From Thermoplasmata archaeon (GTDB taxonomy: Archaea; Thermoplasmatota; Thermoplasmata; Lutacidiplasmatales; UBA184), in the NCBI GenBank assembly GCA_021796385.1, contig JAJYXQ010000043.1, forward strand, positions 137,652-201,651: 64,000 bases of DNA, in the 5' to 3' direction. This document shows positions 1 to 64,000 of this stretch, piece by piece (position 1 is the first letter of the stretch; every line of letters starts with the position of its first letter). The notes under the pieces were generated by a model, which saw only the letters and a list, made by a program, of their open reading frames with translations, did not search any database and had not been told where the DNA came from. The position numbers and the translations under genes are program-made.

Positions 1-98
1 GAGGGTAGAAGGGAGCCATCTGGGGGGAAAGTAGCTGCTCCCGCGAGGACTGAACAAAACAAAACCGCCGATACTCCGATGGCAGTGACCGCCCGCAT
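1..98 (-). CDS. Putative secreted protein, N-terminal fragment only (runs off window)
   Basis: Manual translation from ATG at 98: MRAVTAIGVSAVLFCSVLAGAATFPPDGSLLP..., signal-peptide-like; not in ORF track because truncated. Confidence 0.4.
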   Translation of the reverse strand, partial: MRAVTAIGVSAVLFCSVLAGAATFPPDGSLLP

Positions 99-408
99 CT
101 GGTTGCGGGGGCAGAGTAACCGTGCGCGGAATGTCCCAATTCGTAGGTGCGCAACTTTGGAGTACACGGGTAACCTTGGTAACATGCTGAAAAGTATGGC
201 AGACACCATCACAATTGTGGAGGCGGTGAGACTCAGGTGAGGGATATTGTATCTGGCCGCAACCGTTTCCTGAAGCGCTAGGTTCACAGGCTTTACCCTT
301 TAATAAACGGAGGCGCCCCCTCATATTTATATGTAAAGAGTTGCAGGGCCATAGGGTTGTAGGCGAACTTCTCGCAGGCACAAAGGCGAGTTGCTCCCAG
401 CACCTAGG

Positions 409-467
409 GTTTTGTCTCAGGAGAGAATATAGAGTCACCCCAGTGCGAGTTTTGTCTCAGAATATAG
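409..467. repeat. Short direct repeat pair in intergenic region
   Basis: GTTTTGTCTCAG at 409-420 and 449-460 (40-nt period), each accompanied by AGAATATAG (424-432, 459-467). Confidence 0.6.
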
Positions 468-494
468 TCTCAAGCCCAAGCCTTACTCGAATGT

Positions 495-1520
495 CTATCT
501 TCGGCTCCGGGGCGAAATCCAGTCCCGAAGTCCATCGGAGATGAGGATGACGGAAAGGCCGAAGATGGTGATCCAAACCGCAGGGATGGCCGCTCCCCAC
601 CAATACGGTCCGAACGGCGCCCCCGCTTGAGGGGAGATCGCACCGAAGTAAACTATCCCCGCGCTCAGCGTGCTCCCCCAATCGGGATAGTTGAACGTCG
701 GGACCACCGGAGCCACGGCAGAAACGTTCGTTCGGTACATGCGACACTCAGTACCGGCCGTCGAGTTCTCGTAGTAGGTAACGAACTGGGAAGCAATGAT
801 AAAAGCCAAAATCAGAGCCACTGAGATGGGAATCTGGGCGAGGGCGGGAGAGAGGCTGTTCGGGAGGATATGCCGGATCATCAGTTGTGGCGTAGAGGCG
901 CCCGACGCCCGGGCGGACTCGACGAACGCCATCTGCCGGTTCCGTAGCGCTTCTCCCCGCACTACCCGGGCGAAGGGAGCCCACATCACTCCGACCATTG
1001 AGACCACAAACACATCAGGCCCCTGCGCCGTTGTCAGATGGGGAAGAACGATAACCACGACCAAGATGACGAAGATGAAATAGGGTATGGAAAGCAGCAT
1101 GTCCGTGATCGACATGAGGATGGAGTCCACCCTGCCACCATACGTTCCCGCGACGAGGCCGACCCCTAATCCGATGACCGCGGCCGAAAGGGATATCGAG
1201 CCGATCAAGAACAGGTCCCAACGAGAACCTGCGATCAACCCTTGCGCTACCCCGAACCCAAGATAGGCGGTCTGCCCGAGCGGATGGGGTCCAAGGGAAA
1301 AGGGAATCAGAGAAAGGGTGGGGCCCGAAGGCGCGGAACAGTGCGCGATAAGATTGGGGTCTATGGCCATTGCCGTTAGGTGCTTGGGGTAGAGATAGGG
1401 TGCAGCCATGGCTGCCGCGACAAAGCATAAGAGCAAGCCGAAGCCGGCCGAAAAGGTAGGTTGGGAAAAGAGATCGAGAAGTGATGACAGGAGAACGGAC
1501 TTCCGTGCCAAATGGTTCAT
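495..1520 (-). CDS. ABC peptide/nickel transporter permease, DppC/OppC family (paralogue 2)
   Basis: HPLGQT loop, multiple TM helices, EAA loop FVESARASGAS..LMIRHILPN, C-terminal ISDGLRDW. Confidence 0.9.
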   Translation of the reverse strand: MNHLARKSVLLSSLLDLFSQPTFSAGFGLLLCFVAAAMAAPYLYPKHLTAMAIDPNLIAHCSAPSGPTLSLIPFSLGPHPLGQTAYLGFGVAQGLIAGSRWDLFLIGSISLSAAVIGLGVGLVAGTYGGRVDSILMSITDMLLSIPYFIFVILVVVIVLPHLTTAQGPDVFVVSMVGVMWAPFARVVRGEALRNRQMAFVESARASGASTPQLMIRHILPNSLSPALAQIPISVALILAFIIASQFVTYYENSTAGTECRMYRTNVSAVAPVVPTFNYPDWGSTLSAGIVYFGAISPQAGAPFGPYWWGAAIPAVWITIFGLSVILISDGLRDWISPRSRR

Positions 1521-1680
1521 CGAACACCGTCCTTCATGGACTCACGAGTTGATTTGAATTCCGTTGGCGCGGGTAAAGTGGTACCTAAACTACGCCTTCC
1601 TCGGAAGGTCGATGGGGGCGAGAAGGAAGATCCCCCGCCGGGGAGACCCTTTCTGGAGGAAAAAGCGTGCATCTTTTCCG

Positions 1681-2706
1681 CTACTTCCTTGCCTTCGGGG
1701 AAAGCCAATCCCGGACCCCATCGGAAATGAGGACGATGGAGAGACCGAACATAGCGATCCAGACGCCGGGAAACAGCGCCCCCCACCAATAGACCCCGAA
1801 CGGATGGTCGGGTTGCGGGAGCCATCCGCCCGTAAAGGCGAGCCCGGCACTCAAGATGCCCCCCCACTCCGGGTAATTGAAGCGAGGCACCACGGGAGCC
1901 AGGGACGAAAGACCGGAGCCCATCGTAGAGCAGCTCGTTCCTCCGGACGTGATGATCGCCGTGGTGATGAACTGCGAGGTGATTATAAACGTGAGCGTCA
2001 GAGCGACGGTGACCGGTACCTGGGCAAGCGCCGGGGAAGCGCTGTTGGGGAGGATGTGGTGGAGCAGGATGCGGCCGGAGGAGGCGCCCGAGGCCTTGGC
2101 CGACTCCACATAGGTCGTCGTCCGTACGCGACTTGCTTCCCCACGAACGACCCGCGTGAAAGGGGCCCACATCACGCCATTCATGGCCCCTATGAAAACG
2201 TAAGGCCCCTCGGTCGGGGGAACTCGGGGAAGCGCGATAACGAACACGAGGATGACGAGAACGAAATAGGGAACCGAAAGGAAAGCGTCCGTGACCATCA
2301 TCACCACCCTGTCCACCCACCCCCCATATGTCCCCGAAGTGAGTCCGAGAAAGGTTCCTATCACGGTGGAGGGTACGGTGATGGCCGAGATCAGGAAAAG
2401 ATCCCACCGGGAACCGGCGATGAGCCCCTGGGCCACTCCGAAACCCATGTACTCGGTCTGGCCCAAAGGGTGATCCCCAACGGAGAAAGGGAAAAACTGA
2501 AGGGTGGGGCCCTGCGGGGCGGAACAGTGCACTAACAAGGCGGTGTCGACCGGGATCGCCGTCAGTGTCCGGGGATATAGAAACGGTGCGACCATCGCCG
2601 TTGCCACATAGAAGGAAAGAAGGGTCACTCCGGCCAAAAAGGGCGGCCGGCGCAGAAGCGACCGCAGCGATTCGGACCAGGCTTGGTAACGAGTAGAGGT
2701 GGCCAC
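1681..2706 (-). CDS. ABC peptide/nickel transporter permease, DppC/OppC family (paralogue 1)
   Basis: C-terminal 341 aa of ORF 1681..3792; GTG at 2706 overlaps upstream TAG and follows GGAGG; HPLGQT, YVESAKASGAS..HILPN, DGVRDW. Confidence 0.88.
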   Translation of the reverse strand: MATSTRYQAWSESLRSLLRRPPFLAGVTLLSFYVATAMVAPFLYPRTLTAIPVDTALLVHCSAPQGPTLQFFPFSVGDHPLGQTEYMGFGVAQGLIAGSRWDLFLISAITVPSTVIGTFLGLTSGTYGGWVDRVVMMVTDAFLSVPYFVLVILVFVIALPRVPPTEGPYVFIGAMNGVMWAPFTRVVRGEASRVRTTTYVESAKASGASSGRILLHHILPNSASPALAQVPVTVALTLTFIITSQFITTAIITSGGTSCSTMGSGLSSLAPVVPRFNYPEWGGILSAGLAFTGGWLPQPDHPFGVYWWGALFPGVWIAMFGLSIVLISDGVRDWLSPKARK

Positions 2707-5411
2707 TACGACCCTCCATCGGAACCCGCCGAGATCCGGGGATCCAGCCACCGTACCAAAAGGTCTGCGATGGCATTCGTGAACACCACAGCGATCGTGA
2801 AGAGGTACACCAGCGCGGCCAAGGACGACGGGCTGACCGACCCGGTAAGAGCATCCCACGCTGAGGTGCCCAATCCCACATCGGCAAAGACCACCTGCAC
2901 CACGGTCAGGGTGATGAGGAAGGCGCCGAACGTCGTGGAGAAAGCGGAGACGTAAAGCGGGAGCGAGCGGCGGGCCGCATGCTTCCAGAGCAACGCGCGC
3001 TCTGAAACGCCTCGGGAGCGGGCGGCGACCACATCCGGCTGCTCGGCGGATTCCGCCGACGACGTCCGAAGATACCGAAGGTAGATCGATGAGTAGATGA
3101 GTGCGATGACCGAGGCTTGGAGAAGCGTTCCCGCGGCGATGTACGCCTCGAGGAACCACGCCCCATGCCAGGCTGCGTCTATGAGGGGAAAACCCGTAGG
3201 GGAGGTCGTCATGTAGGGACTGACCCACCTCGGGATCCCTCCCATGTTGGAATCGTACCAGGAAGCGCTCTGCGGCATCAGGCCAAACACCGAGGAAAAG
3301 CTTCCGAACAAACCGATCCAAAGCGCATAGAACCAGCCGACGAAATAGAGGGAGAGCAGAATCGTGGGCCAAAAGAGACCGAGGGCGGAGTACACGCGGG
3401 TCGAGTTGTCGAGGGCATGTCCCCGCTTCCACCCCGAAGCCAGTCCCAAGGGATACGAAATGAGCACGCTGAGGGCCAGGCTGACCAGTCCGAGCTCCAG
3501 TGTAGGAGCGACCAGAGTCACGATGGGCAAGGTAAGGCTCCCCCCGATGGTGTACGGGAGGGGTTGCTGAAGCCAGGCTCCAGTGAAGAACGTGTAAAGA
3601 TAACCCCCAAAGCTTGTGAGCTGACCGATGACCGTGACGTTCGTTCCGATGGTTGGTACGAGAACCACGAGGACGAAGACGATCCCCACTACCAGAACGA
3701 GGCGAGAAAGTGTCTCCAAAGCCACCCGAAGGAGAGGGGTACCGAACCCACGCCAGCGATGGAACGAAGGTGAGGACCGGTATTCTTCCCACCGAAGGGA
3801 TAGCTCCTCCCGGAGCTCGAGGGAGAACCTCCGGATCTCCCTATGCTTTGCCAATCGGAAGAGCGCGCTCCCAAGCCACCGTGGGAAGGAGACCGCGGTC
3901 GGGAAGGAGAAGCCCGAAAGGACGGCCCTACGGTCCTTCCGGCTCCGAACGCCCCGATCGACCCAGGCAAATGCACCCAGGGAGAACAGCCCAACAACGA
4001 TCCAGAGAAGGCCCAGCCACAGCCACGGTATCGGGGGCGGTGGAGACGGAGCGATCGGGGCAGGGAACACCGCGACCTCCACAGCGTTCGACACTTGGTT
4101 ACCCTGGGAATCGGTCACGGTCAAGGTGACGGAGAACTGGGTGGAGAGATTGACACGGAACGTATGCCGGACGACCGGTCCATAGCCATACCCCTCGGTT
4201 GGGCCAAAGCCCCAAGTGTAGTTGTAGGGAGGAAAACCCCCTGAGGGGGACGCCGAGAACTCCACGGTCAGCGGCGATGTACCACTAAGGGTGGAGGCTG
4301 TGATACTGAACCGTATTCCCCCGGGGGTTCCACCCATGGGAACAAAGAGCTCCCACGGAACGATGGTCGAATAATGGAAAGGTACTCCTCCGAACAGGAT
4401 GAACAGGTTCGGACGGATAGAAGGGGTCGGGACCAAGGAGGCTCCTCCGGTCGGCGGTGGTGTGTCCGCCTTGGGAGTGAATAGCGGAGTCAGGTTCTGC
4501 CAGGTACCATTCAGGAAGGTCCAGGTGTCGTTGAGCACACCCTCCTTTCCGAAGCCACCATAGAGAAGGGGATAACCTCCCGCAGTTGCGCTTGATGCGC
4601 TGTCATATCTTGGGGATGGAGCTTGGGCGAGAGGGAGTTGCGACCATGATTCGTTCTGGAAGATCCAAGTGTCGTTCCATAGCGTGGTTCCATTGGTGCC
4701 CCCGAACAAGTACGCTTGGAATGTTGTCGGGTTGTAGCTGAAGGCCGCACCCCAACGAGCGGCCGGGACACGGGGAAGGGTGAGCTCAGACCAGACGCCC
4801 CCTTGGAAAACCCAGGTCTCACTGCTGGGCGCTCCCCCCGCCGTCTCTCCGCCAAACAGGACAAGGCCGTTCACGCTGGAGTCCCACACCATCGATGCAA
4901 AGGCAAGGGGCGGCGGGGCATGGGAAATTGGCATCCTCGACCATGCGTCCAGCGAAGCGTTGTAAAACCAAGTATCGTTGAAGAACGTGACGTTGTTCTT
5001 GCCCCCGAAGAGTACGGCACCTCCCAACAAGGGGTCTGTCGCAAGGGCCGCACCCTCCCGAGCACTGGGACCAATGGTGGGCACCGGAAACCATGTCAGG
5101 GCGGATTCTGACTCGGAAAAGACCCAAGTGTCATTACAGAACCCTCCGCATCCGATCCCACCAAAAAGGAGCCCCTTGGCAGGGGTCCCACCTAACCAAG
5201 TGGTGCTGGCGTTCGAACGGGCGCTCACGTTATAGACCGCCTGTAACGGAGGCTGGGACCATATCGGTGGAGGACCCGTCGACGGAACGACCGATCGGGA
5301 GCTATCCGCAAGGCTGACCCCGGGCAATCCCGCCAAGAGAAAGGCCGCAACGATGGCTAGCCAGAACAGGCTGCCGAACGATCGGTTACAAAAACCAATC
5401 CGCTTGGCCAT
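2706..5411 (-). CDS. Signal peptide + Kelch-repeat propeller + PKD domain fused to DppB/OppB-type ABC permease
   Basis: Repeated R.GA.....LFGG....NDTW units; PKD-like VEFSASPSGGFPPYNYTWGFG; permease part with PTLELGL, EAA loop VVAARSRGVSERALLWKHA and NAIADLLVRWLDPRI. Confidence 0.85.
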   Translation of the reverse strand: MAKRIGFCNRSFGSLFWLAIVAAFLLAGLPGVSLADSSRSVVPSTGPPPIWSQPPLQAVYNVSARSNASTTWLGGTPAKGLLFGGIGCGGFCNDTWVFSESESALTWFPVPTIGPSAREGAALATDPLLGGAVLFGGKNNVTFFNDTWFYNASLDAWSRMPISHAPPPLAFASMVWDSSVNGLVLFGGETAGGAPSSETWVFQGGVWSELTLPRVPAARWGAAFSYNPTTFQAYLFGGTNGTTLWNDTWIFQNESWSQLPLAQAPSPRYDSASSATAGGYPLLYGGFGKEGVLNDTWTFLNGTWQNLTPLFTPKADTPPPTGGASLVPTPSIRPNLFILFGGVPFHYSTIVPWELFVPMGGTPGGIRFSITASTLSGTSPLTVEFSASPSGGFPPYNYTWGFGPTEGYGYGPVVRHTFRVNLSTQFSVTLTVTDSQGNQVSNAVEVAVFPAPIAPSPPPPIPWLWLGLLWIVVGLFSLGAFAWVDRGVRSRKDRRAVLSGFSFPTAVSFPRWLGSALFRLAKHREIRRFSLELREELSLRWEEYRSSPSFHRWRGFGTPLLRVALETLSRLVLVVGIVFVLVVLVPTIGTNVTVIGQLTSFGGYLYTFFTGAWLQQPLPYTIGGSLTLPIVTLVAPTLELGLVSLALSVLISYPLGLASGWKRGHALDNSTRVYSALGLFWPTILLSLYFVGWFYALWIGLFGSFSSVFGLMPQSASWYDSNMGGIPRWVSPYMTTSPTGFPLIDAAWHGAWFLEAYIAAGTLLQASVIALIYSSIYLRYLRTSSAESAEQPDVVAARSRGVSERALLWKHAARRSLPLYVSAFSTTFGAFLITLTVVQVVFADVGLGTSAWDALTGSVSPSSLAALVYLFTIAVVFTNAIADLLVRWLDPRISAGSDGGS

Positions 5412-5421
5412 CCCGACATCC

Positions 5422-5976
5422 TCAGCGGGGTTGGTTTATCAAGGAGTTTGCTCGTACCGGTCGACATCGGTACAACCAATCCTCCCGGAAGGCCATGTCC
5501 CGGGGCAATCGATGGAACCATCGGACCTCGGATATCTCGTCGGGGACCAGGGAACGTGGCTTACCCGATCGCCACTGGGCCACGTATTGGAAGATGTCGA
5601 AGCGAAGAGGGGAGTCGCCTTGCTTGGGAGAGGTGTACGAGTTCCGGTAGACTTTCCACAGGCGCAAACCCTGAACACGGACCCCCGCCTCTTCATGTAT
5701 CTCTCGGTGGATGGCCCGTTGCGGCGTCTCCCTAGGTTCGACACCACCGCCCGGTGTCATCCACTGACGGGACCAGCCGTTCTCCCGATGCTGACGGACG
5801 AGGAGCACTCGATGGCGGTCGTCTTCCACGCGGGCGGCGACCCCTTGGACGATCCCCTGCGCGATACGGACCCTCAGCCGATCATACGCCAACTGGGTCA
5901 CAGGACATTCCCGAAAGATCTCTCGGGCAGAGAAGGTCTCAGGATTGCTTAGCTTACCGGGGGATAACTTCGACAT
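5422..5976 (-). CDS. NUDIX hydrolase
   Basis: Nudix box GGGVEPRETPQRAIHREIHEEAG; start uncertain. Confidence 0.85.
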   Translation of the reverse strand: MSKLSPGKLSNPETFSAREIFRECPVTQLAYDRLRVRIAQGIVQGVAARVEDDRHRVLLVRQHRENGWSRQWMTPGGGVEPRETPQRAIHREIHEEAGVRVQGLRLWKVYRNSYTSPKQGDSPLRFDIFQYVAQWRSGKPRSLVPDEISEVRWFHRLPRDMAFREDWLYRCRPVRANSLINQPR

Positions 5977-6199
5977 CCTATCGTTCAAACGGTGGCAACA
6001 CCGGATTCAAATGTCCCCCAAATATCCGAACGGTTAGGCGACTGGGAATACCGGAGCTTAGCATGATTCCGTATCTTTGCCCAGGTTAACGAGGTATATG
6101 TACTCACTTCGCAACTTCGGTGCAAATATGCGGTCAACAGTATTGTCCTGTGCCAGCACCCCGATGGTCTTGTCGTCATCCAGTCGAGTGGGGGAACGT

Positions 6200-6609
6200 T
6201 CGGGAACTATTATGCCTGCTTAATCACCGTCATGATCTATGAGTTCGGGCATGAACTTGGCTTAGCTCCCTTAATCGGGGCAGCGGAGAACGAAGACCCG
6301 ACTCATCCGGGCCATCCGACTGATCCGAACGATGTAATGTACTGGGAGGTAGACTCGACTGCGTTGGTTGGGCTCTTAGGTGGAGGGGCTTCACCGAACC
6401 AGTTCGATGCTACCGAGCTTTCAAACCTCAACACCGTTTGGGCCTGCCCGATCTTTCAGGAGATCACCCTGGCGGTCATGTTGAGCCTATTTTGGATGGA
6501 TTCACCGCACCTCGCTGCGAACTACTGGAGATTCCGGCGGAGGCAGCGCAAGGGGGATTTCGCCAAGGAGGGACCCCCTCATCCCATGATTTCACAAGGG
6601 AAGGATTAG
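6200..6609 (+). pseudogene. Degraded zinc metalloprotease (metzincin-like) C-terminal remnant
   Basis: MIYEFGHELGL...HPGH....DVMYW: first zinc His is Tyr, Met-turn retained; no N-terminal part; AT-richer context. Confidence 0.5.
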
Positions 6610-6670
6610 GCGTGGGATGGACTAGTTGGCGCTCCGAGGCTACTCGATCGGAGCTGGAAGTGCTAAGTAC

Positions 6671-7252
6671 CTATCGCACGGCCTCGTAATGGAGCAAGAG
6701 CTCCCCATCCTCACCATGCTTGAGTTCAAGGAACTTTAGAGTATTCTGATCTTTCATGGAACCCCAGTAACGGGGACCCTTTCCATAGACCACGGGCATC
6801 ACAAAGAACCAATAGTCATCCGCAAGTCTGCGCTTGAGAACCTCTTGGACCAGACGGGGACCGCCCTCAAGGATGATGTTGCCTCCCTTTTCTCGTCTCA
6901 AGTCAGCCAGTATCTGAGCGAGATCACCCTTCATGATCCTTGAGTTCTCCCAAGCGGGATCCTTCAGCTTGTGCGAAAGGCAGACCTTGTCGACCCGGTC
7001 GAGAAAATGGGAGTAGTCGAACTGAAACTTGGGGTCACCCGGCCTGCGGGCTTTTCCCGACCACACACGCCGGTGACCGAGGAAGGACCTCCGACCCATG
7101 ATCACAGTCGAGACGTCGTCATACCGCGATATCCACATGTGCCGAAACAGTGCATTCGCCTTTGGGGTTGGACGATCAGAACCGGGATACGTTGGGAATG
7201 CGCCGCGTCCGTCTAGGGTCATGTACACATTTGCGGTGATCTTGCGCGCCAT
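6671..7252 (-). CDS. Dihydrofolate reductase / RibD C-terminal family protein
   Basis: MTLDG, VIMGRRSF, IILEGGPRL, DDY...MPVVYGKG motifs. Confidence 0.85.
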   Translation of the reverse strand: MARKITANVYMTLDGRGAFPTYPGSDRPTPKANALFRHMWISRYDDVSTVIMGRRSFLGHRRVWSGKARRPGDPKFQFDYSHFLDRVDKVCLSHKLKDPAWENSRIMKGDLAQILADLRREKGGNIILEGGPRLVQEVLKRRLADDYWFFVMPVVYGKGPRYWGSMKDQNTLKFLELKHGEDGELLLHYEAVR

Positions 7253-7629
7253 GGTAACGCAGTTCACATGGACACTCCATAAGTACTTTGATTTTACCCA
7301 ATTGCAATGGGAGACCGTTCCCGCGCCAGATGACTTCCTTGACGAGCCCTGTCAATGGGCCTCGGTTGAGCAAGCGTGTTCGGCACAGACCTTTGGAAAT
7401 CAAGTGGTAGTGTACAAAAGCATGGGCTACAAAGGGGAGAAACCGTCCTTCAAAAGTCTTGAGAAGACGGGAACGAAGCGAGCGTGGTTCCCACCATGAA
7501 CGCATCTTGAGATCGGACAGGAGGCGCTAATGAGGGCCGAGAAAACTGACGTGAATCCCCATCTTCGGGATCTCAATTTGAGCCGGGGCAGTATAAAAGG
7601 GGAAGTTATAGTTGTATTACCGGGCGGGA

Positions 7630-7704
7630 TAGCGGGGCATGGATTTGAACCATGGATCTACGGGTTATGAGCCCGTCGGGATGACCTGACTACCCTACCC
7701 CGCT
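7630..7704 (-). tRNA. Initiator tRNA-Met (CAT)
   Basis: AGCGGGG..CCCCGCT-A acceptor with A1:U72, anticodon arm ACGGG-CT-CAT-AA-CCCGT with three G:C pairs, GGTTCAAATCC T-arm; TTAAATA about 25 nt upstream. Confidence 0.97.
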
Positions 7705-7919
7705 GCGTGGCGGTGGACTGCGTGAAGGTATTTAAGTTGAAGAGTGTTCCCACCGCACTTTTGACCACTTTGGTCCCGATTCACTGGACGAACCTCACCC
7801 CACCAACGCGGCGTTTAAACCGGCGACCACCACCCTGCTGACCCAAATCGGCCTTTCTGGACGCTCGCATGGGAGCCCCTACCGAAATAGGTTTTACACT
7901 CTTCGTCGTGACCTGCGCC

Positions 7920-10865
7920 ATGTCCCCTTCGCTGCGAGGTTCCTCACTACCCCTCCTCGGGCGGAAGGCAGAACTAGCCCGCCTCACCGAAGCCCTCCGA
8001 AAGACCGCGTCTGGAGAGGGCAACTTTTGGATCGTTTCAGGTCCAGTGGGGATTGGGAAGAGTCGCCTCCTAGAGGAGGTTTGCCGCGTCGCAGAAGAAC
8101 AGGGGTTCCAGGTCCTAAGTGGAACATGCTCCCGCATCCCTCGCTCCGCCTGTGAACCGCTCGAGGGAGCCTTGGAGGGACTTACCCCGAATGAAACCCC
8201 GGCCGGAACGAGGGTTCCAACTCGCGCTTCGCTCCTAATTGCGGAAGGCCCACCCAGTCCTCGTATTTGGGAGGTTTTCCGAGAATTGGCCCATTCCCGG
8301 AAATCCCTTGTGGTAAGTCGAGACTTTTCGCCGGTGCTGAAAGAGCAGCTGGGGAATCTGGCTAAGTCAGTGTCGGTCCTGCAATTGAGCCGGAAAGAGG
8401 CTAAGGACTCCGTTTCTCCGACTTCCCTCGATGCCCTGGGAGAGCGGATCGATGGGTTCTTGCGTCTCCACTCAGGATCCGTTGTCGCCATTCCCGACCT
8501 CGAATACCTCGTCGTACAGAACAGCTTCCTCGCTGTCCTCCGATTGCTCCAGTTCCTTCGAGAGGTGGCCGATGCGACCCAGGGTCACATCCTCCTTTCC
8601 TTCAACCCGAAGAGCTTGGATGCCCGGGAGGCTGCCCTTCTCGAAGGTGAGGGAGAACCGCTCGTCCGGAAGGATGGTGGCCGAGAACGCCTTAGCCCAG
8701 AAGCACCCACCCTTCTCTCCCCGCAGACCCGATTGCAGTCATATTTGGAGAAGATCGAGAAGGCGGCCCGGAGCGTCCCCTTGCTCTTGGTCTTGGAGGA
8801 CCTCGGTTGGTCGGACCCTGAAACCCCGTCGGCGCTTTCCTTCCTTGTTCGCAACACCCGTCATCTCCCGGTGATGGTCCTTGGGGCGATTCGCTCCTCG
8901 GATTGGGGAGGTGAAGTGACCGGCAATGTTCCCCTCAATGAAGAGATCGATGAACTGGCCCGCCAGGGCCTGCTGTCGCGCATGAACTTGCACGCACTTC
9001 CCACGGAGGATATTCAATCCCTCATCCAATCCCACCTCACCCTCCGCTCCGAGGGGGGAACCGCCTCGGAACCCCGCCTACTAGCTTTACCGCTCGATCA
9101 CGCCTCCGGCAACCCCCTGGTCGCCCTGGAGCTTGTTCGGGCGCTCGTGCGAAAAGACCTCCTTCAGTTACGGGAGAACCGGTGGGTGCTCGTCGAGCCC
9201 AAGGCATCGCGCTCCGCGAAAAGACCTCGGGAGCAAGTGTTGCTGCACCAAGGGTTGCGCCATCTCGTGCTTGGCATCCTCGAAGACCTGGAACCGTTAG
9301 AGAAGGACATGATCGAGACCGCGGCGGCCATCGGACCCATTTTTCCGAAGGACGCGCTCGCGGCCATCCTTGATGTCCCGGCGGAACAGGTGCGGGATCT
9401 CCTTAGAAAGATGGACCAGGTGCACCAGTTCTTTTCCCCCTCAACCACCGACCCTGAGACATGGAGGTTTTCCCACCCCTACTTCCACGAGGTGATCATC
9501 GACAATATGGTTCCCGACCGATTGGCCGCGCTCTCAGCAGACCTGGCGGAGTGGTTCCGCTGGAACCGCCCCCAGGACCTGAGCATGATCGGGCGACTCT
9601 TCGTCGAGAGCAAGGAAGGGGTGAAGGGGATCCCCTGGGTATTGAAGGCCGCCGAAAGTGCCCTGGCCCGAGGTGATGGATATACCGCTCAGATCATGGC
9701 GGAGGGAGCCTTGGCCCTCCTCGGCATCCGTCACCCCTCCCGGGAAAGGGTGCTTGAGACCTTGGTGAGTGTGGCGGAGACGTTGAGCTTGGTACGGGAG
9801 CATGCTCGGGCCGAAGTGCTCCTTACCCGTCTCCTCGAATCCCGTCCCCCGCCTGAGATCTCCTGGCGCACGCGCAGGTTGCTGGTCGACACCTTGCTAT
9901 CCCAACGGAAGCTGGGAGAAGCCAAGAGCGTGTTGACCCAGCTTTCTCATGAACTTGCGGATGAGAATTCTACCGAAGCTCGAAGGACGCTGCTCACCTG
10001 CGAAGTGCTGCGCGCCGAGTTCGAGATGCTCGCCGGAGACGCAGAGACCTCCAGCATGACCACCATGAACGTTCTCAAGAAGCTCGAAGAGGACTCCCGA
10101 TTGGAGGCGTGGGAATGCCGCGCCCTAGAGCATCAGGGTTGGTCCCTTCTTGGGAAAGACAACCTGGCAAAGGCCGCTCTCGCGTTTGCCCGGGGAAGGG
10201 AGATCGCCCGACGACTGGACCTCGTCCCTTACATCGCCTTTCACGCGAACGGCCTGGGACGGGTCGAGACCCTGAAAGGTAACGCGGCCGAGGCCCTCAG
10301 GTACTACTCTGAGGCCCAGGAAGCGGAGCGAAGGCTTGGCGATTTTCTCGCGGCGGCCGAATACCAACGGCTCGCCGCCGAAGTACTGTACCTCTCGGGT
10401 CGCCTTGGAGAAGCAGAGGAAGCGGCCATCCAGTCCCTGCAGACATGCGAGAAGTTCGATGCCTTGGCTACCGCGGGCCGGGCACTCTATCTCCTCGGCA
10501 AGGTGAACATTGAGCGACACCGGTGGGAAGATGCCAAGGTGAACCTTTCCCTGGCCATCAACCGGTTCACTCTGTCGGGAGAGACCGGGGTACTCGATGA
10601 GGCCAAGCTCTTTCTGGCCCTGGTCCAAGGAGAGACGGGGAACCCCCGGGGCGCCTTTGAAGAGGTCGGGCCCATACCCAGCGGGGGGGCCTTTCGTCAC
10701 CTCATCCTAGGTCGGCTGCGGGAGCTGTTAGGGGACGCGGAGGAGGCCCAGACCGAGATGCGCGCGGGGGAAGAGGAGGCCCGGACGCTGAGCCCGCTCG
10801 AGCAGCACAAGGTGCAGGACCTCCTCCGGGCGTTCGGTGAGCGGAGCTCCTCGCCAATCGTCTGA
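7920..10865 (+). CDS. STAND-like AAA ATPase with inserted DUF835-like domain and C-terminal TPR repeats
   Basis: LLGRKAEL, Walker A GPVGIGKS, Walker B LVLEDLGWSD, GNPL motif, WRFSHPY winged helix, helical repeats; insert with DLEYLVVQNSF..LRLLQFL typical of DUF835. Confidence 0.8.
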   Translation: MSPSLRGSSLPLLGRKAELARLTEALRKTASGEGNFWIVSGPVGIGKSRLLEEVCRVAEEQGFQVLSGTCSRIPRSACEPLEGALEGLTPNETPAGTRVPTRASLLIAEGPPSPRIWEVFRELAHSRKSLVVSRDFSPVLKEQLGNLAKSVSVLQLSRKEAKDSVSPTSLDALGERIDGFLRLHSGSVVAIPDLEYLVVQNSFLAVLRLLQFLREVADATQGHILLSFNPKSLDAREAALLEGEGEPLVRKDGGRERLSPEAPTLLSPQTRLQSYLEKIEKAARSVPLLLVLEDLGWSDPETPSALSFLVRNTRHLPVMVLGAIRSSDWGGEVTGNVPLNEEIDELARQGLLSRMNLHALPTEDIQSLIQSHLTLRSEGGTASEPRLLALPLDHASGNPLVALELVRALVRKDLLQLRENRWVLVEPKASRSAKRPREQVLLHQGLRHLVLGILEDLEPLEKDMIETAAAIGPIFPKDALAAILDVPAEQVRDLLRKMDQVHQFFSPSTTDPETWRFSHPYFHEVIIDNMVPDRLAALSADLAEWFRWNRPQDLSMIGRLFVESKEGVKGIPWVLKAAESALARGDGYTAQIMAEGALALLGIRHPSRERVLETLVSVAETLSLVREHARAEVLLTRLLESRPPPEISWRTRRLLVDTLLSQRKLGEAKSVLTQLSHELADENSTEARRTLLTCEVLRAEFEMLAGDAETSSMTTMNVLKKLEEDSRLEAWECRALEHQGWSLLGKDNLAKAALAFARGREIARRLDLVPYIAFHANGLGRVETLKGNAAEALRYYSEAQEAERRLGDFLAAAEYQRLAAEVLYLSGRLGEAEEAAIQSLQTCEKFDALATAGRALYLLGKVNIERHRWEDAKVNLSLAINRFTLSGETGVLDEAKLFLALVQGETGNPRGAFEEVGPIPSGGAFRHLILGRLRELLGDAEEAQTEMRAGEEEARTLSPLEQHKVQDLLRAFGERSSSPIV

Positions 10866-10957
10866 AGTTCTGGACGCTACACCCTGGGAGACCGGAAGGC
10901 AACGTGCCCCGGTCCGAAGAGTTTAAGGAGTGGAGTAACTTCCCTCCCTCGAAGCCC

Positions 10958-11683
10958 ATGAAGGGAAAGGATGCTCCAGGGGGTCCGCGGGTCAAGACAT
11001 ACGTGGAAGGCTTAGATGAGAAAATGGAGGGCGGAATCCCGGAAGGCAACCTGGTGCTGATGGCCGGAGAGGCCGGGACCATGAAGAGTTCCGTCACCTA
11101 CCACATGGCCTATCAGAATGCGCTCAAGGAAGGACGCCGCACCCTCTACATCACCATGGAGCAATCCCGGCAGAGCCTCATCCGAAACATGGAGGGGCTT
11201 GGCATGAAGGCCGACGCCGTGGGAGACAAAGTCTCGATCGTGGACATCGGTCTCCTTCGGAAGAACCTCGGCAAGGAGCTCCAGACCAACTCTTGGCTCG
11301 AGATCGTCAAGATGTATGCCCAGAACATGAAGGACTCGTCCGGGTATGAAGTGCTCATCCTCGATTCGTTGCCGGTCCTCGAGACCCTTTCGGATTTCAA
11401 GAACCCGAGGGTCGACCTGTTCCAGTTCTACGAATGGCTTCGAGAGCTTGGAGTGACCTCCCTCCTCGTGACCGAGGTCAAAGGGGATGCCGGCTTCGGG
11501 ACCCGGGGTGAGGACTACTTGGCCGACGGCATCATCCACCTCATGATGGCGAAGGTGAACGAGGAGACGGTACAGCGCCGGCTCCGTATCGTGAAGATGC
11601 GTTCGACGAACCATTCGACCAATCTCTTCTCCCTGATCGTCGACAAGGGGAACTTCCGGGTGGCCCGGGTCATCAGCACGTAG
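10958..11683 (+). CDS. KaiC/RAD55-family RecA-superfamily ATPase (single domain)
   Basis: KTYVEGLDEKMEGGIP, Walker A GEAGTMKS, LILDSL, ADGII, RRLRIVKMR. Confidence 0.9.
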   Translation: MKGKDAPGGPRVKTYVEGLDEKMEGGIPEGNLVLMAGEAGTMKSSVTYHMAYQNALKEGRRTLYITMEQSRQSLIRNMEGLGMKADAVGDKVSIVDIGLLRKNLGKELQTNSWLEIVKMYAQNMKDSSGYEVLILDSLPVLETLSDFKNPRVDLFQFYEWLRELGVTSLLVTEVKGDAGFGTRGEDYLADGIIHLMMAKVNEETVQRRLRIVKMRSTNHSTNLFSLIVDKGNFRVARVIST

Positions 11684-11790
11684 TTTGGCCGGAGCCAAAG
11701 GCCACCGCGTTCTGCGGCACGGCACTGGGACCACCTGTAGGCCAACCCAAGTACCGAGCGAGCAGATGCTCGCTTGGGGGGGTGCCCGGT

Positions 11791-12444
11791 TCAGAAGCCC
11801 AAAGCTTCTCGCACGAGAATGATGAGCGTCCGTCCGGGTACACCCTCTTTGCGGATGATCAAGATCTTGTTGAGGCTGCTCGGGAGACCATAGGCCTGGT
11901 GGGCCCGGACATCCTCCTTAGGGAGCGAATGTTCTTCCAGCCGTTGGAGACCCTCCGTGAGGTTCGAGACGATCTTCTGCCCTCCGACCACCCAGATCAT
12001 CCGGGTGGCGGAATAGGCATAGAGGCCGATCTGGCTCCCGCTCATCGATGCCACGAGAATTTGACCATCCTGAGTGACCGCGTGTACGGAGCCTACCACC
12101 ACTTCGGGAGCGGCGAACAGGCGCTTGATCTCCTTCGCATCCTTTGCGGGGTCCAACTTGAGGCGAGTCACCTGGTCCCGTAACAGTTCGTACCGGCCCG
12201 ACCCGGCGATGGCGGACAGGAAGCCGATCTCCCGGAGCGTCTCGGAGGTGGAGGTGAAGACCTCGCTCCCGGCAGGTATCCGGTCGAGAAGCACTTGGAG
12301 TGCCTCCGCTCGGGTGCCGACCACCACGACCTCATGCCCGCGCTCCCGGAGCGCCACAGCGGTCCTTTCGATCGCGGGTTCGGGGGCGACCTTCGCAAAA
12401 CGTTCGTTTGAGGCGGTCCCGGAGGGCTGGATACTGGCGGACAT
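11791..12444 (-). CDS. LUD-domain (LutC/YkgG-like) protein
   Basis: SETLREIG, VGSVHAVTQDGQI, VVGGQKIV, ILVREALGF. Confidence 0.75.
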   Translation of the reverse strand: MSASIQPSGTASNERFAKVAPEPAIERTAVALRERGHEVVVVGTRAEALQVLLDRIPAGSEVFTSTSETLREIGFLSAIAGSGRYELLRDQVTRLKLDPAKDAKEIKRLFAAPEVVVGSVHAVTQDGQILVASMSGSQIGLYAYSATRMIWVVGGQKIVSNLTEGLQRLEEHSLPKEDVRAHQAYGLPSSLNKILIIRKEGVPGRTLIILVREALGF

Positions 12445-12560
12445 ACCTATGCTATAGAACCAGTAGTTATAAAGTGTCCCACTCTATAGTGACTACGGAA
12501 ACAGTATCTTTGTGGAGTAGGCCCATCGCCAAACCCACGAAATTGGGGGTGAGCCAGGGG

Positions 12561-12989
12561 TCAGGCAACGCTCACGGACACGATGTCGCTGTGCCGGGAA
12601 AGGAGGGCCCGAGCGATCTTCAGATGTTTTCCTTCCTTTCCGATGGCGCGTGCCTTCCATCCTTCCGCCACTTGAACGGTCGCGTGCCGGCCGCCTCCCG
12701 GGTGTGGGGTCAGCGTGACTCCCACGGGCGAGAACGGGTAGAAGACGTTCAACACCAGTTTCTCGGCATCCGAGGAGTCCGCGACCACTTGGATCTCGCG
12801 GTGCATCCTCTCCTTGAGCATCACCGCCTTCTCTCCATGCGGTCCCAACGCCAGACGGACGTACTTTGCGTCGATGAGGATCACAATCTTTCCTTCGGCC
12901 ACGATACAGTCCACGGGACGTACACCGGTCGCGTCCTCGAAGACGCGCATGTACCCCAGGGTCTCGGTATCGAAGGTGAGCGTCGTCAC
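12561..12989 (-). CDS. nusA: Archaeal NusA (KH domains)
   Basis: DCI, ALGPHGE, KARAIGKEG; position after L30e in rpo operon. Confidence 0.92.
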   Translation of the reverse strand: MTTLTFDTETLGYMRVFEDATGVRPVDCIVAEGKIVILIDAKYVRLALGPHGEKAVMLKERMHREIQVVADSSDAEKLVLNVFYPFSPVGVTLTPHPGGGRHATVQVAEGWKARAIGKEGKHLKIARALLSRHSDIVSVSVA

Positions 12990-12992
12990 GCG

Positions 12993-13283
12993 TTAAGGGT
13001 TCTCGACGGAGAGGATCGCCGACGAGCCGGGGTCGATGATCGCCAGGGTCGATATCGGAAAGGGTTTCCCACAGGCCGATCCAAGTTCGGAGGCGGACCC
13101 CTCGTAGTGGTACACCGGGGTCTTTCCCCACTTCGCTTCCTTCCGGAGCTTCTCTTCTGGACAAGTGGACGATACGACAAGGAGCTTCGCCTCCCCCGTT
13201 CCGGCACTTGCCAGGGATTCCGTCAAACCGATCTTCACGCGTCCGGTCGAAAGCGCCAGTTTGAGTGCGTGTGCTACGTCCAT
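12993..13283 (-). CDS. rpl30e: Ribosomal protein L30e
   Basis: TGRVKIG, ELGSACGKPF, IIDPGSS. Confidence 0.95.
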   Translation of the reverse strand: MDVAHALKLALSTGRVKIGLTESLASAGTGEAKLLVVSSTCPEEKLRKEAKWGKTPVYHYEGSASELGSACGKPFPISTLAIIDPGSSAILSVENP

Positions 13284-13288
13284 GGTTC

Positions 13289-14521
13289 TCAGTCTTCCTT
13301 CTTATGGGACTGGGGCTGATAGATCGTCTTCACGGCCCCGGTACCGATGGTGATGGGTTGACCCACGATAATGTTTTCGGCCACCCCTTTGAGCTCATCC
13401 ACCTCGCCCGTGATTGCGGCCCGGAGCAGGTGAGCAGCGGTGATCTCGAATGCGGCCCGGGCGAGCACGCTCGATTTCCGCCCCGATATCCCGTGACGTC
13501 CGATCGCTTGGATCGTCCCCTCGTTCGTCATGACGTCCGCGACGAGCATGATGTGCCGGATGTCCACGTTCAACCCCTGTTCGGAAAGGGTCCGGTTCGC
13601 CTCATCGATGATCGCCCCACGTGCCGCCTCGATGCCGAGCACGCTGTAGATCTCGAAGATCGAGTTCGTGGTGGTCCGTTGGCGGTCCACCCCCGGGACC
13701 TTCAACACTTCGGCGAGGTTCGACCCTTCGGTGTAGATGACATATTCTCCGGAGTCCTCCTTCCGGATGAGAGCGCGGGTGATCCCGGTGAGTCCGCTGA
13801 TCTTCACGCCCCGGAGCTCGTCCGCGGCCTCCATCAGCCGGCGGTACGGGGTCTCCTCGTTGGCATCCTCCTTGAGGGAGACCTCGATGACGCGTTCCTC
13901 GCCGCTTCCGGAACCGTTCGTGACCGAGAACCCCTTCTTCCCTCCGAGATGCTCAGTGATCGCCTCGTACAGGACGTCCCGGGTGACCCCTCGGGTCTCC
14001 ATGAGACCCGAGTCGGGATGTACGATGACCTTCATACGTTCGACCACGCTCCCGATCGATGCAACGTTGGGGAGGGTCGTTAGCTCGATCTTGAGGGCGA
14101 TGTCCTGCACCTTGCGCCGGTCCTCTCGGATCCCCTTGTCCACGTATACGGTCATCGTCGGGGTGGAGGGCGATCTCCGGGCATCCACGATCTCGATGAG
14201 CCGAGGCAATCCGAGCGTCACGTTCATCTCGGCGACACCGGCGTAGTGGAACGTTCGCAGGGTCATCTGTGTCCCGGGCTCGCCAATGCTCTGGGCTGCG
14301 ATGATGCCGACGGACTCGTGCGGGTCCACCGTGACCTTCTGGAACCGGGTGGTAACCTCGTTGACGATCCCGCGGATGTCCTCGTCCGAGAGGCGCATCG
14401 TGCGGGTCAGGTCGACGATCTTCCTTGTCACGGACTCGGGTAGTACGATCCCGGCCTCCTTCGCATGCTTTTGCAGCCGGGCCGTGAGAGGGCTCAGCGG
14501 TTTGGATGATGTCTCGCTCAT
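13289..14521 (-). CDS. rpoA2: RNA polymerase subunit A'' (Rpo1C)
   Basis: [38 protein letters not shown]. Confidence 0.98.
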
Positions 14522-14532
14522 GGACGTGATGC

Positions 14533-17319
14533 CTATTCCTCCAGGTCGGGAGACTCCTCCGTCTCCGACCCTTCGTCTTCCTGAAGCTCCTCATCGAGCT
14601 CGTCTTCGACCTGGGCCTCGGCCAGCAGGTCCATCTCTCCCTCGTCGAGCACTCCCGTGCCTGGCTGGGCTCCTGTGCCTACCGCCTCCCGAACCATGCG
14701 GTAACGCTTGCCCAGCACGTGTTCCAGGACATCGTCCACATCGAGGGGCTGACCCTGGATGGAACGCGCGGGGTCTACCCCATCATCACCGTAGCGGAAC
14801 TGGAGGATGGACCCGGCGGTGTTCCGCACCGTGCCATCGTCATCGACATGGACATCCTCCATCGCATTGATCAGCCGCCGCTGCATGTACCCGGATCGGC
14901 TCGTACGGACCGCGGTATCCACCAGGGCCTCCCGACCTCCCATGCTGTGGAAGAAGTACTCGGTGGGGGATAGCCCGGCCTTGTAGCTCGAACTCACGAA
15001 ACCGCGGGCACCGGCCCCGAGCTCCCCGCGGCGGAAGTGGGGCAGGGTCCGGTCGTAGTACCCCCGGAGGAGCCGCTCGCCACGCACGGATTGCTGCCCG
15101 ACGGCACCGGCCATCTGGGTCAGGTTGAGCATTGAACCCCGGGCACCGGACTTCGCCAAGATCACGGCCGGATTGTCGAGACCCAACTGCTTGCCTGCGA
15201 TGTCTCCGGCCTCGTCTCGGCCCTGGCCCAATACCTTCCGGACCATGACCTCAAGCGTCTCCTCGAGGCTCCGTCCGGGCATCTGCTCGAGCTCGTGCTT
15301 TTGGTACTTCTCGACCAGCGCATCCACCTCCACCCGGGACTTCTCAAGGACCCGGGAAATGTCCCGCTTGGCGACCTCGGAGATATCCTCGTCGTCGATC
15401 CCCGTCGAAAGGCCGAAGAGGGCCATGGTGGTGATCGAAATGCGGCTCATCGTATCGAGGAAGGTGCGCGCAATCGCTGGCCCGTAGTCCCGGGTGATGA
15501 GGTCGAGCACCATCCCCTTTCCCTGGCCGATAGCCCGGGCATCGATGGTCCCCCGCAGCAACACCCCGTTCTCGATCTGGACGTAGCAGTCGTCCTCCTC
15601 ATGCACCTTCGGGTCCCGGCTCTTGTGGGAGCAGATGTTGCTCCGGAGCTCGATGTTCAGGTCCTTGGGGAGGAGGAGACTGAAGAGCTGTTTTCCCGTC
15701 CAGAACGGCTCCTTGTCGCGACCGATACCAGCGGGCTCGGGCAGTTCGAGATGGGTCTTCGACAGGAGGAACGTGGCCTCCCTCAGATTGAACTTCGGGT
15801 TCTTGTACGTCAGCAGGAAAGAGGCAGTGATATGGTCGTGGATCATGCCGATGATCGGACCGCCATATCGGGGGGAGAGGATGTGCTGCTCGACCCGCAT
15901 GAGGACCTTGGCCTCCGCACGGGCTTCCTGGCTCTGCACTACGTGGAGGTTCATCTCGTCGCCGTCAAAGTCAGCGTTATAGGGAGTGCAGTCGCACAGG
16001 TTGAACCGGAAGGTCTTGTACGGGAGCACGCGCACGAAATGCGCCATCATGCTCATCCGGTGCAGGGAGGGCTGCCGGTTGAACAGGACGATGTCCCCGT
16101 TCATGAGCTGGCGCTCGACGGTGCACCCGGGCACGACCATCTCGGCCAAGGACTCGGCGTTCTTTTCCATCACCTTGATCCGGAGCCCGTCCTCCCGGAT
16201 CACGTAGTTGACCCCCGGGAGGTACGACCCATCCGGTGCCACGGGGTTCTTCCCCCGCTTCACGAACTCCTTGGCGATCTCGACGTTATAGGGGGTGGCC
16301 GTGAGGGGAACGGTGAGGGCCCGGGCCACTTCCCAAGGGATCCCGACCTCGTTGATCGAAAGGTTCGGGTCGGGGGAAATGACGGTACGGGCCGAGAAGT
16401 TCACTCGCTTTCCGGAGAGGTTCGAACGGAACCGTCCGTCCTTGCCTTTAAGCCGCTGCACCAACGTCTTCAGGGGGCGGCCCGAACGGTGACGGGCCGG
16501 CGGGATGCCTGAGGTCTGGTTGTCGAGGTAGGTCGTGACGTGGTACTGCAAAAGCTCCCAGAGGTCCTCCACGACGAGCTGAGGGGCCCCGAGATCCCGG
16601 TTCTCCCGGAGGCGCTGGTTGATCCGAAGGACGTCGACCAGCTTGTGGGTCAGGTCGTCCTCGCTCCGTTCCCCGCTATCGAGCGTGATCGACGGGCGGA
16701 CAGAGATCGGGGGGACAGGGAGGACGGTGAGCACCATCCATTCGGGGCGGCCGGACACCGGGTCCAAGCCCAGCATCGGAAGGTCACTGTCCGGGATCCG
16801 CTCCAAGCGGCCGCGGACCTCCTTCGGGGTGATCTTGTGACCACCCTCCCGGAACGTCGTCGGCTTGTCCAGGGTGATGCGCTGCTGGACCTCGTTGCAA
16901 TGCGGGCAGTGCTTCTCCTCGGCGGATTTGGAAAAGGAGGTCGGGGTACCGAACCCGTCCACCATGGCGGGAGCGGTCGCTTGGCCCGAGGTGTCGAGGA
17001 TCCGGCCACAAGCCCGGCAGGTGGAATGCAAGAGGCGGCGGATCTCCTTGGCGTATCCGACGTGAATGACGGGCATCGCGAGCTCGATCACACCGAAGTG
17101 CCCGGGACAGTCGTTGACCCGGCCCCCACAGGTCTTGCACCGTAGGTTCGGCTCGATGACCCCGAGGTGCATGTCCATGAGTCCCATCTCGATGGGATAC
17201 CCATCGTCATCGTAGGTGTCGGCGGTGATCACCTTCACGGCCGACATGCGGCGGATCTCTTCCGGGGAGAGCAGGGCGAATTGGAGGAGCTTAATCCTCT
17301 TCGAGAGTTCGAGCGCCAT
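14533..17319 (-). CDS. rpoA1: RNA polymerase subunit A' (Rpo1N)
   Basis: [25 protein letters not shown], catalytic [11 protein letters not shown], bridge helix [10 protein letters not shown]; acidic tail. Confidence 0.99.
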
Positions 17320-17326
17320 GGTTACC

Positions 17327-20300
17327 TCAACGGATATCCTCCATATTGATTCGCATCACGACTCCCATGCTGATGAGTTCGTTCAGCAGGAGCTTGAACG
17401 AGTAGCTGATCTCCACCGGGTAGATGGCCGAGGTGTTGCCGCAGACCGGGCATCGGAGCGCCCGCGCCCGCGAATCCATGATGGCGATGTGCCCGCAGGA
17501 GGGGTTCCCACAGACGTATTGCACCGTCCGGTCGGACTCGTCCAAGAGTCGGTCCTTGATCACCATGGCGGCTCCGTGCCCGATGAGCGTGTCGCGCTCC
17601 ATTTCTCCGAACCGGAGACCGCCCTGGCGGCTCCTTCCCTCCGTGGGTTGTCGGGTGAGGATCTGCACGGGACCTCGGGAGCGCATGTGGAGCTTGTTCG
17701 CGACCATGTGATGGAGCTTCTGGTAGAAGATGACCCCCGTGAACACCTCGCCCTTGAGGCGTTGGCCGGTCACCCCGTCCCACATGACCTCCCGTCCGTT
17801 CGAATGGAATCCCATCTCCTTGAGCATGGATCGGATGGCCTCTTCCCGGTCTCCCGAGAACGCGGTCCCGTCGATAGAGCGCCCGTCGAGGGCTCCCATC
17901 TTCCCCCCGATCATCTCGAGGATGTGCGCGACGGTCATCCGGGAAGGGATGGCGTGGGGATTCATGATCACATCGGGCTGGACCCCATCCCGGGTGAATG
18001 GCATGTTCTCCTGGGGGACGATCAGGCCCACGACCCCCTTCTGTCCGTGGCGCGAGGCGAACTTGTCTCCCAGCTCGGGGACCCGCTCGTTCCGGACCTT
18101 GACCTTGACCAGCTTGGAGAAGTTCTCGCCATCGGTCAATGTGACCGAGTCCACGAAACCTCCCTCCCCGGCCCGGACGGTTACGGAACTCTCCCGCCGC
18201 TTCTGTGGGGTGAGTAAATCCGTCTTTTCCTCCAGGAACCGCGGGGGCGAGGTCTTCCCGATCAATACCTCCCCTTCGGTGACGGCGAGTTCCGGGTAAA
18301 TGAGCCCGTCCTCTCCGAGGTGCCGGTACGCCGTATCGACACGGGCGCCGGCGACATCGGGTCGAGGGATCTCGAAGCGGTCATCGTGGTTCCCCGGGTA
18401 CTTCCGTTCCTCGGCACGATAGGTCCGGAAGAAAGAGGAGCGTCCCAGCCCGCGCTCGATGGCGCCCTTGCTGATCACGATGGCGTCCTGCATGTTGTAG
18501 CCCTCGAACGAGAGCAAGGCGACCACGAAGTTCTGTCCGGCCGGCCGCTCCATGAAGTGCGTGTAGCGCTGGGTCTCCGTGGCCACCAAGGGGGCTTGGG
18601 GATAGTGCAGCACGTGCCCCCGGGTGTCCGGACGATATCGGTAGTTCACCGACTCGATCCCGAGCGATTGCTTGGCCATCGCCGCTCCCATCGTGACCCG
18701 CGGGGCGGAATTGTGCTCGGCGTACGGGATCAACCCGGCCGCCACACCCATGATGAGGTAGGGGTCGATCTCGAGATGGGTCGTCTCCTTTGTGAGGACC
18801 ATCGGGACCTTGAAGTCATGGTGACAGTACTTGCACGAGAGGTTGGCCTCGGACTCCTTTGTTCCGACGTTCTCCCAGATCACGTCCTTCTTCGACAGGG
18901 TGTGCGAGCATTCTGGGCACCGCTCAGGCGTCTCGTAAGCCTCGACCGCGACCAAGGCGTCCTCTTCCTCCTCGGCATCGAGCCATTCGACCTTTCCGGT
19001 CCGGATGAGGTCCGAGAAGGACATCGTACCGGCCTGGATGGCCTCGATATCCGGGCGGGTCACTCGAGGGACACCTCCCTGGATTACGATGAGGGCGCGT
19101 CGCAGACGACCCCGATCGCAGTTGACGATGACCTCGTTCATCGGGCCTTCGTACCGGACGTTGACCTCACTGCCGCGGTTCATGAGGGCGGGGGAGAGGT
19201 TCCCAGAGCGGCGTCGGGATCGGATCTCGCTCACCAGGGTCTCCGGATTCGGGTGCAGCCCGACCAGGTTCCCGTTCACGAAGACCCGGGCGGCACGCTT
19301 GCCACCCCGTCCCGTGCCTTTCTCCAAGGCGAGATGGGCGGAAATCTCTCGTGTGTCGAGATCGCGCAAAACAAGGGTCACTTCCTCATCGTCGGCACCC
19401 TCGCTCACGTCGACCATCAGGGCGTAGTTCTTCACGAGGCCGCAGTTCTGTCCCTCCGGGGTCTCGTTCGGGCAGAGTCGGCCCCACTGGGTCGGATGCA
19501 GGTCCCGGGCCTCGAAGTGGGGTTGGCTGTGCGTCAACTGGCTCGTGACCCGACGCAGATGGGAGAAGGTCGACACGTAGCTCGTCCGGTCCAGCATTTG
19601 CGAAACACCGGCGCGTCCACCGACCCAGTTCCCCGTGCCGAGGGCGTGCACCATGCGCTGGGTGAGAAGGTCCGGGCGTATCGCCGAGGAGACCCGGAGG
19701 TCCCGCTTCCGGGCGAAGGAGCGCTCCAACTGGTACTTGAGGTCCTTGAGCAACATCGTGAAGGCCACCCGGAAGAGGTCCTCCATGAGGTCACCGGCGA
19801 GCTTCAGGCGCTTGTTGGCGTAGTGGTCCTTGTCGTCTTCCTTGCGCAGGTTGAGGTTCAGTTCGAGGACGGTCCGCGCGATCCGGCCGAGGTAGAGGGC
19901 CTTCTTTAGCCGGTCGGCGGGCAGGTCGCCAAGATGCGGCAGGACGAGATGGTCCAGGATACCGGCCACCTTCTTCGTCCGGTACTCCTTGGCCTGGCCC
20001 GTAGCGAATTTCTTCTCGAGGAAGAGGAGGGCGTCCTCGGGGGTGGAGATCCCCTCGGGGGGATAGGAGAGCGGGTTCGCCACATCCTCGAGGTTCACGT
20101 TGAGGATGTGCTTCATGGTCTGGACGAAGGGCTCGTCCAGGAACATGAGCTCGGCGAGGACGGCCTGTTCGATCTCCTCGTCGTTCGCCATGCCGAGGGC
20201 CTTCATCAGAACGACGAGAGGGATCTGCCCTGCGGTCGATGGGATCGAGACCTGAAGGATGCCATCCTTCTTCTTCTCGACCGTGAGCGGGCTGCGGTAG

Positions 20301-21016
20301 CCCCCCCGCTGGGAAAAGATGCGGGCGCTCTCGACCGGGACGGAGCCGTACCGGTCGCTCAGTTCCGCAAAGATGCGGTTGCTGGCCCGGTCCTCGAGCG
20401 AAATGATCACCCGTTCCGTGCCGGAGATGATGAAATAGCCGCCGGGATCGTAGGGGTCCTCGCTGTACTCCATGAGCCGCGCCCGATACTCCTCATCCGA
20501 AAGAGGCATCCCACACCCGCGTTCCATGCCGGCCTTGCTCAGGCTGCACAACCGGCTCCGGGCCATGATAGGCATGTCACCGATGTGGACGAGCTCGGAT
20601 TCCCGCTCTACCCCGTTCTCGACCACGGTCACCTTGAGGTAGACCGGGGCCTGGTAGGTCAGGTTCCTCAGGCGAGCCTCCATCGGTGTAGGGGGGGAAA
20701 TTGCGGGTTTCGAGTCCACGGGTTGCTTGCCCTGGAGCGGCCCCACGAAAATCGTGGGCTCTGCGGTAGGATCGATGGCCCCCGTCCGGGGGTCCCGGCG
20801 CCGACCCACGCGGACGTAGATCGAGCTCTTCGTCTTCTCCACATCGAGCTTGATGATGCCCCGCTCCGTAGAATCCTCGCTGAGCCGGGCCTCGTCGACC
20901 ACCATCTGCATCCGAGAGAAGGGGTTCTCGGGCGACGGAATGAAATCGTTGAAGCTGGCGAGGTGGTGGTTGACCGCGGAGCGTTCCTTGAAGAATGCGC
21001 TGATGATCTCTCGCAT
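17327..21016 (-). CDS. rpoB: RNA polymerase subunit B (unsplit Rpo2)
   Basis: [36 protein letters not shown]-terminal zinc finger. Confidence 0.99.
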
Positions 21017-21039
21017 GTTCCTTTTCCTCCTAACTGAAC

Positions 21040-21366
21040 CTAATCGAGCCGTCCTTCAGTGATGATACGATAATGGATCGTGCGGCCTGCGGTCGGGGAG
21101 ATCCGTCGGATCTCCACGATGCGGCCCACAAGGTTCTCGTTCGCAGCGATGGCTGCGCGGTACGTGGGGTCGTTGGCCAGGCCCGGGTCGTAGAGCGTGA
21201 TCTTGGGCAACCGGTCCGGCGTCGTCGCGAACTGGGCCATGACCTTCATGCCTTCCTCATGCGTGAGGAGTACATGCTCGGGGACCATGTTGTGGCGGAC
21301 AAAGTCGGTACCCTGGAGCGCATCCTTCGGATTCGCCCCCTTCTTCTTCGAGGTTTTCGCTGGCAT
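21040..21366 (-). CDS. rpoH: RNA polymerase subunit H (Rpo5)
   Basis: [25 protein letters not shown]; start moved to ATG 21366 because the longer ORF overlaps the tRNA. Confidence 0.93.
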
Positions 21367-21398
21367 CTTTTCAACACTCCTTGGAATGGGAAATGGGG

Positions 21399-21537
21399 CG
21401 GGCCCGCGGGGAGTTCCGGAGAGGGAGCCGGTACGGCTCCCCACCTTTCGAACCCCGGACCAACCGGTTAAAAGCCGGATGCTCTGTCCCGGGCCAGGGC
21501 TGGTGCCCAGCGGCCTGCCGGGCTGAGCTACGGACCC
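21399..21537 (-). tRNA. tRNA-Lys (TTT) with two non-canonical introns (21486-21516 at 20/21; 21413-21446 at 59/60)
   Basis: Removing both inserts gives a 74-nt cloverleaf GGGTCCG-TA-GCTC-AGCCCGGCA-GAGC-A-TCCGG-CTTTTAA-CCGGT-TGGTC-CGGGG-TTCGAAT-CCCCG-CGGGCCC-G; both inserts fold as BHB/BHL. Confidence 0.92.
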
Positions 21538-21546
21538 ACCCCAACT

Positions 21547-21873
21547 TCACGGCAAACTCTCCAGGCGGCTTATCACAGACCAGAGAGACGTACGGCCATG
21601 CACGGGAAGGTTCGAATCGTTTGCAAGATCGTCTAGGATGCCGACGGCGCTGGCCACCCGAACATCGACGGCGACCGTCTCCTTGTTCAGCGCTTCGAGG
21701 GCGCCTTGGATGCCCCGACGGAGGTTTCGAGGGAGGGAAGTGTCTTGGGTGAGCTCGTGCAGGAGGTCAAGCACCCCCTTCATCGACCCGACGGCAGTGG
21801 CCGAGGGGGTGTCCGAGGGCTTCCCGATCCCCCCAGCGGGGACCCCTTGGGCTGGAGTAGATGAAAGATTCAT
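21547..21873 (-). CDS. UPF0147 family protein
   Basis: DTSLPRNLRR, LDDLANDSNLPVHGRT.LW.VIS.LE. Confidence 0.85.
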   Translation of the reverse strand: MNLSSTPAQGVPAGGIGKPSDTPSATAVGSMKGVLDLLHELTQDTSLPRNLRRGIQGALEALNKETVAVDVRVASAVGILDDLANDSNLPVHGRTSLWSVISRLESLP

Positions 21874-22211
21874 GCCGTGGCCTTCCGTTCCCCGCTCTCC
21901 TTGTACGACGTGACCACGAGGAGGGTCTTCGACTCGCGGATACCCCGTACGTCGGGAAGGCGATGAAGCACGAACTCCTTGAGGTCTCCGTAATGCGGGA
22001 AGCGGACCTTGAGGAAGATATCGATGTCCCCGGTGACCAGATAGACATCCTCCACCTCGCTGAAACGGGACACTTCGATGGCCACATGGTCGGCCTCGGT
22101 GGTCTCCACCTTGAGCCCGATGATGGCGACAACGGTGTCCTCACCCCAGACTTTCGTGAACGCCCCTTCGACCGCCGTTCCTACCGGAGACTTGTCCTTG
22201 TTGTTCGCCAT
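21870..22211 (-). CDS. Stand-alone Lrp/AsnC ligand-binding (RAM) domain protein
   Basis: VEDVYLVTGDIDIFLKV, GIRESKTLLV; no HTH. Confidence 0.85.
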   Translation of the reverse strand: MANNKDKSPVGTAVEGAFTKVWGEDTVVAIIGLKVETTEADHVAIEVSRFSEVEDVYLVTGDIDIFLKVRFPHYGDLKEFVLHRLPDVRGIRESKTLLVVTSYKESGERKATA

Positions 22212-22227
22212 AATCAGAACCGAGGGT

Positions 22228-22401
22228 TCACCGGGGAGGGAGGGATTCCACTTCTTCTCGGAGATCGTCGATCACCATGTCGATGAGCGCGGTGGGAGAC
22301 ACGGAGCGGTATTCCCGGCGGCCGTTGGCCTCGGAAGCGACACGGGCGACCAAGCCTCCGCTCGTCCGGATGAATTCAACGTTGACTATGAGCTCGTCCA
22401 C
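22228..22401 (-). CDS. Small hypothetical protein (57 aa)
   Basis: GTG-initiated C-terminal part of ORF 22228..22728 (DELIVNVEFIRT...REYRS); co-oriented and 16 nt from next gene. Confidence 0.5.
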   Translation of the reverse strand: MDELIVNVEFIRTSGGLVARVASEANGRREYRSVSPTALIDMVIDDLREEVESLPPR

Positions 22402-22545
22402 CAATGGGAACCCCCGTACCCGCTCTCTGGGGCACTCATCCTCCCTATTAAGCCTTTTGGCCGATTCGCGGTCGAAGCTACTCGCGGCGGCCGTGTCCAA
22501 CTCTGGAAACGGAGAGTTGATAGGCAGGGAACGCTCCACAAACCA

Positions 22546-23130
22546 ATGGCCTCGATAGTGCATCTCCAGGAGGCCGTGGACTCCTGGTGGGTTCGCCGCA
22601 CACCGCAGCTGAAAGTGGTCTTCCGCGTGCTGTTCGGTGTCATCTGGGGCATCGATGGCTCCCTGAAGTTCACTCCGGGGCTGGTCAGCGCCTTCCCTCA
22701 GATGGTCTCGGACGCAGCCCAAGGCCAACCGGCTTGGCTCTCGGGATGGTTCTCGTTCTGGCAGGCCCAGGTGTCTGCAGATCCTGCCCTTTGGGTCTAC
22801 TCTACGGGCATCTTCGAGTTGGTTCTCGCCTTGGCCCTCTGTTTGGGTATCCTCCGGAAGTTAGCGTACACCGGCGGGATCCTACTTAGCCTCGTCATCT
22901 GGGCTGTTCCCGAGGGGTTTGGAGGACCATATGGGCCAGGGTCCACCGACATCGGTACCGGGGTCATTTATGCGATGGTCTTCCTGATGCTCATGGTGAT
23001 CAGCGCGACTTATGGCCCGAGCACCTGGAGCGTGGACTACTACCTTGAACGCCGGTGGCCGTGGTGGGCTCGGCTTTCTGAGATACGGTCACCGCGTCCG
23101 AGCCCCGCTGCGAATCCCGACAAAGCATGA
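22546..23130 (+). CDS. DoxX/DoxD-like membrane protein
   Basis: RVLFGVIW..DG.LKF, E....LALCLG, WAVPEGFGGPY..GSTDIG, SVD; 4 TM. Confidence 0.75.
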   Translation: MASIVHLQEAVDSWWVRRTPQLKVVFRVLFGVIWGIDGSLKFTPGLVSAFPQMVSDAAQGQPAWLSGWFSFWQAQVSADPALWVYSTGIFELVLALALCLGILRKLAYTGGILLSLVIWAVPEGFGGPYGPGSTDIGTGVIYAMVFLMLMVISATYGPSTWSVDYYLERRWPWWARLSEIRSPRPSPAANPDKA

Positions 23131-23666
23131 GTCGAGTTGTCGCCCTTCTCCGGGCGATCAACGTGGGGGGGAACGTCGTGGCGATGCGGGACATTGCGCG
23201 CTCGTTCCTCCGGCATGGCCACAAAGAGGTGGAGACTTGGCTCCGGACCGGCAACGTGATCTTCTCTCCGTCCCAGGGCCTGACGATCGGCCTCGATGCG
23301 ACGATCGAGGCTGATCTATTCAAAGACCTTCGGTTGAAGACCACGGTGTTGGTCCGTTCGGAGAAAGAGTTTCGGAACGTCATGGACTGGAATCCGTTCC
23401 CGGCGGAAGCCCAGGAAGACCCGAGCCACCTTGTAGTATACTTCTTGCGCGAACTCCCTGCGAAAGGCGCTCTCGACATGCTCGCTCGGGCGCACGGAGG
23501 ACCGGAACGCCTGAGCATGCCCTACGACCATCTTTACGTAGTGTACCCCAAAGGGATCGCACGATCTAAACTAACGCTGGATAAGATAGAAAAGGCGTTG
23601 CAGACTTCGGGAACGGGTCGAAACTGGAACACGGTTTGCAAGCTTAGGCAGCTTTGCGCCCATTGA
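23127..23666 (+). CDS. DUF1697 family protein
   Basis: VALLRAINVGG, TGNVIF, TGRNWNTV. Confidence 0.9.
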   Translation: MSRVVALLRAINVGGNVVAMRDIARSFLRHGHKEVETWLRTGNVIFSPSQGLTIGLDATIEADLFKDLRLKTTVLVRSEKEFRNVMDWNPFPAEAQEDPSHLVVYFLRELPAKGALDMLARAHGGPERLSMPYDHLYVVYPKGIARSKLTLDKIEKALQTSGTGRNWNTVCKLRQLCAH

Positions 23667-23728
23667 CAAGGTACCCATCGTCGCCTCGGCACGCGAAGTG
23701 GAAGGGACCTCTTACGATGTCCGCTCTG

Positions 23729-24178
23729 TCATTGGGCAGTGGCCGAGCGTCGGGCCCCCTTCCGCTGGCGGTCCCCCGAAAGTACCGGGCCGTGGTCGGG
23801 TCCGATGAACTCCCACCAGATACCATCCGGGTCGGACACGTACACGAGGCGCATTCGTCCATCGGGAAGTTCGTAGCGGGTCTTTCCTCCTGCGCGCCGG
23901 GCCAGGGCCACCCAGCGAGTCAGGTCCGGAACGGCGATGCCGAAATGATCGAACTCCGAGCCGGTGCGATACCGTTCGTGGTACGGGGTATGGGCAGGAT
24001 AGAAATTGAGCTCCAAGCGATGGTGCGAGCCCGGGAACTTCAAATGGACCCACACTCCGCCATGGTCCATGACACCACGGCGGAAGACCTTGAAGCCGAG
24101 CACCCGATAGAATTTCAACGAACGTTCCAGGTTGCGCACCCGGATGCCCGAGTAAAAGAACCGAGCCTTCGAGACCAT
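23729..24178 (-). CDS. VOC/glyoxalase family protein
   Basis: GIRVRNLERSLKFY, LEL, FDHFGIAV, DPDGIWWE. Confidence 0.88.
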   Translation of the reverse strand: MVSKARFFYSGIRVRNLERSLKFYRVLGFKVFRRGVMDHGGVWVHLKFPGSHHRLELNFYPAHTPYHERYRTGSEFDHFGIAVPDLTRWVALARRAGGKTRYELPDGRMRLVYVSDPDGIWWEFIGPDHGPVLSGDRQRKGARRSATAQ

Positions 24179-24292
24179 GGATTCGCCATGGGCGGGGAGA
24201 TGATAAGGGCGGCGGTTCGACGGTCAATGCTCTTTGCACGACCTGGCCGTCACGAGATCTGTCCAGAGCGCCTCCGGGACGGGCGATCCGAC

Positions 24293-25408
24293 CTACTGGA
24301 CGTCCATGAAGTCCATCTTGAGGATTGACCGGACCCATCCCAACGAGTCCCGAAGGAGCGACACGGCGATCTCCAGCCCGAACCAGGCGATGGCTACCAC
24401 ATTGAAGAGTCCCGCCCACATCCTCAACACAGGAAGTCCCTCAAGGTCCGCATACACCCGGACCGCCAGGGTGGACTCGATGAGTACGAACGGCAGGTAG
24501 AATGTCTTCCGGAACCTGACCTCCCGGCGCAGGATGACCCGGAGGATGACCATCGAGTGGGCCATGATCATCGAGAAGACGAACCCGAGGAAGATGGAGT
24601 GAAGGAAAGCGTCGTAGACAAGGTAGGGCAAGGTCAACCCACCCCATATCGCGATGACCGCGGCCTCCAGGAGCCAAACATACCCCGACAAGAGACAGAG
24701 TGCGACGAACCGTGTTCCCCCGGACTGTCGGACATTCAACCGCGCGATGTCGAACCGGAGCAGCCAGAGCCCGAGGCCCGCCAGGCCGGCGACGGCGCTC
24801 GACACCCCCCAGGCGAAGTCCCAAAGGCTCAGGACGGGCGCTAAGATGATGAGCCCCACGGAGAGCGTGAATGTCGCCTGCCGGAAACGCGAAGAAGCGA
24901 GCACCCGCGCGAGCTCGAGCCGTTCCGCGGCGACCAGCAGGACCAGGAAGCCAACCCACCACAGCACCATCCATGGGACCTGGCCACTGACCCACCACGC
25001 CACGTTACCCATCAGGAGGAGCACGGCACCGGCCAGCATCACGCCGGAGTGAAGAGCCGGTTGCCACCGATAGATCATGAGGAATAGACCGGTCAGTCCC
25101 GCACCGCTTGCAATCCAGACCGCGCCCGAGAGGAATTCTCCCCTGGGAGCGAGCAGGAGGAGGGCACCGGCCCCCGAGAGCATCGGCACCACAAGCGCCC
25201 AGCGTCGGTGGACCGCCACGGCCCTCTCGAGACCGATGAGCGTGGCGAGGACCCCGTTCACCATGATGGGCCCATGCATCTCCTCAAAGCCCGGCAACGG
25301 CAACGCCAGGCTCCACCCGATGAGATCCAAGGCGGCCCACAAACCGAGCGCCACTGCGATGAGCGCCAGCGGGACCGGGAGGAGCCGCAGACGCTCACCC
25401 GGCCGCAT
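24293..25408 (-). CDS. Polytopic membrane protein (NnrS-like / NO-cluster-associated type)
   Basis: About 12 TM; HGPIMVNG...LIGLERAVA, AERLELAR, DAFLHSIFLGFVFSMIMAH with conserved-looking His. Confidence 0.7.
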   Translation of the reverse strand: MRPGERLRLLPVPLALIAVALGLWAALDLIGWSLALPLPGFEEMHGPIMVNGVLATLIGLERAVAVHRRWALVVPMLSGAGALLLLAPRGEFLSGAVWIASGAGLTGLFLMIYRWQPALHSGVMLAGAVLLLMGNVAWWVSGQVPWMVLWWVGFLVLLVAAERLELARVLASSRFRQATFTLSVGLIILAPVLSLWDFAWGVSSAVAGLAGLGLWLLRFDIARLNVRQSGGTRFVALCLLSGYVWLLEAAVIAIWGGLTLPYLVYDAFLHSIFLGFVFSMIMAHSMVILRVILRREVRFRKTFYLPFVLIESTLAVRVYADLEGLPVLRMWAGLFNVVAIAWFGLEIAVSLLRDSLGWVRSILKMDFMDVQ

Positions 25409-25419
25409 ACCCGGGCCGA

Positions 25420-25704
25420 CTACGGTCGCGAAACCGGCAGCGGAGTGCGTGGCTCCGGAGAGATCCGCCCGATCCGGACCCTCCAAGTCAAGGGGCCTGT
25501 CTCCACATAGGTCCAAGAGAAGGTCCCGTTTCGCTCCGCGAGGAACTGGTAGTAGAGGGGCTTCGGGTCGTGGTCGTTAACCAAGAGGAAGCTTTGCCCC
25601 TCCTTCAGGGCCTCAAAGGCCCCGAAGATCATCGGATGCTTCTGAGGCGCAGGAACGGGTCGTACGTCGATCACGCGCTCGCTATCTTCTTTGGGTCCGG
25701 GCAT
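25420..25704 (-). CDS. DUF2249 domain protein
   Basis: IDVR..PAPQKHP.IF.AF..L..G..F.LVNDHDPKPLYYQF. Confidence 0.88.
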   Translation of the reverse strand: MPGPKEDSERVIDVRPVPAPQKHPMIFGAFEALKEGQSFLLVNDHDPKPLYYQFLAERNGTFSWTYVETGPLTWRVRIGRISPEPRTPLPVSRP

Positions 25705-25755
25705 GATGATCTATCCTCGGTGGGCCCACACCCGCTTTTAGCTAAGTCCCGTGTA

Positions 25756-25767
25756 CGAACCCGTTCG
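25756..25767. promoter_or_regulatory. Inverted repeat CGAA-N4-TTCG (candidate operator)
   Basis: CGAA-CCCG-TTCG centred between divergent genes, flanked by AT-rich boxes. Confidence 0.6.
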
Positions 25768-25805
25768 GAAGCAAAAGTAACCCGGGCCATTCCGTCAGCT
25801 AGCCG

Positions 25806-27032
25806 ATGACGATATCGAAATCCTACCGTCCGTTCCTCGTGGCTGCGCCCGTGCATCTGATGGCCTGGGGTGCGCTCTGGGACCTTTCCGGGCGCTGGGG
25901 CCTTCCGACCGTGTCTTGGGATGCTTTCCTTTGGCTTTTTGTGATCGGTTTCGTCGGATGTACCATCCTGGGGTTCCTTCTGCATCTTTTCCCCGCCCTC
26001 GCCCGAAGGCCTATGGTTCCGCCTCACGACCGCGGTGTTCTCTTCGTACTGACCGAGGCCGCCGTGGTCCTAGGGACGGTGGGTCTTGACGGGGCACCGT
26101 GGGTTTGGATCGCAGGCTCCGCGCTCTGGATGGGAACGGTGCTGCTCTTCGGGAACCATCTTCGTCTGTTGCTTCGGACCCCCGCCAAGCTCTCGGCTGC
26201 GACGACGTACCCGACCGACACTCGAGTCCTGCCGCTCGTGCTGGCCTCCGTGGCGTTCGCAGCACTGGCTGCGGGCTTCTGGCTCGTGGCAGCGATCGTT
26301 CCAGCCCTGGATGCCGAACCCGGGGTAGGTTTGTGGGTGGCGGGGCTCCACTTGTACCTCTTGGGACAAGTGGTGTTGCTCATTCTCGGTGTAAGCCTCT
26401 TTCTGGTCCCGCGGGCTCTGAGTGCCCCGGTTCCCCTTAGGATCTTTCGGCCAGTGCCCCCCCTTGCAATAGCCGGTGCTATCCTGGTACCTTTGGGTAT
26501 GCTCTGGCTTCCAAACTCGGCATTCTACTTGCTAGCGTTGCTCGCGCTCCCGGAAGCGCTTGCTGCGACACTATACGCTATCGGACTGGGGGTGCTGCTC
26601 GCCCGCGCCCGGACCCCCAAACCCCAGGCGACTCTCTTCCTTGTGGCGGCCCTCTTCCTCCTGCTGGGAGGAGGGATCGGGCTTGCCATGTCCCTTACGG
26701 GAGACTTCACATGGATCGGGGCCCATGCGCTCGTCAATCTCTTCGGGTTCGTGGGGATCATGGTCATGGGAATGGCGTTCAGCATGATCGCTCCGTTCCA
26801 GTTCATCACGCATGCCTGGACCATCCGGGCGATGCGCCTGGAACTGGGGGTACTCGCTGCGATCGCCGGATTGGCTACGGTCGTCCCGCTCGCCTCGGCT
26901 GGGCTGGGCGGAATGGCCTCGGAGCTGATCGGGGCCCTTGTGGTCCTTGCCGGCGGGATCTTTTGGGCCGGGTCCGTCCCGGTTCTCTACTATTCTGGCA
27001 CGCGCGGAGCGGTCTCCCCAAAGAATCATTAG
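25806..27032 (+). CDS. Polytopic membrane protein (heme-copper oxidase subunit I-like / NnrS-like fold)
   Basis: About 12 TM; G...HLFP, LHLYLLG...GV...LVP, AHALVNLFGF repeats. Confidence 0.65.
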   Translation: MTISKSYRPFLVAAPVHLMAWGALWDLSGRWGLPTVSWDAFLWLFVIGFVGCTILGFLLHLFPALARRPMVPPHDRGVLFVLTEAAVVLGTVGLDGAPWVWIAGSALWMGTVLLFGNHLRLLLRTPAKLSAATTYPTDTRVLPLVLASVAFAALAAGFWLVAAIVPALDAEPGVGLWVAGLHLYLLGQVVLLILGVSLFLVPRALSAPVPLRIFRPVPPLAIAGAILVPLGMLWLPNSAFYLLALLALPEALAATLYAIGLGVLLARARTPKPQATLFLVAALFLLLGGGIGLAMSLTGDFTWIGAHALVNLFGFVGIMVMGMAFSMIAPFQFITHAWTIRAMRLELGVLAAIAGLATVVPLASAGLGGMASELIGALVVLAGGIFWAGSVPVLYYSGTRGAVSPKNH

Positions 27033-27058
27033 ACCACGGGCTATCTTCCCGCGACTGA

Positions 27059-27730
27059 ATGCCCCGAACCACATCCCCGTCCACCCTGGTCTGCCGGCTT
27101 CGGGTTCCCCTGCCCGAAGCCGCTTGGATCTCGAAGTTCTCCATGGCGCATCCGGACATCACCGTCGAGATCCTGGGCCATCTCATGAGCGGGAAGGGGG
27201 AAGCGACGGTGGGACTCTCCCTCCGCGGTGAGGGGGCAGAGGGTATGCGCGGACCGATGGCCGCCATTCCAGGGGTCCGCGAGGTGGAAGTAGTGGAAGT
27301 ACGTTCCGGTTCGACCGAGTACCGTGTGGTCCACACGACACCCAGCCTGCTTCCGAACTTGGCCGACCTCCACCTCATGCCCCGCTTCCCGTTCCTCATC
27401 CGGGAAGGGCAGGCCACCTGGGTGATCGCGGCCTCGGAGGACCGGATACGCGAGCTCTATGCCCGCCTCAAGGCAAAGGCTCCGGGGGTGGTGATCGAGT
27501 CTTTGAGGCACACCCACAGCCAGGGTGACCTCGGGCTCCTCACTCCGCGCCAGCGTACGGTCTTCGACCGGGCCATGGCGGAGGGGTACTACGAGGTCCC
27601 CCGTAGGGTCACCTTGACCGAACTCGCCTCGGGACTTGGCGTTGCCAAGTCGACCCTATCCGAATCGTTGGCCACGATTGAGCGTAAGATCTTGAAGGAA
27701 ACGGCCGACCGTGGGAACCGGCTGGCGTGA
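27059..27730 (+). CDS. Bacterio-opsin activator-type (HTH_10) transcription regulator
   Basis: LTPRQ..VF..A...GYYEVPRRVTLTELA..LGVAKSTLSE.L. Confidence 0.9.
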   Translation: MPRTTSPSTLVCRLRVPLPEAAWISKFSMAHPDITVEILGHLMSGKGEATVGLSLRGEGAEGMRGPMAAIPGVREVEVVEVRSGSTEYRVVHTTPSLLPNLADLHLMPRFPFLIREGQATWVIAASEDRIRELYARLKAKAPGVVIESLRHTHSQGDLGLLTPRQRTVFDRAMAEGYYEVPRRVTLTELASGLGVAKSTLSESLATIERKILKETADRGNRLA

Positions 27731-27778
27731 ACATCCCGTCCGTCTCGCACGCGGAATTCGGCAGTCAGTTAGCGGGAC

Positions 27779-28132
27779 CTATCCCTCCAACAACTCCCGC
27801 AAAACGCTCGCATTGCAATGTTCGGCATCCTTCGCCGCATAAAGGAGAGTGACCGTTCCCTTCCGACCTTCTTCCCGCACTCGCGCGATCAGAGCGGGTT
27901 TGGCCTGGAGCTCGTCACGGTATCGCTTTCGGAACTCCGGGTAACGTTCGATCTTATGGCTGAACCACTCGCGGAGCTCCGCGGATGGTGCGAGGTCCCG
28001 GAGCCACTCGTTCACATGGGCGGTGTCCTTTGACACGCCGCGTGGCCAGAGCCGGTCGATGAGGTACCTTCGGCCATCCTCGGGGGAGAACGGCTCGTAT
28101 ATCCGCTTGGTGCGGATGGCCATGGCCCTCAC
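27779..28132 (-). CDS. DUF488 (YeaO-like) protein
   Basis: KRIYE, LIDRLWPRGVSK, APS.ELR.WF.H, TLLYAAKD. Confidence 0.9.
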   Translation of the reverse strand: MRAMAIRTKRIYEPFSPEDGRRYLIDRLWPRGVSKDTAHVNEWLRDLAPSAELREWFSHKIERYPEFRKRYRDELQAKPALIARVREEGRKGTVTLLYAAKDAEHCNASVLRELLEG

Positions 28133-28602
28133 CTCTTTCCGCAGGAACAGTGGTGGAGCACGGAACTCGTCAGTTCCTTTCCCTCGGGCGTAGTGGAGAA
28201 GATCCGATCGAAAGCTGGATAGTAGAGGCCTTCCTCCCGGGCATTGTGGGTGCCCAGGGTGTTCCGGAGCTCGGTCTCGTCCGATTCGGAAGGAAGGCGT
28301 CCCGAGGCGGCCGCGGCCCGGATGTTCCCCAGTCGCTTGCGGATCTCAACATGCTCCTCCCGCATCATGGTCACGAGATGGCCCACGGTGTCCCCCCGCG
28401 TGCGCAAGCTGTAGGGATAGAGGAAATCCTCTTCGATCTCGATGTGCTCATCGAGCGCTTCCACGAACGCCAGGTACTTTTTCCGTGCGGCGTCCGGGTC
28501 GGTGTCCCGGAGTTGGACCGCCGCTCCCCAGAGCTCGTCGATCTCATCATGGTCGTGCGTCAGGATCTCCTCGAGCGTACCGGGCGGCTTCTCTTTCACC
28601 AT
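28129..28602 (-). CDS. Hemerythrin/HHE domain protein
   Basis: L..DH..ID, HIEIEE..LYP, EH, HNAREE..YYP. Confidence 0.88.
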   Translation of the reverse strand: MVKEKPPGTLEEILTHDHDEIDELWGAAVQLRDTDPDAARKKYLAFVEALDEHIEIEEDFLYPYSLRTRGDTVGHLVTMMREEHVEIRKRLGNIRAAAASGRLPSESDETELRNTLGTHNAREEGLYYPAFDRIFSTTPEGKELTSSVLHHCSCGKR

Positions 28603-28667
28603 CGTCAACTCTTCCACGGAAAACACCTCAACAAAAGAACATCGCCCGCGACACTAAAGGCTTCCTG

Positions 28668-28681
28668 CCGAAACGGTTCGG
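28668..28681. promoter_or_regulatory. Inverted repeat CCGAA-N4-TTCGG (candidate operator)
   Basis: CCGAA-ACGG-TTCGG between divergent hemerythrin and ferredoxin genes; same core as 25756-25767. Confidence 0.6.
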
Positions 28682-28817
28682 TCGAACTTCCTTAAGCTGT
28701 CCCGACGTTCCAAGAAGGGATGAGGGGGGGACAGGCGAACATGGGCACCGATCAGGGAACGGGTCGATGGGAGCGGGGCGAACGGTATCTGACCGACGAG
28801 GTTCCGGAGTAGCGTCT

Positions 28818-29096
28818 ATGGTCGATGTCAAGGTCCAGACCGAGAAATGCACCGGTTGCCGGCATTGCTTTGACGTGTGTCCTGTGAGCGTTTTCGTGAT
28901 GCATCCACGCGCAGAGTTCCCTCAGTTGGTGGATGATTTCGAGGTGGCGGCCAAGTTCCAGTTCCGGGAAGAAAAGTCGGTAGCCGAGAATGGTTCGGCC
29001 TGCATACTGTGCAATGCCTGTCTCTACGAGTGTGAAGGAAGTTGCATCACGATATGGGATGTCGAGGGGAACATCTTCCAATCTACGTACAAGTGA
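28818..29096 (+). CDS. 2[4Fe-4S] ferredoxin
   Basis: CTGCRHCFDVCP and CILCNACLYEC. Confidence 0.88.
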   Translation: MVDVKVQTEKCTGCRHCFDVCPVSVFVMHPRAEFPQLVDDFEVAAKFQFREEKSVAENGSACILCNACLYECEGSCITIWDVEGNIFQSTYK

Positions 29097-29226
29097 CGCC
29101 CGATCGAAACGTTGATGGCCGCGGGGCAATGGGCATGATGAGCGGTCGTCCCGACAGGTTCCATCCGGATCCCCAAGGTTGGTACCTGCCCCCGAAGGTC
29201 CCGCAATTACCGGAGGATGGGAAGCG

Positions 29227-29709
29227 ATGGTGACCCTCGACGAGGTCATCCTCTTCATCCATATCCTGGGGGCTACCATCTGGGTCGGGGGGACCCTCAG
29301 CTTGGGCATTGTGGCGGCAGCCATCGGTCCCATGCTCCGGGACCGGCCTGCCCTGTATTCCCAGGTCATGAGCCGCGTGGCGCGGTCCCTGGGATGGACG
29401 ATGTGGTTTGCCCTCATCGTGACGATATTGACCGGGCTTTACAACCTCACCTGGTTCCTCCCGGTACTGAGCTGGTCCGCCATCCTCAGCTTCCCATGGC
29501 TCGAGGCCAAGATATTCCTCGTCTTCTTCCTCGTCCTCGCAAGCGGTGTCCACAGCTTCGTTCTGGGTCCATCACTGCGAAAACGGGCCGAGAGCCACCC
29601 GCCCGCGGCCGGAATCGCTCGGTGGCGCCGGTGGGACCGGGGGATATCCATTCTCTCGCTCGCTTTGACCCTCGGAGTGCTGTTCGCGGCCGTCATGCTC
29701 GCCAATTGA
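29227..29709 (+). CDS. CopD/DUF4149-like 4-TM membrane protein
   Basis: FIHILGATIWVGG, ILTGLYN, K..L.......H.F..GP. Confidence 0.7.
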   Translation: MVTLDEVILFIHILGATIWVGGTLSLGIVAAAIGPMLRDRPALYSQVMSRVARSLGWTMWFALIVTILTGLYNLTWFLPVLSWSAILSFPWLEAKIFLVFFLVLASGVHSFVLGPSLRKRAESHPPAAGIARWRRWDRGISILSLALTLGVLFAAVMLAN

Positions 29710-29772
29710 CGATCTCAGGGCGACGAGTGCATCATTCCCCTCAGGGGGCTTCGCACGGCCGAAGCTCTTCCC

Positions 29773-30342
29773 CTATTGCGGGTTCTTCATGGCGGCGTGC
29801 ACATCCCTGTTCGTCCGTGTCCAGTGTCGGGGCGAGGAGAACGGGCGGTGAACATGGGCCTGTATCGGTGCCAAGGTACAGGGGATACCCGATTTTCGCA
29901 AGGTGGCCCCGAACCAGAGATCCTCGAGGAGGGCCTTCGGGTTGAACGAATGGGCTTCGGCGACCCATCGGCGCACGACGATGCAGGGTCCAATGCTCGC
30001 TGGCCACAAGTGCAGGTGATTGATCCCGTTGATGAAGACCACCCCGAGAGCGGAGTACGGGTCCCCGGTGCGGTTGACGTAGCGTGGCACCCAGAAGGCC
30101 TCTCGGTCGGGACGGCCGCGGAACCAGTGGAGGTCCCCTTCGATCCGTGTATCGTTGTCGACAAAGAGCACCACGTCGCTTCGGTTGCCTGGGGGCAGGG
30201 AGGAGAAGCCCACGTTCTTTGCATTGCTCAGCCCCCGTACGGTCGAGATCACGACATCGTCCACCCCGCCCTTCCGCAAGGATGCGGATGTCTCCAATGC
30301 CCATTCCATCTCCGCTTCTCGAGTCGGGACGACCCCATACAT
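29773..30342 (-). CDS. Compact GT2-family (GT-A) glycosyltransferase-like protein
   Basis: VVPTR, GLSNAKNVG, VLFVDND (DxD), EDLWF..LRKSG; alternative start 30399. Confidence 0.65.
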   Translation of the reverse strand: MYGVVPTREAEMEWALETSASLRKGGVDDVVISTVRGLSNAKNVGFSSLPPGNRSDVVLFVDNDTRIEGDLHWFRGRPDREAFWVPRYVNRTGDPYSALGVVFINGINHLHLWPASIGPCIVVRRWVAEAHSFNPKALLEDLWFGATLRKSGIPCTLAPIQAHVHRPFSSPRHWTRTNRDVHAAMKNPQ

Positions 30343-30591
30343 GCGGACGGCGGACGCGACGGGTGGCGATACCCCGTCATGGGTCGCTACCGCGGGCATC
30401 GACTAGTTCCCGGGGCAGTCCACCGGGACCGCGTCCCGTTCAGTCCAGGGGCGAAAGGGTCCATGGCTCTCTCGGAAGCTGCGCACCGTGCCTCCCACAC
30501 GATAGACCGTGCACATCACATCCATATTTCACTCTCGCTATGTTTGGCGTCCCATGGAGGTCCATGGGCAGTAGCTCCCCCCCAGCTAAAC

Positions 30592-30762
30592 CTACTCGTG
30601 TTCCTTGTAAGTGACGAGGTACATCCCGCCCGCGGTCATGGCCGTGAAGGCCCCTACCGCGGTGAGTGGATTGAGGCTGAAGAAGAGCCCGTCGGCCAGA
30701 AGCACAGTGAGGGGAATGCCGACCCCGACCAGTGCGGCCACGATCCTGCCCTTGGCGCTCAT
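30592..30762 (-). CDS. Small 2-TM membrane protein (56 aa), below ORF-track cut-off
   Basis: Manual translation MSAKGRIVAALVGVGIPLTVLLADGLFFSLNPLTAVGAFTAMTAGGMYLVTYKEHE*; GC3-rich codons; TTTTAA about 25 nt upstream. Confidence 0.65.
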   Translation of the reverse strand: MSAKGRIVAALVGVGIPLTVLLADGLFFSLNPLTAVGAFTAMTAGGMYLVTYKEHE

Positions 30763-30876
30763 GGGTCCCACCAGTAATCATGCCCCTTAAAATAGTTGGG
30801 GTTTGGATCTCCGGGTGCGGAGGGGGGTGTCCCGGAGACCCGTCATCGGGAAAGGTTCAATCGGCGAGAGCCCGTC

Positions 30877-31821
30877 TCATAGTGGCTCCTCCGGTGGGCG
30901 AGGGGGGGTCGGACCGCTGGGGAGCGGCTTGGGAAGCCCTCCCGTCGTTCGCACCGAGTCGGCCTCGAAAAGGAGTTCGACGTCCTGCGGAGCGTCCCGG
31001 ACCGGCATCTCCATCGGCCGGGGGTTCGCTCGGGCGGTAACACCCTCCCCCAAGGACGGGGTATCCATGGGAAGGAAGTTCGTGGACGATGATGGTACCC
31101 GCGGGATCCCCACCGCCGAACCCAGGACCTGCCCCTCACGGAGCCAGTTCACCATCGTTTCCATGGTGCTGATCGAGATGTACTTGCGCACGTGGTCGGA
31201 AATCTCGTTGGCGTAGAGATTGACGAGCCCCGAGAAGCTGAGATGAGCGTTCGAGCGGTACATCTCCTCGTTGTCCAGGACCACGATGTGGGCGCGCCCG
31301 GCCTCGTTGAGTTCGGTGAGCCCATCGAGGAACCAGAGGTTCCCCATGGTTTGGTCAGCGATCCTCCGGCGCTTTTCCTCGGCAGCGAACGGAGCGATGA
31401 GATAGAGGGTGAGGTGCGCCAGGTCGTAACTCTGTGTGGCGAGATCGATGAGGACGGGAAGAATGCCCGAGCCACTGCCGCCGCCCAGGCTGGCAACGAT
31501 CGTGGTGCAGGTCGCGCCTTGGAAGAGGGAGCGCAGGTCTTCCCGCGCCGCCAGGGCCCGCAGGGTGCTGTCCTGTACCGTGGTGTCGCCATCCGCGTCG
31601 GCATCACCCGGAAGCCCGGGGACAAAGACCTGACGGTCGAAAAGCTTCTCCTCGTACACCCGACGGTCGCAGTTCACGGCTGCGGACTCGAGGTATTGTA
31701 TCTTCCGCCGGGCGACCTCGCGCCCGACCCGTATTCCCCCGCCGCCTACCGCGACCAGCCGGAACCGAACGTCCCGGCCAAGCGCGAGTCTCCGTCCCTC
31801 AATCTCTCCCTTCGCCCCCAT
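30877..31821 (-). CDS. Divergent, C-terminally truncated FtsZ/tubulin-like GTPase
   Basis: VAVGGGG, AVNCD, tubulin signature LGGGSGSG, PF..E..R, VLDN; no recognisable T7 loop or C-domain; Pro-rich tail. Confidence 0.8.
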   Translation of the reverse strand: MGAKGEIEGRRLALGRDVRFRLVAVGGGGIRVGREVARRKIQYLESAAVNCDRRVYEEKLFDRQVFVPGLPGDADADGDTTVQDSTLRALAAREDLRSLFQGATCTTIVASLGGGSGSGILPVLIDLATQSYDLAHLTLYLIAPFAAEEKRRRIADQTMGNLWFLDGLTELNEAGRAHIVVLDNEEMYRSNAHLSFSGLVNLYANEISDHVRKYISISTMETMVNWLREGQVLGSAVGIPRVPSSSTNFLPMDTPSLGEGVTARANPRPMEMPVRDAPQDVELLFEADSVRTTGGLPKPLPSGPTPPRPPEEPL

Positions 31822-32281
31822 GGTAGTTTCCTCCCCTCTTTGACGGATGCCGTCCTCGACCCGTGGATTCGTCTGGTGAGAACTCCGGATCGGATTCCCC
31901 TGGGGTCACCGGTCGCGTGACCACGGGGGCATCCATCAACCGCTTCTCTCCTACCCGCACCATCTCGTCGACCCGGAGTGACGCAAGGCCGTAGCGGACG
32001 CACTGGGCGATCGCGTCCCCCATCTTGCCTCCGTGCACGCGTTCGGCGAACCGGCCCAGGAGATCGGTCTCCTCCGGGGTCAGGTTCGCGATCGGGCCGG
32101 CAACCGGCGCGGGTGCGTTAGACATCTCCCGCAGCCTGTCCTCGAGGAATTGCTGGATGGCGGTGCGGACGAGCGCCGAGCGGTTCCGGAAATCTCCGGC
32201 GAGGACATAGGAGTCCATCGCTTTGAGCTCCTGGGGGGAGCACCGGACCGCCAGTTTCTCTTCGCCCACCTTCTCACGCAT
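31799..32281 (-). CDS. Ribbon-helix-helix regulator (CdrS-like N-terminus) with extra C-terminal domain
   Basis: KLAVRCSPQELKAMD..V..GDFRNRSALVRTAI; directly upstream of and overlapping the ftsZ-like gene. Confidence 0.75.
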   Translation of the reverse strand: MREKVGEEKLAVRCSPQELKAMDSYVLAGDFRNRSALVRTAIQQFLEDRLREMSNAPAPVAGPIANLTPEETDLLGRFAERVHGGKMGDAIAQCVRYGLASLRVDEMVRVGEKRLMDAPVVTRPVTPGESDPEFSPDESTGRGRHPSKRGGNYHGGEGRD

Positions 32282-32288
32282 TTTCCTA

Positions 32289-32323
32289 TTTGTCGGACAA
32301 AGCCATGTGGATTTTGTCGGACA
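32289..32323. promoter_or_regulatory. Twin palindromic boxes TTTGTCGGACA (candidate RHH operator)
   Basis: 11-nt direct repeat at 32289-32299 and 32313-32323, each TGTC-G-GACA; lies between TTTAAA (32352-32357) and ATG 32281. Confidence 0.7.
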
Positions 32324-32388
32324 CCCGAAGCACTCAATCGTGCTCCTCGTATTTAAACCATTCGTTCGAGTGGAAGCCGGAGTACGTT

Positions 32389-33258
32389 TCAGCCTACGCT
32401 CGTGAGCCGTTCCACGCCATCTTCCTGCAAGAGGAACGTGGCTTCCCACTGCGACACGAGTCCGCCCGCCACCTCGATGAACACCGGATACGTCTGGACG
32501 AATCCTTTCTTCCGAAAGGGCAGCCGATGGAGCGAACGGTCCTTGACCCATCGCAGGCAGAAGGGTACCGTGCGGAACTCTTCGAAGAGGGAATGGAACT
32601 CCGGTTCCTTCGTCCGGTCTGGCTCGCTCCGGAAACGCAGGATGTTCCCGAACGGACCGTTCCCAATGGCGCCTTCCCCGTTCGTGGCGAAGGGCTCCAC
32701 CGCCACCACTTCCCCCACCTCGAGGAACGATTCGGCGATCGTCGCCGAGTTCGGAACGGACTTTCCCGCATGCAGGGAGTAGCGCTCCACGGTGTGTCCC
32801 ATCAAGTTGACGACGCTCTTGAACCCCCGACGCTGGATCGCCCCCTCGATAGCGGCGGTGACCGCCCGGGTGGACATCCCGCCATGGAGCACGCGCTCGG
32901 CCGCCTCGAGGGCCTCTCGGGAAGCGGCCAGCAGGGGGGCCCGGCGGGCCGAGCCGACCTCCACGGTCTGGGCGTTGTCGGAGATAAAGCCGTCCAAGTG
33001 CGCACCGACATCAAGCTTCACCACTTGGCCGGTCTCGAACCGCCGGTCGTAATCCGGCGGGGGCGTGAAGTGCGCCGCCTCCGTGTCGATCGAGATGTTC
33101 ACGGGGAACGAGGGCCGACACCCGGCCTTCCGGATGTGGTCCTCGATCTCTTCGGCCACCTCAAGTATCGATCGTCCCGCCTGGATGAGGGAGGTCCCAT
33201 GCTGCAGGGCCGATGCCCCTACCCGGCCCGCCGTTCGCCACTTTTCGAGCTCTTGCAT
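32389..33258 (-). CDS. map: Type II methionine aminopeptidase
   Basis: FPVNIS...AAHFTP, KLDVGAH.DG...D, NL.GH, EPFAT. Confidence 0.95.
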   Translation of the reverse strand: MQELEKWRTAGRVGASALQHGTSLIQAGRSILEVAEEIEDHIRKAGCRPSFPVNISIDTEAAHFTPPPDYDRRFETGQVVKLDVGAHLDGFISDNAQTVEVGSARRAPLLAASREALEAAERVLHGGMSTRAVTAAIEGAIQRRGFKSVVNLMGHTVERYSLHAGKSVPNSATIAESFLEVGEVVAVEPFATNGEGAIGNGPFGNILRFRSEPDRTKEPEFHSLFEEFRTVPFCLRWVKDRSLHRLPFRKKGFVQTYPVFIEVAGGLVSQWEATFLLQEDGVERLTSVG

Positions 33259-33669
33259 TGACGGCGCAGCGCACGACGGCGAATGCTATTAGCCTTCTCC
33301 TTCACCGAGGGGCGGATCCGGGACCGTACCGGATCAGACCGATTTCAACGGCAGCGGATGAACTGAAGCCTCGGGCCCGTTAACTCGACCCGGGGGGACG
33401 ATCGGACCGCACCAAGAGGGTATAGGGCCGGAGAAACAGACGGCGGGACCCATTGCCATTGGGTGGTTCCCAGAGGCCCATCGGTTCCACCTCCTCCATG
33501 GAGGAGAAGAGCACCGACATCGCAAACACCGCCTTCGGTCCCAAGAGCATCGGCAGGGAGCGACCGTGGAGTCCGATTCCGCCGGCACTCCGAGACCGAA
33601 GAGGATGTCCGTGGGGTAAGCCACGGTCCCGACCGAACCGAGGGAGAGACCGCTAGGGACGGGCTCCCG

Positions 33670-34158
33670 TTAGAGGTATTCCTCGTCTGTCCGGTCGTAC
33701 GGGTGGTAGTCGCTCTCTTGGAAATAGAGGGCCAGTTCCCGTTGTGCGGTGGGGACGGAGTCCGAGGCATGGACCACATTGGGTGTGAGCGCCAAGGCGA
33801 GATCCCCCCGCACGGTGCCCGGGAGGGCCTCCCATGGCTTTGTCGCCCCGTTGATCGCACGGACGACCTGGACGGCGTTCCTCCCTTCAAGAGCCATGAC
33901 AAGCACCGGAGAAGAGGTGATGAACCGGACCAGCTCGGGGAAGAAGGGTTTCTCCTTGTGCTCCTCGTAATGCCGCTTCGCCAGTTCCGGGGAGATGCGC
34001 ATGAGACGCGCAGCGACCAGTTTGAGCCCCTTGGCCTCGTAGCGGGAAAGGACTTGCCCGGCCAAGCCCCGTCGCATCCCGTCCGGTTTGATCATGACGA
34101 AGGTTCTCTCCTTCCGTGCTGCGTCCTTGGAAGGGACTGGCTGCGTGTTGTCCGACAT
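33670..34158 (-). CDS. ndk: Nucleoside diphosphate kinase
   Basis: ERTFVMIKPDG, HYEEHKEKPFF, PGTVRGD, NVVHASDS. Confidence 0.97.
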   Translation of the reverse strand: MSDNTQPVPSKDAARKERTFVMIKPDGMRRGLAGQVLSRYEAKGLKLVAARLMRISPELAKRHYEEHKEKPFFPELVRFITSSPVLVMALEGRNAVQVVRAINGATKPWEALPGTVRGDLALALTPNVVHASDSVPTAQRELALYFQESDYHPYDRTDEEYL

Positions 34159-34289
34159 GCTGGCGGGAGAAGCCCGCTCGTTCTTAAAACATTGGGGCAC
34201 TCGTCCGTCATCGGGGGAGGGCGCCTGAAGCGGCGTCACACAGCTAGGTGTTATATCCGGTTCTCCCTTCTCACGTATCGGTGAACGCG

Positions 34290-34892
34290 ATGATATCGAA
34301 GAAGTTGCCCGAATACACCCTGGAAGCCTACGAGCCGAAGACCGAGACGAGCAAGAAGATCACGCTGCCGAAGGACATTTCCGGACACTTCGCCCTCATT
34401 TTCTTCTACCCGGCGGACTTTACTTTCGTCTGCCCGACGGAACTCGCCGACCTCCACCGCCGCAAGGCGGAGTTCGAGAAACTGGACCTCCATATCCTGG
34501 TCGGCAGCACCGACACGGTCTACACCCACAAGGCTTGGGTGGAGACCGAGGAGTTGCTTCGTGGGTTCCAATACCCGATGCTGGCGGACCACAACGGAAG
34601 TTTCTCCCGTGCACTAGGCATCTATAACGAGGACACGGGGATCGCCCGGCGCGCCTCGTTCATCGTGGACCCGGACGGGATCGTCCGGGCCGAGTACCAT
34701 GTGGAGTCCAACATCGGCCGGAGCGCTGGAGAGCTCCTGCGGTTGGCCAAGTCCCTCAAGTTCGTCCGGGAGAACCCGGGAGCCGCCTGCCCCGCAAGCT
34801 GGGATGAAGGCGAGGCGACCCTCACCCCCGGGCTCAAGATCGTCGGCCACGTGGGCGCCGCCCTTCAGAAGGGTGGCAAGACAACGGCCTGA
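34290..34892 (+). CDS. ahpC: Peroxiredoxin (AhpC type, 2-Cys)
   Basis: FYPADFTFVCPTE, RASFIVDPDG, ACPASW. Confidence 0.92.
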   Translation: MISKKLPEYTLEAYEPKTETSKKITLPKDISGHFALIFFYPADFTFVCPTELADLHRRKAEFEKLDLHILVGSTDTVYTHKAWVETEELLRGFQYPMLADHNGSFSRALGIYNEDTGIARRASFIVDPDGIVRAEYHVESNIGRSAGELLRLAKSLKFVRENPGAACPASWDEGEATLTPGLKIVGHVGAALQKGGKTTA

Positions 34893-34944
34893 CGTCTTCA
34901 GGCCCAGCCTCGCCCACACACGGCGGGGCTCGTGCCCTCCTACT

Positions 34945-35874
34945 CTAAGCCCCGGGAGGGGGGGACTTCGACACCTGCGAGGCGAGCTCCAGCGCCGCCT
35001 CGATGTTGTGTCGGGACACCTCTTCCACGTTCACGCCAAGCGGCACGCGAATGTGCTTACGCCGCGTGTAGAGCAGGACTTCGCGATAAAGTCGCATCGC
35101 CAACTTGATGGATGAGGATACCGAATCGTCTCCGTCGGACAGCACGGAGGATTCGACCGACTCCGGGATGTCGATGCCGAGCCACCTGACGAACTCGAGA
35201 TCTCCATCATCGTGGATGGGAGCAAAGGAAAGCAGCACGGTCGCCGGCTCCACCCCATGCGTCCGGCAAAGGGCATCGTAGCGGAAGAGCAGGTTCTTGA
35301 CCGCCCGTGTGTCGTACAAGATCTGGGTCGTGGCGAAAAACGCCCCGGCCAGGGTCTTCGCGAACAGCCGTTCTGCCTCACCCTCCCGCGATGGGATGGT
35401 CACGCATCCGGAAATGCCCGACTCGATGCCCTTCGAATGGAAGAGGTGCGAGAGGATCCCCTCGGCCTCGAGGACGTTCGGGCCGGGGTACTTTCGTAAA
35501 TGGCTCGAACCCCCCACGAGCACGATGTTGTGGACCTCGTACTTCGAGACGGTCTCCTTGGCCCAACGTAGGAAGTCTCCATGGGAATGGAGGTGGACCA
35601 CCACCTTGTTGACGACGGCCTCGATGTCGAGCGACTTTCGGATCATCTGAGAGAAGACCCGGGGGTCGTAGGTTCGGTAGAAGGGCAAGCCGAGGTGGTT
35701 CTCATCCACGATCTCGGGGAGGTTCACCGCGCAGACCCTCGGCAGCCGGGAAAGTCCCTCCTGCAACCGCTCGATGGAGGCGTAAACGTAGGAGGGGCTG
35801 GCCCTCCGCGGGGGGGGCAGGGCTGAAAAGAATATGGGCCCCTTGCGCAGCCGTTCTTTGAGGACCAAACTCAC
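34945..35874 (-). CDS. Methylenetetrahydrofolate reductase-like protein (divergent)
   Basis: LPP, IVLVGG, K...GA.F..TQILYD, LLSFAP, F..WLGI; divergent from methionine synthase genes. Confidence 0.7.
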   Translation of the reverse strand: MSLVLKERLRKGPIFFSALPPPRRASPSYVYASIERLQEGLSRLPRVCAVNLPEIVDENHLGLPFYRTYDPRVFSQMIRKSLDIEAVVNKVVVHLHSHGDFLRWAKETVSKYEVHNIVLVGGSSHLRKYPGPNVLEAEGILSHLFHSKGIESGISGCVTIPSREGEAERLFAKTLAGAFFATTQILYDTRAVKNLLFRYDALCRTHGVEPATVLLSFAPIHDDGDLEFVRWLGIDIPESVESSVLSDGDDSVSSSIKLAMRLYREVLLYTRRKHIRVPLGVNVEEVSRHNIEAALELASQVSKSPPPGA

Positions 35875-35970
35875 GGTAATCTCCCAATACGGAACCGCCC
35901 TATCCTTTTAACCTTGTACGGGGGGGCTTGTCGGCTATTTTATTAATGAACCCATGTTCGCTTGGCCGAA

Positions 35971-36915
35971 ATGTCGACACGCGCGGCGGTCACCACGTTT
36001 CTCCCTCGGTCCGAGGAGGTCATCGCGGCGACCCGGGAGTGGGAACGGGGACGCCGGAGCCGGGAGGATGTGGATGCGCTCTATGCTCGGTGGACCCAGA
36101 CCGTCCTGCAGTTCGAGCGGGAACAAGGGTTTGCCTGGTGCACCGGAGGCCACCTCGCCTGGCAAGACCTCTTACGCCCTCTGGTGGAATCGTCCGACGG
36201 GATTGTGCCGGGGGCCCTTACCCGCTGGTTCGAGACGAACTCCTTCTACCGCCGGCCTGTGGTGGAGAAGCTCCCTTCACTGGATGCCGGGAAGATCTCT
36301 CGGATGGTCCCCTCCGCAGATCCCGATCTCACGGTCATCCTGCCCGGACCTTGGACCTTCACGGGGCTCTCGGAGAATCGCACGGGTCAGGGAGAGTCCG
36401 CGGTGGCGAGGAGCCTAGCCCGATATCTCCGAGAAGCGGTCGATGCTTTGTCCCGCGCCGGGGTGAAGCGATTCCTCCTCCACGAGCCTCTCCTTGCGTA
36501 CACGGGGGAGGCCCCGGAGGACGAATTGCGGGAGCTCTACCGGGTCGTCACCGGGGGGCGCCCCCCAAGCGAGTTCCTGCTCTGGACATATTTCGGTAAT
36601 GGCACCTGGCTTCTCCCCGAAGCCCCAAAGCTCGGCGTATCTCTCGTCGGCGTCGATCTCAGCGAGACTCCGCTCCAAGACCTGACCGGGTCCGCCCTAC
36701 CGCCCGGTTCCTCCATCGGGCTGGGATGCATCGACCCCCGCACCTCCTTGACCGAGGACCCGAAGGACCTCGATCGATTGGTGAAGGACGTGGAAGCGGC
36801 ACTCCATCCCGGGACCCTCCTTCTCGGTCCCGCGGCGCCGATGGACCTCCTTCCTTGGGACACCGCCCGGGAGAAACTGGCCGTGTTGCGTCCGTTCGCG
36901 GGAGGCACGTCCTGA
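35971..36915 (+). CDS. Split cobalamin-independent methionine synthase, N-terminal (non-catalytic) half
   Basis: G.L.WQDLLRP, RWFETNSFYRRP, LPGPWTF, HEP; lacks zinc ligands. Confidence 0.8.
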   Translation: MSTRAAVTTFLPRSEEVIAATREWERGRRSREDVDALYARWTQTVLQFEREQGFAWCTGGHLAWQDLLRPLVESSDGIVPGALTRWFETNSFYRRPVVEKLPSLDAGKISRMVPSADPDLTVILPGPWTFTGLSENRTGQGESAVARSLARYLREAVDALSRAGVKRFLLHEPLLAYTGEAPEDELRELYRVVTGGRPPSEFLLWTYFGNGTWLLPEAPKLGVSLVGVDLSETPLQDLTGSALPPGSSIGLGCIDPRTSLTEDPKDLDRLVKDVEAALHPGTLLLGPAAPMDLLPWDTAREKLAVLRPFAGGTS

Positions 36916-36917
36916 AC

Positions 36918-38054
36918 ATGCCGACGCTTCCCATCCTCCCGACGCAGGAGGTCGGTTCCCTCCGAAAGCCCTACTGGATGGTCGAAGGGGCAAGGGGAGG
37001 AAAGCTCTCCGAGGGTGCGCTCCGGGAATTGGAGTCTCACCTCCAAAAGGTCCCGTTCAGTGATGCTTCGAGCCAACCATTTATCGAGCGGTGGAGAAAG
37101 GGGTCCGCGGCGGAGGTTTCCCCCGATGTGGTTCGGGAGGTCGGATCGCTCTTTGGTCTCCGGTTCCTCGAGACCGCGGGGCTCGATCTCGTCTACGACG
37201 GCGAGATGCGACGGGTCGAGATGTACGAGTATCCGATCCAACATTCCTCGGGCTTCCGTTTCTTGGGCCATGTCCGGTCCTTCGACAACAAGTACTACCG
37301 GAAGGCCGCCTGCGTGGGCGAGGTTGGGCTGAAGGCCCCGTATCATTTGGAGGAGTTCAGCTTCGTGAAGGATCACACGCAACGGGTGCCCAAGGTCCCG
37401 ATCACCGGAGCCTATACCCTCGCGGACTGGTCGTGGAACGAGTATTACCTGCGCCAACAACCGGGTTGGAAAGGACCCAAGGAGCGCCGGGCCGCCCAGC
37501 GTGAGTTCGTGGTGGATATCGCCCGGAAGATCATCCGGCCCACCCTGAAGGCGCTCGTGGAAAAGGGGGCGAAGGTCCTCCAGATCGACGAGCCCGCCGC
37601 CGGAACCCATCCCGAGGAGACCGCCCTCGTCGTCGAGTCGTTCAACGAGTCCACCGTCGGTATCGATGCGAAGCTCGTGATGCACATCTGCTTCTCGGAT
37701 TACAACTCCCTCTTCCCAGGCATGCTGGAGGCCAAGAACTGCCGTCAGTTCCTCCTCGAGTTCGCCAACCGCGACGTCGAGGGGAGGGATGGGTACGAGG
37801 ACCTCGGGCTCTTTGAGGATGTGAACGACGGCCGGGAGGTCGGGGTCGGTGTCCTCGACATCCATCGAGACATCATCGAGACCCCGGAGATCGTGAAGGA
37901 GCGTATCCTCAAGGCGGTGCATCGGCTCAAGGATCCCGCCCGGGTCTATGTCAACCCCGACTGCGGTCTGCGCACCCGCTCCCTTGACGTGTCCTGGCAG
38001 AAGCTCGTCAACATGGTGAAGGGAACCGAGCTCGCTCGGGAAGCGCTCGCCTGA
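36918..38054 (+). CDS. metE: Split cobalamin-independent methionine synthase, catalytic half
   Basis: TQEVGSLRKP, DGE.RR.EM, LQIDEPA, zinc ligands HIC, E and NPDCGLRT. Confidence 0.9.
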   Translation: MPTLPILPTQEVGSLRKPYWMVEGARGGKLSEGALRELESHLQKVPFSDASSQPFIERWRKGSAAEVSPDVVREVGSLFGLRFLETAGLDLVYDGEMRRVEMYEYPIQHSSGFRFLGHVRSFDNKYYRKAACVGEVGLKAPYHLEEFSFVKDHTQRVPKVPITGAYTLADWSWNEYYLRQQPGWKGPKERRAAQREFVVDIARKIIRPTLKALVEKGAKVLQIDEPAAGTHPEETALVVESFNESTVGIDAKLVMHICFSDYNSLFPGMLEAKNCRQFLLEFANRDVEGRDGYEDLGLFEDVNDGREVGVGVLDIHRDIIETPEIVKERILKAVHRLKDPARVYVNPDCGLRTRSLDVSWQKLVNMVKGTELAREALA

Positions 38055-38137
38055 ACGGGCCGTGAGCAGGTTACAGCCGGACCGCATGCCCGAGTCCGCG
38101 CACCTCGGACTGAGGGGCCCAAGAATGGGAGCCACGC

Positions 38138-40162
38138 ATGGGGATTGATCCCTTCCTGCTAGAGGCCGAGTCCCTTCTCTTCTTCTTGGCTTTCCTCCCT
38201 TTGGGGGACCTTGCGATACGCTTCTTAGCTCGCCTCCTTCATCGGACGCTCCTCCTCACCCCTTTGGAACGAGCCCTTTCGGCCTTCTTTGCCACAGGAG
38301 GCATCCTCTATGCCGTGGCATACGTACCCGGCGGGGTCTTCTATCCGGTCACCGTCCTCGGACTCCTCACTTTAGGAGGGATCGGGTGGGCCGGGCTGTA
38401 CGGCCTTCAGGTCTCCCGTGGGGTGCAACGGCTCTGGACGGACGTGGGGTCGTGGGACCCAAGCACGGTGCGCCTGCTCATCGTGTTCCTGACCACGATC
38501 GCCCTGCTCACCTTCGAGTGCTTCCTGTTCGCCTCCCAGGTCGCTCCCAACACTTTCGATGGGAGCATGCAGGTCGATTTCCAAATGGTCCTTTTGCACA
38601 CCCATGCCGCCGCCCACACCCTTGAGCCGTTCGCCCCGATGGGGGTCACATACCCCCAGGGTTCCCCCGTGCTCTTCGCCACGGCCTCGATCCTCCTGGG
38701 GTGGCCGGTGCTCCTCACTCCGGTGTACCTCATTCCGCTGTACCTTGCGCTCTTCCTCCCTGCAGCGTATGTCTGGGTCCGGAGGGTCTGGGGAGCGAAG
38801 GGAGAGCCCTTCGGCGTCCTCTTCGTGGTGTTCTTGGCCGGCGTTGAGACCTGGCCCCGCTTCCTCGTCGGCGGGTCGTATGATTTTCTCATGGCGCTTC
38901 CCCTCTTCATCCTTACGTTGGGACTTTCGGAACGCGTGGTCCCACTGCGCCGGGGTAATGATGCGCTCCTCCTAGGGATCGCGTGCGGGATCATGGCGGC
39001 GCTATCGTTGGTCGCCGCGGAGGCCTTCATCGCCACCATCGGACTCTTGACGCTCTATCGGTTGCGGACTCGATGGGCAACCGCCGTGTCCGCCATCGGA
39101 GGATTGGCACTCTCCGCAGGCATCAGCGGGATCTTCATACTGCCTAGCATCCTTGGCACCATTACCTGGTGGAGCTATCCTCAACACGTCCTGACACCCT
39201 CGGGCGGCGGCGCGATTCCGACCACCACCGTTCCCGAGTCGCTCGTATCTCAGATCCCGACCCTGCTCGACCCCTTCCTTTTCCGGCCCGAAGACGTCTG
39301 GCTCTCCCCCTTTCCTGCCCTCAAAGCGGTACTGGCCCTGCTCTTGCTCTTCGGGCTCGTCATCGTGGCGCTCGATCAGTGGCGGGTCGTACCCTGGAGC
39401 GCGACGCGCATCTCCCGGGCCTTCTTGGACCAGGTGGCTGCGATTGGCATCGCATCGGGAGCCCTGATCTTGGCCGGGGTCGGGGTTGCGGGATTTCTCA
39501 CCACGGGCTACGTTCCGACGAACCTGACCGAACTCTCCATCATCCTTTTCGCAGGTTATGGGATCCTCGCCGCGTTCCCAACGTACTGGGCGTGGCGATG
39601 GTTGGGCACGTCACGCAAGCGAGACCCACGCGCGCATCCCTTCCTGGCCTTTCTCGCCGCAACGCTTCTTGCCGTGCCTTTGGCCACCGGGATGGTTGTA
39701 ACGGCAACCTCAGCGCCCACCTACCTATCGACCCTGCAAGGGGAATTGGCGAACGTTTCCCCCGCGGACCTGGCCACCCTCCAATGGGCGGGTGCCCACC
39801 TCCCCTCCTGCTCGACCGTTCTCGTCGCCCCAGGTTCCGCGGGACAATTCCTGCCCGCATATGGATCCATTCACTTGGATTTCCCGATGGACCCGGGCCC
39901 GAGGAACTCGAGCTACACATTGGCCGTTGACAACCTCGTCAATGGCACGCTGACGAACGAGACGCTCCGCGCGCTGCAAACGCTCAGCATAACCGAGGTC
40001 TTTGTCACCGGGCAGAGCAACGTGCTCTGGAAACCCCTGTTGCCACTTCCCTTCGAAGAGGACCCTGGGACCTTCCCCCAGGTCTTCCACCCCTCGGGTT
40101 CGGATGCCTACATCTTCGAGTACGAACCTGTGGCGACAAGTACCGGCTGCGTGCCAGCCTGA
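38138..40162 (+). CDS. Large polytopic membrane protein, possible GT-C-type glycosyltransferase
   Basis: 13 or more hydrophobic segments, loop with D and YPQG, soluble C-terminal domain D...LQW....LP. Confidence 0.6.
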   Translation: MGIDPFLLEAESLLFFLAFLPLGDLAIRFLARLLHRTLLLTPLERALSAFFATGGILYAVAYVPGGVFYPVTVLGLLTLGGIGWAGLYGLQVSRGVQRLWTDVGSWDPSTVRLLIVFLTTIALLTFECFLFASQVAPNTFDGSMQVDFQMVLLHTHAAAHTLEPFAPMGVTYPQGSPVLFATASILLGWPVLLTPVYLIPLYLALFLPAAYVWVRRVWGAKGEPFGVLFVVFLAGVETWPRFLVGGSYDFLMALPLFILTLGLSERVVPLRRGNDALLLGIACGIMAALSLVAAEAFIATIGLLTLYRLRTRWATAVSAIGGLALSAGISGIFILPSILGTITWWSYPQHVLTPSGGGAIPTTTVPESLVSQIPTLLDPFLFRPEDVWLSPFPALKAVLALLLLFGLVIVALDQWRVVPWSATRISRAFLDQVAAIGIASGALILAGVGVAGFLTTGYVPTNLTELSIILFAGYGILAAFPTYWAWRWLGTSRKRDPRAHPFLAFLAATLLAVPLATGMVVTATSAPTYLSTLQGELANVSPADLATLQWAGAHLPSCSTVLVAPGSAGQFLPAYGSIHLDFPMDPGPRNSSYTLAVDNLVNGTLTNETLRALQTLSITEVFVTGQSNVLWKPLLPLPFEEDPGTFPQVFHPSGSDAYIFEYEPVATSTGCVPA

Positions 40163-40195
40163 GCGGGCGACCCCAACGTGGGACGCGGGGTGTGC

Positions 40196-40573
40196 CTATG
40201 CGTCCGCTTCGTCCTTGTCGCCCTCGTGGTAGTCGTCGTCCTTCGACTCCGAACTGGACGTGGACTCGCTCTCGTCATCCTTCGAGGAAGATCCCTCTTC
40301 CGCTTCCTCCTCAGAGGTCACGGCGGGACCGCCTTTCCGGCCAAAGAGCATGAAGTAGAGCAGGCCAGCCACGATGATCGCGATAACGACCCCAATGATT
40401 GCATAGTCCACCACGGGGAGCCCAGTGGTGTTGGTCGGAGTAGTGTACTGCGTTTGAGCCGGCACGGTGCCGGCGCTCACGGACGTGCCCTCGAAGGAGG
40501 CCCAAAGAATGAACACGACCATGGCGATTCCCAAGCCCACACCAATGCTCTTGCGCAAGTTCGCAGATTGCAT
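40196..40573 (-). CDS. Small membrane protein with Thr-rich loop and acidic tail
   Basis: Two hydrophobic segments, GRK stop-transfer, E/D/S-rich tail. Confidence 0.65.
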   Translation of the reverse strand: MQSANLRKSIGVGLGIAMVVFILWASFEGTSVSAGTVPAQTQYTTPTNTTGLPVVDYAIIGVVIAIIVAGLLYFMLFGRKGGPAVTSEEEAEEGSSSKDDESESTSSSESKDDDYHEGDKDEADA

Positions 40574-41162
40574 GATGAGATATGAGCAAAGGATGTATTT
40601 AATTCTTCGTGCTCGATTGGCAAGGGCATTCGACAATTTGGACGTTCGCGGTTAGTCGTCTTGCAACGACTTGAGCTACGGGAGCTTTGAACATGAAGTA
40701 ATGTCGCAAAGTATTGGATGTATGCACACGAGAACCCACTAATGTCTGGGCATCTGGATTAGACGGTCCGTTGGAGCGATGTATCCCATAGACGCGAACG
40801 GCTAAGGAGCGCACTCTCCCCAAAACCTCGCGATTTACAACATGGCATCATGGAGAAAAAAGATGCTGCAGCCCAACCTTTTTGCTAAGATTCCCCGGAA
40901 TGGAAGGGGAGGGAACCTGCCCAAAAGTTCAATGGATTTATTCTTCAGGATCATACTTGCGCCCGTTACTTTGCTACAGAGCCGACCCAATATATCGCCG
41001 GAAGAGATGCCAGTCGTCATAATGAAATCACTTAGCCCACTACATTATGACGAAATGTAATTTCGTGCGAGACTTTATGTGACGATACGCAATGTTCCGA
41101 TTGAAGCCATTGCGGAAAGTACCATAAAAGGAGCGAACGATAGGATCGAGGGAGGACGGGCG

Positions 41163-41771
41163 ATGGAGAAAGGGTTCGGTGACCATCACCCGCTTCCCGG
41201 CGGCCGCGAACGCTACGAAGTGCGGTTCCATGGGCGCGGCGGTCAAGGGACTGTCGTCGCCTCGGTGTTGTTGGCCGAGGCGGCTTTCCTCGAGGGGCGA
41301 GGAGTACAAGCCTTCCCGTTCTTCGGCGTTGAGCGTAGGGGAGCGCCCGTAGTAGCCTACACACGTATCGGGGAGGGGCCGGTCCGCTTGGGTGGTTCGA
41401 TCACCCAACCGGATGCCCTCGTCGTCATGGATACATCCTTGCTGGTGGGATTGAAGGACACTTGGCGCCAGGGACTTCGCCCCGGAGGCGTCGTCCTCCT
41501 GAACCGTGGCTCGGTCCCTAATAACCTGCGACCGTTGATGGACAGCATACATATCCACCACATCGATGCTGCGACGATCGCTTTGCGTCATCATCTCGGC
41601 TCGGCGGCGAACCCGCTCGTCAACACCGTCGTGCTGGGTGCTTTTGCCCGGGTGACCGGCATCGTCTCGCTTCAAGCCCTCGAAGATGCGGTCCGAACGC
41701 GTATCCCGGGACAGCTCGTGGAGAACCTGGATGCCATGCACGAGGCCTGGGACGAAGTGGAGGAGTCATGA
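41163..41771 (+). CDS. porC: 2-oxoacid:ferredoxin oxidoreductase gamma subunit
   Basis: EVRFHGRGGQG, FGVERRGAP, NT..LGA. Confidence 0.92.
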   Translation: MEKGFGDHHPLPGGRERYEVRFHGRGGQGTVVASVLLAEAAFLEGRGVQAFPFFGVERRGAPVVAYTRIGEGPVRLGGSITQPDALVVMDTSLLVGLKDTWRQGLRPGGVVLLNRGSVPNNLRPLMDSIHIHHIDAATIALRHHLGSAANPLVNTVVLGAFARVTGIVSLQALEDAVRTRIPGQLVENLDAMHEAWDEVEES

Positions 41772-42046
41772 CCGTCAAACTTCACGGCCGGGCCCTCTCA
41801 GAGCCGATGGCCTGGACGTCCACAGCGGAGGACTCCACAGCGGGGAGTTGGCGGAACCAACGACCCCAGCTCATCGAGGCGAAGTGCACGGGATGCAACG
41901 TCTGCTGGAAGTTCTGTCCGGAACCGGCGATCGATATCGTGGGAAAGAAGGTCGCCTTCGACCTGAACGTCTGCAAGGGATGCGGAGTGTGCGCTGAAGT
42001 GTGCGCCCCCGGCGCGATCGAGATGGTCCCGGAGGAGAGCGCATGA
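41768..42046 (+). CDS. porD: 2-oxoacid:ferredoxin oxidoreductase delta subunit
   Basis: GSWR..RP, CTGCNVCWKFCP, CKGCGVCAEVC. Confidence 0.92.
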   Translation: MTVKLHGRALSEPMAWTSTAEDSTAGSWRNQRPQLIEAKCTGCNVCWKFCPEPAIDIVGKKVAFDLNVCKGCGVCAEVCAPGAIEMVPEESA

Positions 42047-43215
42047 CGAAAGCGCTCCTTTCGGGCAATGAAGCCGTAGCCGAAGGGGTCCGTTTGGCCC
42101 GGGCCCAGGTCGTGGCCGCCTACCCGATCACTCCGCAGACCACGATCGTCGAGAAGCTTGCGGAGATGATCGGGGAGCGATCGCTATCGGCCGAGTTCAT
42201 CCCGGTCGAGAGCGAACACTCGGCCATGGCGGCGAGCATCGGTGCGTCTCTCGCGGGGGCCCGCGCCTTCACCGCGACGTCGAGCCAGGGGCTGGCCCTG
42301 ATGCACGAGATGCTCCATTGGGCCTCCGGACAAAGGGTCCCCGTGGTGATGGCCAACGTCAATCGGGCCCTCGCCCCCCCTTGGAACGTATGGGTGGACC
42401 ACACAGATTCGATGGCCCAGAGGGACACCGGCTGGATCCAGATCTACGCCGAGACCAATGAGGAGGTCCTGGCCACGATCCTGCAGGCCTACCGGGTCGC
42501 GGAGGATCCGGAAGTGCTCCTCCCGACGATGGTCATGCTGGACGCCTTCGTTCTCTCGCATACGTACATGCCGGTCGAGATCCCCTCCCAAGAAGCGGTC
42601 GATCAGTTCCTGCCCTCGTACCGCCCCGTGGTTCGGGTCGAGCCCGGGACGATGCAGCTCTTTGGCTCCTTCTCCCCTCCGGACCTCGCCTACATGGAGT
42701 TCCGGCATGACATGGCTTCTGCCATGCAAACCGCCCATAGGAAGCTCATCCAGGCGGGTAGGGACTACGCCCGGGTGTTGGGTGGTCAACCCCTCGGTCC
42801 GATCGATGAGTATCGCACCGAGGATGCCGAGGTGCTCATTGTCGCTCTCGGCTCGCTCGCGGCCGCGGCCCGGGACACGGTGGACGAGTTCCGCCGTGAA
42901 GGGCGCAAGGTCGGCCTGGCGCGCATTCGTGTCTTCCGCCCCTTTCCCGAGGAGGAGATCCGTGCGCTCGGAAGTCGGGTCCAATCCCTCGTTGTGGTCG
43001 AGCGGGCCCACTCGTTTGGCTCGGGGGGCCCGGTCGCGACCGAGGTCCGGTCCGCCCTTTTGGACATCCCGAGCCGCCCCGCTGTCGCCTCGTACATTGC
43101 CGGGCTCGGAGGGCGCGAAGTGACGCCGAGGCATCTGCGAGCCCTGGTGGAGCGTGCGATCCGAAAGGATGTGCCCCGGGAAGCATGGGTGGGTGTGAAG
43201 GAGGTAATTGCGTAG
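42043..43215 (+). CDS. porA: 2-oxoacid:ferredoxin oxidoreductase alpha subunit
   Basis: AYPITPQT, ESEHSA, TATSSQGL, RPFP. Confidence 0.93.
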   Translation: MTKALLSGNEAVAEGVRLARAQVVAAYPITPQTTIVEKLAEMIGERSLSAEFIPVESEHSAMAASIGASLAGARAFTATSSQGLALMHEMLHWASGQRVPVVMANVNRALAPPWNVWVDHTDSMAQRDTGWIQIYAETNEEVLATILQAYRVAEDPEVLLPTMVMLDAFVLSHTYMPVEIPSQEAVDQFLPSYRPVVRVEPGTMQLFGSFSPPDLAYMEFRHDMASAMQTAHRKLIQAGRDYARVLGGQPLGPIDEYRTEDAEVLIVALGSLAAAARDTVDEFRREGRKVGLARIRVFRPFPEEEIRALGSRVQSLVVVERAHSFGSGGPVATEVRSALLDIPSRPAVASYIAGLGGREVTPRHLRALVERAIRKDVPREAWVGVKEVIA

Positions 43216-44217
43216 ATGGCGAAGCTGACGATCCCTTCCGAGGAATACCAAGTGGGCGGCCATGCGGCCTGCCCGGGGTGCGGCGCGGCACTGGCCATGA
43301 GATACCTACTGAAAGGCTTGGGCCCTCAAGCGGTGGTCGTGATCCCGGCGTGTTGCTGGGCCGTCATTCCCGGAGCCATGCCCGGAACGTGCCTGCGGGT
43401 CTCCACGGTGTTCTCCTCCTTTGAATCGACCGCGGCCATGGCCTCGGGGCTCAAGGCCGGACTGCGCCAGACGGGGCGGGGGGATGTCCCGGTGGTCGGG
43501 TTCGCCGGGGACGGGGGAACCGCGGACATCGGGATCCAAGCCCTCTCTGGGGCAGCGGAACGCAACGAGGATTTCCTTTACGTCTGCTACGACAACGAAG
43601 CCTACATGAACACGGGGATCCAGCGCTCGGGAAGCACGCCCGCGTTCTCCTGGACGACCACCACGCCCCATGGCCTGGAGAAACACACGCCCAAGAAGGA
43701 CCTGCCCATGATCCTTGATGCCCATCACATCCCCTACATCGCCACCTTGAACCCGTCCTTCCCGGAGGACTTTGTCGCGAAGGCGACCAAGGCTGCCCGC
43801 TTCAAGGGCACTCGCTATCTCCACGTGCTTGCCGACTGTCCCACGGGCTGGAAGCATGATCCGTCCCAGATGGTCGAAGTGGGACGGCTTGCGACCCTCA
43901 GCCATTACTGGCCCCTGTACGAGATCGACCAGGGCCGGCTCAAGATCACCTGGTCCCCGTCCAACCCCATCCCGGTCGAGAAGTACCTTCGAAGCCAGGG
44001 GCGGTTCAAGAATGTCACCCCGGAGGAGATCGCCCAGATACAGCAAACGGTCGACGAACGCTGGCACGCCCTTCAGGAACGGGCATCCCGAGACCAGAAA
44101 TCGCCCGAACGGATCGAGGTCCAATCCGAGACCCCTGCCTCCTCGGTACCCCACTCGGTGCATCCCGTGTCCGAGACCGTCATCGTTCACCCAAACGAAC
44201 CGTTTCCGTCCAGGTAG
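43216..44217 (+). CDS. porB: 2-oxoacid:ferredoxin oxidoreductase beta subunit
   Basis: ACPGCG, TPP motif GDGG...DNEAYMNTG, CPTGW; substrate (pyruvate vs ketoisovalerate) not determinable. Confidence 0.92.
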   Translation: MAKLTIPSEEYQVGGHAACPGCGAALAMRYLLKGLGPQAVVVIPACCWAVIPGAMPGTCLRVSTVFSSFESTAAMASGLKAGLRQTGRGDVPVVGFAGDGGTADIGIQALSGAAERNEDFLYVCYDNEAYMNTGIQRSGSTPAFSWTTTTPHGLEKHTPKKDLPMILDAHHIPYIATLNPSFPEDFVAKATKAARFKGTRYLHVLADCPTGWKHDPSQMVEVGRLATLSHYWPLYEIDQGRLKITWSPSNPIPVEKYLRSQGRFKNVTPEEIAQIQQTVDERWHALQERASRDQKSPERIEVQSETPASSVPHSVHPVSETVIVHPNEPFPSR

Positions 44218-44422
44218 CAGCGCCGCGTGCAGGGCCTGACTGACCGGGGACATGGAATCTAGTCTTAAATAGGCGGCAAGCTTCGGCCCCCTCGATTTGC
44301 TCCGAGGACAGAGCCATGATGTTCGCGAACATTCCCCCGCCGTTCCCGGCCCGCGACCACGCCCCGGACCGTTCCCGGATGGGGGTCCCGCTCCGCCTCG
44401 GCCACGAGGTTTGAGGTAGACC

Positions 44423-44761
44423 GTGTCAGCCCAAGGTAGAACTTCCCAGGACGCGACGGTCTACATCGGGACGAAACCCGTGATGACGTACGTGTTCGAG
44501 GTGATCGGCCAATTCAGCAGCGGACTCACGGAGGTGCGGATCAAGGCACGCGGGAACTCGATCGCTCACGCCGTCGATGTGGCGGAGGTGGCACGGCGCC
44601 ACAAGATCGTCGAAGGTAAGATCCAGATCAAGAACGTCGCGATCGGCACCGAACGTCTCGTCAACCGGGCGGGAAAGGACACGAACGTCTCGACGATCGA
44701 GATCACATTGTCTCGGATCGGGGAGTTGGGACTGGATGCGGCCCCGAAAGGGCCGGCTTAG
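44423..44761 (+). CDS. albA: DNA/RNA-binding protein Alba
   Basis: VYIG.KPVM.YV, IKARG.SI..AVDVAE, VSTIEI. Confidence 0.95.
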   Translation: MSAQGRTSQDATVYIGTKPVMTYVFEVIGQFSSGLTEVRIKARGNSIAHAVDVAEVARRHKIVEGKIQIKNVAIGTERLVNRAGKDTNVSTIEITLSRIGELGLDAAPKGPA

Positions 44762-46463
44762 GCGACCCGGTCCCGACCAGCGTTCCCGTAAGAAGGTCGC
44801 CCACCCGTCGGCGGAAGGGGTTCGTGGCGATCACCACAAAGGCGACCGCGGCCGCCATCGCTGCCACGATGATCCCACCAAGGAAGATCGCCACCCCCGC
44901 CGCGCTCGAGTCCCACCCTGCATAGAAGAGCGGGACGGCGATCCCGAATCCATACACGAGGGCGGTCGTCGTCACCAGCTTCGGAATGTTGCGTCCGAGG
45001 GACTCCACGAGCCCGGGCCGCGTGAAATCCCGGTTCCATACCTGAAGTCCCAAGAGCCGCTTGCCCGGAGTCGCACCCCACCACCACTCCGCCACGACGA
45101 AGACCACAAAGGGATAGCTCGAGGCGGCGAGCAGGGCGGCTTCATAGTCCATGCTGTTGAGGGCCGAAATCACCCCGGTCAACTGCCAGAATCGGTAGAC
45201 ACCCAGCAAGGCCAAACCCGCCGGGACCATCGTCACCACGAGATCGATGAGGAACGCCTGTACCCGCTGTGCAATCGTGGCGAGCCTCCGCTGCAACAGG
45301 AGATCAAGGGCCCCCAGAAGATAGAACCCCGTGGTGAGCGCACGGTAGGCGCTCTCGCGTTCGGGCGCCGAGCGGCGGGCAGCGACCGAAAGGTTCGCGT
45401 AGTCTGCGGCGACGAGGGGATTCGAGGGAATGCCCGCCACTCCGATGTCCGGACCCCCGATCTGGAGGCCTATCTGGTCGCGTATCCGCGCGGCTCGCGC
45501 ATCCACGGCCACAAGGGATTGGGAAGCCACTTCGGAGTATCGCAATCGTTCAAAGCTGTCGATCGCCCGGGCGATGCTCCCCGGTCGGTATCCGTAGGGT
45601 TCCGGAGGGTGGGCCCCCCGCATGCGCTCCAAGAGAATGACGAAACCGAAAGTGATCCCGATGGCGATGAGGCCGGAGAGGTAGACCAGGTCCTCATAGC
45701 CCGCACCACCAATCGCTCCCAGTATGGGTGGCACCCCAGGAGCATACAGGGAGGGTTGATGGACGATGTCGGCGCCGACCAGGTCCCCGAACGTGGCACA
45801 GGCGTAAGCTAGGGGCAAAGCAAAGGCCAGCCCTTCCTTTCGCAGGGATTGGAAGCTGATGGCAAGTACGGCAGCCAGAAATGGAGGAAGGAGATAGTTC
45901 GGGAAGTCCGAGACGATCCCCTCCGAAGGGATCACTTGAGTGGTCAAGAACGTGGCGATCGTCACGACTGCCAGTATCCCGTACAATCCGACCGCCAACG
46001 CCCGAGCATCCGGGCGGTGGAGATCTCGAAAGACGAGAATCGCAGGCAAGGGTAGCACGTAGCCGATGATGATCCACGGGCTCGGGGCCCGAAAGGCGAC
46101 GAGGGTGGTCGCGATGACCGTACCGAGAACCCAGAGGCCCAGACCAACCCCGATCGGGGTTCGGGAACCTTTCGGAACCGTCGCCACAAGGAGAGTCATA
46201 CCGATGGCAACGGGGACGAGGGCCCCCCCTACGTTGACCGCCATGATGGAGCCGTGGAAAAAGAAGAAAGGTATGTTCGCGATCGACCCGACGAACCCTC
46301 CCACGAGAAGCACCCAAAAGAGCGAGGGATTAAGGGGGATGGCACGGAACGTCGCGCTCTCCTTCCACGCCAAGAGATAGAACAGGGCCAAGAAGCACGG
46401 CAATACGGCCGTGTACACAACGACCGAACTCACGTCTAGAACTATGGTCGGCCACGGCACCAT
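44703..46463 (-). CDS. DUF1614-like membrane domain fused to RDD domain
   Basis: GS..NIP, AVNVGGALVP, G.LVGADI, IGGAG..D; C-terminal R..AFLID, GATPGKRLLGL.V, RN, RR.GD...GT. Confidence 0.72.
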   Translation of the reverse strand: MVPWPTIVLDVSSVVVYTAVLPCFLALFYLLAWKESATFRAIPLNPSLFWVLLVGGFVGSIANIPFFFFHGSIMAVNVGGALVPVAIGMTLLVATVPKGSRTPIGVGLGLWVLGTVIATTLVAFRAPSPWIIIGYVLPLPAILVFRDLHRPDARALAVGLYGILAVVTIATFLTTQVIPSEGIVSDFPNYLLPPFLAAVLAISFQSLRKEGLAFALPLAYACATFGDLVGADIVHQPSLYAPGVPPILGAIGGAGYEDLVYLSGLIAIGITFGFVILLERMRGAHPPEPYGYRPGSIARAIDSFERLRYSEVASQSLVAVDARAARIRDQIGLQIGGPDIGVAGIPSNPLVAADYANLSVAARRSAPERESAYRALTTGFYLLGALDLLLQRRLATIAQRVQAFLIDLVVTMVPAGLALLGVYRFWQLTGVISALNSMDYEAALLAASSYPFVVFVVAEWWWGATPGKRLLGLQVWNRDFTRPGLVESLGRNIPKLVTTTALVYGFGIAVPLFYAGWDSSAAGVAIFLGGIIVAAMAAAVAFVVIATNPFRRRVGDLLTGTLVGTGSPKPALSGPHPVPTPRSETM

Positions 46464-46581
46464 GGTCCTATGAAACGGCGGGGGGTATTGTCCTTTGCCC
46501 CCAGTCCCCTCCTGCCCCCATCGGGGCGCTAGGGCAAGGTTCATGGGCTTACGGGAGTACGCGCCCCTGGTGGTCCTGAGC

Positions 46582-47982
46582 ATGAAGGCGGTTCGGGTGG
46601 AGCGGGATTCGATCGGAGAACGGGAGATCCCTCAAGAAGCGTACTACGGTATCAACTCGCTGCGCGCGCAAGAGAACTTCCCCGTCAGTGGGGTCTTGGT
46701 GCCCGGTCCGATCGTCCGGGCCTACGGCTACATCAAGCTCGCCGCAGTGCGAGCCAACCGGGAACTAGGTGCGCTCGACGGCGAACGATCCAAAGCCATT
46801 GAGCAGGCGGCCCAGGAGTTCCTCCAAGGAAAGTTCGACCGGGACATCATCGTCGACGCGTTCCAAGCCGGAGCGGGAACCTCCACCAATATGAACGTGA
46901 ATGAGATCCTGGCGAACCGCGCCCTCGAGCTGAGCGGGAAGCCCCGCGGGGACTACACTTCCCTGTCCCCCAACGATCACATCAACATGGGCCAATCCAC
47001 GAACGACACCTATCCGACCGCCTTGAACCTCGGCCTGTTGCTCGCCCTGAAGGACCTCGAGGTGAGCGTCCGCACCGTCGTCCACAGCCTTCGGGGGAAG
47101 GAACAGGAGTTCGCCAGCGTGCCGAAGTCGGGCCGCACACACCTCAAGGATGCCATGCCCATCACCCTGGGAGAAGAGTTCGGGGCATATGCTTCCGTCC
47201 TAGAGCGGGTGCTGGACGGGCTCCCCCGGGTCCGGGAGGGGCTCTGCGAGGTCCCGCTCGGCGGGAACGCCGTGGGCACCGGGGTCAACACTCGGTCCGG
47301 CTATCGAACCCTCGTGGTGCAACATCTGGCCAGTGCCACGGGGTTCCCTTTCCGGCCCTCGCGTGATCCCTTCGAGGGGATGCAAAGCCGCTGGGCCGCC
47401 CTGGCCACCTCCGGCTTCCTACGCGGCCTCGCCGTCGAACTTTCCCGGATCTCGAACGACCTTCGCCTACTCTCCTCCGGCCCCGCCACAGGGCTCGACG
47501 AGATCCGGCTACCGGAGGTCCAGGCCGGCTCTTCCATCATGCCGGCCAAGGTCAATCCCTCGCTCGCCGAGTGCCTGAACCAGATCTGCTTCCACATCAT
47601 CGGCTCCGACCTGGGGGCGACCTTTGCCGCCGAAGCGGGCCAGCTCGAGATCAACGTGATGATGCCCGTGATGAGCTTCGAGATCCTGTTCTCGATGAAA
47701 CTGCTCACGAACTTCCTCCCCGTCTTCGCTGCGAAGGGCGTGGATGGCATCACCGCCAATCCCGAGAAGTGCAACACCTACCTCCTCGCCTCCTCCTCGA
47801 TCGCCACGATCCTGACGCCCCGACTGGGCTATCTCAAGGTCGCCGAGGCCATCAAGAAGTCCGCGGCGGCGGGCATCTCCGTGAAGGCCTACCTCGAAAA
47901 GGAGGGGCTCCTCTCACCAGCGGAGACCGAGCAGTTGCTCGGGCGTGAAGCGCTCCTCAAGATCACACGCCCCGTGGCATAG
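46582..47982 (+). CDS. Aspartate ammonia-lyase / class II fumarase family
   Basis: ERDSIGE, GAGTSTNMN.NE, GRTHL.DA.P, GSSIMPAKVNP. Confidence 0.9.
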   Translation: MKAVRVERDSIGEREIPQEAYYGINSLRAQENFPVSGVLVPGPIVRAYGYIKLAAVRANRELGALDGERSKAIEQAAQEFLQGKFDRDIIVDAFQAGAGTSTNMNVNEILANRALELSGKPRGDYTSLSPNDHINMGQSTNDTYPTALNLGLLLALKDLEVSVRTVVHSLRGKEQEFASVPKSGRTHLKDAMPITLGEEFGAYASVLERVLDGLPRVREGLCEVPLGGNAVGTGVNTRSGYRTLVVQHLASATGFPFRPSRDPFEGMQSRWAALATSGFLRGLAVELSRISNDLRLLSSGPATGLDEIRLPEVQAGSSIMPAKVNPSLAECLNQICFHIIGSDLGATFAAEAGQLEINVMMPVMSFEILFSMKLLTNFLPVFAAKGVDGITANPEKCNTYLLASSSIATILTPRLGYLKVAEAIKKSAAAGISVKAYLEKEGLLSPAETEQLLGREALLKITRPVA

Positions 47983-48010
47983 CCCGGTGCCTCGGTAAAG
48001 GGAACGCGTT

Positions 48011-48856
48011 TCAACCGAGGGAGACGACCGAGTCCCGGAGATCGTCGATCTGGGTCACGATGTTCTCCAGCGCAAGTCGTAGTGCCTCGCGGGCGGTCAT
48101 CGAACCATCCGTCTCGAACCGGAAGATGTACGCGGTCGGATCCGTGTCGACCTTGACACTCCCGTGCGTGCACGCGTGCTCGCACTCCTTGCACAAGATG
48201 CAAGCATCGGGGTTCGTCGCGTCCAGTGCTCCGTCTTTGTACTGGAACACATGGGTCGGGCAGACGTTGACGACCTTCTTGAGGCAGGCTTCCGTGCAGC
48301 CCTCACCCTTGGAAACCTTCACCGTGGGTTGTGCCGTGTAACCGACCGAGTGGGCCACCTGCCATTTTGCATGCTGGCGTCCGGTCCCCATTACCGCCGT
48401 CGCATACGCCAGGATCGCCTGCTTGGCACCGAGCGTTACGATCGGCACATCCGGTTCGGCGATGGCGAGCTCGGGGTCCCCGAGCGGGATGAGGTCCCGG
48501 GCGTACACGATACCGGGCCCTTTCTTGTCCATCGTGTATACGATCTGGCAATGGGCACAGCCTTCGCCCTTGCATGTGCACTTGTCCTTGAACCGGAAGT
48601 TCTTCGACCCGGTCGGGATGGGCAGGAGCCCGAGCCGCAGGGCAATGGCCTCATCGAACAAACTGGTCGAAAGATCGTAATCGGTACTGGTGGCATCGTC
48701 ATGGACCGTGCCGAGGTGGAATTCGACATCCTCGATGGCCATCTTCGGGATATCGGCGATGAGCGAGCGGCGGATCGCGTTGACCGCGGTCGCAGTGGTG
48801 TCTGAGAAGCGGATCTGCGCCTTTTTCGGGGACAACTCCTTGATCTCTATCTCCAT
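48011..48856 (-). CDS. rpoD: RNA polymerase subunit D (Rpo3) with Fe-S insert
   Basis: NAIRR, DE.IA.RLGL.P, HAKWQ, CILCKECEHAC, FETDGS. Confidence 0.96.
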   Translation of the reverse strand: MEIEIKELSPKKAQIRFSDTTATAVNAIRRSLIADIPKMAIEDVEFHLGTVHDDATSTDYDLSTSLFDEAIALRLGLLPIPTGSKNFRFKDKCTCKGEGCAHCQIVYTMDKKGPGIVYARDLIPLGDPELAIAEPDVPIVTLGAKQAILAYATAVMGTGRQHAKWQVAHSVGYTAQPTVKVSKGEGCTEACLKKVVNVCPTHVFQYKDGALDATNPDACILCKECEHACTHGSVKVDTDPTAYIFRFETDGSMTAREALRLALENIVTQIDDLRDSVVSLG

Positions 48857-48884
48857 GGTATCTGACCTCGACCGAACGTACGGC

Positions 48885-49268
48885 CTAAACCCGCCGTCCC
48901 CGCCGCCCTCCCTTGGGCTTGGTCCCATCGTGGGGTACGGGTGTGACGTCCTCAATGCGGCCGATCTTCATTCCGGCCCGCGCCAAAGCGCGGATCGCGG
49001 CTTGGGCTCCTGGGCCCGGCGAGCGAGGACCGTTCCCTCCGGGGGCTCGGACCATGATGTGCAGCGTGTCGTAGCCCTTTTCCTTCAGTACACTGGCCAC
49101 CGCGTCGGCGGCCTTCATCGCAGCATACGGGCTCGACTCGTCCCGGGCGTTCTTGACGACCATGCCACCACTGGTGTTGGCCAGGGTCTCGGCACCGGTG
49201 ATGTCCGTGACGGTGATGTGGATGTTGTTGTACGATGCGAAGACGTGCGCGATCCCGACCTTGCCCAT
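48885..49268 (-). CDS. rps11: Ribosomal protein uS11
   Basis: [28 protein letters not shown]. Confidence 0.98.
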
Positions 49269-49271
49269 GCT

Positions 49272-49853
49272 TCACCCTGAGGCGGGCGGCGCCGATGGCG
49301 CTCCCTTGCCGCTCTCGATCTTTTGTTTGATGGAGACCCGCATCGGGTGGGCCTCGTCCAGGAACGGACTGTAGGCATTGTAAGCGACCTTCACCTCATC
49401 GTCCCGGGTCACCACGAATCCAGGGGACCGCACTTTGTGGTTCCCGACTGAGATGTGTCCGTGCACGATGAGCTGTCGGGCTCCGGTGAGCGTACTGGCT
49501 AGTCCCTTCACGTAGACGATCCACTGCAGGCGGCGCTCAAGCAGGGAGTCGAGGGTGAGGGAAAGGATGTCGTCGAGGGTGTTGGCACCCACCGGCAGTG
49601 CGCCGATACGAACCAAGGATTCAAGGAGAGCCTTTGTCTCCTTTTCGGCCTGGACCTCCTTCGCTCGGACCCGGGCCTGAAGCTCCCTTGCTTGCCGCCG
49701 GTAGTTGCGGAGTCGGAACTGGGCCCTCCATAGCTCTCGCTTGTTCTTGAGGCCATACTTGGTGAGGAGCTTGTTCTCCTCGGCCATCCGGACCTCTTCC
49801 CACGGATGCTTGGGCCGCTCGAAGGTCCTGCGCAGAAATTTTGGATCTCCCAT
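49272..49853 (-). CDS. rps4: Ribosomal protein uS4
   Basis: MGDPK, YGLKNKRELW, LERRLQ, ARQLIVHGH. Confidence 0.98.
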   Translation of the reverse strand: MGDPKFLRRTFERPKHPWEEVRMAEENKLLTKYGLKNKRELWRAQFRLRNYRRQARELQARVRAKEVQAEKETKALLESLVRIGALPVGANTLDDILSLTLDSLLERRLQWIVYVKGLASTLTGARQLIVHGHISVGNHKVRSPGFVVTRDDEVKVAYNAYSPFLDEAHPMRVSIKQKIESGKGAPSAPPASG

Positions 49854-49859
49854 GTGCTC

Positions 49860-50492
49860 CTACTTCTCCTTCTTGTCGGTGGACTTGGCGGCCTTCGCGG
49901 CCTCTTGCAGGCTCTTCTTCATCACACCGGCGGCCATGCCCGTGCGGCCGTTGGAACGGGTTCGCTGGCCCCGGACCTTCTGGCCCCGCTCGTGACGGAT
50001 TCCTCGGTAGCACCGGATCATCCGCATCAGATTGACATCATCCCGGATGACGGTATCAAGCTCCGCGGCCACGTAGTGATGGTTCTCTCCCGTGGCCCGG
50101 TCCAAACGGTGGTTGACAAGCCAGTTCGGGACCTTGCCGTAAAAGCCGAGTAGTAGTTCCTCTAAGTTCTCTGTCTCCGGTTCGCTGTAATCGCCAAGCC
50201 GCTTGGTGGGATCAAGTCCCGAAAGATGGGCGACCGTCTCGGCCACTCGACGACCAACCCCCTTGACGTCTGTGAGGGCCATGAGCATGGGTCGCTTGCC
50301 ATCGAGGTCGGTGTTGGCAAAGCGCACGATGTGACGGAAGTTCGGGTTCTCCGGGGCCGGAGCGGCCGCCTTCGCCTCCGGTATCCCACCCTTTCCCTTC
50401 TTCTCACCGCCCTTCTTCGGCTTCGGTGTGTTCGAAGCGGACGAAGGGGCTGCATCGGCGCCGGCTCCTTCCGCTTCCTTCTTTCCTGGCAC
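49860..50492 (-). CDS. rps13: Ribosomal protein uS13
   Basis: KGVGRR, YRGIRH..G.KVRGQRTRSNGR; long K/A/P-rich N-extension. Confidence 0.97.
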   Translation of the reverse strand: MPGKKEAEGAGADAAPSSASNTPKPKKGGEKKGKGGIPEAKAAAPAPENPNFRHIVRFANTDLDGKRPMLMALTDVKGVGRRVAETVAHLSGLDPTKRLGDYSEPETENLEELLLGFYGKVPNWLVNHRLDRATGENHHYVAAELDTVIRDDVNLMRMIRCYRGIRHERGQKVRGQRTRSNGRTGMAAGVMKKSLQEAAKAAKSTDKKEK

Positions 50493-50904
50493 TACGATTC
50501 CTCCGTTAGAGCGAAGGTCCGAATATCTACTTCCTTTTAAGTTTACCCATGTCCGACCGGGCTACGCGGGTTCCTCAGAGAGGGTTGAATCAGAAGACCT
50601 AACGTGGTTCACTTCGACGGAGACGTCAGCCGTGCGAACTTCCGCCCGCCCTTACGGAACTCTTTTGCACGACAACAGAATAGACTCTCGCCGGTGGCAC
50701 CACGGGCCTTCAGGAGACCCAGATGAAAGGTTGGCTTGACAGACCGAGAACTGATCTTCTTCGCGTATGGTTTCCCACCGGGAAGTCGTAAGTGGAGCCC
50801 CGGGAGCCGGGCCGTTGCTGTTATCTGTCTGTGGGTCTCCCTCCCCCGCAAGGTTCCTTTAAGGCACAGACGCGTACCCTCGGCGTGCCCCGGGAACCAA
50901 AAAG

Positions 50905-51135
50905 ATGAGCGAACAACCTCCCACGAAGGACAAGAAATCCCCCCCGAACACCCCGGCGACGAAGTGCGCGGACTGCGGCAAGCGATTTTCCCCCGACGAC
51001 ACCCGATGGGACGTTCATTTGGAGGGAACGACCTACAAGACGATCTGTACAACATGCTTTGAAAAGAACGACCCGGGTTGGTCCAACAAGGACGAGGGCG
51101 TCAAGATAAAGGCGTCAAAAAAACACCGAAAGTGA
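50905..51135 (+). CDS. Small CxxC..CxxC zinc-finger protein
   Basis: CADCG and ICTTCF; TTTAAG about 35 nt upstream. Confidence 0.65.
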   Translation: MSEQPPTKDKKSPPNTPATKCADCGKRFSPDDTRWDVHLEGTTYKTICTTCFEKNDPGWSNKDEGVKIKASKKHRK

Positions 51136-51145
51136 ACTGCGCTAG

Positions 51146-51480
51146 CTAAGACAGAGTCCCCATCCCGTTCCTGAACCGAGCTGCTCTGAAACCCGTTCCA
51201 TCCGGCGTTCGACAGCGGGCGACGGAGGTTTCTCGCCGTAAAATCAGGGTGAGTTCACCCCCCCTTTGGTTATGCTGCGCTTCCCCCGGGCCGGTCCCTA
51301 CCCCTGGAGAGGCTTCCCCGCCTGGTCCATTCCGCTCCACCCCCGTTGTAAAGACTCAACCTTCACTCCCAACGCCTCCAAGATACGCCGCTGCCCCTCG
51401 TTGGGCTCCGTGACCTGGTTCAACCGCACCTCGGTCCCCGCGATCACCTGCTCGTTCACCCCGATCGACCCCCATGACCT
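51146..51480 (-). mobile_element. Transposase C-terminal remnant (IS1634/IS4-like), probable IS end
   Basis: Manual translation ..GVNEQVIAGTEVRLNQVTEPNEGQRRILEALGVK..stop at 51298-51300 resembles IS1634-type C-termini; no start codon or DDE core. Confidence 0.5.
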
Positions 51481-51701
51481 CGAAGGCCCTTCGTTTCAAT
51501 GGCATCGATACGGACTACGCTTTCAGGAGGTTCCGGGACAGCGGCCGCGAGATAGTATTTACCATCCCGACCCTTTACAATCTCTCCATCTCGAACGGCG
51601 CAGGAGAGATTCCGTGCGGCCGTGGCTCTGGAAACACCGAGAAGATTCTCTACCATCCGAATTAACTCGGAAAATGCAAGCGCCTTAGACTCCAAAGGCA
51701 A
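51456..51701 (-). pseudogene. Winged-HTH gene fragment
   Basis: FSELIRMV...GVSRATAARNL..AV..GEIVK..GKYYL; upstream frame broken; abuts transposase remnant. Confidence 0.4.
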
Positions 51702-52099
51702 ACGTTTCTAGAAGGCTGCAGTGGCCAGAGTATCGTGTTCTCCGCTCATGGTCCCATTTCGTCCGGCCACACTCTCACATCGGGAGCCAAGTGTCCTTGC
51801 ACCATTTGCATTTCGAGCTCTCTTATGTCGATAAACACCTCAACTTGCTTATGGGGTTTGTTACGCGGGTCTTCATTCTTTCGGATTATTGTCGGTCGTC
51901 CGCGGAATGAACTTGACCAACATTCCCTTCTTTCAGGAGGAAGGCCTTCCGAAACGTAGGGAACAGGCAGTGTAGGACGGGGACCCCCAAGTGACGGGAT
52001 GAAACCTCGTCATTGGAAGTAACGTACAAGGTCCGACTCCAAGGAGGTAAAATTCGGAAGACTTGAAATACATCACTACATTACATTGATACAGAGACC

Positions 52100-52342
52100 A
52101 TGAGTGCAAAGACCATCGCACTCGACATGGATGCCTACCTGAGCCTACGCCAGCACCGACGACCGGGAGAGACCTTCAGTGAGACGATCAAACGCCTGAC
52201 CGGCCGAAAAAGATCTCTCTTAGATTTTGCGGGGATCTGGAAGGACATGCCGAAGGAGGATCTCGCCAAAGTCCAGTCCTTCCTTGCGGATGGTCGTCGA
52301 CGGGATAGAATGCGCATGTCCCGAGTCCTTGAAGGGGCCTGA
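52100..52342 (+). CDS. vapB: VapB-type antitoxin
   Basis: KTIAL..DAY..L...RRPGETFSETIKRL....SLLDFAGIW. Confidence 0.88.
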   Translation: MSAKTIALDMDAYLSLRQHRRPGETFSETIKRLTGRKRSLLDFAGIWKDMPKEDLAKVQSFLADGRRRDRMRMSRVLEGA

Positions 52343-52347
52343 TCGCT

Positions 52348-52734
52348 GTGCGCTGCTTCGACACTTCCTTCCTCATCGATTTCGTCAGGGGTGAAGGGGC
52401 GGCCGTACGGAAGGTGAGGGAATTCACTGATGAGGGAGAAAGGATGGCCGCTCCCGCCGTTGCTGTTGCCGAACTTTTGGTGGGGGCCCACTATCGGGGG
52501 GGGCGAGAACTTTCAAGGACCCTGGAACTCCTGGAAATCCTCGAGGTTCTTCCCTTCGACTCCTCGGTGGCGGAAGAGGCAGGCCGGATGGGGGCGGAAT
52601 CTTTGCGGAGGGGATCACCCCTTTTGGGAGTGGATCTCCTGATCGCGGCCAGCGCCCGTTTCCACCGAGGGATCCTGATCAGCCGCGACACCATCTTCTC
52701 CGGCGTTCCTGGCTTGGCTATCGAGAACTACTGA
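52348..52734 (+). CDS. vapC: VapC PIN-domain toxin
   Basis: FDTSFLID, EL..G, DLLIAA.A, SRD..F. Confidence 0.92.
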   Translation: MRCFDTSFLIDFVRGEGAAVRKVREFTDEGERMAAPAVAVAELLVGAHYRGGRELSRTLELLEILEVLPFDSSVAEEAGRMGAESLRRGSPLLGVDLLIAASARFHRGILISRDTIFSGVPGLAIENY

Positions 52735-52980
52735 CCTCTTCCCGGCGTTTGCGGGCGGTCAATGCAAATTTAGCATGAAGGCACATCTACCCGCCCTTTG
52801 CGAATCTCGCACATGCGGGTTTGCAGTAACCGTCAACGGTGAAGGTGATGGCGCTTGATCGATGGCATAGCGGTACGACCCAGGGTTCGAAACTTGCGCC
52901 CAAGCACGGGTGTTCTCCGCTTCTCTAGTGTGTAACCTCACGGTTCGAAGAAGCTGTGTTGCACGGACCCGGAACCCATT

Positions 52981-54447
52981 TCAGGCGATGTTCACGCTGA
53001 CGAGCTTGACCTCGGACATCGCTTCGATCGCCCGGTCCACGCCTTCCCGACCGATGCCGCTCGCCCGTACGCCCCCAAAGGGGAGGGCATCCCAGCGTAG
53101 CGTGGTGGGGTCGTTGATGTGCACCCCACCGACCTGCAGGTCCCGCGCCATGCGCAAGGCTCTCGCGAGGTCCTGGGTGTAGACGGCGGCCTGGAGCCCA
53201 TATCGGGTCGAATTGGCCCGCTCGAGCGCCTCGGCCTCATCCGAGAACGTGAGGACGGGCACCACGGGGCCGAACGGCTCCTCCTGGACCACCCGGGCAT
53301 CGTCCGGAACCTCCGTAAGGACCGTGGGCGCGAAAAAATTCGGACCGACCTCGACCCGGGTCCGGCTCCCGCCCGTGCGTACCTTGGCTCCCTTCTCTAG
53401 GGCATCGTTGACCATGGCGGCTACCCGCTCCACGGCGGCGGTCTCGATAAGAGGACCCACATCGGTGGTCTCCTCTGTCGGGTCCCCGACCCGGAGTCCC
53501 TGCACGCGGGCAACGAACTGGTCGAGGAACTCTGAGGCTACGGCGGCATGCACGAGGATGCGCTTGGTGGCCGTGCATACTTGACCCGAATATCCGAACG
53601 CGCCGCGTACGGCGGCTTCCACGGCGGAACCGAGAGGCGCGTCCTCGAAGATGACCAAGGCGTCCATCCCCCCCATCTCGAGGAGGACCTTCTTCCCACC
53701 AGCCCCGGCCCGTTCGGCCACCTTGCGACCGGTCTCCACCGATCCGGTCAGGGTCACCATCCGAACGGCAGGATGCGAAGCGAGCGACATGCCGACCTCG
53801 GAGCCGCTCCCCAGGACCACGTTGAAGGCACCAGCGGGAAGACCGCTCTCGAGTGCGATGTCACCGAGGGCAAGACCGATCGCCGAACCTAGGCTCGCCG
53901 GTTTGGCGACGACCGTGTTCCCGGCGGCCAAGGCGGGGGCGACCTTGTGGGCGAGCAGGTTGAGCGGGAAATTGAACGGGGATATCGCCACGATGACCCC
54001 CAGCGGCTCCCGGACCGAAAAGAGCATCCGGTGCTCGTTGCCCGGGGGCAGTGGATACGCGTCCGCGGGATACGTCTCCCCGAGCGGCCTTCGGAGCGCT
54101 TCCGCTGCGAAGGTGAACACGGATGCAGCCCGTTCCACCTCGATCCGGGCATCCCGAATGGGTTTTCCGACATCAACGGCGATGCGGCGGGACAGGGTAT
54201 CCTTGGCCGAAAGCAACTTCTCGGAGATCGACAATAGGACCTTCGCCCGTTCGTGTGCGGGCGTCCCCCGCCACAGGGCCCCGGCGGTCCGAGCCCCCTT
54301 CACGGCGAGGTTTGCCTCGACGGGGCCTCCGCGGCTTATCTCCTGGTCGACCACTCCTGTGAGCGGGCGGGCGATGGGCAAGGTCTTCCCCGTCTCCGAT
54401 GGACGGTGAACACCATCGATCAGGTGCGGGAGGACCTCAGGAGGCAT
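52981..54447 (-). CDS. NAD(P)-dependent aldehyde dehydrogenase
   Basis: PFNFP, TGS..TG, LEMGG, GQVCT, EEPFGP, PFGG..SG.GREG. Confidence 0.95.
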   Translation of the reverse strand: MPPEVLPHLIDGVHRPSETGKTLPIARPLTGVVDQEISRGGPVEANLAVKGARTAGALWRGTPAHERAKVLLSISEKLLSAKDTLSRRIAVDVGKPIRDARIEVERAASVFTFAAEALRRPLGETYPADAYPLPPGNEHRMLFSVREPLGVIVAISPFNFPLNLLAHKVAPALAAGNTVVAKPASLGSAIGLALGDIALESGLPAGAFNVVLGSGSEVGMSLASHPAVRMVTLTGSVETGRKVAERAGAGGKKVLLEMGGMDALVIFEDAPLGSAVEAAVRGAFGYSGQVCTATKRILVHAAVASEFLDQFVARVQGLRVGDPTEETTDVGPLIETAAVERVAAMVNDALEKGAKVRTGGSRTRVEVGPNFFAPTVLTEVPDDARVVQEEPFGPVVPVLTFSDEAEALERANSTRYGLQAAVYTQDLARALRMARDLQVGGVHINDPTTLRWDALPFGGVRASGIGREGVDRAIEAMSEVKLVSVNIA

Positions 54448-54612
54448 GGGAAGGGTTTCCGGATGGCGGATGCGGGCCCGCCGGGAGTTTCGGGTCCTTA
54501 TCGCTCCTCATGGATGGGTTTCGAGCGACGGACCTTTCGAACCCGGGTTCAAGGCTCCGGAGGCCTTTGTGATGTCCAAGCTATACTACGGGCCCACACG
54601 TCAGCGTGATGC

Positions 54613-54774
54613 TCACTTGCCTTTCTTGCTTTCGGTGTAGCCACACCGGCCGCAGGACAGGCGGGAGCCGTGATCGGCGAGGAATGTCCCTGGACCACAC
54701 GTGGGGCAAGCTTTGTGAGTTCGCTTGAGCGTTCCACCCTTCACATCGTAGAGACCGACCCTTGCCTTGGCCAT
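54613..54774 (-). CDS. rps27ae: Ribosomal protein S27ae (eS31), 53 aa, missing from ORF track
   Basis: Manual translation [53 protein letters not shown]; follows rps24e. Confidence 0.95.
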
Positions 54775-54780
54775 GATCGT

Positions 54781-55116
54781 CTAAGCCTCCTTCTTCTCGG
54801 CGGAAGCGTTCTCGGCCGGCTTGGCACCCTTCTTCTGAGCGAGCCCATTCCGGACCAGGATGTGGTGACGCACCGTGGCCTTGGCCCCCGAATCCGAATC
54901 GTAGGCATGAATGACGCCGCGGCTCAACGGGACCCCATACTGCGCCTCCATGTGCTCGATCACGACCCGGTCGGCCGGGACCGATATGGCCTTGGCAAAC
55001 TCCTTGCGGACCTCTGACCGCTTCGGGGAGCTTTCCCGGGCATGTGCGATCTCGACGCGGTACTCCTTGCGCGAGAGGAGAGCGTTGGCCCGCTCCTCCG
55101 TGATCTTGATCTCCAT
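54781..55116 (-). CDS. rps24e: Ribosomal protein S24e
   Basis: MEIKI...NALLSRKE, SPKR.EVR, YG...G..H.Y. Confidence 0.93.
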   Translation of the reverse strand: MEIKITEERANALLSRKEYRVEIAHARESSPKRSEVRKEFAKAISVPADRVVIEHMEAQYGVPLSRGVIHAYDSDSGAKATVRHHILVRNGLAQKKGAKPAENASAEKKEA

Positions 55117-55117
55117 C

Positions 55118-55648
55118 TCAGGCCACCTGCATCTGGGCCATGATCTCCTTCGCAAATCGCTTTGTGTCTTCACTCACCTTGATCATGCAAACCCCTCTAC
55201 GAGGTTGCCCATATATAACTAACGTCCCCAGGGGCATCTCCCCGAGCAGCGAAAGGACGGCCAGGTCCTCCTCCCCATCGACCACGATGAGGCCTCCACC
55301 GGCGCGGACCCGTTCGTGGATCGCCTCTTGGAGGGCCTCGCTCAGAACTCCCGGCGGGCTCTTGGCATGGGAGGTTCGACCCGCATAGGCGGCCTCCAGC
55401 TCCTGGGACGGCATGCTCCGGACGCGCTCCGTGTGGCCGTCGATTATGGCGAGAAAAGGAAGCGTTCCGGCCGAGACCGAATCCCTTGTGACCATGTCCC
55501 CGCAAGCGGCGAAGGTCTTCACTCCGGCGAGTTCCTTTTGAAGTTCTGGAGTGGAGAGGACCGGGCCGAGCGGGTTCGCAAGCTTCTCACGGAGCCGATC
55601 CGGTAGGCGCAGGCTCCGATAGTGATATTCACTTGACCCGGAGGGCAT
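55118..55648 (-). CDS. DUF359 family GTP-dependent dephospho-CoA kinase
   Basis: LR.KL..PLG, GD.VT, IIDG.T.R, PPG, VDGEEDL, YGQP..G; conserved position after spt4. Confidence 0.88.
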   Translation of the reverse strand: MPSGSSEYHYRSLRLPDRLREKLANPLGPVLSTPELQKELAGVKTFAACGDMVTRDSVSAGTLPFLAIIDGHTERVRSMPSQELEAAYAGRTSHAKSPPGVLSEALQEAIHERVRAGGGLIVVDGEEDLAVLSLLGEMPLGTLVIYGQPRRGVCMIKVSEDTKRFAKEIMAQMQVA

Positions 55649-55814
55649 AGCGTCCGGGGGCCTTGATCCCGAGCTTCTGGGATATCTGGGACTTTTCCAC
55701 GTCGAGGACGACCACATACCCTTGCCATTCGCGGCTTGTCTCCCCCCCGCAGTTCGGACACTTGGTGCCCTCACAGACGAGGTGGCATTGACGGCACGCC
55801 TTCAGACTGATCAT
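55629..55814 (-). CDS. spt4: Transcription elongation factor Spt4 (RpoE'')
   Basis: KACRQC, CPNCG, W.GYV, S.I...LGI..PG.YAL.V. Confidence 0.95.
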   Translation of the reverse strand: MISLKACRQCHLVCEGTKCPNCGGETSREWQGYVVVLDVEKSQISQKLGIKAPGRYALRVK

Positions 55815-55817
55815 GAC

Positions 55818-56456
55818 CTACGCCTTCCCCTTGGCGGGCGCAACGTGCGGAGTGGCCGCGGCCGGTGCGGCATGGCCGCTCGACCGAGCTCGGCCTTCGC
55901 CCTTCTCCTTCTTCTTGCGCGCCTCAACGATCCACTCGAGCCGACCCAGACCGGGTTGGCGCATCGTGAGACCGATCCGGCTGTCCCGCGGTGAGATCTC
56001 GGAGAGCGAGAGCGAAACGATACGGACCCGGACCTTGTGGCCGACCTTCAGGTCCTTCTTGGACTCGACACCGATGAGTCGCTGGTTGCGCTCGTCGACG
56101 TTCACCCGCTCATCGAGGACCTGGCTCACGTGGAGCAGTCCGTCGAGTGGGCCGATCCGTACGAAGGCCCCGAACTTGCATATCTCGACGACCTGCCCCT
56201 CGATGACCTCGTGGAGTTCGGGTCGGAACAGTAGGGCGCGATAGTCCACATCTTGGTATACGCCCCCGTCCCCATGGATGATGCGTCCGTTGCCGACGGG
56301 ATTGACATCCATGACGGTTACCGTAAGACTGGAGCCCCCGACGAACTTTCCCTCGAACTGCTCCCGGGCGAGTTCTTGGATAACGTTCTTCGAATCTGTA
56401 CCCAACCGGGAGGGCGGTATCCGCACGACATCGTGACGGTCGTCTATGTAATACAT
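55818..56456 (-). CDS. rpoE: RNA polymerase subunit E' (Rpo7)
   Basis: VRIPP, GDGGVY, FGAFV.IGP.DGLLHVSQ, IGLTMRQPGLG. Confidence 0.97.
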   Translation of the reverse strand: MYYIDDRHDVVRIPPSRLGTDSKNVIQELAREQFEGKFVGGSSLTVTVMDVNPVGNGRIIHGDGGVYQDVDYRALLFRPELHEVIEGQVVEICKFGAFVRIGPLDGLLHVSQVLDERVNVDERNQRLIGVESKKDLKVGHKVRVRIVSLSLSEISPRDSRIGLTMRQPGLGRLEWIVEARKKKEKGEGRARSSGHAAPAAATPHVAPAKGKA

Positions 56457-56543
56457 CGGTTGTCTGGGGGACAGAGCCTAAGCTATAAAAGCTCAGCTTG
56501 GAGCCGATGCTTCACCGGGGGGTAGGGGCCACCCGCAGGGCCG

Positions 56544-58040
56544 TTAGTGTGCGGGCGGCGGGGGGTAGTTCCCCGGGTAGCTCGGCTGCTGGGGGCCCAC
56601 GTAGGGTTGCGGCTGGGTCGGCATGGGTCCCGCAGGGTTTCCCGCGGCCATCGCCCGGCTCTTTCGGCGCCGGCCCATCCAGAGCACGGCACCCAAGATC
56701 ACCACGACGGCCACGATAACGACTACGAGCACCAGCATGAGCGGGAATCCCGCCGGGCTGGAACTGCTGCCCTGGGCTGCCTGCAGGTTCGAAGCTGCGG
56801 CCTGGGTGGCGGCCTGGGGGGTCTCCGGCTTGGTCTGGGTGGACTTTCCACCCAAGTTACCGCCGTTCGATCCCACCACACCAAGGTGGGCACCACCGAA
56901 CTGGTAGTAGAACTCATCCGAGCCCGCCGCCCCAAGCGCCGGGTGGTGAGCCCCGCCCATCAGGGAAAGGGGTCCGACGCCGCTGCCTGAGGTGGAGGAG
57001 ACCAGGGTGGAAGGCACTAGGACGACACCGTCAGAGAAGCCCCAGTTGCCCGTGGTGGATAGCTGGATGTCCTGAGCCGTCGGGGATTGGCCGTTCACAG
57101 TCGTCGGGAGGTTGATGGTCCCGAGATCCGTGCCCATGAGGCTGACGTACCCGGTGCCGGTCGCACTGAGCGATCCACTGGTAGAGTTCGCGTAGATGCA
57201 GCTCTGGCCCGAGAGATGCCAGGTGGCTGGGCATCCGGCGCTCGTGCCGTTGCCAAGTCCGCCGGCAAAGGCCTCGGGGACCACGACGTACTCGTGGGCA
57301 TTCGCACTGACGGCGCCTGAAGCCGTGTAGTTGCTCACGGAGGTCCATGACTCACCGGTCGTTGGGTTCATCGGGATAAGGCCGAGGGACGGGGCAAAGT
57401 TGATCTGGGCGTTCCCGTTCACATTGGCCCCAAGGGAGCCGTTCGCCGAATAGGAACTGGAAGTGCCTGCGTACGTGCTGGAGGCGGAGGCAGCGAAGTT
57501 GGCGTTCACATTGGCCGCGATGTAGGTCTGGGCGTTCTCGACGGCCAGTGCCGTAGCCGTGCTGCTGGTGCCGCCGCTCGTGACCGTGACCTGGCCGGAG
57601 TTGGTGAAGTTGATGAAGTCGTTCACAACGTACCAACCGTTTGCGTTGACATTGAAGGAACCGGAGGAAGAGTAGCCGGAAGAGGAGGATCCCTGGTAGT
57701 TCGCATTGACCGATGCAACGATCGTGAGGGCCTCGTAGACTTCGACCATCTCACCGCCCGAGGTGTTGGTCTGGATGTAGATCACTTGGAGGCCGAGCTG
57801 AAGGGACCCGGATTCGTGGAACGAACTGCTGTACGAGGTATTGTTCCCGTAAAGGCTCCCCAACTGGCTGTCGTTCCAATACCATGCCCCACCATACGCC
57901 CAGGCATTCCCGGTCGAACCCGCAGGGATCGTTGGGGGTGGAGGGGGAGAGGACGCCGAGGCCAAGGGGACAGCCAGCAACATTCCCGCGATCACGGTCA
58001 ATACGCCAAGCGCCTTCCAGTTCAGGGTTCCGTCAGACAT
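56544..58040 (-). CDS. Secreted Ser/Thr/Gly/Asn-rich cell-surface protein with C-terminal TM anchor
   Basis: Signal peptide, poly-Pro linker, many N-x-S/T sequons, TM + RRRK, P/Q/Y-rich cytoplasmic tail. Confidence 0.8.
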   Translation of the reverse strand: MSDGTLNWKALGVLTVIAGMLLAVPLASASSPPPPPTIPAGSTGNAWAYGGAWYWNDSQLGSLYGNNTSYSSSFHESGSLQLGLQVIYIQTNTSGGEMVEVYEALTIVASVNANYQGSSSSGYSSSGSFNVNANGWYVVNDFINFTNSGQVTVTSGGTSSTATALAVENAQTYIAANVNANFAASASSTYAGTSSSYSANGSLGANVNGNAQINFAPSLGLIPMNPTTGESWTSVSNYTASGAVSANAHEYVVVPEAFAGGLGNGTSAGCPATWHLSGQSCIYANSTSGSLSATGTGYVSLMGTDLGTINLPTTVNGQSPTAQDIQLSTTGNWGFSDGVVLVPSTLVSSTSGSGVGPLSLMGGAHHPALGAAGSDEFYYQFGGAHLGVVGSNGGNLGGKSTQTKPETPQAATQAAASNLQAAQGSSSSPAGFPLMLVLVVVIVAVVVILGAVLWMGRRRKSRAMAAGNPAGPMPTQPQPYVGPQQPSYPGNYPPPPAH

Positions 58041-58160
58041 GTTAGAAAACATCACCGCGCATCAAGTATATGAAGCTATGTTCAGACGCCGACGGGCCTG
58101 CGGGAACGTTCCGACGTCACTTACACGGTGATTTCGAGCGGCATCGCCCCGGTCCCCCGC

Positions 58161-59132
58161 CTATAGCCAGCCCTTTTCCACGGCTTCGAGCGCATGATAG
58201 GTGAACACGATGTCGGCCCCAGCCCGGAAGAATGCCGTCAGGATCTCAGGCACCAACCGTTCCTCGGTCACCCAACCCTTCTCCGCGGCGGCCTTCACTT
58301 GGGCGTACTCCCCGCTCACATGGTAAGCGGCCAGGGGGTGGCTGAACCGCTCCCGGGCCCTCCAGAGGAGGTCAAGCTGCGTGAGCCCCGGCTTGACCAT
58401 GAGTGCATCGGCACCCTCCTCGACATCCAATGCTAGCTCTCGCAGGCCCTCCCGTGCGTTCGCATAGTCCATTTGGTACCCTTTGCGATCGCCCACTTCA
58501 GGGGCCGAATCTTCGGCCTCTCGGAACGGCTCGTAGAGCGCACTAGCGCTCTTGAGGCCATAGGACAGTATGGCCGTGTCTTTGAACCCTGCGCCATCGA
58601 GACCGGCCCGGAGGGCCGAGACCTGACCGTCCGCCATGGCGCTCGGAGCCACCCAGTCGGCGCCTGCGCTCGCATACGCGACCGCCGTCCTCGAAAGGGC
58701 GGAGAGGGTCGTGTCGTTGTCTACCCTTCCCCCCTTCCCGAGCCCGCATTGCCCGGAACGCGTGTAGGCACAAAGACAGACGTCCGCAATGAGGGTCAAG
58801 GAAGTCGTCCCGGAGTGTCTTCGGAGGAATCTCGGGATGACCCCCCGTGGGTCCCAGGCACCCGCCCCATCTTCCCGCTTACGTTCAGGTCGACCGAATA
58901 GGAGCAGACCGCCCAGTCGTGCCTTCTCTGCGCGGCGCACGATGGCATCCGCTTGTTCCAGCGGATACCTGAACTGACCTGGCATGGCCGCGATCGGCTC
59001 TTCCCGAGAGAGCGCGGGATCTAAGAAGATGGGGAGGAAGAGCCGCTGGGGAACGATCCGTGTTTCCCGCAGCGTTTCCCTGAGCCACGGTGTCCGGCGA
59101 AGTCGTCGCAAGCGCACCGCAGGGTATCCCAT
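58161..59132 (-). CDS. hemB: Porphobilinogen synthase
   Basis: RLRRLR, DVCLC.Y...G.C, APS.M.DG, R.GYQMD, MVKP, YHVSGEY. Confidence 0.96.
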   Translation of the reverse strand: MGYPAVRLRRLRRTPWLRETLRETRIVPQRLFLPIFLDPALSREEPIAAMPGQFRYPLEQADAIVRRAEKARLGGLLLFGRPERKREDGAGAWDPRGVIPRFLRRHSGTTSLTLIADVCLCAYTRSGQCGLGKGGRVDNDTTLSALSRTAVAYASAGADWVAPSAMADGQVSALRAGLDGAGFKDTAILSYGLKSASALYEPFREAEDSAPEVGDRKGYQMDYANAREGLRELALDVEEGADALMVKPGLTQLDLLWRARERFSHPLAAYHVSGEYAQVKAAAEKGWVTEERLVPEILTAFFRAGADIVFTYHALEAVEKGWL

Positions 59133-59136
59133 GGTC

Positions 59137-60360
59137 CTAAGCGGGTGTCGGGACGATGAGGAGCCGCTCGGCCACGGCGATCGCCTTTGTGCGCTCTTCG
59201 GGCGAGAGACTGCGCAAGGAGACGATGCTAGGCAGGAGCAAACGCTTGATGAGGCTCGTCGAGAGGTTCCGGATCACGGTCTCCGCTTCCGGGGGAGAAC
59301 CGAGCAGTGAGAGCGCCTTCTCACGCTCCTCACGGGCCACCATCTCCGCCTGGGCCAACAGTCGCTCGGCAAAGCGGGCGATGTCCCGCTCCTCCTGCAC
59401 CCGGGCAAACTCCCGGGATTCTTCCCGCACGATGCGGCGAGCGCTCTGGATGGAGCCCGCCTTCCCTAGCGAGATCCGATGGGACTCCCGTCGGAGGTCC
59501 TCCATGGTGACCCGGACAAACTGATGGGGGTGACCTTTCACGCCCAAGTTGGGCGGCACTCCCAGGTCGACCACTGTGAGCGCAGTATCACGCCCTCGCG
59601 TGGTCTCCGGGGAGATCAAAAGGAGCGGTCGTTGGGTCTCGGCGGCGCAGAACACGACGTCGAACCGCTTGAGGTTCCGCGCCAGCTCCCCCGGGGTCAC
59701 AGCCTCGAAACCTCCCTGGGAACGAAGTTCCTTCCGTCGCCGCTCGGACCGAGCTGCAACGGTCACGTTCCGAGCCCCGTCCCGGAGGAGCCGGGAGAGG
59801 ATCTTCCCGCCCAACTGTCCGGCCCCCAGGACCCCGATGCGGGGGTGGGTCAGGTCCGGGTGTTCCCGGCGGGCCTGATCGATCGCCAAGCGAGCCAGGG
59901 AGGTAACACCGTCGTGCAGGTGGGTCTCGTTCCGCACTCGCTTTCCGACGTGGATCGCCCGTTCGAAGAGCTCGGAAAGTGCGCGGTCCGTGAAACCGGC
60001 GTTGGTCGCCGTCTGATACGCAGACCGGACCTGGCCCTGGATCTCGTCCTCGCCAATGAGCTCTGAATCTAGGCCTGCAGACACCTCGAAGAGGTGTTCG
60101 ACCACCCGTACCCCGGAATACAGTTCTTGGTGGGGGTCCAATCGGAAGGAACCGATGAAACGGCGGACGGCAGGCTCCACCCCATCGGGCATCGAGAGGT
60201 AGAGCTCAAAGCGGTTGCAGGTCCGGAGGGCCACTCCTGCGGTCGTCGGATGGTGGCGGAGCGTCCGGCGCAGAAGATCTTGGGCCTTCTGTTCCGAGAG
60301 CTTGTCCAGCGAAGCCAGACCACTGCGCCGGGAGCGAACGCTCAGGCAGAGTAGACCCAT
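59137..60360 (-). CDS. hemA: Glutamyl-tRNA reductase
   Basis: TCNRFE, HLF.V.AGLDS..IGE.EI.GQV, GAG.LG, DLGVP.N; TTTAAA at 60395-60400. Confidence 0.95.
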   Translation of the reverse strand: MGLLCLSVRSRRSGLASLDKLSEQKAQDLLRRTLRHHPTTAGVALRTCNRFELYLSMPDGVEPAVRRFIGSFRLDPHQELYSGVRVVEHLFEVSAGLDSELIGEDEIQGQVRSAYQTATNAGFTDRALSELFERAIHVGKRVRNETHLHDGVTSLARLAIDQARREHPDLTHPRIGVLGAGQLGGKILSRLLRDGARNVTVAARSERRRKELRSQGGFEAVTPGELARNLKRFDVVFCAAETQRPLLLISPETTRGRDTALTVVDLGVPPNLGVKGHPHQFVRVTMEDLRRESHRISLGKAGSIQSARRIVREESREFARVQEERDIARFAERLLAQAEMVAREEREKALSLLGSPPEAETVIRNLSTSLIKRLLLPSIVSLRSLSPEERTKAIAVAERLLIVPTPA

Positions 60361-60497
60361 GCCACGCCTCGCAGGTATCTGAGGTCGCTTCGGATTTAAA
60401 GCATGCCTCGAACCCCAAGGGCCGCCACTCTCATAGCGGAAGGCGACGGTGCACTCTCTTGCACGCGGCCAGAGTCGAACGGATGCGGCCGAAAGGC

Positions 60498-60905
60498 CTA
60501 CTGCGCGATCTCGACCTTTTCCTGCGCTAGGCGGGAAGCGTGAGCCACCCGGACCTTCCACTTCCCTTCTACCTTGCCACCACCGAGCAGGCGGTCGATG
60601 CCGGCCCCCGTGAGGTCGGCCACGTTCACCGCCCCCTCCGAAGTCAGTAGCCCCTTCTCCTTGAGAAGAGGTGCGAGCGTGGGAAGCTCCCCGACGTTCA
60701 CCGCCACGGGATAGGACATCGCCGCAGCGGGGCGCTTGAAACCATGGCGTCCGAAATGGTCCGGCGCATAGATGAGCATGCTCTTGAACTTGTGCTTGTG
60801 TAGACCAGCATTGCCAGTACCGCCGCGCTTTCCCGCTCCCCGGCCCGCCTTGGTCCCTCGGCCATGGGTCCGGGATCCGCGGAACTTCCTTGTCTTTGAA
60901 ACCAT
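60498..60905 (-). CDS. rpl15: Ribosomal protein uL15
   Basis: RGSRTHGRG, RGG.GNAG..KH, FG..GF, LLG.G. Confidence 0.96.
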   Translation of the reverse strand: MVSKTRKFRGSRTHGRGTKAGRGAGKRGGTGNAGLHKHKFKSMLIYAPDHFGRHGFKRPAAAMSYPVAVNVGELPTLAPLLKEKGLLTSEGAVNVADLTGAGIDRLLGGGKVEGKWKVRVAHASRLAQEKVEIAQ

Positions 60906-60924
60906 ATTCCTACCTCCTTCCCCT

Positions 60925-61371
60925 TCAGATCATCCGGCGGGCCACCGCGTTCATGTCATCCTTGGTTCCCGCCGCTCGGAACCCGAGGGCACCGCCCATT
61001 GTGAAGGGCTTCTTTGTGGATCGCCAGCCCCCGGTCGGTGCCTTGAGCCGGAACACCGGTACCACGGACCCCTTTACCCCACGGAGTCCCTCCTTGGCGG
61101 CCTGAGGGGCGAGCTTCTTCGCTTCCCCATCGGCCAACGGTTCCCCGTCCGGCTGCTTCCCGCGTCCCTTCAGGAGCAACTCCACGGTCTCGACCGACAC
61201 CGGACCCCAGGTGACATATCCCTGGACCCGGGTCAGCATCCCGCGGTAGGATTCCTCCTCGGGAAGGATGGTTGCGTGGTTTGGCCTGTGCAACCGGAGT
61301 TCCCGGAAGGTGGCCAGGATGTCCCGGTGGGCGTGGATGCCTCCCCGCACACGCACGACGAGCCACACCAT
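60925..61371 (-). CDS. rpl30: Ribosomal protein uL30
   Basis: C-terminal 148 aa of ORF 60925..62229: VVRVRG, LRL.RPN, YVTWG, FRL..P.GG. Confidence 0.94.
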   Translation of the reverse strand: MVWLVVRVRGGIHAHRDILATFRELRLHRPNHATILPEEESYRGMLTRVQGYVTWGPVSVETVELLLKGRGKQPDGEPLADGEAKKLAPQAAKEGLRGVKGSVVPVFRLKAPTGGWRSTKKPFTMGGALGFRAAGTKDDMNAVARRMI

Positions 61372-62189
61372 CAGAACCGACCTCCGCCCCCGCGCCGGCG
61401 CGGTCCTCCCCGGCCGGGTCCGCCCCGACCGGGTCCGCCCCGACCTCCCCCGCCCCGCCGCTCGCCTTCGGGCAGCGGTTCGATCTTCGGGAGGATGGAA
61501 GTACCGGTGGGACCCCGGATCATCTTGAGCCGGTTCAGATCCGCCGGTGGAACCTTCAAGAGAGAGAGCTTTCGCATCGCATCGAAGGCGGCCATGGCAT
61601 AGTTCACGGTGGTCTTGGTGTGACCTTGGGTGAATCCCCACGCGTCCTTGATGCCGGCGAACCTTAGGACGGGCTTGGCCACATCTCCGACGGCGAGCCC
61701 GACCCCCTGGGGAGCCGGCTTGAACGTCACCCGAATGCTGCCGCACTTTCCGGTGACCGAGAAAGGGAGCGAATGCGGACGGTAACACCCGCACTCCCAA
61801 CTGCCACAGCCCCGGATGACTTCGATGAGGTTGAGCTTTGCCCGGTCGATGGCCGTACGGATGGCCGGGCCGACCTCCTTGCCCTTCGACCGTCCGAGCC
61901 CCACGACACCATCCCCGTTCCCAACGACGACCGTAATGGCGAACTTGAGCCGCCGGCCCGAATCCGTCATCCGCTGGACCATGTTCACATCCAGCACTTC
62001 GTCCTGCATCTCCGGCAGGAGGATGTCCACGATCTGGGATTCCTTGATGGAGAGACCGCTGTGATAGGCCTCGGAGAAGGTCGTGATCTCGCCGGCACGG
62101 ACCCGCTTCCCGAGTTCCGTGCGAGGCATCCAGGACGCCGTGGGGTCCGGGGCCCCTTCCCGGTTGTCGCCTCGGCCTTCGCTCCTCAT
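61371..62189 (-). CDS. rps5: Ribosomal protein uS5 with C-terminal RGG extension
   Basis: [31 protein letters not shown]. Confidence 0.97.
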
Positions 62190-62725
62190 GCGCTCTTTCC
62201 CGCCGCCTTGGTCGATGGGGCGACGCCACTTTTGATCTTCTCTATCATCTTGCTTAGGTCCACGGGGATCTTCTCCTTCAAGTGCTGGCCCGAGATCCGG
62301 TCCGCACTCGGGAAGTGCTCCTGCGAATGTGGGATCTGCAGTCCGGCATCCACCAGACCTTTGAGGGCACCCATTACCCTTCCACCCGGGGTCGGATGCG
62401 TCAACCCCCCGTCCAAGACGGCCTCTGGATGGCCCGCGGCGAGGCTTCTTACCCCGGCCAGGTACCCGGTGAGGTAAGCGGCGGTCGTCGAGGTGAGCGA
62501 GTGGTCACCGAATCCAAGCCCGGAGAGCTCGGTGGATTGGGCCTGGGCCGCCACCAAGTCTCCGTGAGGATCGTACCGTGTGAGGGTCACGAGCACGCGG
62601 GCGTTGGTGATCCGAACGACCGCGCGGGGCTTGCCGCTCTTCAGGAGCTTGAGTCGGTATCGGTAGTTCGTCTTGCCGTCCCGCCGGCGTCGGAAATGCA
62701 CTCGATATCGGGGTCCTTCCGCCAT
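62186..62725 (-). CDS. rpl18: Ribosomal protein uL18
   Basis: GPRY.V.FRRRR.GKTNY..R, AYLTG.L.G. Confidence 0.96.
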
Positions 62726-62729
62726 GATT

Positions 62730-63185
62730 TCAGCTCTCCTTGAGGAGGCTAGCGAGCTTCAGACTGGAGACGAGGTGGGCCCGGCTACGGAACATGCCTC
62801 CCTTGACCTTCCGATAGTAGGTCCGGTACGACGCGGGGGTGATCTTCTTGTCGCTCCGAAGTTGTGACAGCAACCGGCGCTGGGCGCGGACGAGGTTCAT
62901 CCACCGGTCCTTGCGCGGAAGGCGAGACCGGGGGGTGCCCTTTCGAGAACCGGGACCCTGATGGCGCCCCCGGCGTAGCTCTTCATCGTGGGCCTTTGCA
63001 CGGGCACGGGAGACCCCGCGCACCGGCTTCGCGGCGATGACCCCTACCCGGATCGCGTGTCGGATATCAGAACGGGTGACCGCTTCTTCGAGGTCGACGG
63101 AGCTCTCCGGATCGATCCAGACCCGGTTGACACCGCACTTCAGGACCGCGGCCGCCATGCGGCGCTGATTAGCAAGGTCCGTCAT
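62730..63185 (-). CDS. rpl19e: Ribosomal protein L19e
   Basis: QRR.AA.VL.CG..RVWIDP, GPGSRKG, YR..Y...KGG.F. Confidence 0.96.
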   Translation of the reverse strand: MTDLANQRRMAAAVLKCGVNRVWIDPESSVDLEEAVTRSDIRHAIRVGVIAAKPVRGVSRARAKAHDEELRRGRHQGPGSRKGTPRSRLPRKDRWMNLVRAQRRLLSQLRSDKKITPASYRTYYRKVKGGMFRSRAHLVSSLKLASLLKES

Positions 63186-63658
63186 TCTTCCCCTCCTCCG
63201 CCACCGCCTCGGGCCAAGGGGTTGGCGATCCGGAAGCCCTTCTTGCGGGCGGACTCTTCGAGCCCGAGACGCTTCTTGGTGCCCACGCTGCGACCGATGA
63301 TCACGAGGTGACGGGTCGGCTCGAGCTCCTCCATCTCTCCCGGATGATGGATGACCACCGGGACGAATCCGAGGGCGGTCCGGCCCCGGGTCTGGGCGGG
63401 CGTACCGTACCCGATGGAGACGACCTCCGAACGATAACCGTAATGTCGGCGCTGCTTCGACTGCATCCCGCGCGGACGCCGCCAAGACCCCCATCGGCCG
63501 ATCCGCCAGTAGCGGTGGGCGTGCTGGCGCACGAACAGGGGGTGACGGGACCGGACGGCCCGGCGCACGGCCATGAGGCGGACCTCTTCAGCGGTGAGCG
63601 TGGGACGCCGCTTCTGCGTGTCCTCCTCCTTCGTCTCCTTTGCCTTCTTCTCTGCCAT
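63182..63658 (-). CDS. rpl32e: Ribosomal protein L32e
   Basis: P.F.RQ, WRRPRG..SK.R, IGYG.P, VG.KKR. Confidence 0.95.
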   Translation of the reverse strand: MAEKKAKETKEEDTQKRRPTLTAEEVRLMAVRRAVRSRHPLFVRQHAHRYWRIGRWGSWRRPRGMQSKQRRHYGYRSEVVSIGYGTPAQTRGRTALGFVPVVIHHPGEMEELEPTRHLVIIGRSVGTKKRLGLEESARKKGFRIANPLARGGGGGGEE

Positions 63659-63663
63659 CGTCC

Positions 63664-64000
63664 TCACTCCACAGGTCGAGCCTTCTCGGTGATATAGATG
63701 CCGTCCTGGAACACGCGTGGATCGTAGTTACGAATGTGGGTTGTCTTCTCCATATTGGCCACGGACTGGCCGACGGCCTCGATGTCGATCCCGCTGAACT
63801 TCAGGACTTCCCCCGCGACCTCGACCTTCGTCGTGCCGACCAGGGGCGAGCGCCGGGGGAACTTCTCCCCAAGGAAGTTCTCGATGATCACGTGCCCTTC
63901 CTTCTCGTAGACCTTCATCGGAAAGTGGGCGGAGACCATCTTTGCCTGCGCCACGAAGCCCTTCGTGACCCCGAGTACCATGTTCTTCATGTGGTGTTCC
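63664..64000 (-). CDS. rpl6: Ribosomal protein uL6 (5' part outside window)
   Basis: AHFP, NFLGE, D.E.VGQ, DPRVFQDGIYI. Confidence 0.96.
   Translation of the reverse strand, partial: EHHMKNMVLGVTKGFVAQAKMVSAHFPMKVYEKEGHVIIENFLGEKFPRRSPLVGTTKVEVAGEVLKFSGIDIEAVGQSVANMEKTTHIRNYDPRVFQDGIYITEKARPVE

Follow-up and report, generated by a model that had tools for sequence, protein, structure and literature searches.

A Kelch beta-propeller ectodomain fused to an OppB-type ABC permease in Thermoplasmata: a candidate capture module of a proposed accessory peptide/nickel-family importer

The standard view of type I ABC importers is that they need a bilobed binding protein, which delivers the substrate and triggers ATP hydrolysis. 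A 64,000-nt stretch of Thermoplasmata DNA (hereafter the window) raises the question of whether a structurally unrelated module might serve at the translocator instead, as it contains a gene that joins a Kelch propeller in frame to an OppB/DppB-type permease. The host is an uncultured acid-mine archaeon.

The gene is a single ORF (ATG start, TAG stop) whose 901-residue product comprises, in order, a signal peptide, a Kelch propeller, a PKD-like domain, a proline hinge, an extra transmembrane helix (TM0), a basic linker and the permease (Table 1). Its stop codon shares one base with the GTG start of the first of two downstream OppC-type genes (TAGTG), and the second of these, with 57% identity to the first, follows 160 nt further downstream. 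Hydropathy analysis recovered a signal/anchor segment at residues 14-32 and the extra TM at 466-484, followed by the six permease TMs at 571-589, 633-651, 673-691, 754-772, 820-838 and 859-877. The linker is weakly conserved in the homologue alignment and contains 18 Lys and Arg against 7 Asp and Glu, and 15 of the 17 N-x-S/T sequons lie within residues 1-460. Taken together, the charge of the linker and the placing of the sequons suggest a permease orientation with cytoplasmic N- and C-termini, TM0 probably carrying the chain from the outside to the cytoplasm; the position of the sequons likewise points to a Kelch-PKD ectodomain that faces outside. All the parts listed in a first-pass annotation of this DNA (the single ORF, signal peptide, proline linker, extra TM and Arg-rich cytoplasmic linker) were recovered by these analyses, and its approximate limits for the Kelch (about 4340-5180) and PKD (about 4070-4320) regions agree with ours.

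Table 1. Features of the fusion gene and its two OppC-type neighbours, in coordinates of the window
Feature	Position	Strand	Basis or remark
Whole fusion gene, 901 aa + TAG (P0001)	2706..5411	(-)	ORF; 15 full-length homologues
Sec-type signal peptide, residues 1-35, hydrophobic core 14-32, SLA/D	5307..5411	(-)	sequence and hydropathy; cleavage inferred
Six-blade Kelch beta-propeller, residues about 60-345	4377..5234	(-)	Pfam PF24681, AF2, Foldseek
PKD-like Ig-fold stalk domain, residues about 361-450	4062..4331	(-)	sub-threshold PKD_4, AF2 beta-sandwich, jackhmmer map
Pro-rich hinge and extra transmembrane helix TM0, residues 451-485, TM 466-484	3957..4061	(-)	sequence, AF2, hydropathy
Basic helical cytoplasmic linker, residues 486-565	3717..3956	(-)	AF2, composition
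OppB/DppB-type permease domain (OppB-prime), residues 566-901, six TMs	2709..3716	(-)	BPD_transp_1, DppB similarity, hydropathy
Short extracellular TM1-TM2 loop, residues about 590-636	3504..3644	(-)	loop-length comparison
EAA loop / coupling helix, residues 786-818	2958..3056	(-)	invariant residues; aligns with E. coli DppB EAA region
OppC-type permease paralogue 1, 341 aa	1681..2706	(-)	GTG start
OppC-type permease paralogue 2, 341 aa	495..1520	(-)	Pfam, paralogue comparison, hydropathy

The source is a metagenome-assembled genome and distant relatives have split forms (e.g. L051), both of which would fit an assembly or frameshift error that joined two genes. Such an error is effectively refuted already, and its residual probability is minute: 15 of 62 matches are full-length homologues (89-100% query coverage, 35-97% identity) with both the Kelch and the BPD_transp_1 domains present, and nine other MAGs retain the fusion, the Kelch-PKD-permease ORFs numbering 15 in 14 loci of nine Thermoplasmata MAGs. 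Contigs from four runs of two studies show no indel relative to the fusion gene; in one of these runs, which carries no flag as a possible source, positions 3106-4364 are spanned with 0 differences. Moreover, the joining segment has its own TM helix, with a consistent topology. Thus, the fusion is not an assembly artefact. In some relatives a gene of its own, adjacent to the permease gene, encodes a membrane-anchored Kelch-PKD protein.

The Pfam Kelch profile PF24681 matches residues 132-342 with 113.3 bits (cut-off 50), and the AF2 model predicts six four-stranded blades with a pLDDT of about 90, where the first pass had noticed 5-6 repeats. Foldseek matched it to the Kelch domains of LZTR1, KLHDC2 and KLHL12 with a TM-score of about 0.8 normalised to the target. 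Examination of a 16-sequence alignment revealed that the residue types invariant within residues 47-345 are W, G, P, R, L, F and N only, with no invariant His, Tyr, Cys, Asp or Glu in this region, which suggests that the propeller is non-catalytic. Kelch-fold enzymes such as galactose oxidase and the NanM-type mutarotase are characterised by conserved catalytic or metal-binding polar residues; at the level of overall conservation, the present propeller shows no such pattern. The following domain had been described as PKD-like: its AF2 model is a beta-sandwich (residues 367-449) in keeping with this, but the Pfam PKD_4 profile reaches only 23.6 bits over residues 378-446, under the cut-off of 27, and the profile assignment is therefore sub-threshold in this protein. 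A precomputed PKD hit is present in 11 of the 15 full-length homologues.

The C-terminal region matches BPD_transp_1 over residues 653-894 (72.3 bits, cut-off 26.4) and is similar to the solved chains 8z1v_A (E. coli DppB; 2.5e-10), 8wd9_B (2e-07) and 8j5q_B (1.3e-05). Its coupling loop, between TM4 and TM5, is intact, with R800, G801, L807, L808 and W809 invariant in 16 sequences; the first-pass description of a complete DppB/OppB permease with an EAA loop is thus borne out. On sequence grounds it is best read as the B-type subunit of a type I ABC importer of the PepT (Opp/Dpp/Nik) family, and it belongs to a Thermoplasmata-specific subfamily, here termed OppB-prime. The motif TxPTGFP[LIM][IVL]D was rejected as specific to this subfamily, since E. 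coli DppB shares the TGF-x-LID loop motif with the fusion. The permease scores 43 bits to solved DppB, against 127 bits for the canonical Thermoplasmata OppB, and reached no NCBIfam substrate-specific equivalog (NikB, OppB, DppB etc.): all matches fall far below their cut-offs, and the best, Opp2B, scores 91 bits where 350 are required. This divergence, along with the lack of an ATPase or binding-protein gene in cis, would suit a permease pair that is no longer a transporter, acting as an OppDF regulator or decoy or as a mere membrane anchor for the propeller. We regard this as highly improbable in view of the EAA loop and the many TM-domain residues that remain unchanged across sequences down to 33% identity, and of the OppC partner, which is always kept and often duplicated (one to three OppC-type genes at all 14 Kelch-fusion loci). 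At one locus Kelch, PKD, OppB and OppC form one chain (L011/P0016), which shows that the neighbouring B and C subunits function as partners.

Profile searches found no ABC ATPase or SBP_bac_5 gene in the three-gene cluster, in agreement with the earlier statement that it has no OppA/DppA or OppD/F gene. OppD/OppF ATPase genes are equally absent from the window and from all 14 Kelch-fusion loci, which also have no binding-protein gene, and the 36 fused ORFs are all without an adjoining binding-protein gene. On the source contig the closest ABC_tran matches are about 70 kb away. The source genome encodes exactly two oligo_HPY ATPases, which constitute one OppD/OppF pair and lie side by side on a different contig (C39); of five other genomes with the Kelch fusion, four have exactly one OppD/OppF pair, on another contig, and one has none. 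The single OppD/OppF pair encoded elsewhere would account for the ATPase genes missing from the cluster. In other loci (L031, L045, L063 and the partial L040 and L067) an unfused OppB-prime/OppC-prime pair directly follows oppBCDF. Binding proteins have a comparable distribution: the only SBP_bac_5 match in the source genome is the N-terminus of a 2727-aa surface protein on contig C2, and family-5 homologues occur away from the permease genes in all five other fusion-bearing genomes examined, making a binding protein acting in trans as possible as an ATPase doing so. The canonical OppB of the source genome was not found in its assembly, indicating that the Opp inventory is incomplete; a permease on contig C37 was rejected for this role as unrelated to the Opp permeases. 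In relatives, recurrence is limited to the fusion and the OppC genes. The downstream NHL/YVTN propeller gene and the upstream NUDIX gene were accordingly rejected as parts of the system, as neither recurs beside the fusion. Conserved-neighbour clustering of 13 regions recovered no peptidase, glycosidase or other functional partner; in two loci (L008 and L009) the OppC gene is directly followed by that for the PolD small subunit.

OppB-prime permeases elsewhere are unfused, fused to CarboxypepD_reg alone, or fused to a PQQ-type propeller with two CarboxypepD_reg domains. The last form comprises 15 ORFs (e.g. in L022, L025, L028 and L048) and reproduces the Kelch fusion in its OppB-prime permease, in its order of propeller, Ig-like stalk, extra TM and permease, and in having no ATPase or binding-protein gene in cis; it differs in propeller family, in stalk domains and in forming its own clade in the permease tree. 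OppB-prime has been joined to beta-propeller ectodomains at least twice, independently. Further, in L051 an unfused OppB-prime is preceded on its own strand, at a distance of 438 bp, by a gene whose Kelch-PKD product ends in a TM anchor and a Pro-rich tail. Kelch-PKD genes also adjoin stalk-only permeases in L049 and in L021/L024/L029, and of the four Kelch frames in the L021 genome two are those beside the L021 locus. The two propeller types on one subfamily and the neighbouring Kelch-PKD genes are best read as a functional link between propeller and OppB-prime. The source genome alone has 18 Kelch frames, Kelch surface proteins being abundant in these genomes, and some Kelch-permease adjacency could therefore be due to chance. 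The same abundance, together with the separate neighbouring Kelch-PKD versions, which are ordinary C-terminally anchored surface proteins, raises the alternative that the module serves mainly in surface adhesion or cell-cell contact, as has been proposed for such proteins of acidophilic archaea, and that import is thereby linked to contact with a surface, biofilm or partner cell. Proteins with a Kelch/YVTN propeller and PKD domains have been described from acid-mine archaea as surface-layer or adhesion proteins (PMC5498576 and PMC10354927). We nevertheless consider this improbable, as two unrelated propeller types on OppB-prime argue for a role tied to transport.

Taken together, these observations lead us to a tentative explanation, which we favour though as a whole we hold it a little short of an even chance: the fusion gene would encode the B-type membrane subunit of an accessory importer of the peptide/nickel (PepT, Opp/Dpp-class) family, powered in trans, with the tethered propeller as its likely own receptor. 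The N-glycosylated propeller, on its PKD stalk, would be held outside by the extra TM in covalent linkage with the permease, which might pair with one of the two downstream OppC-type subunits, and the two would be energised by the one OppD/OppF ATPase pair that the genome encodes. Its propeller would act as a non-catalytic module catching an external ligand (a peptide/protein or glycan) at the translocator and, most likely as a functional analogue of the binding protein, would hand it over to the pore. Three features favour such a receptor: the two propeller types on one permease subfamily, the occurrence of separate or neighbouring Kelch-PKD genes next to permeases that are unfused or stalk-only, and a short TM1-TM2 loop. 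In E. coli DppB a scoop motif in this periplasmic loop enters the cleft of DppA (PMC12136057). The loop is present in the fusion, with no recognisable scoop-like sequence, and measures 49 aa against 106-108 aa in three canonical Thermoplasmata OppB proteins, which may point to an altered engagement of the binding protein; the E. coli loop is about 68-70 aa by the same measure, and that of the fusion is only about 20 aa shorter. Three observations limit the receptor reading. The loop is equally short in 25 unfused OppB-prime members (median 58 aa, against 56 aa in the Kelch-fused ones), and the subfamily thus needs no fused propeller; family-5 proteins are encoded elsewhere in the genomes; and the stalk varies from one to three PKD domains (one here, three in L027 and L041), which suits a tether that reaches outwards more than a lid that must dock precisely. 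The earlier proposal of an importer with a novel capture module is partly supported: its architecture is real, recurrent and devoid of a cis ATPase or binding protein, and the propeller is a candidate, no more, for a receptor in place of the binding protein.

The variable stalk, along with the binding-protein homologues encoded away from the permease genes in the source genome and in all five other fusion genomes examined, would fit an accessory antenna, in which a family-5 binding protein acting in trans is still needed and the propeller only serves to concentrate or position something close to the pore, be it a polymeric substrate or the binding protein. Here the N-terminal domain of the 2727-aa surface protein would be the candidate binding protein. 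Unfused OppB-prime pairs directly follow a canonical oppBCDF locus which itself adjoins a PKD-bearing binding protein, and E. coli DppBCDF without DppA has no ATPase activity (PMC12136057), both of which accord with an antenna. Against it stand the absence of an adjoining binding-protein gene at all 36 fused ORFs, a TM1-TM2 loop half as long as in canonical Thermoplasmata OppB, and the single binding domain of the source genome, which would have to serve at least two permease sets. We judge the antenna unlikely, if still to be reckoned with. The proposal of a tethered receptor could be extended to a whole Thermoplasmata class of importers that lack a bilobed binding protein, in which a Kelch or PQQ propeller, fused or anchored adjacently, captures the substrate and provides the docking signal that activates the shared OppD/OppF; this wider generalisation we consider doubtful.

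Comparison with characterized systems places the fusion in context. It shares with E. coli DppABCDF and M. tuberculosis DppABCD/OppABCD (8z1v, 8wd9, 8j5q) the B-type fold with six TMs and an EAA coupling loop, as well as an OppC-type partner, and ATPases of the oligo_HPY type are present in the source genome; it differs in its about 565 additional N-terminal residues (signal peptide, Kelch, PKD, TM and linker), its shortened TM1-TM2 loop, and an operon with neither binding-protein nor ATPase gene. GlnPQ and OpuA of Lactococcus lactis likewise tether an extracytoplasmic ligand-binding module covalently to the transmembrane domain (PMC8025302 and PMC11065425), but theirs has the bilobed binding-protein fold, in contrast to a beta-propeller on an Ig-like stalk that is connected via an added TM and an 80-aa cytoplasmic linker. 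AztD, the periplasmic zinc chaperone of the AztABCD ABC importer, is a beta-propeller aiding an importer from outside the membrane (PMC6689063); it is a separate soluble protein that passes zinc to a classical binding protein, whereas the fusion has no conserved metal-ligand residues. The first-pass annotation knew of no Kelch-PKD-permease fusion, and we too found no description of an Opp/Dpp permease with a fused propeller, Kelch or other, in the literature searched, a scope that stops short of the supplementary surface-protein tables of PMC10354927 and PMC5498576. The PQQ-propeller fusions with CarboxypepD_reg carry automatic database names only.

OppB-prime, joined at least twice to propellers and encoded without a binding protein or ATPase in cis, thus allows the idea of a different capture or gating module to be put to the test, and several permease pairs apparently share one ATPase pair in these archaea. 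If true, a propeller-driven class would mean that ABC importers have a second way of delivering substrate, structurally unrelated to the first. As the hosts are abundant uncultured archaea of acid mines, peat or soil, the design may shape the scavenging of peptides or glycans there.

We searched a 5.8-billion-protein database with the fusion and found that 15 of the 62 matches cover 89-100% of its length at 35-97% identity and contain both the Kelch and BPD_transp_1 domains. A representative search returned, among the 150 proteins listed, about a dozen that align over both propeller and permease, the others aligning over the propeller part only. Additionally, two peptide patterns derived from the fusion, run against one genome for each prokaryote species, recovered 62 loci, a sample that is consequently biased towards the subfamily of the fusion; nearly all bear the title of a Thermoplasmata or Lutacidiplasmatales archaeon, the exceptions being two 'bacterium' entries and one 'Methanobacteriota archaeon'. 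The Kelch-PKD-permease architecture is present in 15 ORFs from 14 of these loci, in 9 MAGs. Independently assembled contigs from four metagenome runs of two studies (mine drainage and sediment) cover positions 2400-5700 of the window without any indel; three of these runs are possible sources of the MAG itself, and the contig of the fourth, which is not flagged as such, spans 3106-4364 with zero differences. The fusion is real: ectodomain and permease are joined in frame, as the first-pass annotation had read them, and the join recurs in related genomes; that it is an artefact is extremely improbable. In one relative (protein P0016, locus L011) OppC is also fused, resulting in a single Kelch-PKD-OppB-OppC chain of ~1300 aa, which shows that neighboring B and C subunits act together. 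Three further proteins (P0069, P0072 and P0076; 1267-1316 aa) may share this triple architecture.

Coordinates of the fusion, its neighbors and comparable loci
Feature	Location	Strand	Remarks
YVTN/NHL propeller gene	window 1-101, running left beyond the window (L002:14284-15939)	-	
OppC paralogue 2	window 495-1520		341 aa
OppC paralogue 1	window 1681-2706		341 aa, GTG start
Fusion	window 2706-5411	-	901 aa, ATG start, TAG stop
Kelch N-D-T-W motifs and preceding loops	window 4377-5234	-	
NUDIX hydrolase gene	window 5422-5988	-	
STAND-like protein	window 7869-10865	+	998 aa
KaiC-family ATPase	window 10904-11683	+	
Triple fusion, P0016	L011:9830-13762	+	~1300 aa
Family-5 binding domain surface protein	L006:5918-14101	-	2727 aa, contig C2
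Group 5 permease	L036:8438-10912	+	824 aa
Three tandem OppC-type copies after a Kelch fusion	L017:12538-15743	+	

The single ORF of the fusion matches, in Pfam, the Kelch propeller PF24681 (113.3 bits, cut-off 50) and, at residues 653-894, BPD_transp_1 (72.3 bits, cut-off 26.4), along with a sub-threshold match to PKD_4 (23.6 bits, cut-off 27). An AlphaFold2 model based on an alignment of 16 sequences (mean pLDDT 76.6) displays a propeller of six four-stranded blades (pLDDT ~90), followed by a beta-sandwich at residues 367-449, a long helix at 463-497, three linker helices and the helical permease; given its low pTM (0.43), the mutual arrangement of these domains is not predicted. Hydropathy analysis placed a signal or anchor segment at residues 14-32 and showed, besides the six TMs of the permease, an extra one at 466-484. 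Residues 1-460 contain 15 of the 17 N-x-S/T sequons, and the linker at 486-565 is basic (18 K+R vs 7 D+E); both features fit a predicted topology in which the ectodomain faces outward, the linker lies in the cytoplasm and the permease has its canonical N-in/C-in orientation. The EAA loop (residues 786-818), through which such permeases couple, is intact with its core residues invariant across the 16 sequences, and a loss of the transport function appears very unlikely. Since ORF, Pfam domains, model, hydropathy and EAA loop all agree, the initial description of this gene and its coordinates are correct.

Foldseek searches showed that the nearest structures to the propeller are peptide- or protein-binding Kelch domains (LZTR1, KLHDC2/3/10 and KLHL12), a generic fold match with a TM-score of ~0.8 (normalised to target) and 16-19% identity. 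No invariant His, Tyr, Cys, Asp or Glu was found in residues 47-345 across the 16 sequences, the invariant positions being structural Kelch-repeat residues (W, G, P and R), which favors a predicted role of the propeller as a binding scaffold over one as an enzyme. The N-D-T-W motif conserved in the Kelch repeats doubles as an N-glycosylation sequon, and in most blades the loop preceding it contains one or two sequons. An adhesion or contact role for the ectodomain would follow what two studies (PMC5498576, PMC10354927) propose for Kelch/YVTN-PKD proteins on the surface of acid-mine archaea; we regard this role as improbable here.

In the immediate neighborhood, the first OppC-type gene shares one base of its start with the stop of the fusion, and the second paralogue, 57% identical to it, follows after a gap of 160 nt. 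Upstream, the NUDIX hydrolase gene ends 10 nt short of the ATG of the fusion, and the two may be co-transcribed. The secreted gene starting near 98, which the first-pass annotation had left unnamed, codes for a YVTN/NHL beta-propeller surface protein ~390 nt downstream, whose signal peptide starts at ORF residue Met63 and whose C-terminal TM anchor carries an RRRR tail; its match to the NCBIfam 'PQQ-dependent catabolism-associated beta-propeller' family is weak and below threshold, and the gene for the PolD small subunit comes after it. Neither the NUDIX nor the YVTN/NHL gene recurs beside the fusion in the relatives checked. Elsewhere in the window, a gene for a STAND-like protein combining AAA_16, DUF835 and MalT-like TPR domains is followed by one for a KaiC-family ATPase. 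On the contig of the window (G000:C63:137652-201651 in the source genome) the nearest ABC_tran matches are ~70 kb off.

The permease ORFs of the 62 loci number 71, including the window's fusion and a permease on contig C37 of the source genome, which was rejected as an Opp permease, being unrelated to Opp. These comprise: 1) Kelch plus PKD forms (one or three PKD copies; 15, plus the window's); 2) forms with a PQQ/BamB-like propeller and two CarboxypepD_reg domains (15; confirmed by Pfam in four of four tested); 3) forms with CarboxypepD_reg domains only (6); 4) forms with no ectodomain (~25; 340-430 aa); and 5) a few others, including those of L036 and L054. Examples of the second group are found in L022, L025, L028, L048 and 11 more loci; the one sequence inspected, from L022, has a Cys-rich insertion in the TM1-TM2 loop. 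The L036 member has an N-terminal region of ~520 aa with no Pfam match. A rapid maximum-likelihood analysis of 64 permease domains, leaving out seven (four cut by contig ends, two with an internal stop in the extension, and the C37 permease), placed two canonical OppB proteins from oppBCDF operons on a very long branch outside the remaining permeases. The Kelch fusions form basal groups, and the unfused and PQQ/CarboxypepD_reg permeases a common clade (100% SH-aLRT support), inside which the latter group at 92%. Architecture requires nine changes on this tree, vs a mean of 33 with shuffled labels. The permeases other than the canonical OppB constitute a Thermoplasmata-specific group, which we named 'OppB-prime' (oppB'; partner OppC-prime, oppC').

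The permease domain alone, as a query for longer proteins, recovered 20 fused forms, 19 being Kelch- or PQQ-type and the last (P0220) having a permease match alone on record; all 20 bear automatic database names only. In agreement with the first-pass annotation, which knew of no such fusion, a partly loose literature search, with supplementary tables outside its scope, turned up no paper in which an Opp/Dpp permease carries a fused propeller. The combination is new against the literature searched, fused importers as such being already known: the fused modules of GlnPQ and OpuA are classical binding-protein folds, unlike the propeller, and AztD is a separate propeller chaperone of a zinc importer.

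Locus L051 encodes a Kelch plus PKD protein with a TM anchor and Pro-rich tail; 438 bp beyond its end, in the same orientation, begins an unfused OppB-prime, whose N-terminus is Pro- and Arg-rich ahead of TM1. This pair corresponds exactly to the fusion severed at the cytoplasmic linker, which explains the origin of the 'extra TM plus basic linker'. In L049 the CarboxypepD_reg-permease and OppC genes are followed, in the same orientation, by a Kelch plus 3xPKD gene, and in L021, L024 and L029 two divergent genes for C-anchored Kelch plus 2xPKD proteins lie beside two CarboxypepD_reg-permease pairs, an arrangement common to all three that we counted as one event. Kelch genes are abundant across these genomes, with 18 frames in the source genome; the L021 genome has only four, two of which are these neighbors of the permease locus.

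Every Kelch-fusion locus has one to three OppC genes directly downstream, and the tandem copies suggest alternative C subunits. Three copies are seen at L017, and two follow PQQ fusions at L035, L037 and L058. Opp-type ATPases are encoded in six of the 62 loci (L031, L040, L045, L063, L066 and L067) and in none of the fused ones; in L016 the sole matches are weak, partial ones to ABC ATPases of other types. The gene order oppB-oppC-oppD-oppF-oppB'-oppC' is seen in L031, L045 and L063 and in the partial loci L040 and L067; the unfused prime pair thus directly follows the ATPases in such oppBCDF-type loci, and four of these prime permeases form one clade. The source genome (91.9% complete, 81 contigs) has exactly two oligo_HPY (OppD/OppF-type) ATPases, adjacent to each other behind a canonical OppC on a 4.6-kb contig that ends only 17 bp upstream of this OppC, so that the assembly may have missed a canonical OppB. 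Of five other fusion-bearing genomes, four have exactly one adjacent OppD/OppF pair, on a different contig, with 2-4 OppB-type genes, and one has no such pair. Given the prime pairs behind ATPases and the single OppD/OppF pair per 2-4 OppB-type genes, the simplest reading is that one ATPase pair is common to several permease pairs, for which the multitask ATPases MsmX and MsiK of sugar importers provide a precedent.

In E. coli DppB, as described in PMC12136057, a 30-residue 'scoop motif' in the TM1-TM2 region is inserted into the DppA cleft, and DppBCDF does not hydrolyse ATP unless DppA is present. No scoop sequence is recognisable in the TM1-TM2 loop of the fusion, which is shortened: counted between the TM1 end and the conserved LEL motif in TM2, it measures 49 aa, the medians being 56 aa in Kelch-fused (n=16), 58 aa in unfused OppB-prime (n=25), 72 aa in CarboxypepD_reg-only (n=6) and 75 aa in PQQ-fused forms (n=15), with 106-108 aa in canonical Thermoplasmata OppB (n=3) and, by alignment, ~68-70 aa in E. 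coli DppB. The latter scores 127 bits as a target of the canonical class OppB, but 43 bits with the permease of the fusion. As the short outer loop is a trait of the whole OppB-prime subfamily, including unfused members, the loop alone does not show that the propeller took over the role of a binding protein. Our favored reading, held tentatively and at less than an even chance, is that the cluster would encode an accessory PepT-family importer, with OppD/OppF powering the OppB-prime/OppC-prime core in trans and the predicted-glycosylated Kelch-PKD module acting as a tethered, non-catalytic capture device, most likely the system's own receptor. The main rival, which we consider doubtful, holds that a family-5 binding protein is still required and supplied in trans, the propeller being merely an antenna; in its favor, binding-protein homologues remote from permease genes are present in the source genome and all five relatives examined. 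Among the 62 loci, family-5 (SBP_bac_5) matches are confined to L045, L063, L066 and L068, with a tail fragment in L040, all canonical loci. The one such domain in the source genome forms the N-terminal ~800 aa of a surface protein, the remainder of which consists of beta-sandwich repeats (NOMO1-like, DUF7055); its gene adjoins mutS and mutL with no permease nearby. The homologous binding proteins of relatives are ~1030 aa long and have an N-terminal PKD domain.

What the first reader, a model, noticed from the sequence alone, without database searches (positions are those of the whole stretch)
21399..21537. tRNA-Lys(UUU) interrupted by two non-canonical introns (D-loop 20/21 and T-loop 59/60)
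Seen: on the minus strand, removing a 31-nt insert (21516-21486) and a 34-nt insert (21446-21413) gives a clean 74-nt cloverleaf. The T-loop insert forms a full BHB: T-stem CGGGG/CCCCG, bulges AAA and ACT, central helix TTCG/CGGA, long GGGAGCCG/CGGCTCCC hairpin. The D-loop insert has central helix CCCG/CGGG, bulge GCA and stem GGCC/GGCC, but the other side is an AG/ACA internal loop (relaxed BHL). Cutting after the second nt of each bulge restores canonical D- and T-loops. Known: multiple non-37/38 introns are best documented in Thermoproteales, nitrososphaerotes and some DPANN lineages, and relaxed motifs need broad-specificity EndA, while Thermoplasma-type alpha2 EndA prefers strict BHB. Inference: this Thermoplasmata-like lineage may have an unusual splicing endonuclease and more hidden split tRNAs. 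The locus is easily mis-annotated as an rpoH N-terminal extension.
Basis: partly seen in the sequence, partly recalled or inferred. Interest (0 to 1): 0.85.

Follow-up and report, generated by a model that had tools for sequence, protein, structure and literature searches.

The report
Lysine tRNA gene with two introns
This is a real lysine tRNA gene interrupted by two short archaeal-type introns, a layout shared by many uncultured relatives, and it matters mainly because their cutting enzyme is of a type thought to handle only simpler cases.

Summary
Confirmed. On the minus strand, 21537-21399 holds a 139-nt pre-tRNA. Removing 21516-21486 (31 nt, D-loop 20/21) and 21446-21413 (34 nt, T-loop 59/60) leaves 74 nt that ARAGORN calls tRNA-Lys(UUU). 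The unspliced locus is invisible to ARAGORN and Rfam.

Both inserts are true bulge-helix-bulge introns. In 121 distinct orthologues the exons are conserved, the inserts vary, and their helices covary. Natural intron-less orthologues match both predicted junctions exactly. It is the only Lys(UUU) candidate in the assembly.

The T-loop motif is strict. The D-loop motif is relaxed: its 3' site lies in a conserved 2x3 internal loop.

The "unusual endonuclease" inference is not supported. EndA is an ordinary fused two-unit (alpha'2-like) protein with no specificity-loop insertion. The same type occurs in 379 of 401 class genomes.

The "more hidden tRNAs" inference holds: seven further tRNA genes here carry 59/60 introns.

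The D-loop intron gene was found in 134 of 401 sampled class genomes, so it is not unique. I found no paper describing it. No RNA evidence was obtainable.

The parts
21399..21537 (-). Whole pre-tRNA-Lys(UUU), 139 nt, from G1 (21537) to the discriminator G73 (21399). No CCA is encoded.
   Evidence: The locus is conserved in 24 of 24 same-family genomes.
21517..21537 (-). Exon 1 (21 nt): acceptor 5' strand, U8 A9, D-stem 5' strand, D-loop positions 14-20.
   Evidence: The exon columns are conserved, with a mean entropy of 0.32 bits across 104 orthologues.
21486..21516 (-). Intron 1 (31 nt) between positions 20 and 21. Central 4-bp helix: 21522-21519 pairs with 21491-21488. The 5' splice site lies in the 3-nt bulge 21518-21516. 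The 3' splice site lies in 21487-21485, opposite A14 and G15, forming a 2x3 internal loop (relaxed, HBh'-like).
   Evidence: Pair 17a:i(n-4) is paired in 116 of 116 sequences with three pair types. Pair i4:i(n-8) is paired in 106 of 116 with five pair types. Intron-less orthologues fix the junction.
21447..21485 (-). Exon 2 (39 nt): A21, D-stem 3' strand, anticodon arm (anticodon UUU), variable loop, T-stem 5' strand, T-loop positions 54-59.
   Evidence: This is the most conserved part of the locus in relatives.
21413..21446 (-). Intron 2 (34 nt) between positions 59 and 60. Central helix: 21452-21449 pairs with 21418-21415. Bulges: 21448-21446 and 21414-21412. The outer helix is the T-stem and the inner helix is a long hairpin. 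This is a strict 3-4-3 hBHBh' motif.
   Evidence: The helix-H pairs are kept in 100-107 of 108 sequences. The inner-helix pairs covary with six pair types each. Intron-less T-loops in orthologues read as the predicted junction.
21399..21412 (-). Exon 3 (14 nt): U60, T-stem 3' strand, acceptor 3' strand, G73.
21040..21366 (-). Neighbour: the rpoH gene (RNA polymerase subunit H/Rpb5 C-terminal domain). Its ATG lies 33 nt downstream of the tRNA. The longer GTG-start ORF (to 21444) would overlap the tRNA.
   Evidence: ORFs. (PF01191, E 1e-14).
21547..21873 (-). Neighbour: the UPF0147 family gene. Its stop codon ends 10 nt upstream of the tRNA 5' end, so the tRNA has no free upstream spacer. No promoter was identified.
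   Evidence: (PF03685, E 2.9e-26).

Best explanation
This is the functional, apparently single-copy tRNA-Lys(UUU) gene of an uncultured Thermoplasmata archaeon. It is transcribed as a 139-nt (or longer) precursor.

In the precursor, D-loop nucleotides 16-18 and T-loop nucleotides 54-57 pair with the 3' ends of two inserts. Each insert is thereby presented as a bulge-helix-bulge motif.

The genome's one splicing endonuclease is a fused two-unit, alpha'2-like EndA. It would cut after the second nucleotide of each 3-nt bulge, at four cuts in all. An RtcB-type ligase would then join the three exons (21 + 39 + 14 nt) into a 74-nt tRNA, and CCA would be added afterwards.

Shown here: the gene anatomy, the conserved motifs with compensatory changes, the exact junctions (by intron-less orthologues), and the presence and type of EndA.

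Inferred: that EndA is the enzyme that cuts both introns, including the relaxed 3' site of the D-loop intron; the order of the steps; and ligation by RtcB.
For: - Removing the two inserts gives a canonical tRNA-Lys(UUU). Nothing is called without removal.
- Orthologues: 24 of 24 same-family genomes hold the locus. Of 137 parsed loci, 121 have both inserts, 14 have only the D insert and 2 have only the T insert. The set was mostly chosen by a pattern that requires a D insert.
- Exon columns are conserved (0.32 bits). Anchored intron columns are variable (1.24 and 1.51 bits).
- Helices covary. For intron 1, 946 of 1044 cells are paired against a shuffle mean of 715 and maximum of 748. For intron 2, 842 of 972 are paired against a mean of 680 and maximum of 707. 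Slid registers score lower at the covarying pairs. Pair types are listed.
- Junctions: intron-less D-loops in 67 of 401 class genomes have the same D-loop length as the predicted product in nearly all matches. One genus (g38) of family f17, whose other genera carry the intron, reads exactly as the predicted ligation. Intron-less T-loops (13 distinct sequences) read TTCGAAT or a close variant. A same-genus genome (L005) has it.
- Need for the gene: no other Lys(UUU) was found by ARAGORN or Rfam. Only 1 of 21 UUU-anticodon-like hairpins in the assembly sits in a tRNA context. AAA codons are in use: 3 of 55 Lys codons in rpoB and 1 of 7 in rpoH.
- Enzymes: EndA has two PF02778 + PF01974 units in one frame. 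The catalytic Tyr/His/Lys align with the M. jannaschii enzyme in the C-terminal unit. Tyr and His are replaced by Val and Pro in the N-terminal unit. RtcB is present in 38 of 41 relatives.
Against: - No RNA evidence exists. No RNA run was listed as holding the stretch and nothing was laid on it, so splicing itself was not observed.
- RtcB (PF01139) was not found in this assembly. The assembly is 92% complete, and the gene is present in 3 of the 4 other genomes of the genus.
- The 3' splice site of the D-loop intron is not in a clean bulge. Published passages say an alpha'2 enzyme (A. fulgidus) gave no clear release of a comparable M. kandleri D-loop intron (PMC5829648).
- The outermost pair of helix H in intron 1 (16:i(n-2)) is paired in only 84 of 116 orthologues.
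- The thermodynamic MFE of the precursor is not the BHB fold. It is 3.5-3.9 kcal/mol more stable.
- The anticodon stem has a U.U at 27:43 in this genus.
- A second Lys(UUU) gene in the missing 8% of the genome cannot be excluded.
Confidence: 0.92

Rival explanations
1. Same gene, but the D-loop intron is cut one nucleotide further 3' at the 5' site and one nucleotide further 5' at the 3' site (register B). Helix H would then be 17-19 plus 17a, pairing one step further in. The mature tRNA would have an 11-nt D-loop.
For: G19 can pair with the same intron C that intron nucleotide 2 pairs with: 19:i(n-6) is paired in 110 of 116 sequences and i2:i(n-6) in 111 of 116. The comparison of pairs therefore cannot separate the two registers. 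The MFE fold of this sequence actually uses the G19 pair.
Against: Intron-less orthologues have the short D-loop that register A predicts, including genus g38 inside an intron-bearing family. The Lys(CUU) isoacceptor of the same genome also has it. Register B would place the 3' site in an even larger (3x4) internal loop.
Confidence: 0.05
2. The relaxed D-loop intron is not handled by EndA alone. It needs the folded tRNA body (for example A14 and G15 held by U8 and C48) or an unknown helper protein or nuclease for the 3' cut.
For: The 2x3 loop (A14 G15 opposite N N A21) is invariant in layout across 116 orthologues. The EndA catalytic unit has no known specificity loop. Published passages report that loop-less enzymes cut such a site poorly (PMC5829648).
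Against: No candidate helper was looked for or found. The same EndA type is the only family member detected. This rival refines the mechanism rather than offering a different identity for the locus.
Confidence: 0.2
3. The locus is a decaying tRNA pseudogene with two insertions, or the inserts stay in the mature RNA.
For: No expression data exist. Standard tRNA finders reject the locus.
Against: The locus is conserved in 134 of 401 class genomes with compensatory changes in the insert helices. It is the sole Lys(UUU) candidate. The inserts sequester the G18/G19 and T54-C56 elbow nucleotides, so an unspliced RNA could not fold as a tRNA.
Confidence: 0.02
4. The stretch is protein-coding: an N-terminal extension of RpoH starting at the GTG at 21444.
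For: An open frame of 134 aa runs from 21444.
Against: The Rpb5 domain starts at residue 23 of the 108-aa ATG form. The upstream stretch is conserved as RNA structure with covariation, not as codons. The extension would begin inside intron 2, whose sequence is not conserved even within the genus.
Confidence: 0.01

Closest known systems
Methanopyrus kandleri pre-tRNA-Glu(UUC) with a relaxed HBh' intron at 20b/21 in the D-loop plus a second intron (PMC5829648, passages read)
   Same: It is a euryarchaeal tRNA with two introns, one of them in the D-loop just before A21. That intron has one proper bulge and one disrupted site. The endonuclease lacks a specificity loop.
   Different: The second intron there is canonical (37/38), whereas here it is at 59/60. 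The enzyme there is an (alpha-beta)2 heterotetramer, whereas here it is one fused two-unit polypeptide. The tRNA identity differs.
ARMAN-2 (Ca. Micrarchaeum) pre-tRNA-Cys(GCA) with a 59/60 intron, and pre-tRNA-Pro(GGG) with two T-loop introns at 53/54 and 59/60 (PMC3239211, passages read)
   Same: The intron sits at exactly 59/60 in the T-loop. The Pro example has a strict hBHBh' motif. There are multiple introns outside the anticodon loop.
   Different: That organism has a three-unit epsilon2 EndA with a specific loop that confers broad specificity. The enzyme here lacks that insert. The lineage differs (DPANN against Thermoplasmata).
Multiple-intron tRNA genes and intron 'transposition' in Thermoproteales (Sugahara 2008 and Fujishima 2010, known to me only through passages of the review PMC4090602, and from recall)
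   Same: Many tRNA genes of one genome carry non-canonical BHB introns at recurring positions; 20/21 and 59/60 are both on the review's list. Introns come and go between close relatives: here Arg(CCG) has a 59/60 intron in 4 of 5 genomes of the genus and in 0 of 18 loci from other genera of the family.
   Different: Those archaea have (alpha-beta)2 EndA with the Crenarchaea-specific loop. Sequence similarity among the eight T-loop introns here is weak (best pair z 4.6, mean z 1.0 over 28 pairs), so recent transposition is not shown.
[quoted passage not shown]
   Same: Introns interrupt both elbow-forming arms of one tRNA.
   Different: That is a eukaryotic nuclear gene with a different endonuclease complex.

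Membership tests
Archaeal endonuclease-type (BHB) tRNA intron | Removing the insert restores a canonical cloverleaf with the conserved tRNA nucleotides. | tested here: met
   the 74-nt product is called tRNA-Lys(ttt), and the unspliced sequence is not called.
Archaeal endonuclease-type (BHB) tRNA intron | The exon-intron boundaries form a 4-bp helix flanked by two 3-nt bulges on opposite strands, with the cuts after the second bulge nucleotide. | tested here: met
   Intron 2 meets this fully. In intron 1 the helix and the 5' bulge meet it, while the 3' site lies in a 2x3 loop (see the next family). Registers are supported by covariation and slid controls.
Archaeal endonuclease-type (BHB) tRNA intron | Exons are conserved and introns variable, with compensatory changes in the intron helices across species. 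| tested here: met
   121 distinct sequences, entropy 0.32 against 1.24 and 1.51 bits, and up to 6 pair types per inner-helix pair.
Archaeal endonuclease-type (BHB) tRNA intron | Intron-less orthologues equal the predicted ligated product. | tested here: met
   D-loop: (67 of 401 genomes, including genus g38 inside an intron-bearing family). T-loop.
Archaeal endonuclease-type (BHB) tRNA intron | The splicing endonuclease and an RNA ligase are encoded by the organism. | tested here: inconclusive
   EndA is present. RtcB was not found in this 92%-complete assembly but is present in 38 of 41 relatives.
Archaeal endonuclease-type (BHB) tRNA intron | The spliced RNA or excised (circular) intron is observed. 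| not testable with these tools
   No RNA run was listed as holding the stretch, and nothing was laid on it.
Strict hBHBh' motif (the substrate class of alpha4 and alpha'2 enzymes) | Both 3-nt bulges are flanked directly by helices on both sides (3-4-3). | tested here: not met
   This is met for the T-loop intron but not for the D-loop intron. A14 and G15 face the 3' bulge and cannot pair with G22 and A23. The gene as a whole therefore needs an enzyme that accepts a relaxed site.
alpha'2-type EndA (the protein, on contig C79, outside the window) | Two tandem endonuclease units in one polypeptide. | tested here: met
   PF02778 and PF01974 each match in two stretches; the two halves align at 24% identity over 159 residues.
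alpha'2-type EndA (the protein, on contig C79, outside the window) | Only the C-terminal unit keeps the catalytic Tyr-His-Lys. | tested here: met
   Tyr, His and Lys align with the M. jannaschii chain 1a79; the N-terminal unit has Val and Pro at the Tyr and His positions. That these three residues are the triad is stated for M. kandleri in PMC5829648 and otherwise recalled.
alpha'2-type EndA (the protein, on contig C79, outside the window) | It forms a homodimer. | not tested
   No complex prediction was run.
Broad-specificity EndA (with a CSL/L1, ASL/L2 or L3 loop) | An inserted specific loop with a conserved lysine in the catalytic unit. | tested here: not met
   the catalytic unit (residues 219-383) aligns with M. 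jannaschii residues 3-167 with no net insertion. Against ARMAN-2 (4fz2) the query lacks the extra residues next to the catalytic His. This is a sequence alignment only; no structure was modelled.
Split or permuted tRNA gene | The exons are encoded at separate loci or in permuted order. | tested here: not met
   All three exons are collinear on one strand within 139 nt.

The most novel reading that the evidence does not exclude
A large part of the class Thermoplasmata, Methanomassiliicoccales-labelled genomes included, carries a dynamic population of non-canonical tRNA introns: 20/21 in Lys(UUU), and 59/60 in at least eight tRNAs of this genome. These are gained and lost at genus level. Some have relaxed motifs (a 2x3 loop, a mismatched central helix, a 4-nt bulge). 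Yet the only endonuclease is a loop-less alpha'2-type EndA. If that enzyme cuts these sites unaided, the accepted rule would be wrong for a whole euryarchaeal radiation. That rule says relaxed and multiple introns co-evolve with (alpha-beta)2 or epsilon2 enzymes bearing a specificity loop.
Probability: 0.4. Interest if true: 0.6.

Novelty: new member of a known kind. Interest (0 to 1): 0.45.

Why it matters
Reviews state that Euryarchaeota with alpha4 or alpha'2 endonucleases have few intron-bearing tRNA genes, each with one strict intron at 37/38 (PMC4090602). They also state that only loop-bearing (alpha-beta)2 and epsilon2 enzymes remove relaxed introns (PMC5829648).

This lineage does not fit that picture. 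At least 8 tRNA genes are interrupted outside the anticodon loop. One has two introns. Several motifs are relaxed. The enzyme is alpha'2-like and loop-less.

There are three consequences:
- tRNA counts for these MAGs are underestimates when made with tools that do not model such introns. Here 32 tRNAs pass the Rfam cut-off in a 92%-complete genome.
- The lineage offers a direct test of the enzyme-substrate co-evolution model.
- Both introns tie up the D-loop and T-loop nucleotides that form the tRNA elbow, so splicing probably has to precede elbow-dependent maturation steps. This last point is inference.

Tried and rejected
- RNA evidence. The look-up of sequencing runs listed no RNA holder. 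Three metatranscriptome runs of one study were offered with next to none of the words. Read laying on 21340-21600 laid nothing. This says nothing about expression.
- Literature. Eight full-text searches returned no paper describing non-canonical tRNA introns in Thermoplasmata or Methanomassiliicoccales. Searches returned zero papers. Marck & Grosjean 2003 (PMC1370505) and Sugahara 2007 (PMC1852824) are not held. Supplementary files were not opened. The supplementary tRNA tables of PMC5829648 and PMC3239211 may list Thermoplasmata cases that I could not see. GtRNAdb and tRNAscan-SE 2 could not be consulted.
- ARAGORN with its intron option on the whole genome. It gave 52 calls, many with implausible introns of hundreds to thousands of nt, so it is not usable as an inventory.
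- SPLITS-like scan of my own. Single-intron removal worked. The two-intron round was dominated by ARAGORN false calls, and only the Lys gene survived the acceptor/D-arm filter. These tRNAs were still not located: Gly GCC/UCC, Val GAC/UAC, Leu UAA, Pro UGG and a third CAU tRNA. Arg(GCG) at C77:8912 has an insert in the D-arm that I did not resolve. The count of eight is therefore a lower bound.
- Link between EndA type and the intron. This was rejected. The same two-unit protein is found in families with no D-intron pattern match (f6: 43 of 46 have EndA and 0 of 46 match the pattern).
- Recent transposition among the eight T-loop introns. The evidence is only weak.
- Thermodynamic folding as proof. 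The MFE is not the BHB fold and the z-score is -2.23.
- Promoter. The bacterial-type scan tool was not used because the organism is an archaeon, and no promoter was assigned.
- The exact-match patterns found neither form in 200 of 401 genomes. Those genomes are 'not found with these patterns', not 'absent'.
Full report
**What is there**

Read on the minus strand, window 21537-21399 is 139 nt. Neither ARAGORN nor the Rfam tRNA model at gathering score sees a tRNA here. Each reports only tRNA-Met at 7630-7704.

Cutting out 21516-21486 (31 nt) and 21446-21413 (34 nt) leaves 21 + 39 + 14 = 74 nt. ARAGORN calls this tRNA-Lys(UUU) with a regular cloverleaf:
- a 7-bp acceptor stem with one G-U;
- a 4-bp D-stem;
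- a 9-nt D-loop with A14, G18, G19 and A21;
- a 7-nt T-loop;
- G73 as discriminator;
- one blemish, a U.U at 27:43.

Removing only one of the two inserts gives nothing, or a distorted call.

**Are the inserts introns?**

Each insert can pair with the loop it interrupts.

In the T-loop, nucleotides 54-57 pair with the four intron nucleotides that precede its last two. This leaves 58, 59 and the first intron nucleotide as one 3-nt bulge. The last two intron nucleotides plus U60 form the other bulge. The T-stem lies outside and a long hairpin lies inside. This is a strict 3-4-3 bulge-helix-bulge motif.

In the D-loop, nucleotides 16-18 pair likewise. G19, C20 and the first intron nucleotide form a proper bulge next to a GGCC/GGCC stem. 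The 3' site (two intron nucleotides plus A21) faces A14 and G15, giving a 2x3 internal loop.

All pairs of this combined structure are canonical. It scores -72.2 kcal/mol, against -76.1 for the MFE, which pairs both loops slightly differently. The fold z-score is only -2.23. Energy alone therefore proves little.

**Comparative evidence**

- *Presence in relatives.* A BLAST of the 139 nt against 40 relatives found the locus in 24 of 24 genomes of the same family and in several other families of the class.
Most are labelled Thermoplasmata, Thermoplasmatota or Methanomassiliicoccales MAGs. A few are Woesearchaeota, Nitrososphaerales and others whose inserts lie elsewhere.
- *Parsing.* I could parse the whole gene in 137 of 158 loci: 121 have both inserts, 14 only the D insert and 2 only the T insert. 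Most of this set was chosen by requiring a D insert, so it measures co-occurrence, not prevalence.
- *Conservation.* Among 121 distinct sequences, exon columns are nearly invariant (0.32 bits), while intron columns anchored at either end vary (1.24 and 1.51 bits).
- *Covariation, D-loop intron.* Pair 17a:i(n-4) is paired in 116 of 116 sequences with A-U, C-G and U-G. Pair i4:i(n-8) is paired in 106 of 116 with five pair types.
- *Covariation, T-loop intron.* The inner-helix pairs each show six pair types.
- *Controls.* Paired cells (946 of 1044 and 842 of 972) exceed every one of 500 column shuffles (maxima 748 and 707). Slid registers score lower at the covarying pairs. Relatedness inflates such tests, but the number of pair types does not depend on it.

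**Junctions**

Nature supplies the controls.
- A same-genus genome (L005) has an uninterrupted T-loop. Another family (L032/L167) has an uninterrupted D-loop.
- In a class-wide sample, the D-insert form was found in 134 of 401 genomes: family f1 57 of 59, f17 35 of 44, f10 8 of 10, f28 8 of 8.
- The insert-less form was found in 67 of 401: f1 0 of 59, f20 32 of 43, f15 8 of 8, f21 6 of 6.
- Neither exact pattern was found in the remaining 200.
- Inside family f17, genus g38 carries the insert-less D-loop. It reads exactly as the ligation product predicted from its intron-bearing sister genera, and its T-loop intron is still present.

This fixes the cut between positions 20 and 21. It argues against the alternative register that the G-rich sequence would also allow. 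The pair counts cannot separate the two registers, since G19 and intron nucleotide 2 compete for the same C.

**Is the gene needed?**

- ARAGORN and Rfam find Lys(CUU) but no other Lys(UUU) in the assembly.
- Of 21 UUU-anticodon-like hairpins, only this one has a D-arm and T-arm around it.
- AAA codons are rare but used: 3 of 55 Lys codons in rpoB and 1 of 7 in rpoH.
- The assembly is 92% complete, so a second copy cannot be strictly excluded.

**The enzyme**

PF01974 hits one open frame on contig C79 twice. A third hit elsewhere is below the cut-off.

The 387-aa protein has two PF02778 + PF01974 units, and the halves align with each other at 24% identity. The C-terminal unit aligns with the M. 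jannaschii enzyme (1a79) over 165 residues with no net insertion. It keeps the Tyr, His and Lys that align with the catalytic positions. Against the ARMAN-2 enzyme (4fz2) it lacks the extra residues beside the His. The N-terminal unit has Val and Pro in place of Tyr and His.

This is therefore a fused structural-plus-catalytic, alpha'2-like EndA without a recognisable specificity loop, judged by sequence alignment only.

A protein of this type was found in 379 of 401 class genomes. These include families where the D-insert pattern never matched (f6: 43 of 46 with ~49% identity over residues 43-387).

RtcB was not found in this assembly but is present in 38 of 41 relatives. I take its absence here to be an assembly gap.

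**More hidden tRNAs**

Only 32 Rfam tRNA matches pass the cut-off in this genome. The weak matches, read by eye and by a splice-and-rescan script, are tRNAs with an insert right after position 59:
- Asp(GUC);
- Arg(UCU);
- Asn(GUU);
- Gln(CUG);
- Arg(CCG);
- Ala(GGC);
- His(GUG).

With Lys(UUU) that makes eight. Five have a strict motif. Asn and Ala have a mismatch in the central helix at A57. Gln needs either a mismatch or a 4-nt bulge. Several isoacceptors remain unfound, so eight is a lower bound.

Arg(CCG) lies in this window (54473-54595, minus strand). Of 28 parsed orthologous loci, 7 have its T-loop intron and 21 do not. The 7 are the four genus-g1 loci from G000, G001, G002 and G004, plus three of family f2. 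The 21 include all 18 from other genera of family f1 and the G003 locus of genus g1. The one genome of the genus that lacks it (G003) also lacks the T-loop intron of Lys(UUU). These introns are therefore gained or lost at genus level. Sequence similarity among the eight introns is weak.

**Comparison with what is known**

- Positions 20/21 and 59/60 are on the published list of non-canonical sites (PMC4090602).
- M. kandleri tRNA-Glu has a relaxed D-loop intron at 20b/21 (PMC5829648).
- ARMAN-2 tRNAs have 59/60 introns (PMC3239211).

The kind is therefore known. What differs is the host. The same papers state that Euryarchaeota with alpha4 or alpha'2 enzymes have few, single, strict, canonical introns. 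They also state that an alpha'2 enzyme gave no clear release of the M. kandleri D-loop intron. I found no paper on such introns in Thermoplasmata or Methanomassiliicoccales. Two key older papers, all supplements and GtRNAdb were out of reach.

**Verdict**

- Splicing itself is inferred, not observed. No RNA data could be obtained.
- The gene is one member of a widespread, apparently undescribed population of non-canonical introns in this class. It is a new member of a known kind.
- The interesting open point is how a loop-less alpha'2-type EndA deals with the relaxed sites.

Counts include three genomes flagged unpublished (G120, G228, G315). No sequence from them is given here.

Noticed in passing
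window 54473-54595 (minus strand): A second hidden tRNA lies in the window. It is tRNA-Arg(CCG) with a 49-nt intron at 59/60 (intron 54487-54535) and a strict BHB motif. Rfam scores it at only 18.3 bits. The intron is present in 7 of 28 parsed orthologous loci: four genomes of this genus and three of another family. It is absent from 18 loci of other genera of the same family.
   Followed up: yes
own genome: C8:43219, C34:62522, C34:~35168(-), C56:~1307(-), C71:139, C74(-): Six further tRNA genes outside the window carry 31-34-nt introns at 59/60: Asp GUC, Arg UCU, Asn GUU, Gln CUG, Ala GGC and His GUG. Asn and Ala have a mismatch in the central helix at A57. Gln needs a mismatch or a 4-nt bulge.
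   Followed up: partly
own genome C77:8912-8980: tRNA-Arg(GCG) scores below the Rfam cut-off (26.5 bits) and appears to carry an insert inside the D-arm. I did not work out its boundaries.
   Followed up: no
own genome, whole: RtcB (PF01139) was not found in this 92%-complete assembly, although 38 of 41 relatives have it. This is probably an assembly gap.
   Followed up: partly
L005 (G003, same genus) and L176: One genome of the genus lacks the T-loop intron in both Lys(UUU) and Arg(CCG) but keeps the D-loop intron of Lys(UUU). This may reflect a lineage-wide loss of 59/60 introns.
   Followed up: partly
own genome C79 (L040:1168-2331): The EndA reading frame stays open for about 235 codons upstream of the likely ATG. 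It overlaps the end of an orotate-phosphoribosyltransferase-like ORF, whose name I judged by eye from its sequence and did not test. The N-terminal ~40 residues of EndA are poorly conserved among relatives; matches start at residues 8-45.
   Followed up: no
window 21537-21549: The tRNA starts 10 nt after the stop codon of the upstream UPF0147 gene and ends 33 nt before the rpoH start codon. It may therefore be co-transcribed with its neighbours. No promoter was identified.
   Followed up: no
own genome C75:162792-162961: tRNA-Trp(CCA) carries a long anticodon-loop intron (ARAGORN reports 95 nt). Such introns are known to host a C/D box RNA in other archaea (review passage in PMC4090602). I did not examine this one.
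   Followed up: no

Follow-up and report, generated by a model that had tools for sequence, protein, structure and literature searches.

Subunits of the tubulin family are thought to need two faces, a nucleotide face and a face made of the T7 loop and the C-terminal domain (C-domain) that completes the active site of the neighbouring subunit. A locus in a Thermoplasmata archaeon (GenBank assembly GCA_021796385.1) raises the question of whether a subunit with only one of these faces can be a genuine gene product and, if so, where it comes from and what it might do. The DNA analysed, hereafter the window, is a stretch of 64,000 nucleotides of contig JAJYXQ010000043.1 (positions 137,652 to 201,651 of the forward strand). 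An initial annotation, made from the sequence alone, had described in it a 314-aa FtsZ-like protein that keeps the GTP-binding half and lacks the T7 loop and C-domain, encoded behind an overlapping gene for a 160-aa ribbon-helix-helix (RHH) protein.

We refer to this FtsZ-like protein as half-FtsZ, to the family of the host genome as f1, and to a second family of the same class as f2. The features of the locus are collected in Table 1. The initial annotation was silent on the C-terminal peptide, the gene for a small protein with two transmembrane segments (2-TM), the tandem arrangement of the RHH protein with its palindromes, and the spread of the module across the class.

Table 1. Features of the half-FtsZ locus, in window coordinates.
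Feature	Position	Strand	Basis or remark
TATA-like box TTTAAATA of the RHH gene	32350..32357	-	direct sequence reading; putative promoter element
Palindrome 1, TGTC-N-GACA, candidate RHH operator near the expected transcription start	32315..32323	.	sequence
Palindrome 2, TGTC-N-GACA, 24 bp from palindrome 1 and 10 nt 5' of the ATG	32291..32299	.	sequence
Probable tandem ribbon-helix-helix protein, 160 aa, CdrS-like regulator	31799..32281	-	profiles, alignments, model
N-domain-only FtsZ-family protein (half-FtsZ), 314 aa	30877..31821	-	ORF, Pfam, PDB sequence, AlphaFold2, Foldseek, profile alignment
Rossmann-type GTPase domain and helix H7, residues 18-216	31174..31770	-	pLDDT > 90, Pfam, hhalign
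Short helix with invariant E221, residues 219-228	31138..31167	-	alignment, AlphaFold2
Variable Pro/Ser-rich disordered linker, residues 231-279	30985..31131	-	AlphaFold2, alignment columns
C-terminal peptide DVELLFEAD, residues 280-288, family consensus aELtFEv	30958..30984	-	alignment
TATA-like box TATTTTAA, 25 nt 5' of the 2-TM gene ATG	30787..30794	-	direct reading; putative
Small 2-TM protein, 56 aa from the ATG, SNPL loop, C-terminal YL.TY.E	30592..30762	-	f1-specific

Half-FtsZ keeps the GTP-binding half of FtsZ

Every GTP-binding motif named in the initial annotation was found in the 314-aa translation, namely VAVGGGG (residues 23-29), NCD (50-52), SLGGGSGSG (111-119), PF..E..RR (144-152) and VLDNE (181-185), and the glycine-rich tubulin signature GGGTG(S/T)G is present as GGGSGSG at 113-119. 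A Pfam scan, which the annotation had proposed as a check, placed residues 22-189 in the Tubulin family (PF00091; E 2.4e-11, score 44.7 bits, cut-off 33) and returned no FtsZ_C match anywhere in the protein. The PDB sequences matched were FtsZs, spanning approximately residues 13-160 only. An AlphaFold2 model built from a 27-row alignment has a mean pLDDT of 78, with a confident N-domain and helix H7 at residues 196-216, and in a Foldseek search with half-FtsZ the top ranks were taken by FtsZ structures, with about 200 aligned columns of about 305.

Conservation is concentrated in the nucleotide-binding elements. Fourteen residues (G26, G27, D52, G113, G114, G117, P144, F145, E148, R151, R152, D183, N184 and E185) are identical in all 27 sequences, as are loops T1, T4, T5 and T6, and because these loops are invariant half-FtsZ probably binds GTP. 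Other elements have drifted: identity to FtsZs is 17-20%, a 10-residue insert relative to canonical FtsZ precedes S6, and the T3 loop is degenerate in the host genus (DADADGDTTV, compared to DTGGSP in the f1 consensus). Furthermore, Ala or Gly occupies the alignment column in which FtsZ has its H7 Asp, the residue that contacts guanine. The degenerate T3 loop and the substituted H7 Asp make the GTP specificity and gamma-phosphate sensing of half-FtsZ uncertain.

The T7 loop and C-domain are missing, and the tail carries conserved acidic residues

The central claim of the initial annotation, that the T7 loop and C-domain are missing, was upheld by Pfam, profile-profile alignment, AlphaFold2 and a six-frame genome search. 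More specifically, the hhalign alignment against 14 full-length FtsZs ends at residue 212, in the middle of H7, with no T7/H8 homology detected, and in a MAFFT alignment a gap spans T7. The structural model holds no strands beyond residue 183 and no folded FtsZ C-domain. A hidden C-domain was sought in all six frames of the host genome with the FtsZ_C profile (PF12327), and the only matches were three full-length ftsZ genes; no C-domain encoded elsewhere was found.

The description of the tail was only partly right. No recognisable C-domain follows H7, as annotated, but the tail is not featureless. A short helix with the invariant E221 sits where T7/H8 would come after H7, to which it may be equivalent; beyond it, the linker is predicted to be disordered (pLDDT < 50 for residues 231-272) and leads to a C-terminal peptide in which all 27 sequences share E282 and E286. 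Among the short FtsZ forms as a group, tail motifs vary from lineage to lineage.

We also considered the peptide aELtFEv as a SepF-binding peptide of the 'GID' type, a motif found in 10 of the FtsZ tails of the genome set. Its hydrophobic residues at i and i+2 resemble GIDF(V/I)R only loosely, and we make no such claim.

The truncation is conserved and under purifying selection

Sixty-two of the 63 homologues collected measure 270-316 aa and keep the tail motif, and none was longer among candidates of up to 550 aa. Full-length matches to the half-FtsZ profile came from 10 of 10 f1 genomes; elsewhere among the 401 Thermoplasmatota genomes searched there were none, and the best match outside f1 (E 1e-27) was confined to the GTPase part. 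No full-length orthologue was found among the relatives checked, in agreement with a conserved truncation. In a related strain (DNA run X7), 21 of the 23 in-gene differences listed fall at third codon positions, and several DNA runs contain the same contig sequence. We conclude that the module of RHH gene and half-FtsZ gene is real and under purifying selection.

A reading of half-FtsZ as a pseudogene, a frameshifted or split gene, or a full-length ftsZ cut short by faulty assembly has its short length in its favour and nothing further, and can be dismissed with near certainty in view of the homologue lengths and tail motif, the f1 profile matches, the six frames with no FtsZ_C signal near the locus, the third-position bias and the recurrence of the contig.

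Contigs from two RNA runs (X9 and X10) cover positions 31121-31360, 31843-32101 and 32108-32260 only, that is, parts of both genes. They give a weak hint of expression, and DNA carry-over could account for them. The gap in cover elsewhere, which takes in the 2-TM gene, carries no weight.

Half-FtsZ branches within the RHH-linked ftsZ lineage

The host genome encodes, alongside half-FtsZ, two canonical FtsZs, a third divergent full-length FtsZ (a 343-aa paralogue) and SepF. On the FtsZ model TIGR00065 (cut-off 295.2 bits), half-FtsZ scores 32 bits, compared to 418 and 393 for the canonical FtsZs and 163 for the third paralogue. We sorted the paralogues by gene context, one group having secE beside its FtsZ copies and the other clade having an RHH gene upstream.

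In N-domain trees, from which named FtsZ1 and FtsZ2 references were absent and in which f1 sits on a long branch (a stem of 1.6-2.4 changes per site), the f1 half-FtsZ falls within the RHH-linked FtsZ clade (support 87/97 and 93/95), and the canonical clade is separate. Grouping f1 with the canonical FtsZs was rejected (AU test, p 0.014). The two trees disagree on where f1 sits relative to the remaining short forms, and a test did not reject one clade uniting all of them (p 0.32). The initial annotation had suggested that the protein derives from the cdrS-ftsZ module; the tree placement, the rejection of a canonical grouping and the alignment of the RHH partners described below bear this out, and show the half-FtsZ module to be a diverged offshoot of the RHH-linked ftsZ lineage.

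Its suggestion of a group distinct from FtsZ1, FtsZ2 and CetZ also holds, given the TIGR00065 score far below cut-off and the absence of a C-domain of any kind. Half-FtsZ shares with canonical FtsZ1 and FtsZ2 the GTPase fold, loops T1, T4, T5 and T6, H7, a disordered linker and a conserved C-terminal peptide, and differs from them, as they are described by Pende et al. (2021; PMC8178401), in having neither T7 nor the GTPase-activating C-domain. No description of an archaeal N-domain-only FtsZ was found in the main texts and abstracts of the open literature searched. These results support the half-FtsZ family as a subfamily of the RHH-linked FtsZ lineage undescribed in searchable papers.

Membership of other tubulin-like groups was considered as well. 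CetZ was rejected, Pfam giving only Tubulin and a weak Tubulin_2 match (E 0.04) and the C-domain being absent from the model. TubZ or PhuZ was rejected on sequence matches to PDB chains (E 1.3e-5 for TubZ versus 1e-9 for FtsZ) and on the chromosomal housekeeping context. FtsZl1 and FtsZl2 are likewise divergent FtsZ-like N-domains, but the 314 aa of half-FtsZ, which include a disordered tail and lack T7, do not fit their description by Makarova and Koonin (2010; PMC2875224). In that account, FtsZl1 proteins are some 1000 aa long and combine a coiled coil with an alpha-helical C-domain; counterparts of T6-H7 and of the FtsZ C-domain were not identifiable in them, whereas half-FtsZ keeps H7. FtsZl2 retains T7, and its C-terminal region measures some 300 aa. 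The gene context described there comprises vWA and OmpA, in contrast to the RHH and 2-TM genes here.

A probable tandem RHH gene with a candidate operator precedes half-FtsZ

The overlap of the two genes reported in the initial annotation was found, at 23 nt, and the RHH call, weak on the 160-aa protein by itself, draws its support from the orthologues. Against RHH_1 (PF01402), the protein itself gives E 0.0057, below the cut-off, while 7 of 10 orthologues match, the best at E 1.5e-7. Repeat 1 occupies residues 8-52, a degenerate repeat 2 approximately residues 66-102, and a further helix residues 104-117; a conserved short C-terminal peptide reads DLERxGVVGR. The structural model shows two helix-helix units, with weak Foldseek matches to RHH antitoxins, none at E <= 0.001. 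In 9 of 9 other f1 loci, a homologous RHH gene likewise adjoins the half-FtsZ gene on its 5' side and in the same orientation, and across both repeats the protein aligns with the RHH partners of the other short FtsZ forms (E 2.9e-14).

The arrangement resembles the cdrS-ftsZ2 locus of Halobacteria, where an RHH transcription factor is tied to division (Darnell et al., 2020, PMC7439475; Liao et al., 2021, PMC8406309): in both cases the RHH gene is small and directly 5' of an ftsZ paralogue in the same orientation, and the FtsZ belongs to an RHH-linked clade. In contrast to that system as described there, with its RHH protein of about 60 aa, the window encodes a 160-aa protein that has tandem RHH repeats and a helix at its C-terminus; its FtsZ partner has no T7 or C-domain, and an f1-specific 2-TM gene follows. 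On the CdrS equivalog model NF058555, the protein scores 16.5 bits (cut-off 100).

Haloferax volcanii CdrS is reported to bind a symmetric motif, upstream of ftsZ1 among other sites (PMC8406309). Upstream of the RHH gene in the window, two copies of the palindrome TGTCNGACA overlie the predicted promoter, whose TATA-like box TTTAAATA lies 27 nt upstream of palindrome 1. The two copies are the sole TGTC-N-GACA pair within 60 bp across the 2.28-Mb genome. The palindrome is conserved 5' of RHH-ftsZ operons throughout the phylum: a TGTC-N-GACA site 30-140 bp upstream of the codon for the RHH strand was found in 15 of 37 RHH loci, compared to 0-1 of 37 for each of 11 control palindromes. Genome-wide, TGTCNGACA is not enriched (25 matches versus 8-79 for the 11 control palindromes), and only its pairing and position are special, not its abundance. 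No exact copy was found in the loci of ftsZ1, ftsZ2, the third ftsZ or sepF of the same genome.

A 2-TM protein gene usually adjoins half-FtsZ in f1

In 8 of 10 f1 genomes, the 2-TM gene is the same-strand neighbour of the half-FtsZ gene; in the remaining two it sits on a different contig. Its product was found in 12 of 12 f1 genomes, compared to 3 marginal matches in 109 other genomes of the class, a distribution that coincides with that of the short FtsZ. This shared range and the adjacency speak for the 2-TM protein as a tether of half-FtsZ; the TATA-like box TATTTTAA of its own and the two genomes with the gene on another contig speak against it. The locus as a whole is chromosomal, with the housekeeping genes map, ndk and peroxiredoxin as neighbours.

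N-domain-only FtsZs with tandem RHH partners occur across the class

Outside f1, tandem-RHH and N-domain-only FtsZ pairs were found at 21 of 21 loci from 12 other families of the class, with the RHH gene upstream of the short FtsZ in 13 of 13 and 7 of 8 loci. In f2, one of these families, each of 12 genomes has one strong tubulin-family match. FtsZ_C was found in none of four f2 genomes searched and SepF in none of three, and no canonical FtsZ was found in them; a PF00091 search returned a divergent tubulin-fold ORF of about 288 aa in 2 of 4 f2 genomes. Since N-domain-only forms occur in f2 without canonical FtsZ or SepF, neither can be an obligatory partner of the wider group. Thermoplasmata lineages with 'FtsZ only' and no SepF have also been reported (PMC10936438).

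What a one-faced subunit may do

We hypothesize that half-FtsZ, one-faced and GTP-binding, is held by a tether and restrains or organises the assembly of FtsZ-family proteins, with its dose under RHH control, and that it does not form filaments; this is the reading that we prefer, while rating it somewhat short of probable. Half-FtsZ would bind GTP and, of the two faces of a tubulin-fold subunit, present the nucleotide ('top') face alone. Through this face it could dock onto a full-length FtsZ-family subunit at the T7 ('bottom') face of the latter. It would neither recruit the next subunit nor activate hydrolysis in it, and would act as a chain terminator or one-faced partner. The linker and C-terminal peptide, in f1 probably together with the 2-TM protein, would tether it, and the RHH protein would auto-repress its own operon and set the dose.

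Engineered one-face FtsZ point mutants are known to block one interface. In published accounts of FtsZ, the GTP hydrolysis site forms on subunit association (PMC8936486) and subunits join at the bottom end (bioRxiv 10.1101/2020.02.25.965095). End-cappers of the MipZ type (PMC9897490) resemble the proposed action in that they block one filament end or interface; those described there are of unrelated folds, whereas half-FtsZ would be a natural paralogue lacking a whole face.

A parallel in design comes from Hyphomicrobiales, where truncated FtsZ paralogues have been proposed as regulators and overexpression of Agrobacterium tumefaciens FtsZ1 inhibits division (Aubry et al., 2025, bioRxiv 10.1101/2025.09.29.679267). 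These too are conserved, shortened FtsZ duplicates beside a full-length FtsZ. As described there, however, they keep the whole GTPase core and lose the linker and tail, and half-FtsZ is the reverse, with half of the core lost and a linker and tail kept.

Two results bear on how far the brake model reaches. The f2 genomes, without canonical FtsZ or SepF, weaken a strict capper role on canonical FtsZ as a general explanation, and given the long f1 stem and the low identity to FtsZs, the top face may no longer fit FtsZ.

A rather unlikely alternative is an autonomous GTP switch, in which half-FtsZ is a nucleotide-dependent partner of the tandem RHH protein, the 2-TM protein or both, and not of FtsZ filaments; it might, for example, sequester and release the RHH regulator, or signal at the membrane. 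The tandem RHH is the sole partner gene conserved in every lineage examined, at the upstream position and frequencies given above for f1 and the other loci; the pair is kept in f2 genomes with no detectable canonical FtsZ or SepF; and both proteins end in conserved peptides, aELtFEv and DLERxGVVGR. A complex prediction for half-FtsZ and the RHH protein, with a score of 0.01 against a mark of 0.32, speaks neither for nor against binding. However, GTP hydrolysis in the tubulin fold requires a residue supplied in trans, and no donor was identified. To our knowledge, no tubulin-fold protein acts as a monomeric switch.

The tandem-RHH and N-domain-only FtsZ pair might also be an old and self-sufficient tubulin-fold system of minimal design, spread over the whole class, a reading that we judge improbable. 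Half an FtsZ would then do its work with neither T7 nor C-domain, hydrolysis or assembly being completed in trans by the acidic residues of its tail (E282/E286, and E221 after H7) or by a partner. In f2, where neither canonical FtsZ nor SepF was found, the pair would be at the core of an as yet undescribed kind of division or membrane-remodelling machine, perhaps with the 288-aa protein.

Self-assembly into homo-oligomers or filaments by a new interface, with the E221 helix or the acidic peptide (E282, E286) replacing T7, seems to us quite improbable. It would give a role to the invariant acidic residues, which lie at the T7/H8-equivalent spot after H7 and in the tethered peptide, and in f2 genomes the short form is the best-conserved tubulin-type gene. 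Yet no T7/H8 homology was found, the tail motifs are lineage-dependent, and half of the canonical longitudinal interface is absent.

The pair could also be read as a DNA-partition system analogous to TubR-TubZ or ParR-ParM, in which the RHH protein would bind the palindromes as a centromere adaptor and the tubulin-like NTPase would serve as its motor. An RHH DNA-binder does lie beside an NTPase of cytoskeletal type whose C-terminal tail is flexible and conserved, the palindromes upstream are repeated, sequence matches to TubZ structures exist, if weak (E 1.3e-5), and a feature-level likeness to viral tubulins of 0.89 serves as a lead only. We regard this reading as very improbable, however: the locus is chromosomal with housekeeping neighbours and conserved vertically across the class, FtsZ is a far closer relative than TubZ, there are just two sites, placed over the promoter as for an operator, and it is difficult to see how a motor could work with no face for polymerisation.

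Implications

A one-faced tubulin-type subunit is thus kept under selection, its exact form being confined to f1. The general design of a half-FtsZ with a CdrS-like regulator was found in all 12 other families read, and its candidate operator is recognisable. The module amounts to a natural experiment on half an FtsZ, whether this caps, nucleates, switches or assembles in a new way. It offers a testable handle on division control in Thermoplasmata, including the lineages reported to have 'FtsZ only' and no SepF (PMC10936438). It also bears on genome surveys, since those that score any PF00091 match as 'FtsZ present' can overstate the canonical divisome.

The 314-aa protein corresponds to the N-terminal half of FtsZ

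The initial annotation described the 314-aa protein as an FtsZ-like GTPase without a C-terminal domain or T7 loop, and both absences are borne out. Tubulin/FtsZ GTPase is the sole domain found by Pfam (residues 22-189, E 2.4e-11), FtsZ_C being absent from the scan, and the protein scores 32 bits on the NCBIfam FtsZ equivalog (cut-off 295). Sequence matches in the PDB are FtsZs, aligned over approximately residues 13-160. In an AlphaFold2 model based on 27 family members, the N-domain is predicted with confidence (pLDDT > 90), H7 spans residues 196-216 and is followed by a short helix (219-228), and the chain is disordered thereafter (pLDDT < 50 at 231-272). The top Foldseek matches of this model in the PDB are FtsZ structures (E ~3e-11, ~200 of ~305 columns aligned). 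Compared profile against profile with 14 full-length FtsZs from the phylum, the protein matches strongly (E 3.6e-22) up to residue 212, within H7, and the multiple alignment shows a single long gap at T7, H8 and the C-domain. We also looked for a frameshift: a six-frame search of the whole genome with FtsZ_C matches the three full-length ftsZ genes only, and thus reveals no C-domain hidden in another frame or encoded separately.

Within the family alignment, T1 (GG), T2 (N.D), T4 (GGG.G.G), T5 (PF..E..RR) and T6 (LDNE) are invariant, and all elements needed for holding a nucleotide are strictly conserved. Missing are the regions through which an FtsZ subunit completes the active site of its neighbour and provides the second polymer face. 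Beyond H7 stands an invariant Glu (E221); a Pro-rich linker of variable sequence then leads to a conserved peptide (consensus aELtFEv, with E282 and E286 invariant). This linker-plus-peptide layout resembles that of FtsZ tails. Members from f1, the family of the source genome, have a 10-residue insert between H5 and S6 (residues 161-171, with a helix at 166-173 in the model) that is absent from canonical FtsZs and from the other short forms.

The half-FtsZ gene is conserved

The gene belongs to a run of four consecutive minus-strand genes, encoding a methionine aminopeptidase-type protein, a 160-aa protein, the half-FtsZ and a small ORF. The neighbourhood is of housekeeping type (M24 peptidase, nucleoside-diphosphate kinase, peroxiredoxin), G+C is uniform along the whole window, and neither the G+C profile nor the neighbouring genes show any sign of a mobile element.

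Features of the half-FtsZ locus, in window coordinates
Feature	Position	Strand	Remark
Methionine aminopeptidase-type gene	32389-33258	-	
TATA-like TTTAAATA	32350-32357		27 nt before palindrome at 32315-32323
Palindromes TGTC-N-GACA	32291-32299 and 32315-32323		24 bp apart
160-aa tandem RHH gene	31799-32281	-	ATG at 32281
314-aa half-FtsZ gene	30877-31821	-	23-nt overlap with 160-aa gene
H5-S6 insert of half-FtsZ	31310-31339		
Small ORF (2-TM protein)	30592-30762/30771	-	
Single TGTC-N-GACA	24726-24734		
Single TGTC-N-GACA	34149-34157		between, or within start regions of, divergent ndk and peroxiredoxin genes

Full-length orthologues in relatives, which would have pointed to a pseudogene or an assembly error, were sought and did not appear. 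A search of 5.8 billion proteins, admitting candidates up to 550 aa, returned 63 homologues, 62 of them 270-316 aa long and none longer; those with a named source are Thermoplasmata or Thermoplasmatota MAG proteins. An exhaustive search of representatives yields a small, sharply set-off cluster (7 at E <= 1e-30, 18 at <= 1e-10), with ordinary FtsZs appearing from ~1e-8, and the ESM Atlas places the protein within a 71-member Thermoplasmatota cluster. Of 401 genomes of the phylum, 10 contain a full-length profile match (E <= 4e-96), and these are all 10 sampled f1 genomes; the next best match (1e-27) covers the GTPase part only.

A related strain, represented by one DNA run, shows 55 differences over ~2080 positions; of the listed differences inside the 314-aa gene, 21 of 23 are at third codon positions, and 17 more differences on the stretch fall outside the listed set. 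The 160-aa and 314-aa genes are both partly covered by contigs of two metatranscriptome libraries, a weak hint of expression given possible DNA carry-over. Near-identical DNA is found in mine-drainage and sediment metagenomes, several of which may be the assembly's source. Taken together, the half-FtsZ is a conserved gene and not a decayed remnant.

Short forms paired with tandem RHH genes occur across the class

The combination of RHH gene and short FtsZ-like gene is class-wide. Outside f1, a tandem RHH gene lies directly upstream of a short FtsZ-like gene in all 13 loci from families f2, f7, f8 and f9, whose FtsZ-like proteins (232-296 aa) stop soon after H7 and end in a lineage-specific tail; three of the 13 were scanned with Pfam and contain the Tubulin domain only. 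Eight more loci (f54, f58, f6, f64, f53, f61, f69, f63) are all short, with ORFs or open frames of 267-299 aa, and an RHH gene is observed upstream in seven. Altogether, pairs of tandem RHH and N-domain-only FtsZ-like genes (232-299 aa) are present at 21/21 loci read, from 12 non-f1 families (L020, L035-L046, L052-L059). Their tails include, for example, C-terminal YPIE(V/T)LI(S/K)A or GVLPSILSNPLPQ. Among the 150 matches listed for 121 class genomes, at least 39, from 12 families, are in open frames <=300 aa, the architecture being verified at the 21 read loci only. Full-length and short RHH-linked copies coexist in some genomes, such as G314 (L023 and L043).

Family f2 has a single strong tubulin-family match, the short form, in each of 12 sampled genomes (G126, G192, G341, G215 and eight more). 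Searches of f2 genomes that are 95-99% complete found FtsZ_C in none of four and SepF in none of three, and Snf7 was found in none of three searched. A weakly matching ORF of ~288 aa is present in two of four f2 genomes searched with PF00091. Similar to this ORF is a tubulin-fold protein of 306 aa from another genome, G172, that aligns with the 343-aa paralogue of the source genome into the C-domain region (23% identity over 258 aa). In this highly divergent 306-aa protein (L051, G172:C1:1421000-1424000, ORF 1047-1967, plus strand), the signature is degenerate (GGETGS) and the T7 region is shortened.

The module falls outside FtsZ proper, CdrS proper, CetZ, TubZ and FtsZl1/l2. Bacterial truncated FtsZ paralogues show the opposite truncation, keeping the whole globular core and losing the tail. 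We found no description of an archaeal N-domain-only FtsZ in the literature, supplements and subscription journals being outside coverage. Conserved, widespread in a class and easily testable, the half-FtsZ bears on what the tubulin fold needs to function.

Origin among RHH-linked FtsZs

The source genome contains SepF and four tubulin-family genes: two canonical FtsZs (385 and 380 aa, with FtsZ_C, TIGR00065 418 and 393), a divergent full-length FtsZ of 343 aa with a tandem RHH gene ahead, and the half-FtsZ. The 343-aa FtsZ (G000:C75:86252-89740; L003: 1024-2055 and 2052-2426, minus strand; TIGR00065 163 bits, FtsZ_C E 2e-7) is preceded, with a 4-nt overlap, by a 124-aa tandem-RHH gene, forming a second RHH-ftsZ module.

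In two maximum-likelihood trees based on 187 N-domain columns, the short f1 proteins are monophyletic (100/99), and their stem is very long (1.6-2.4). Both trees nest them in the clade formed by FtsZs that follow an RHH gene (87/97 and 93/95). The two canonical FtsZs and copies adjoining secE make up a separate clade; constraining the f1 family to this canonical clade, a grouping chosen after tree inspection, is rejected (AU p 0.014). Placement within the RHH-linked clade is unstable: one tree joins the family to the other short forms, the second to full-length forms linked to a tandem RHH gene, and a constraint uniting all short forms is not rejected (p 0.32). The partner genes are in line with this. 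Compared with the partners of other short forms, the f1 RHH profile is aligned along both repeats (E 2.9e-14, 99 columns), and with those of full-length forms along one repeat only (E 2.8e-6, 44 columns). The module descends from a cdrS-ftsZ2-type operon and probably works in a similar manner.

The tandem RHH gene and a candidate operator

A gene of ~150-175 aa lies directly upstream of the half-FtsZ in all nine other f1 loci. In the aligned proteins, the first RHH unit is invariant, and the second (VPVRLRPEE...), degenerate in this genus, is followed by a helix and a conserved C-terminus. RHH_1 is matched by 7 of 10 members (best E 1.5e-7), the window copy being sub-threshold. The model of the 160-aa protein contains two helix-helix units and one helix, and Foldseek returns weak RHH-antitoxin matches only.

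Just upstream of its ATG, an exact 11-nt repeat occurs twice with the palindrome TGTC-N-GACA as core; given the spacing from the TATA-like box, the first palindrome sits approximately at the expected transcription start. The palindrome has 25 copies in the genome, no excess relative to same-composition control palindromes (8-79), and this is the genome's only pair within 60 bp. Of the 37 fetched loci with RHH signature, 15, from many families, have it 30-140 bp upstream of the RHH strand codon, compared with 0-1 for 11 control palindromes. The other seven f1 loci have TGTTCGACA at 67-79 bp upstream of that codon; because this variant overlaps codons initially taken for a 'VFDK' N-terminus conserved in these proteins, those RHH genes may really start downstream of an operator. 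Exact copies also precede two G172 ftsZ genes without an RHH neighbour (L049, L050). Across many families of the phylum the palindrome is conserved ahead of RHH-ftsZ operons (L015, L019, L022, L024, L029-L034, L037, L053, L056, L059 and others), and its distance is often fixed at ~113-118 bp. The window holds four copies against ~1 expected, a number reached by 2 of 100 shuffles.

We regard TGTC-N-GACA as a candidate phylum-wide CdrS-type operator. The gene cdrS is reported to be co-transcribed with ftsZ2 at a widely conserved locus (PMC7439475), and HvCdrS to bind a symmetric motif at 18 sites, the ftsZ1 upstream region among them (PMC8406309). The double palindrome and RHH gene fit this picture, and the 160-aa protein may repress its own operon.

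A small membrane protein accompanies the f1 half-FtsZ

Directly downstream of the half-FtsZ, on the same strand, 8 of 10 f1 genomes encode a 54-60-aa protein with two hydrophobic helices, an SNPL turn and a YLLTYTE-like C-terminal end. A separate TATA-like box precedes the ATG of its gene by 25 nt, and in two f1 genomes the gene lies on a different contig. A profile of the protein finds it in 12/12 f1 genomes (one unpublished) and gives three marginal matches in 109 other class genomes (E ~5e-4, all within 111 to 396 aa ORFs), so that its range equals that of the f1-type half-FtsZ. This co-occurrence suggests that it could be a membrane tether.

Possible mode of action

The half-FtsZ gene is linked to that of an RHH regulator, with a candidate operator over the regulator's own predicted promoter. 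We tentatively favor a model in which it would bind GTP and act as a one-faced subunit. A full-length FtsZ-family subunit would bind, through its T7 face, the nucleotide face of the half-FtsZ, which, once bound, could not pass the contact to a next subunit; it would end or organise filaments, tethered through its tail, at a level set by RHH auto-repression. Several features speak against such a one-faced subunit: the f1 family is extremely diverged, the T3 loop is degenerate in this genus, and the position aligned with the FtsZ H7 Asp carries Ala or Gly. A further point against it is the f2 pattern, a short form with no FtsZ_C or SepF found, which favors the main rival: an autonomous GTP switch with the RHH protein and/or a membrane partner, which we consider somewhat less probable than the favored model. 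Self-assembly through a new interface using conserved acidic residues seems improbable.

Other arrangements of FtsZ units

The 385-aa canonical FtsZ of the source genome (L001, C53) ends in ...PASFEIESVF after a poly-Pro linker, whereas the other FtsZs examined have GID-type tails such as GIDF(V/I)R. Locus L049 (G172:C1:1721000-1726000) has two tandem full-length ftsZ genes (385 and 387 aa) by a secE-like gene, and a 731-aa protein of the representative library (P0076) carries two complete FtsZ-like units in tandem in one chain.
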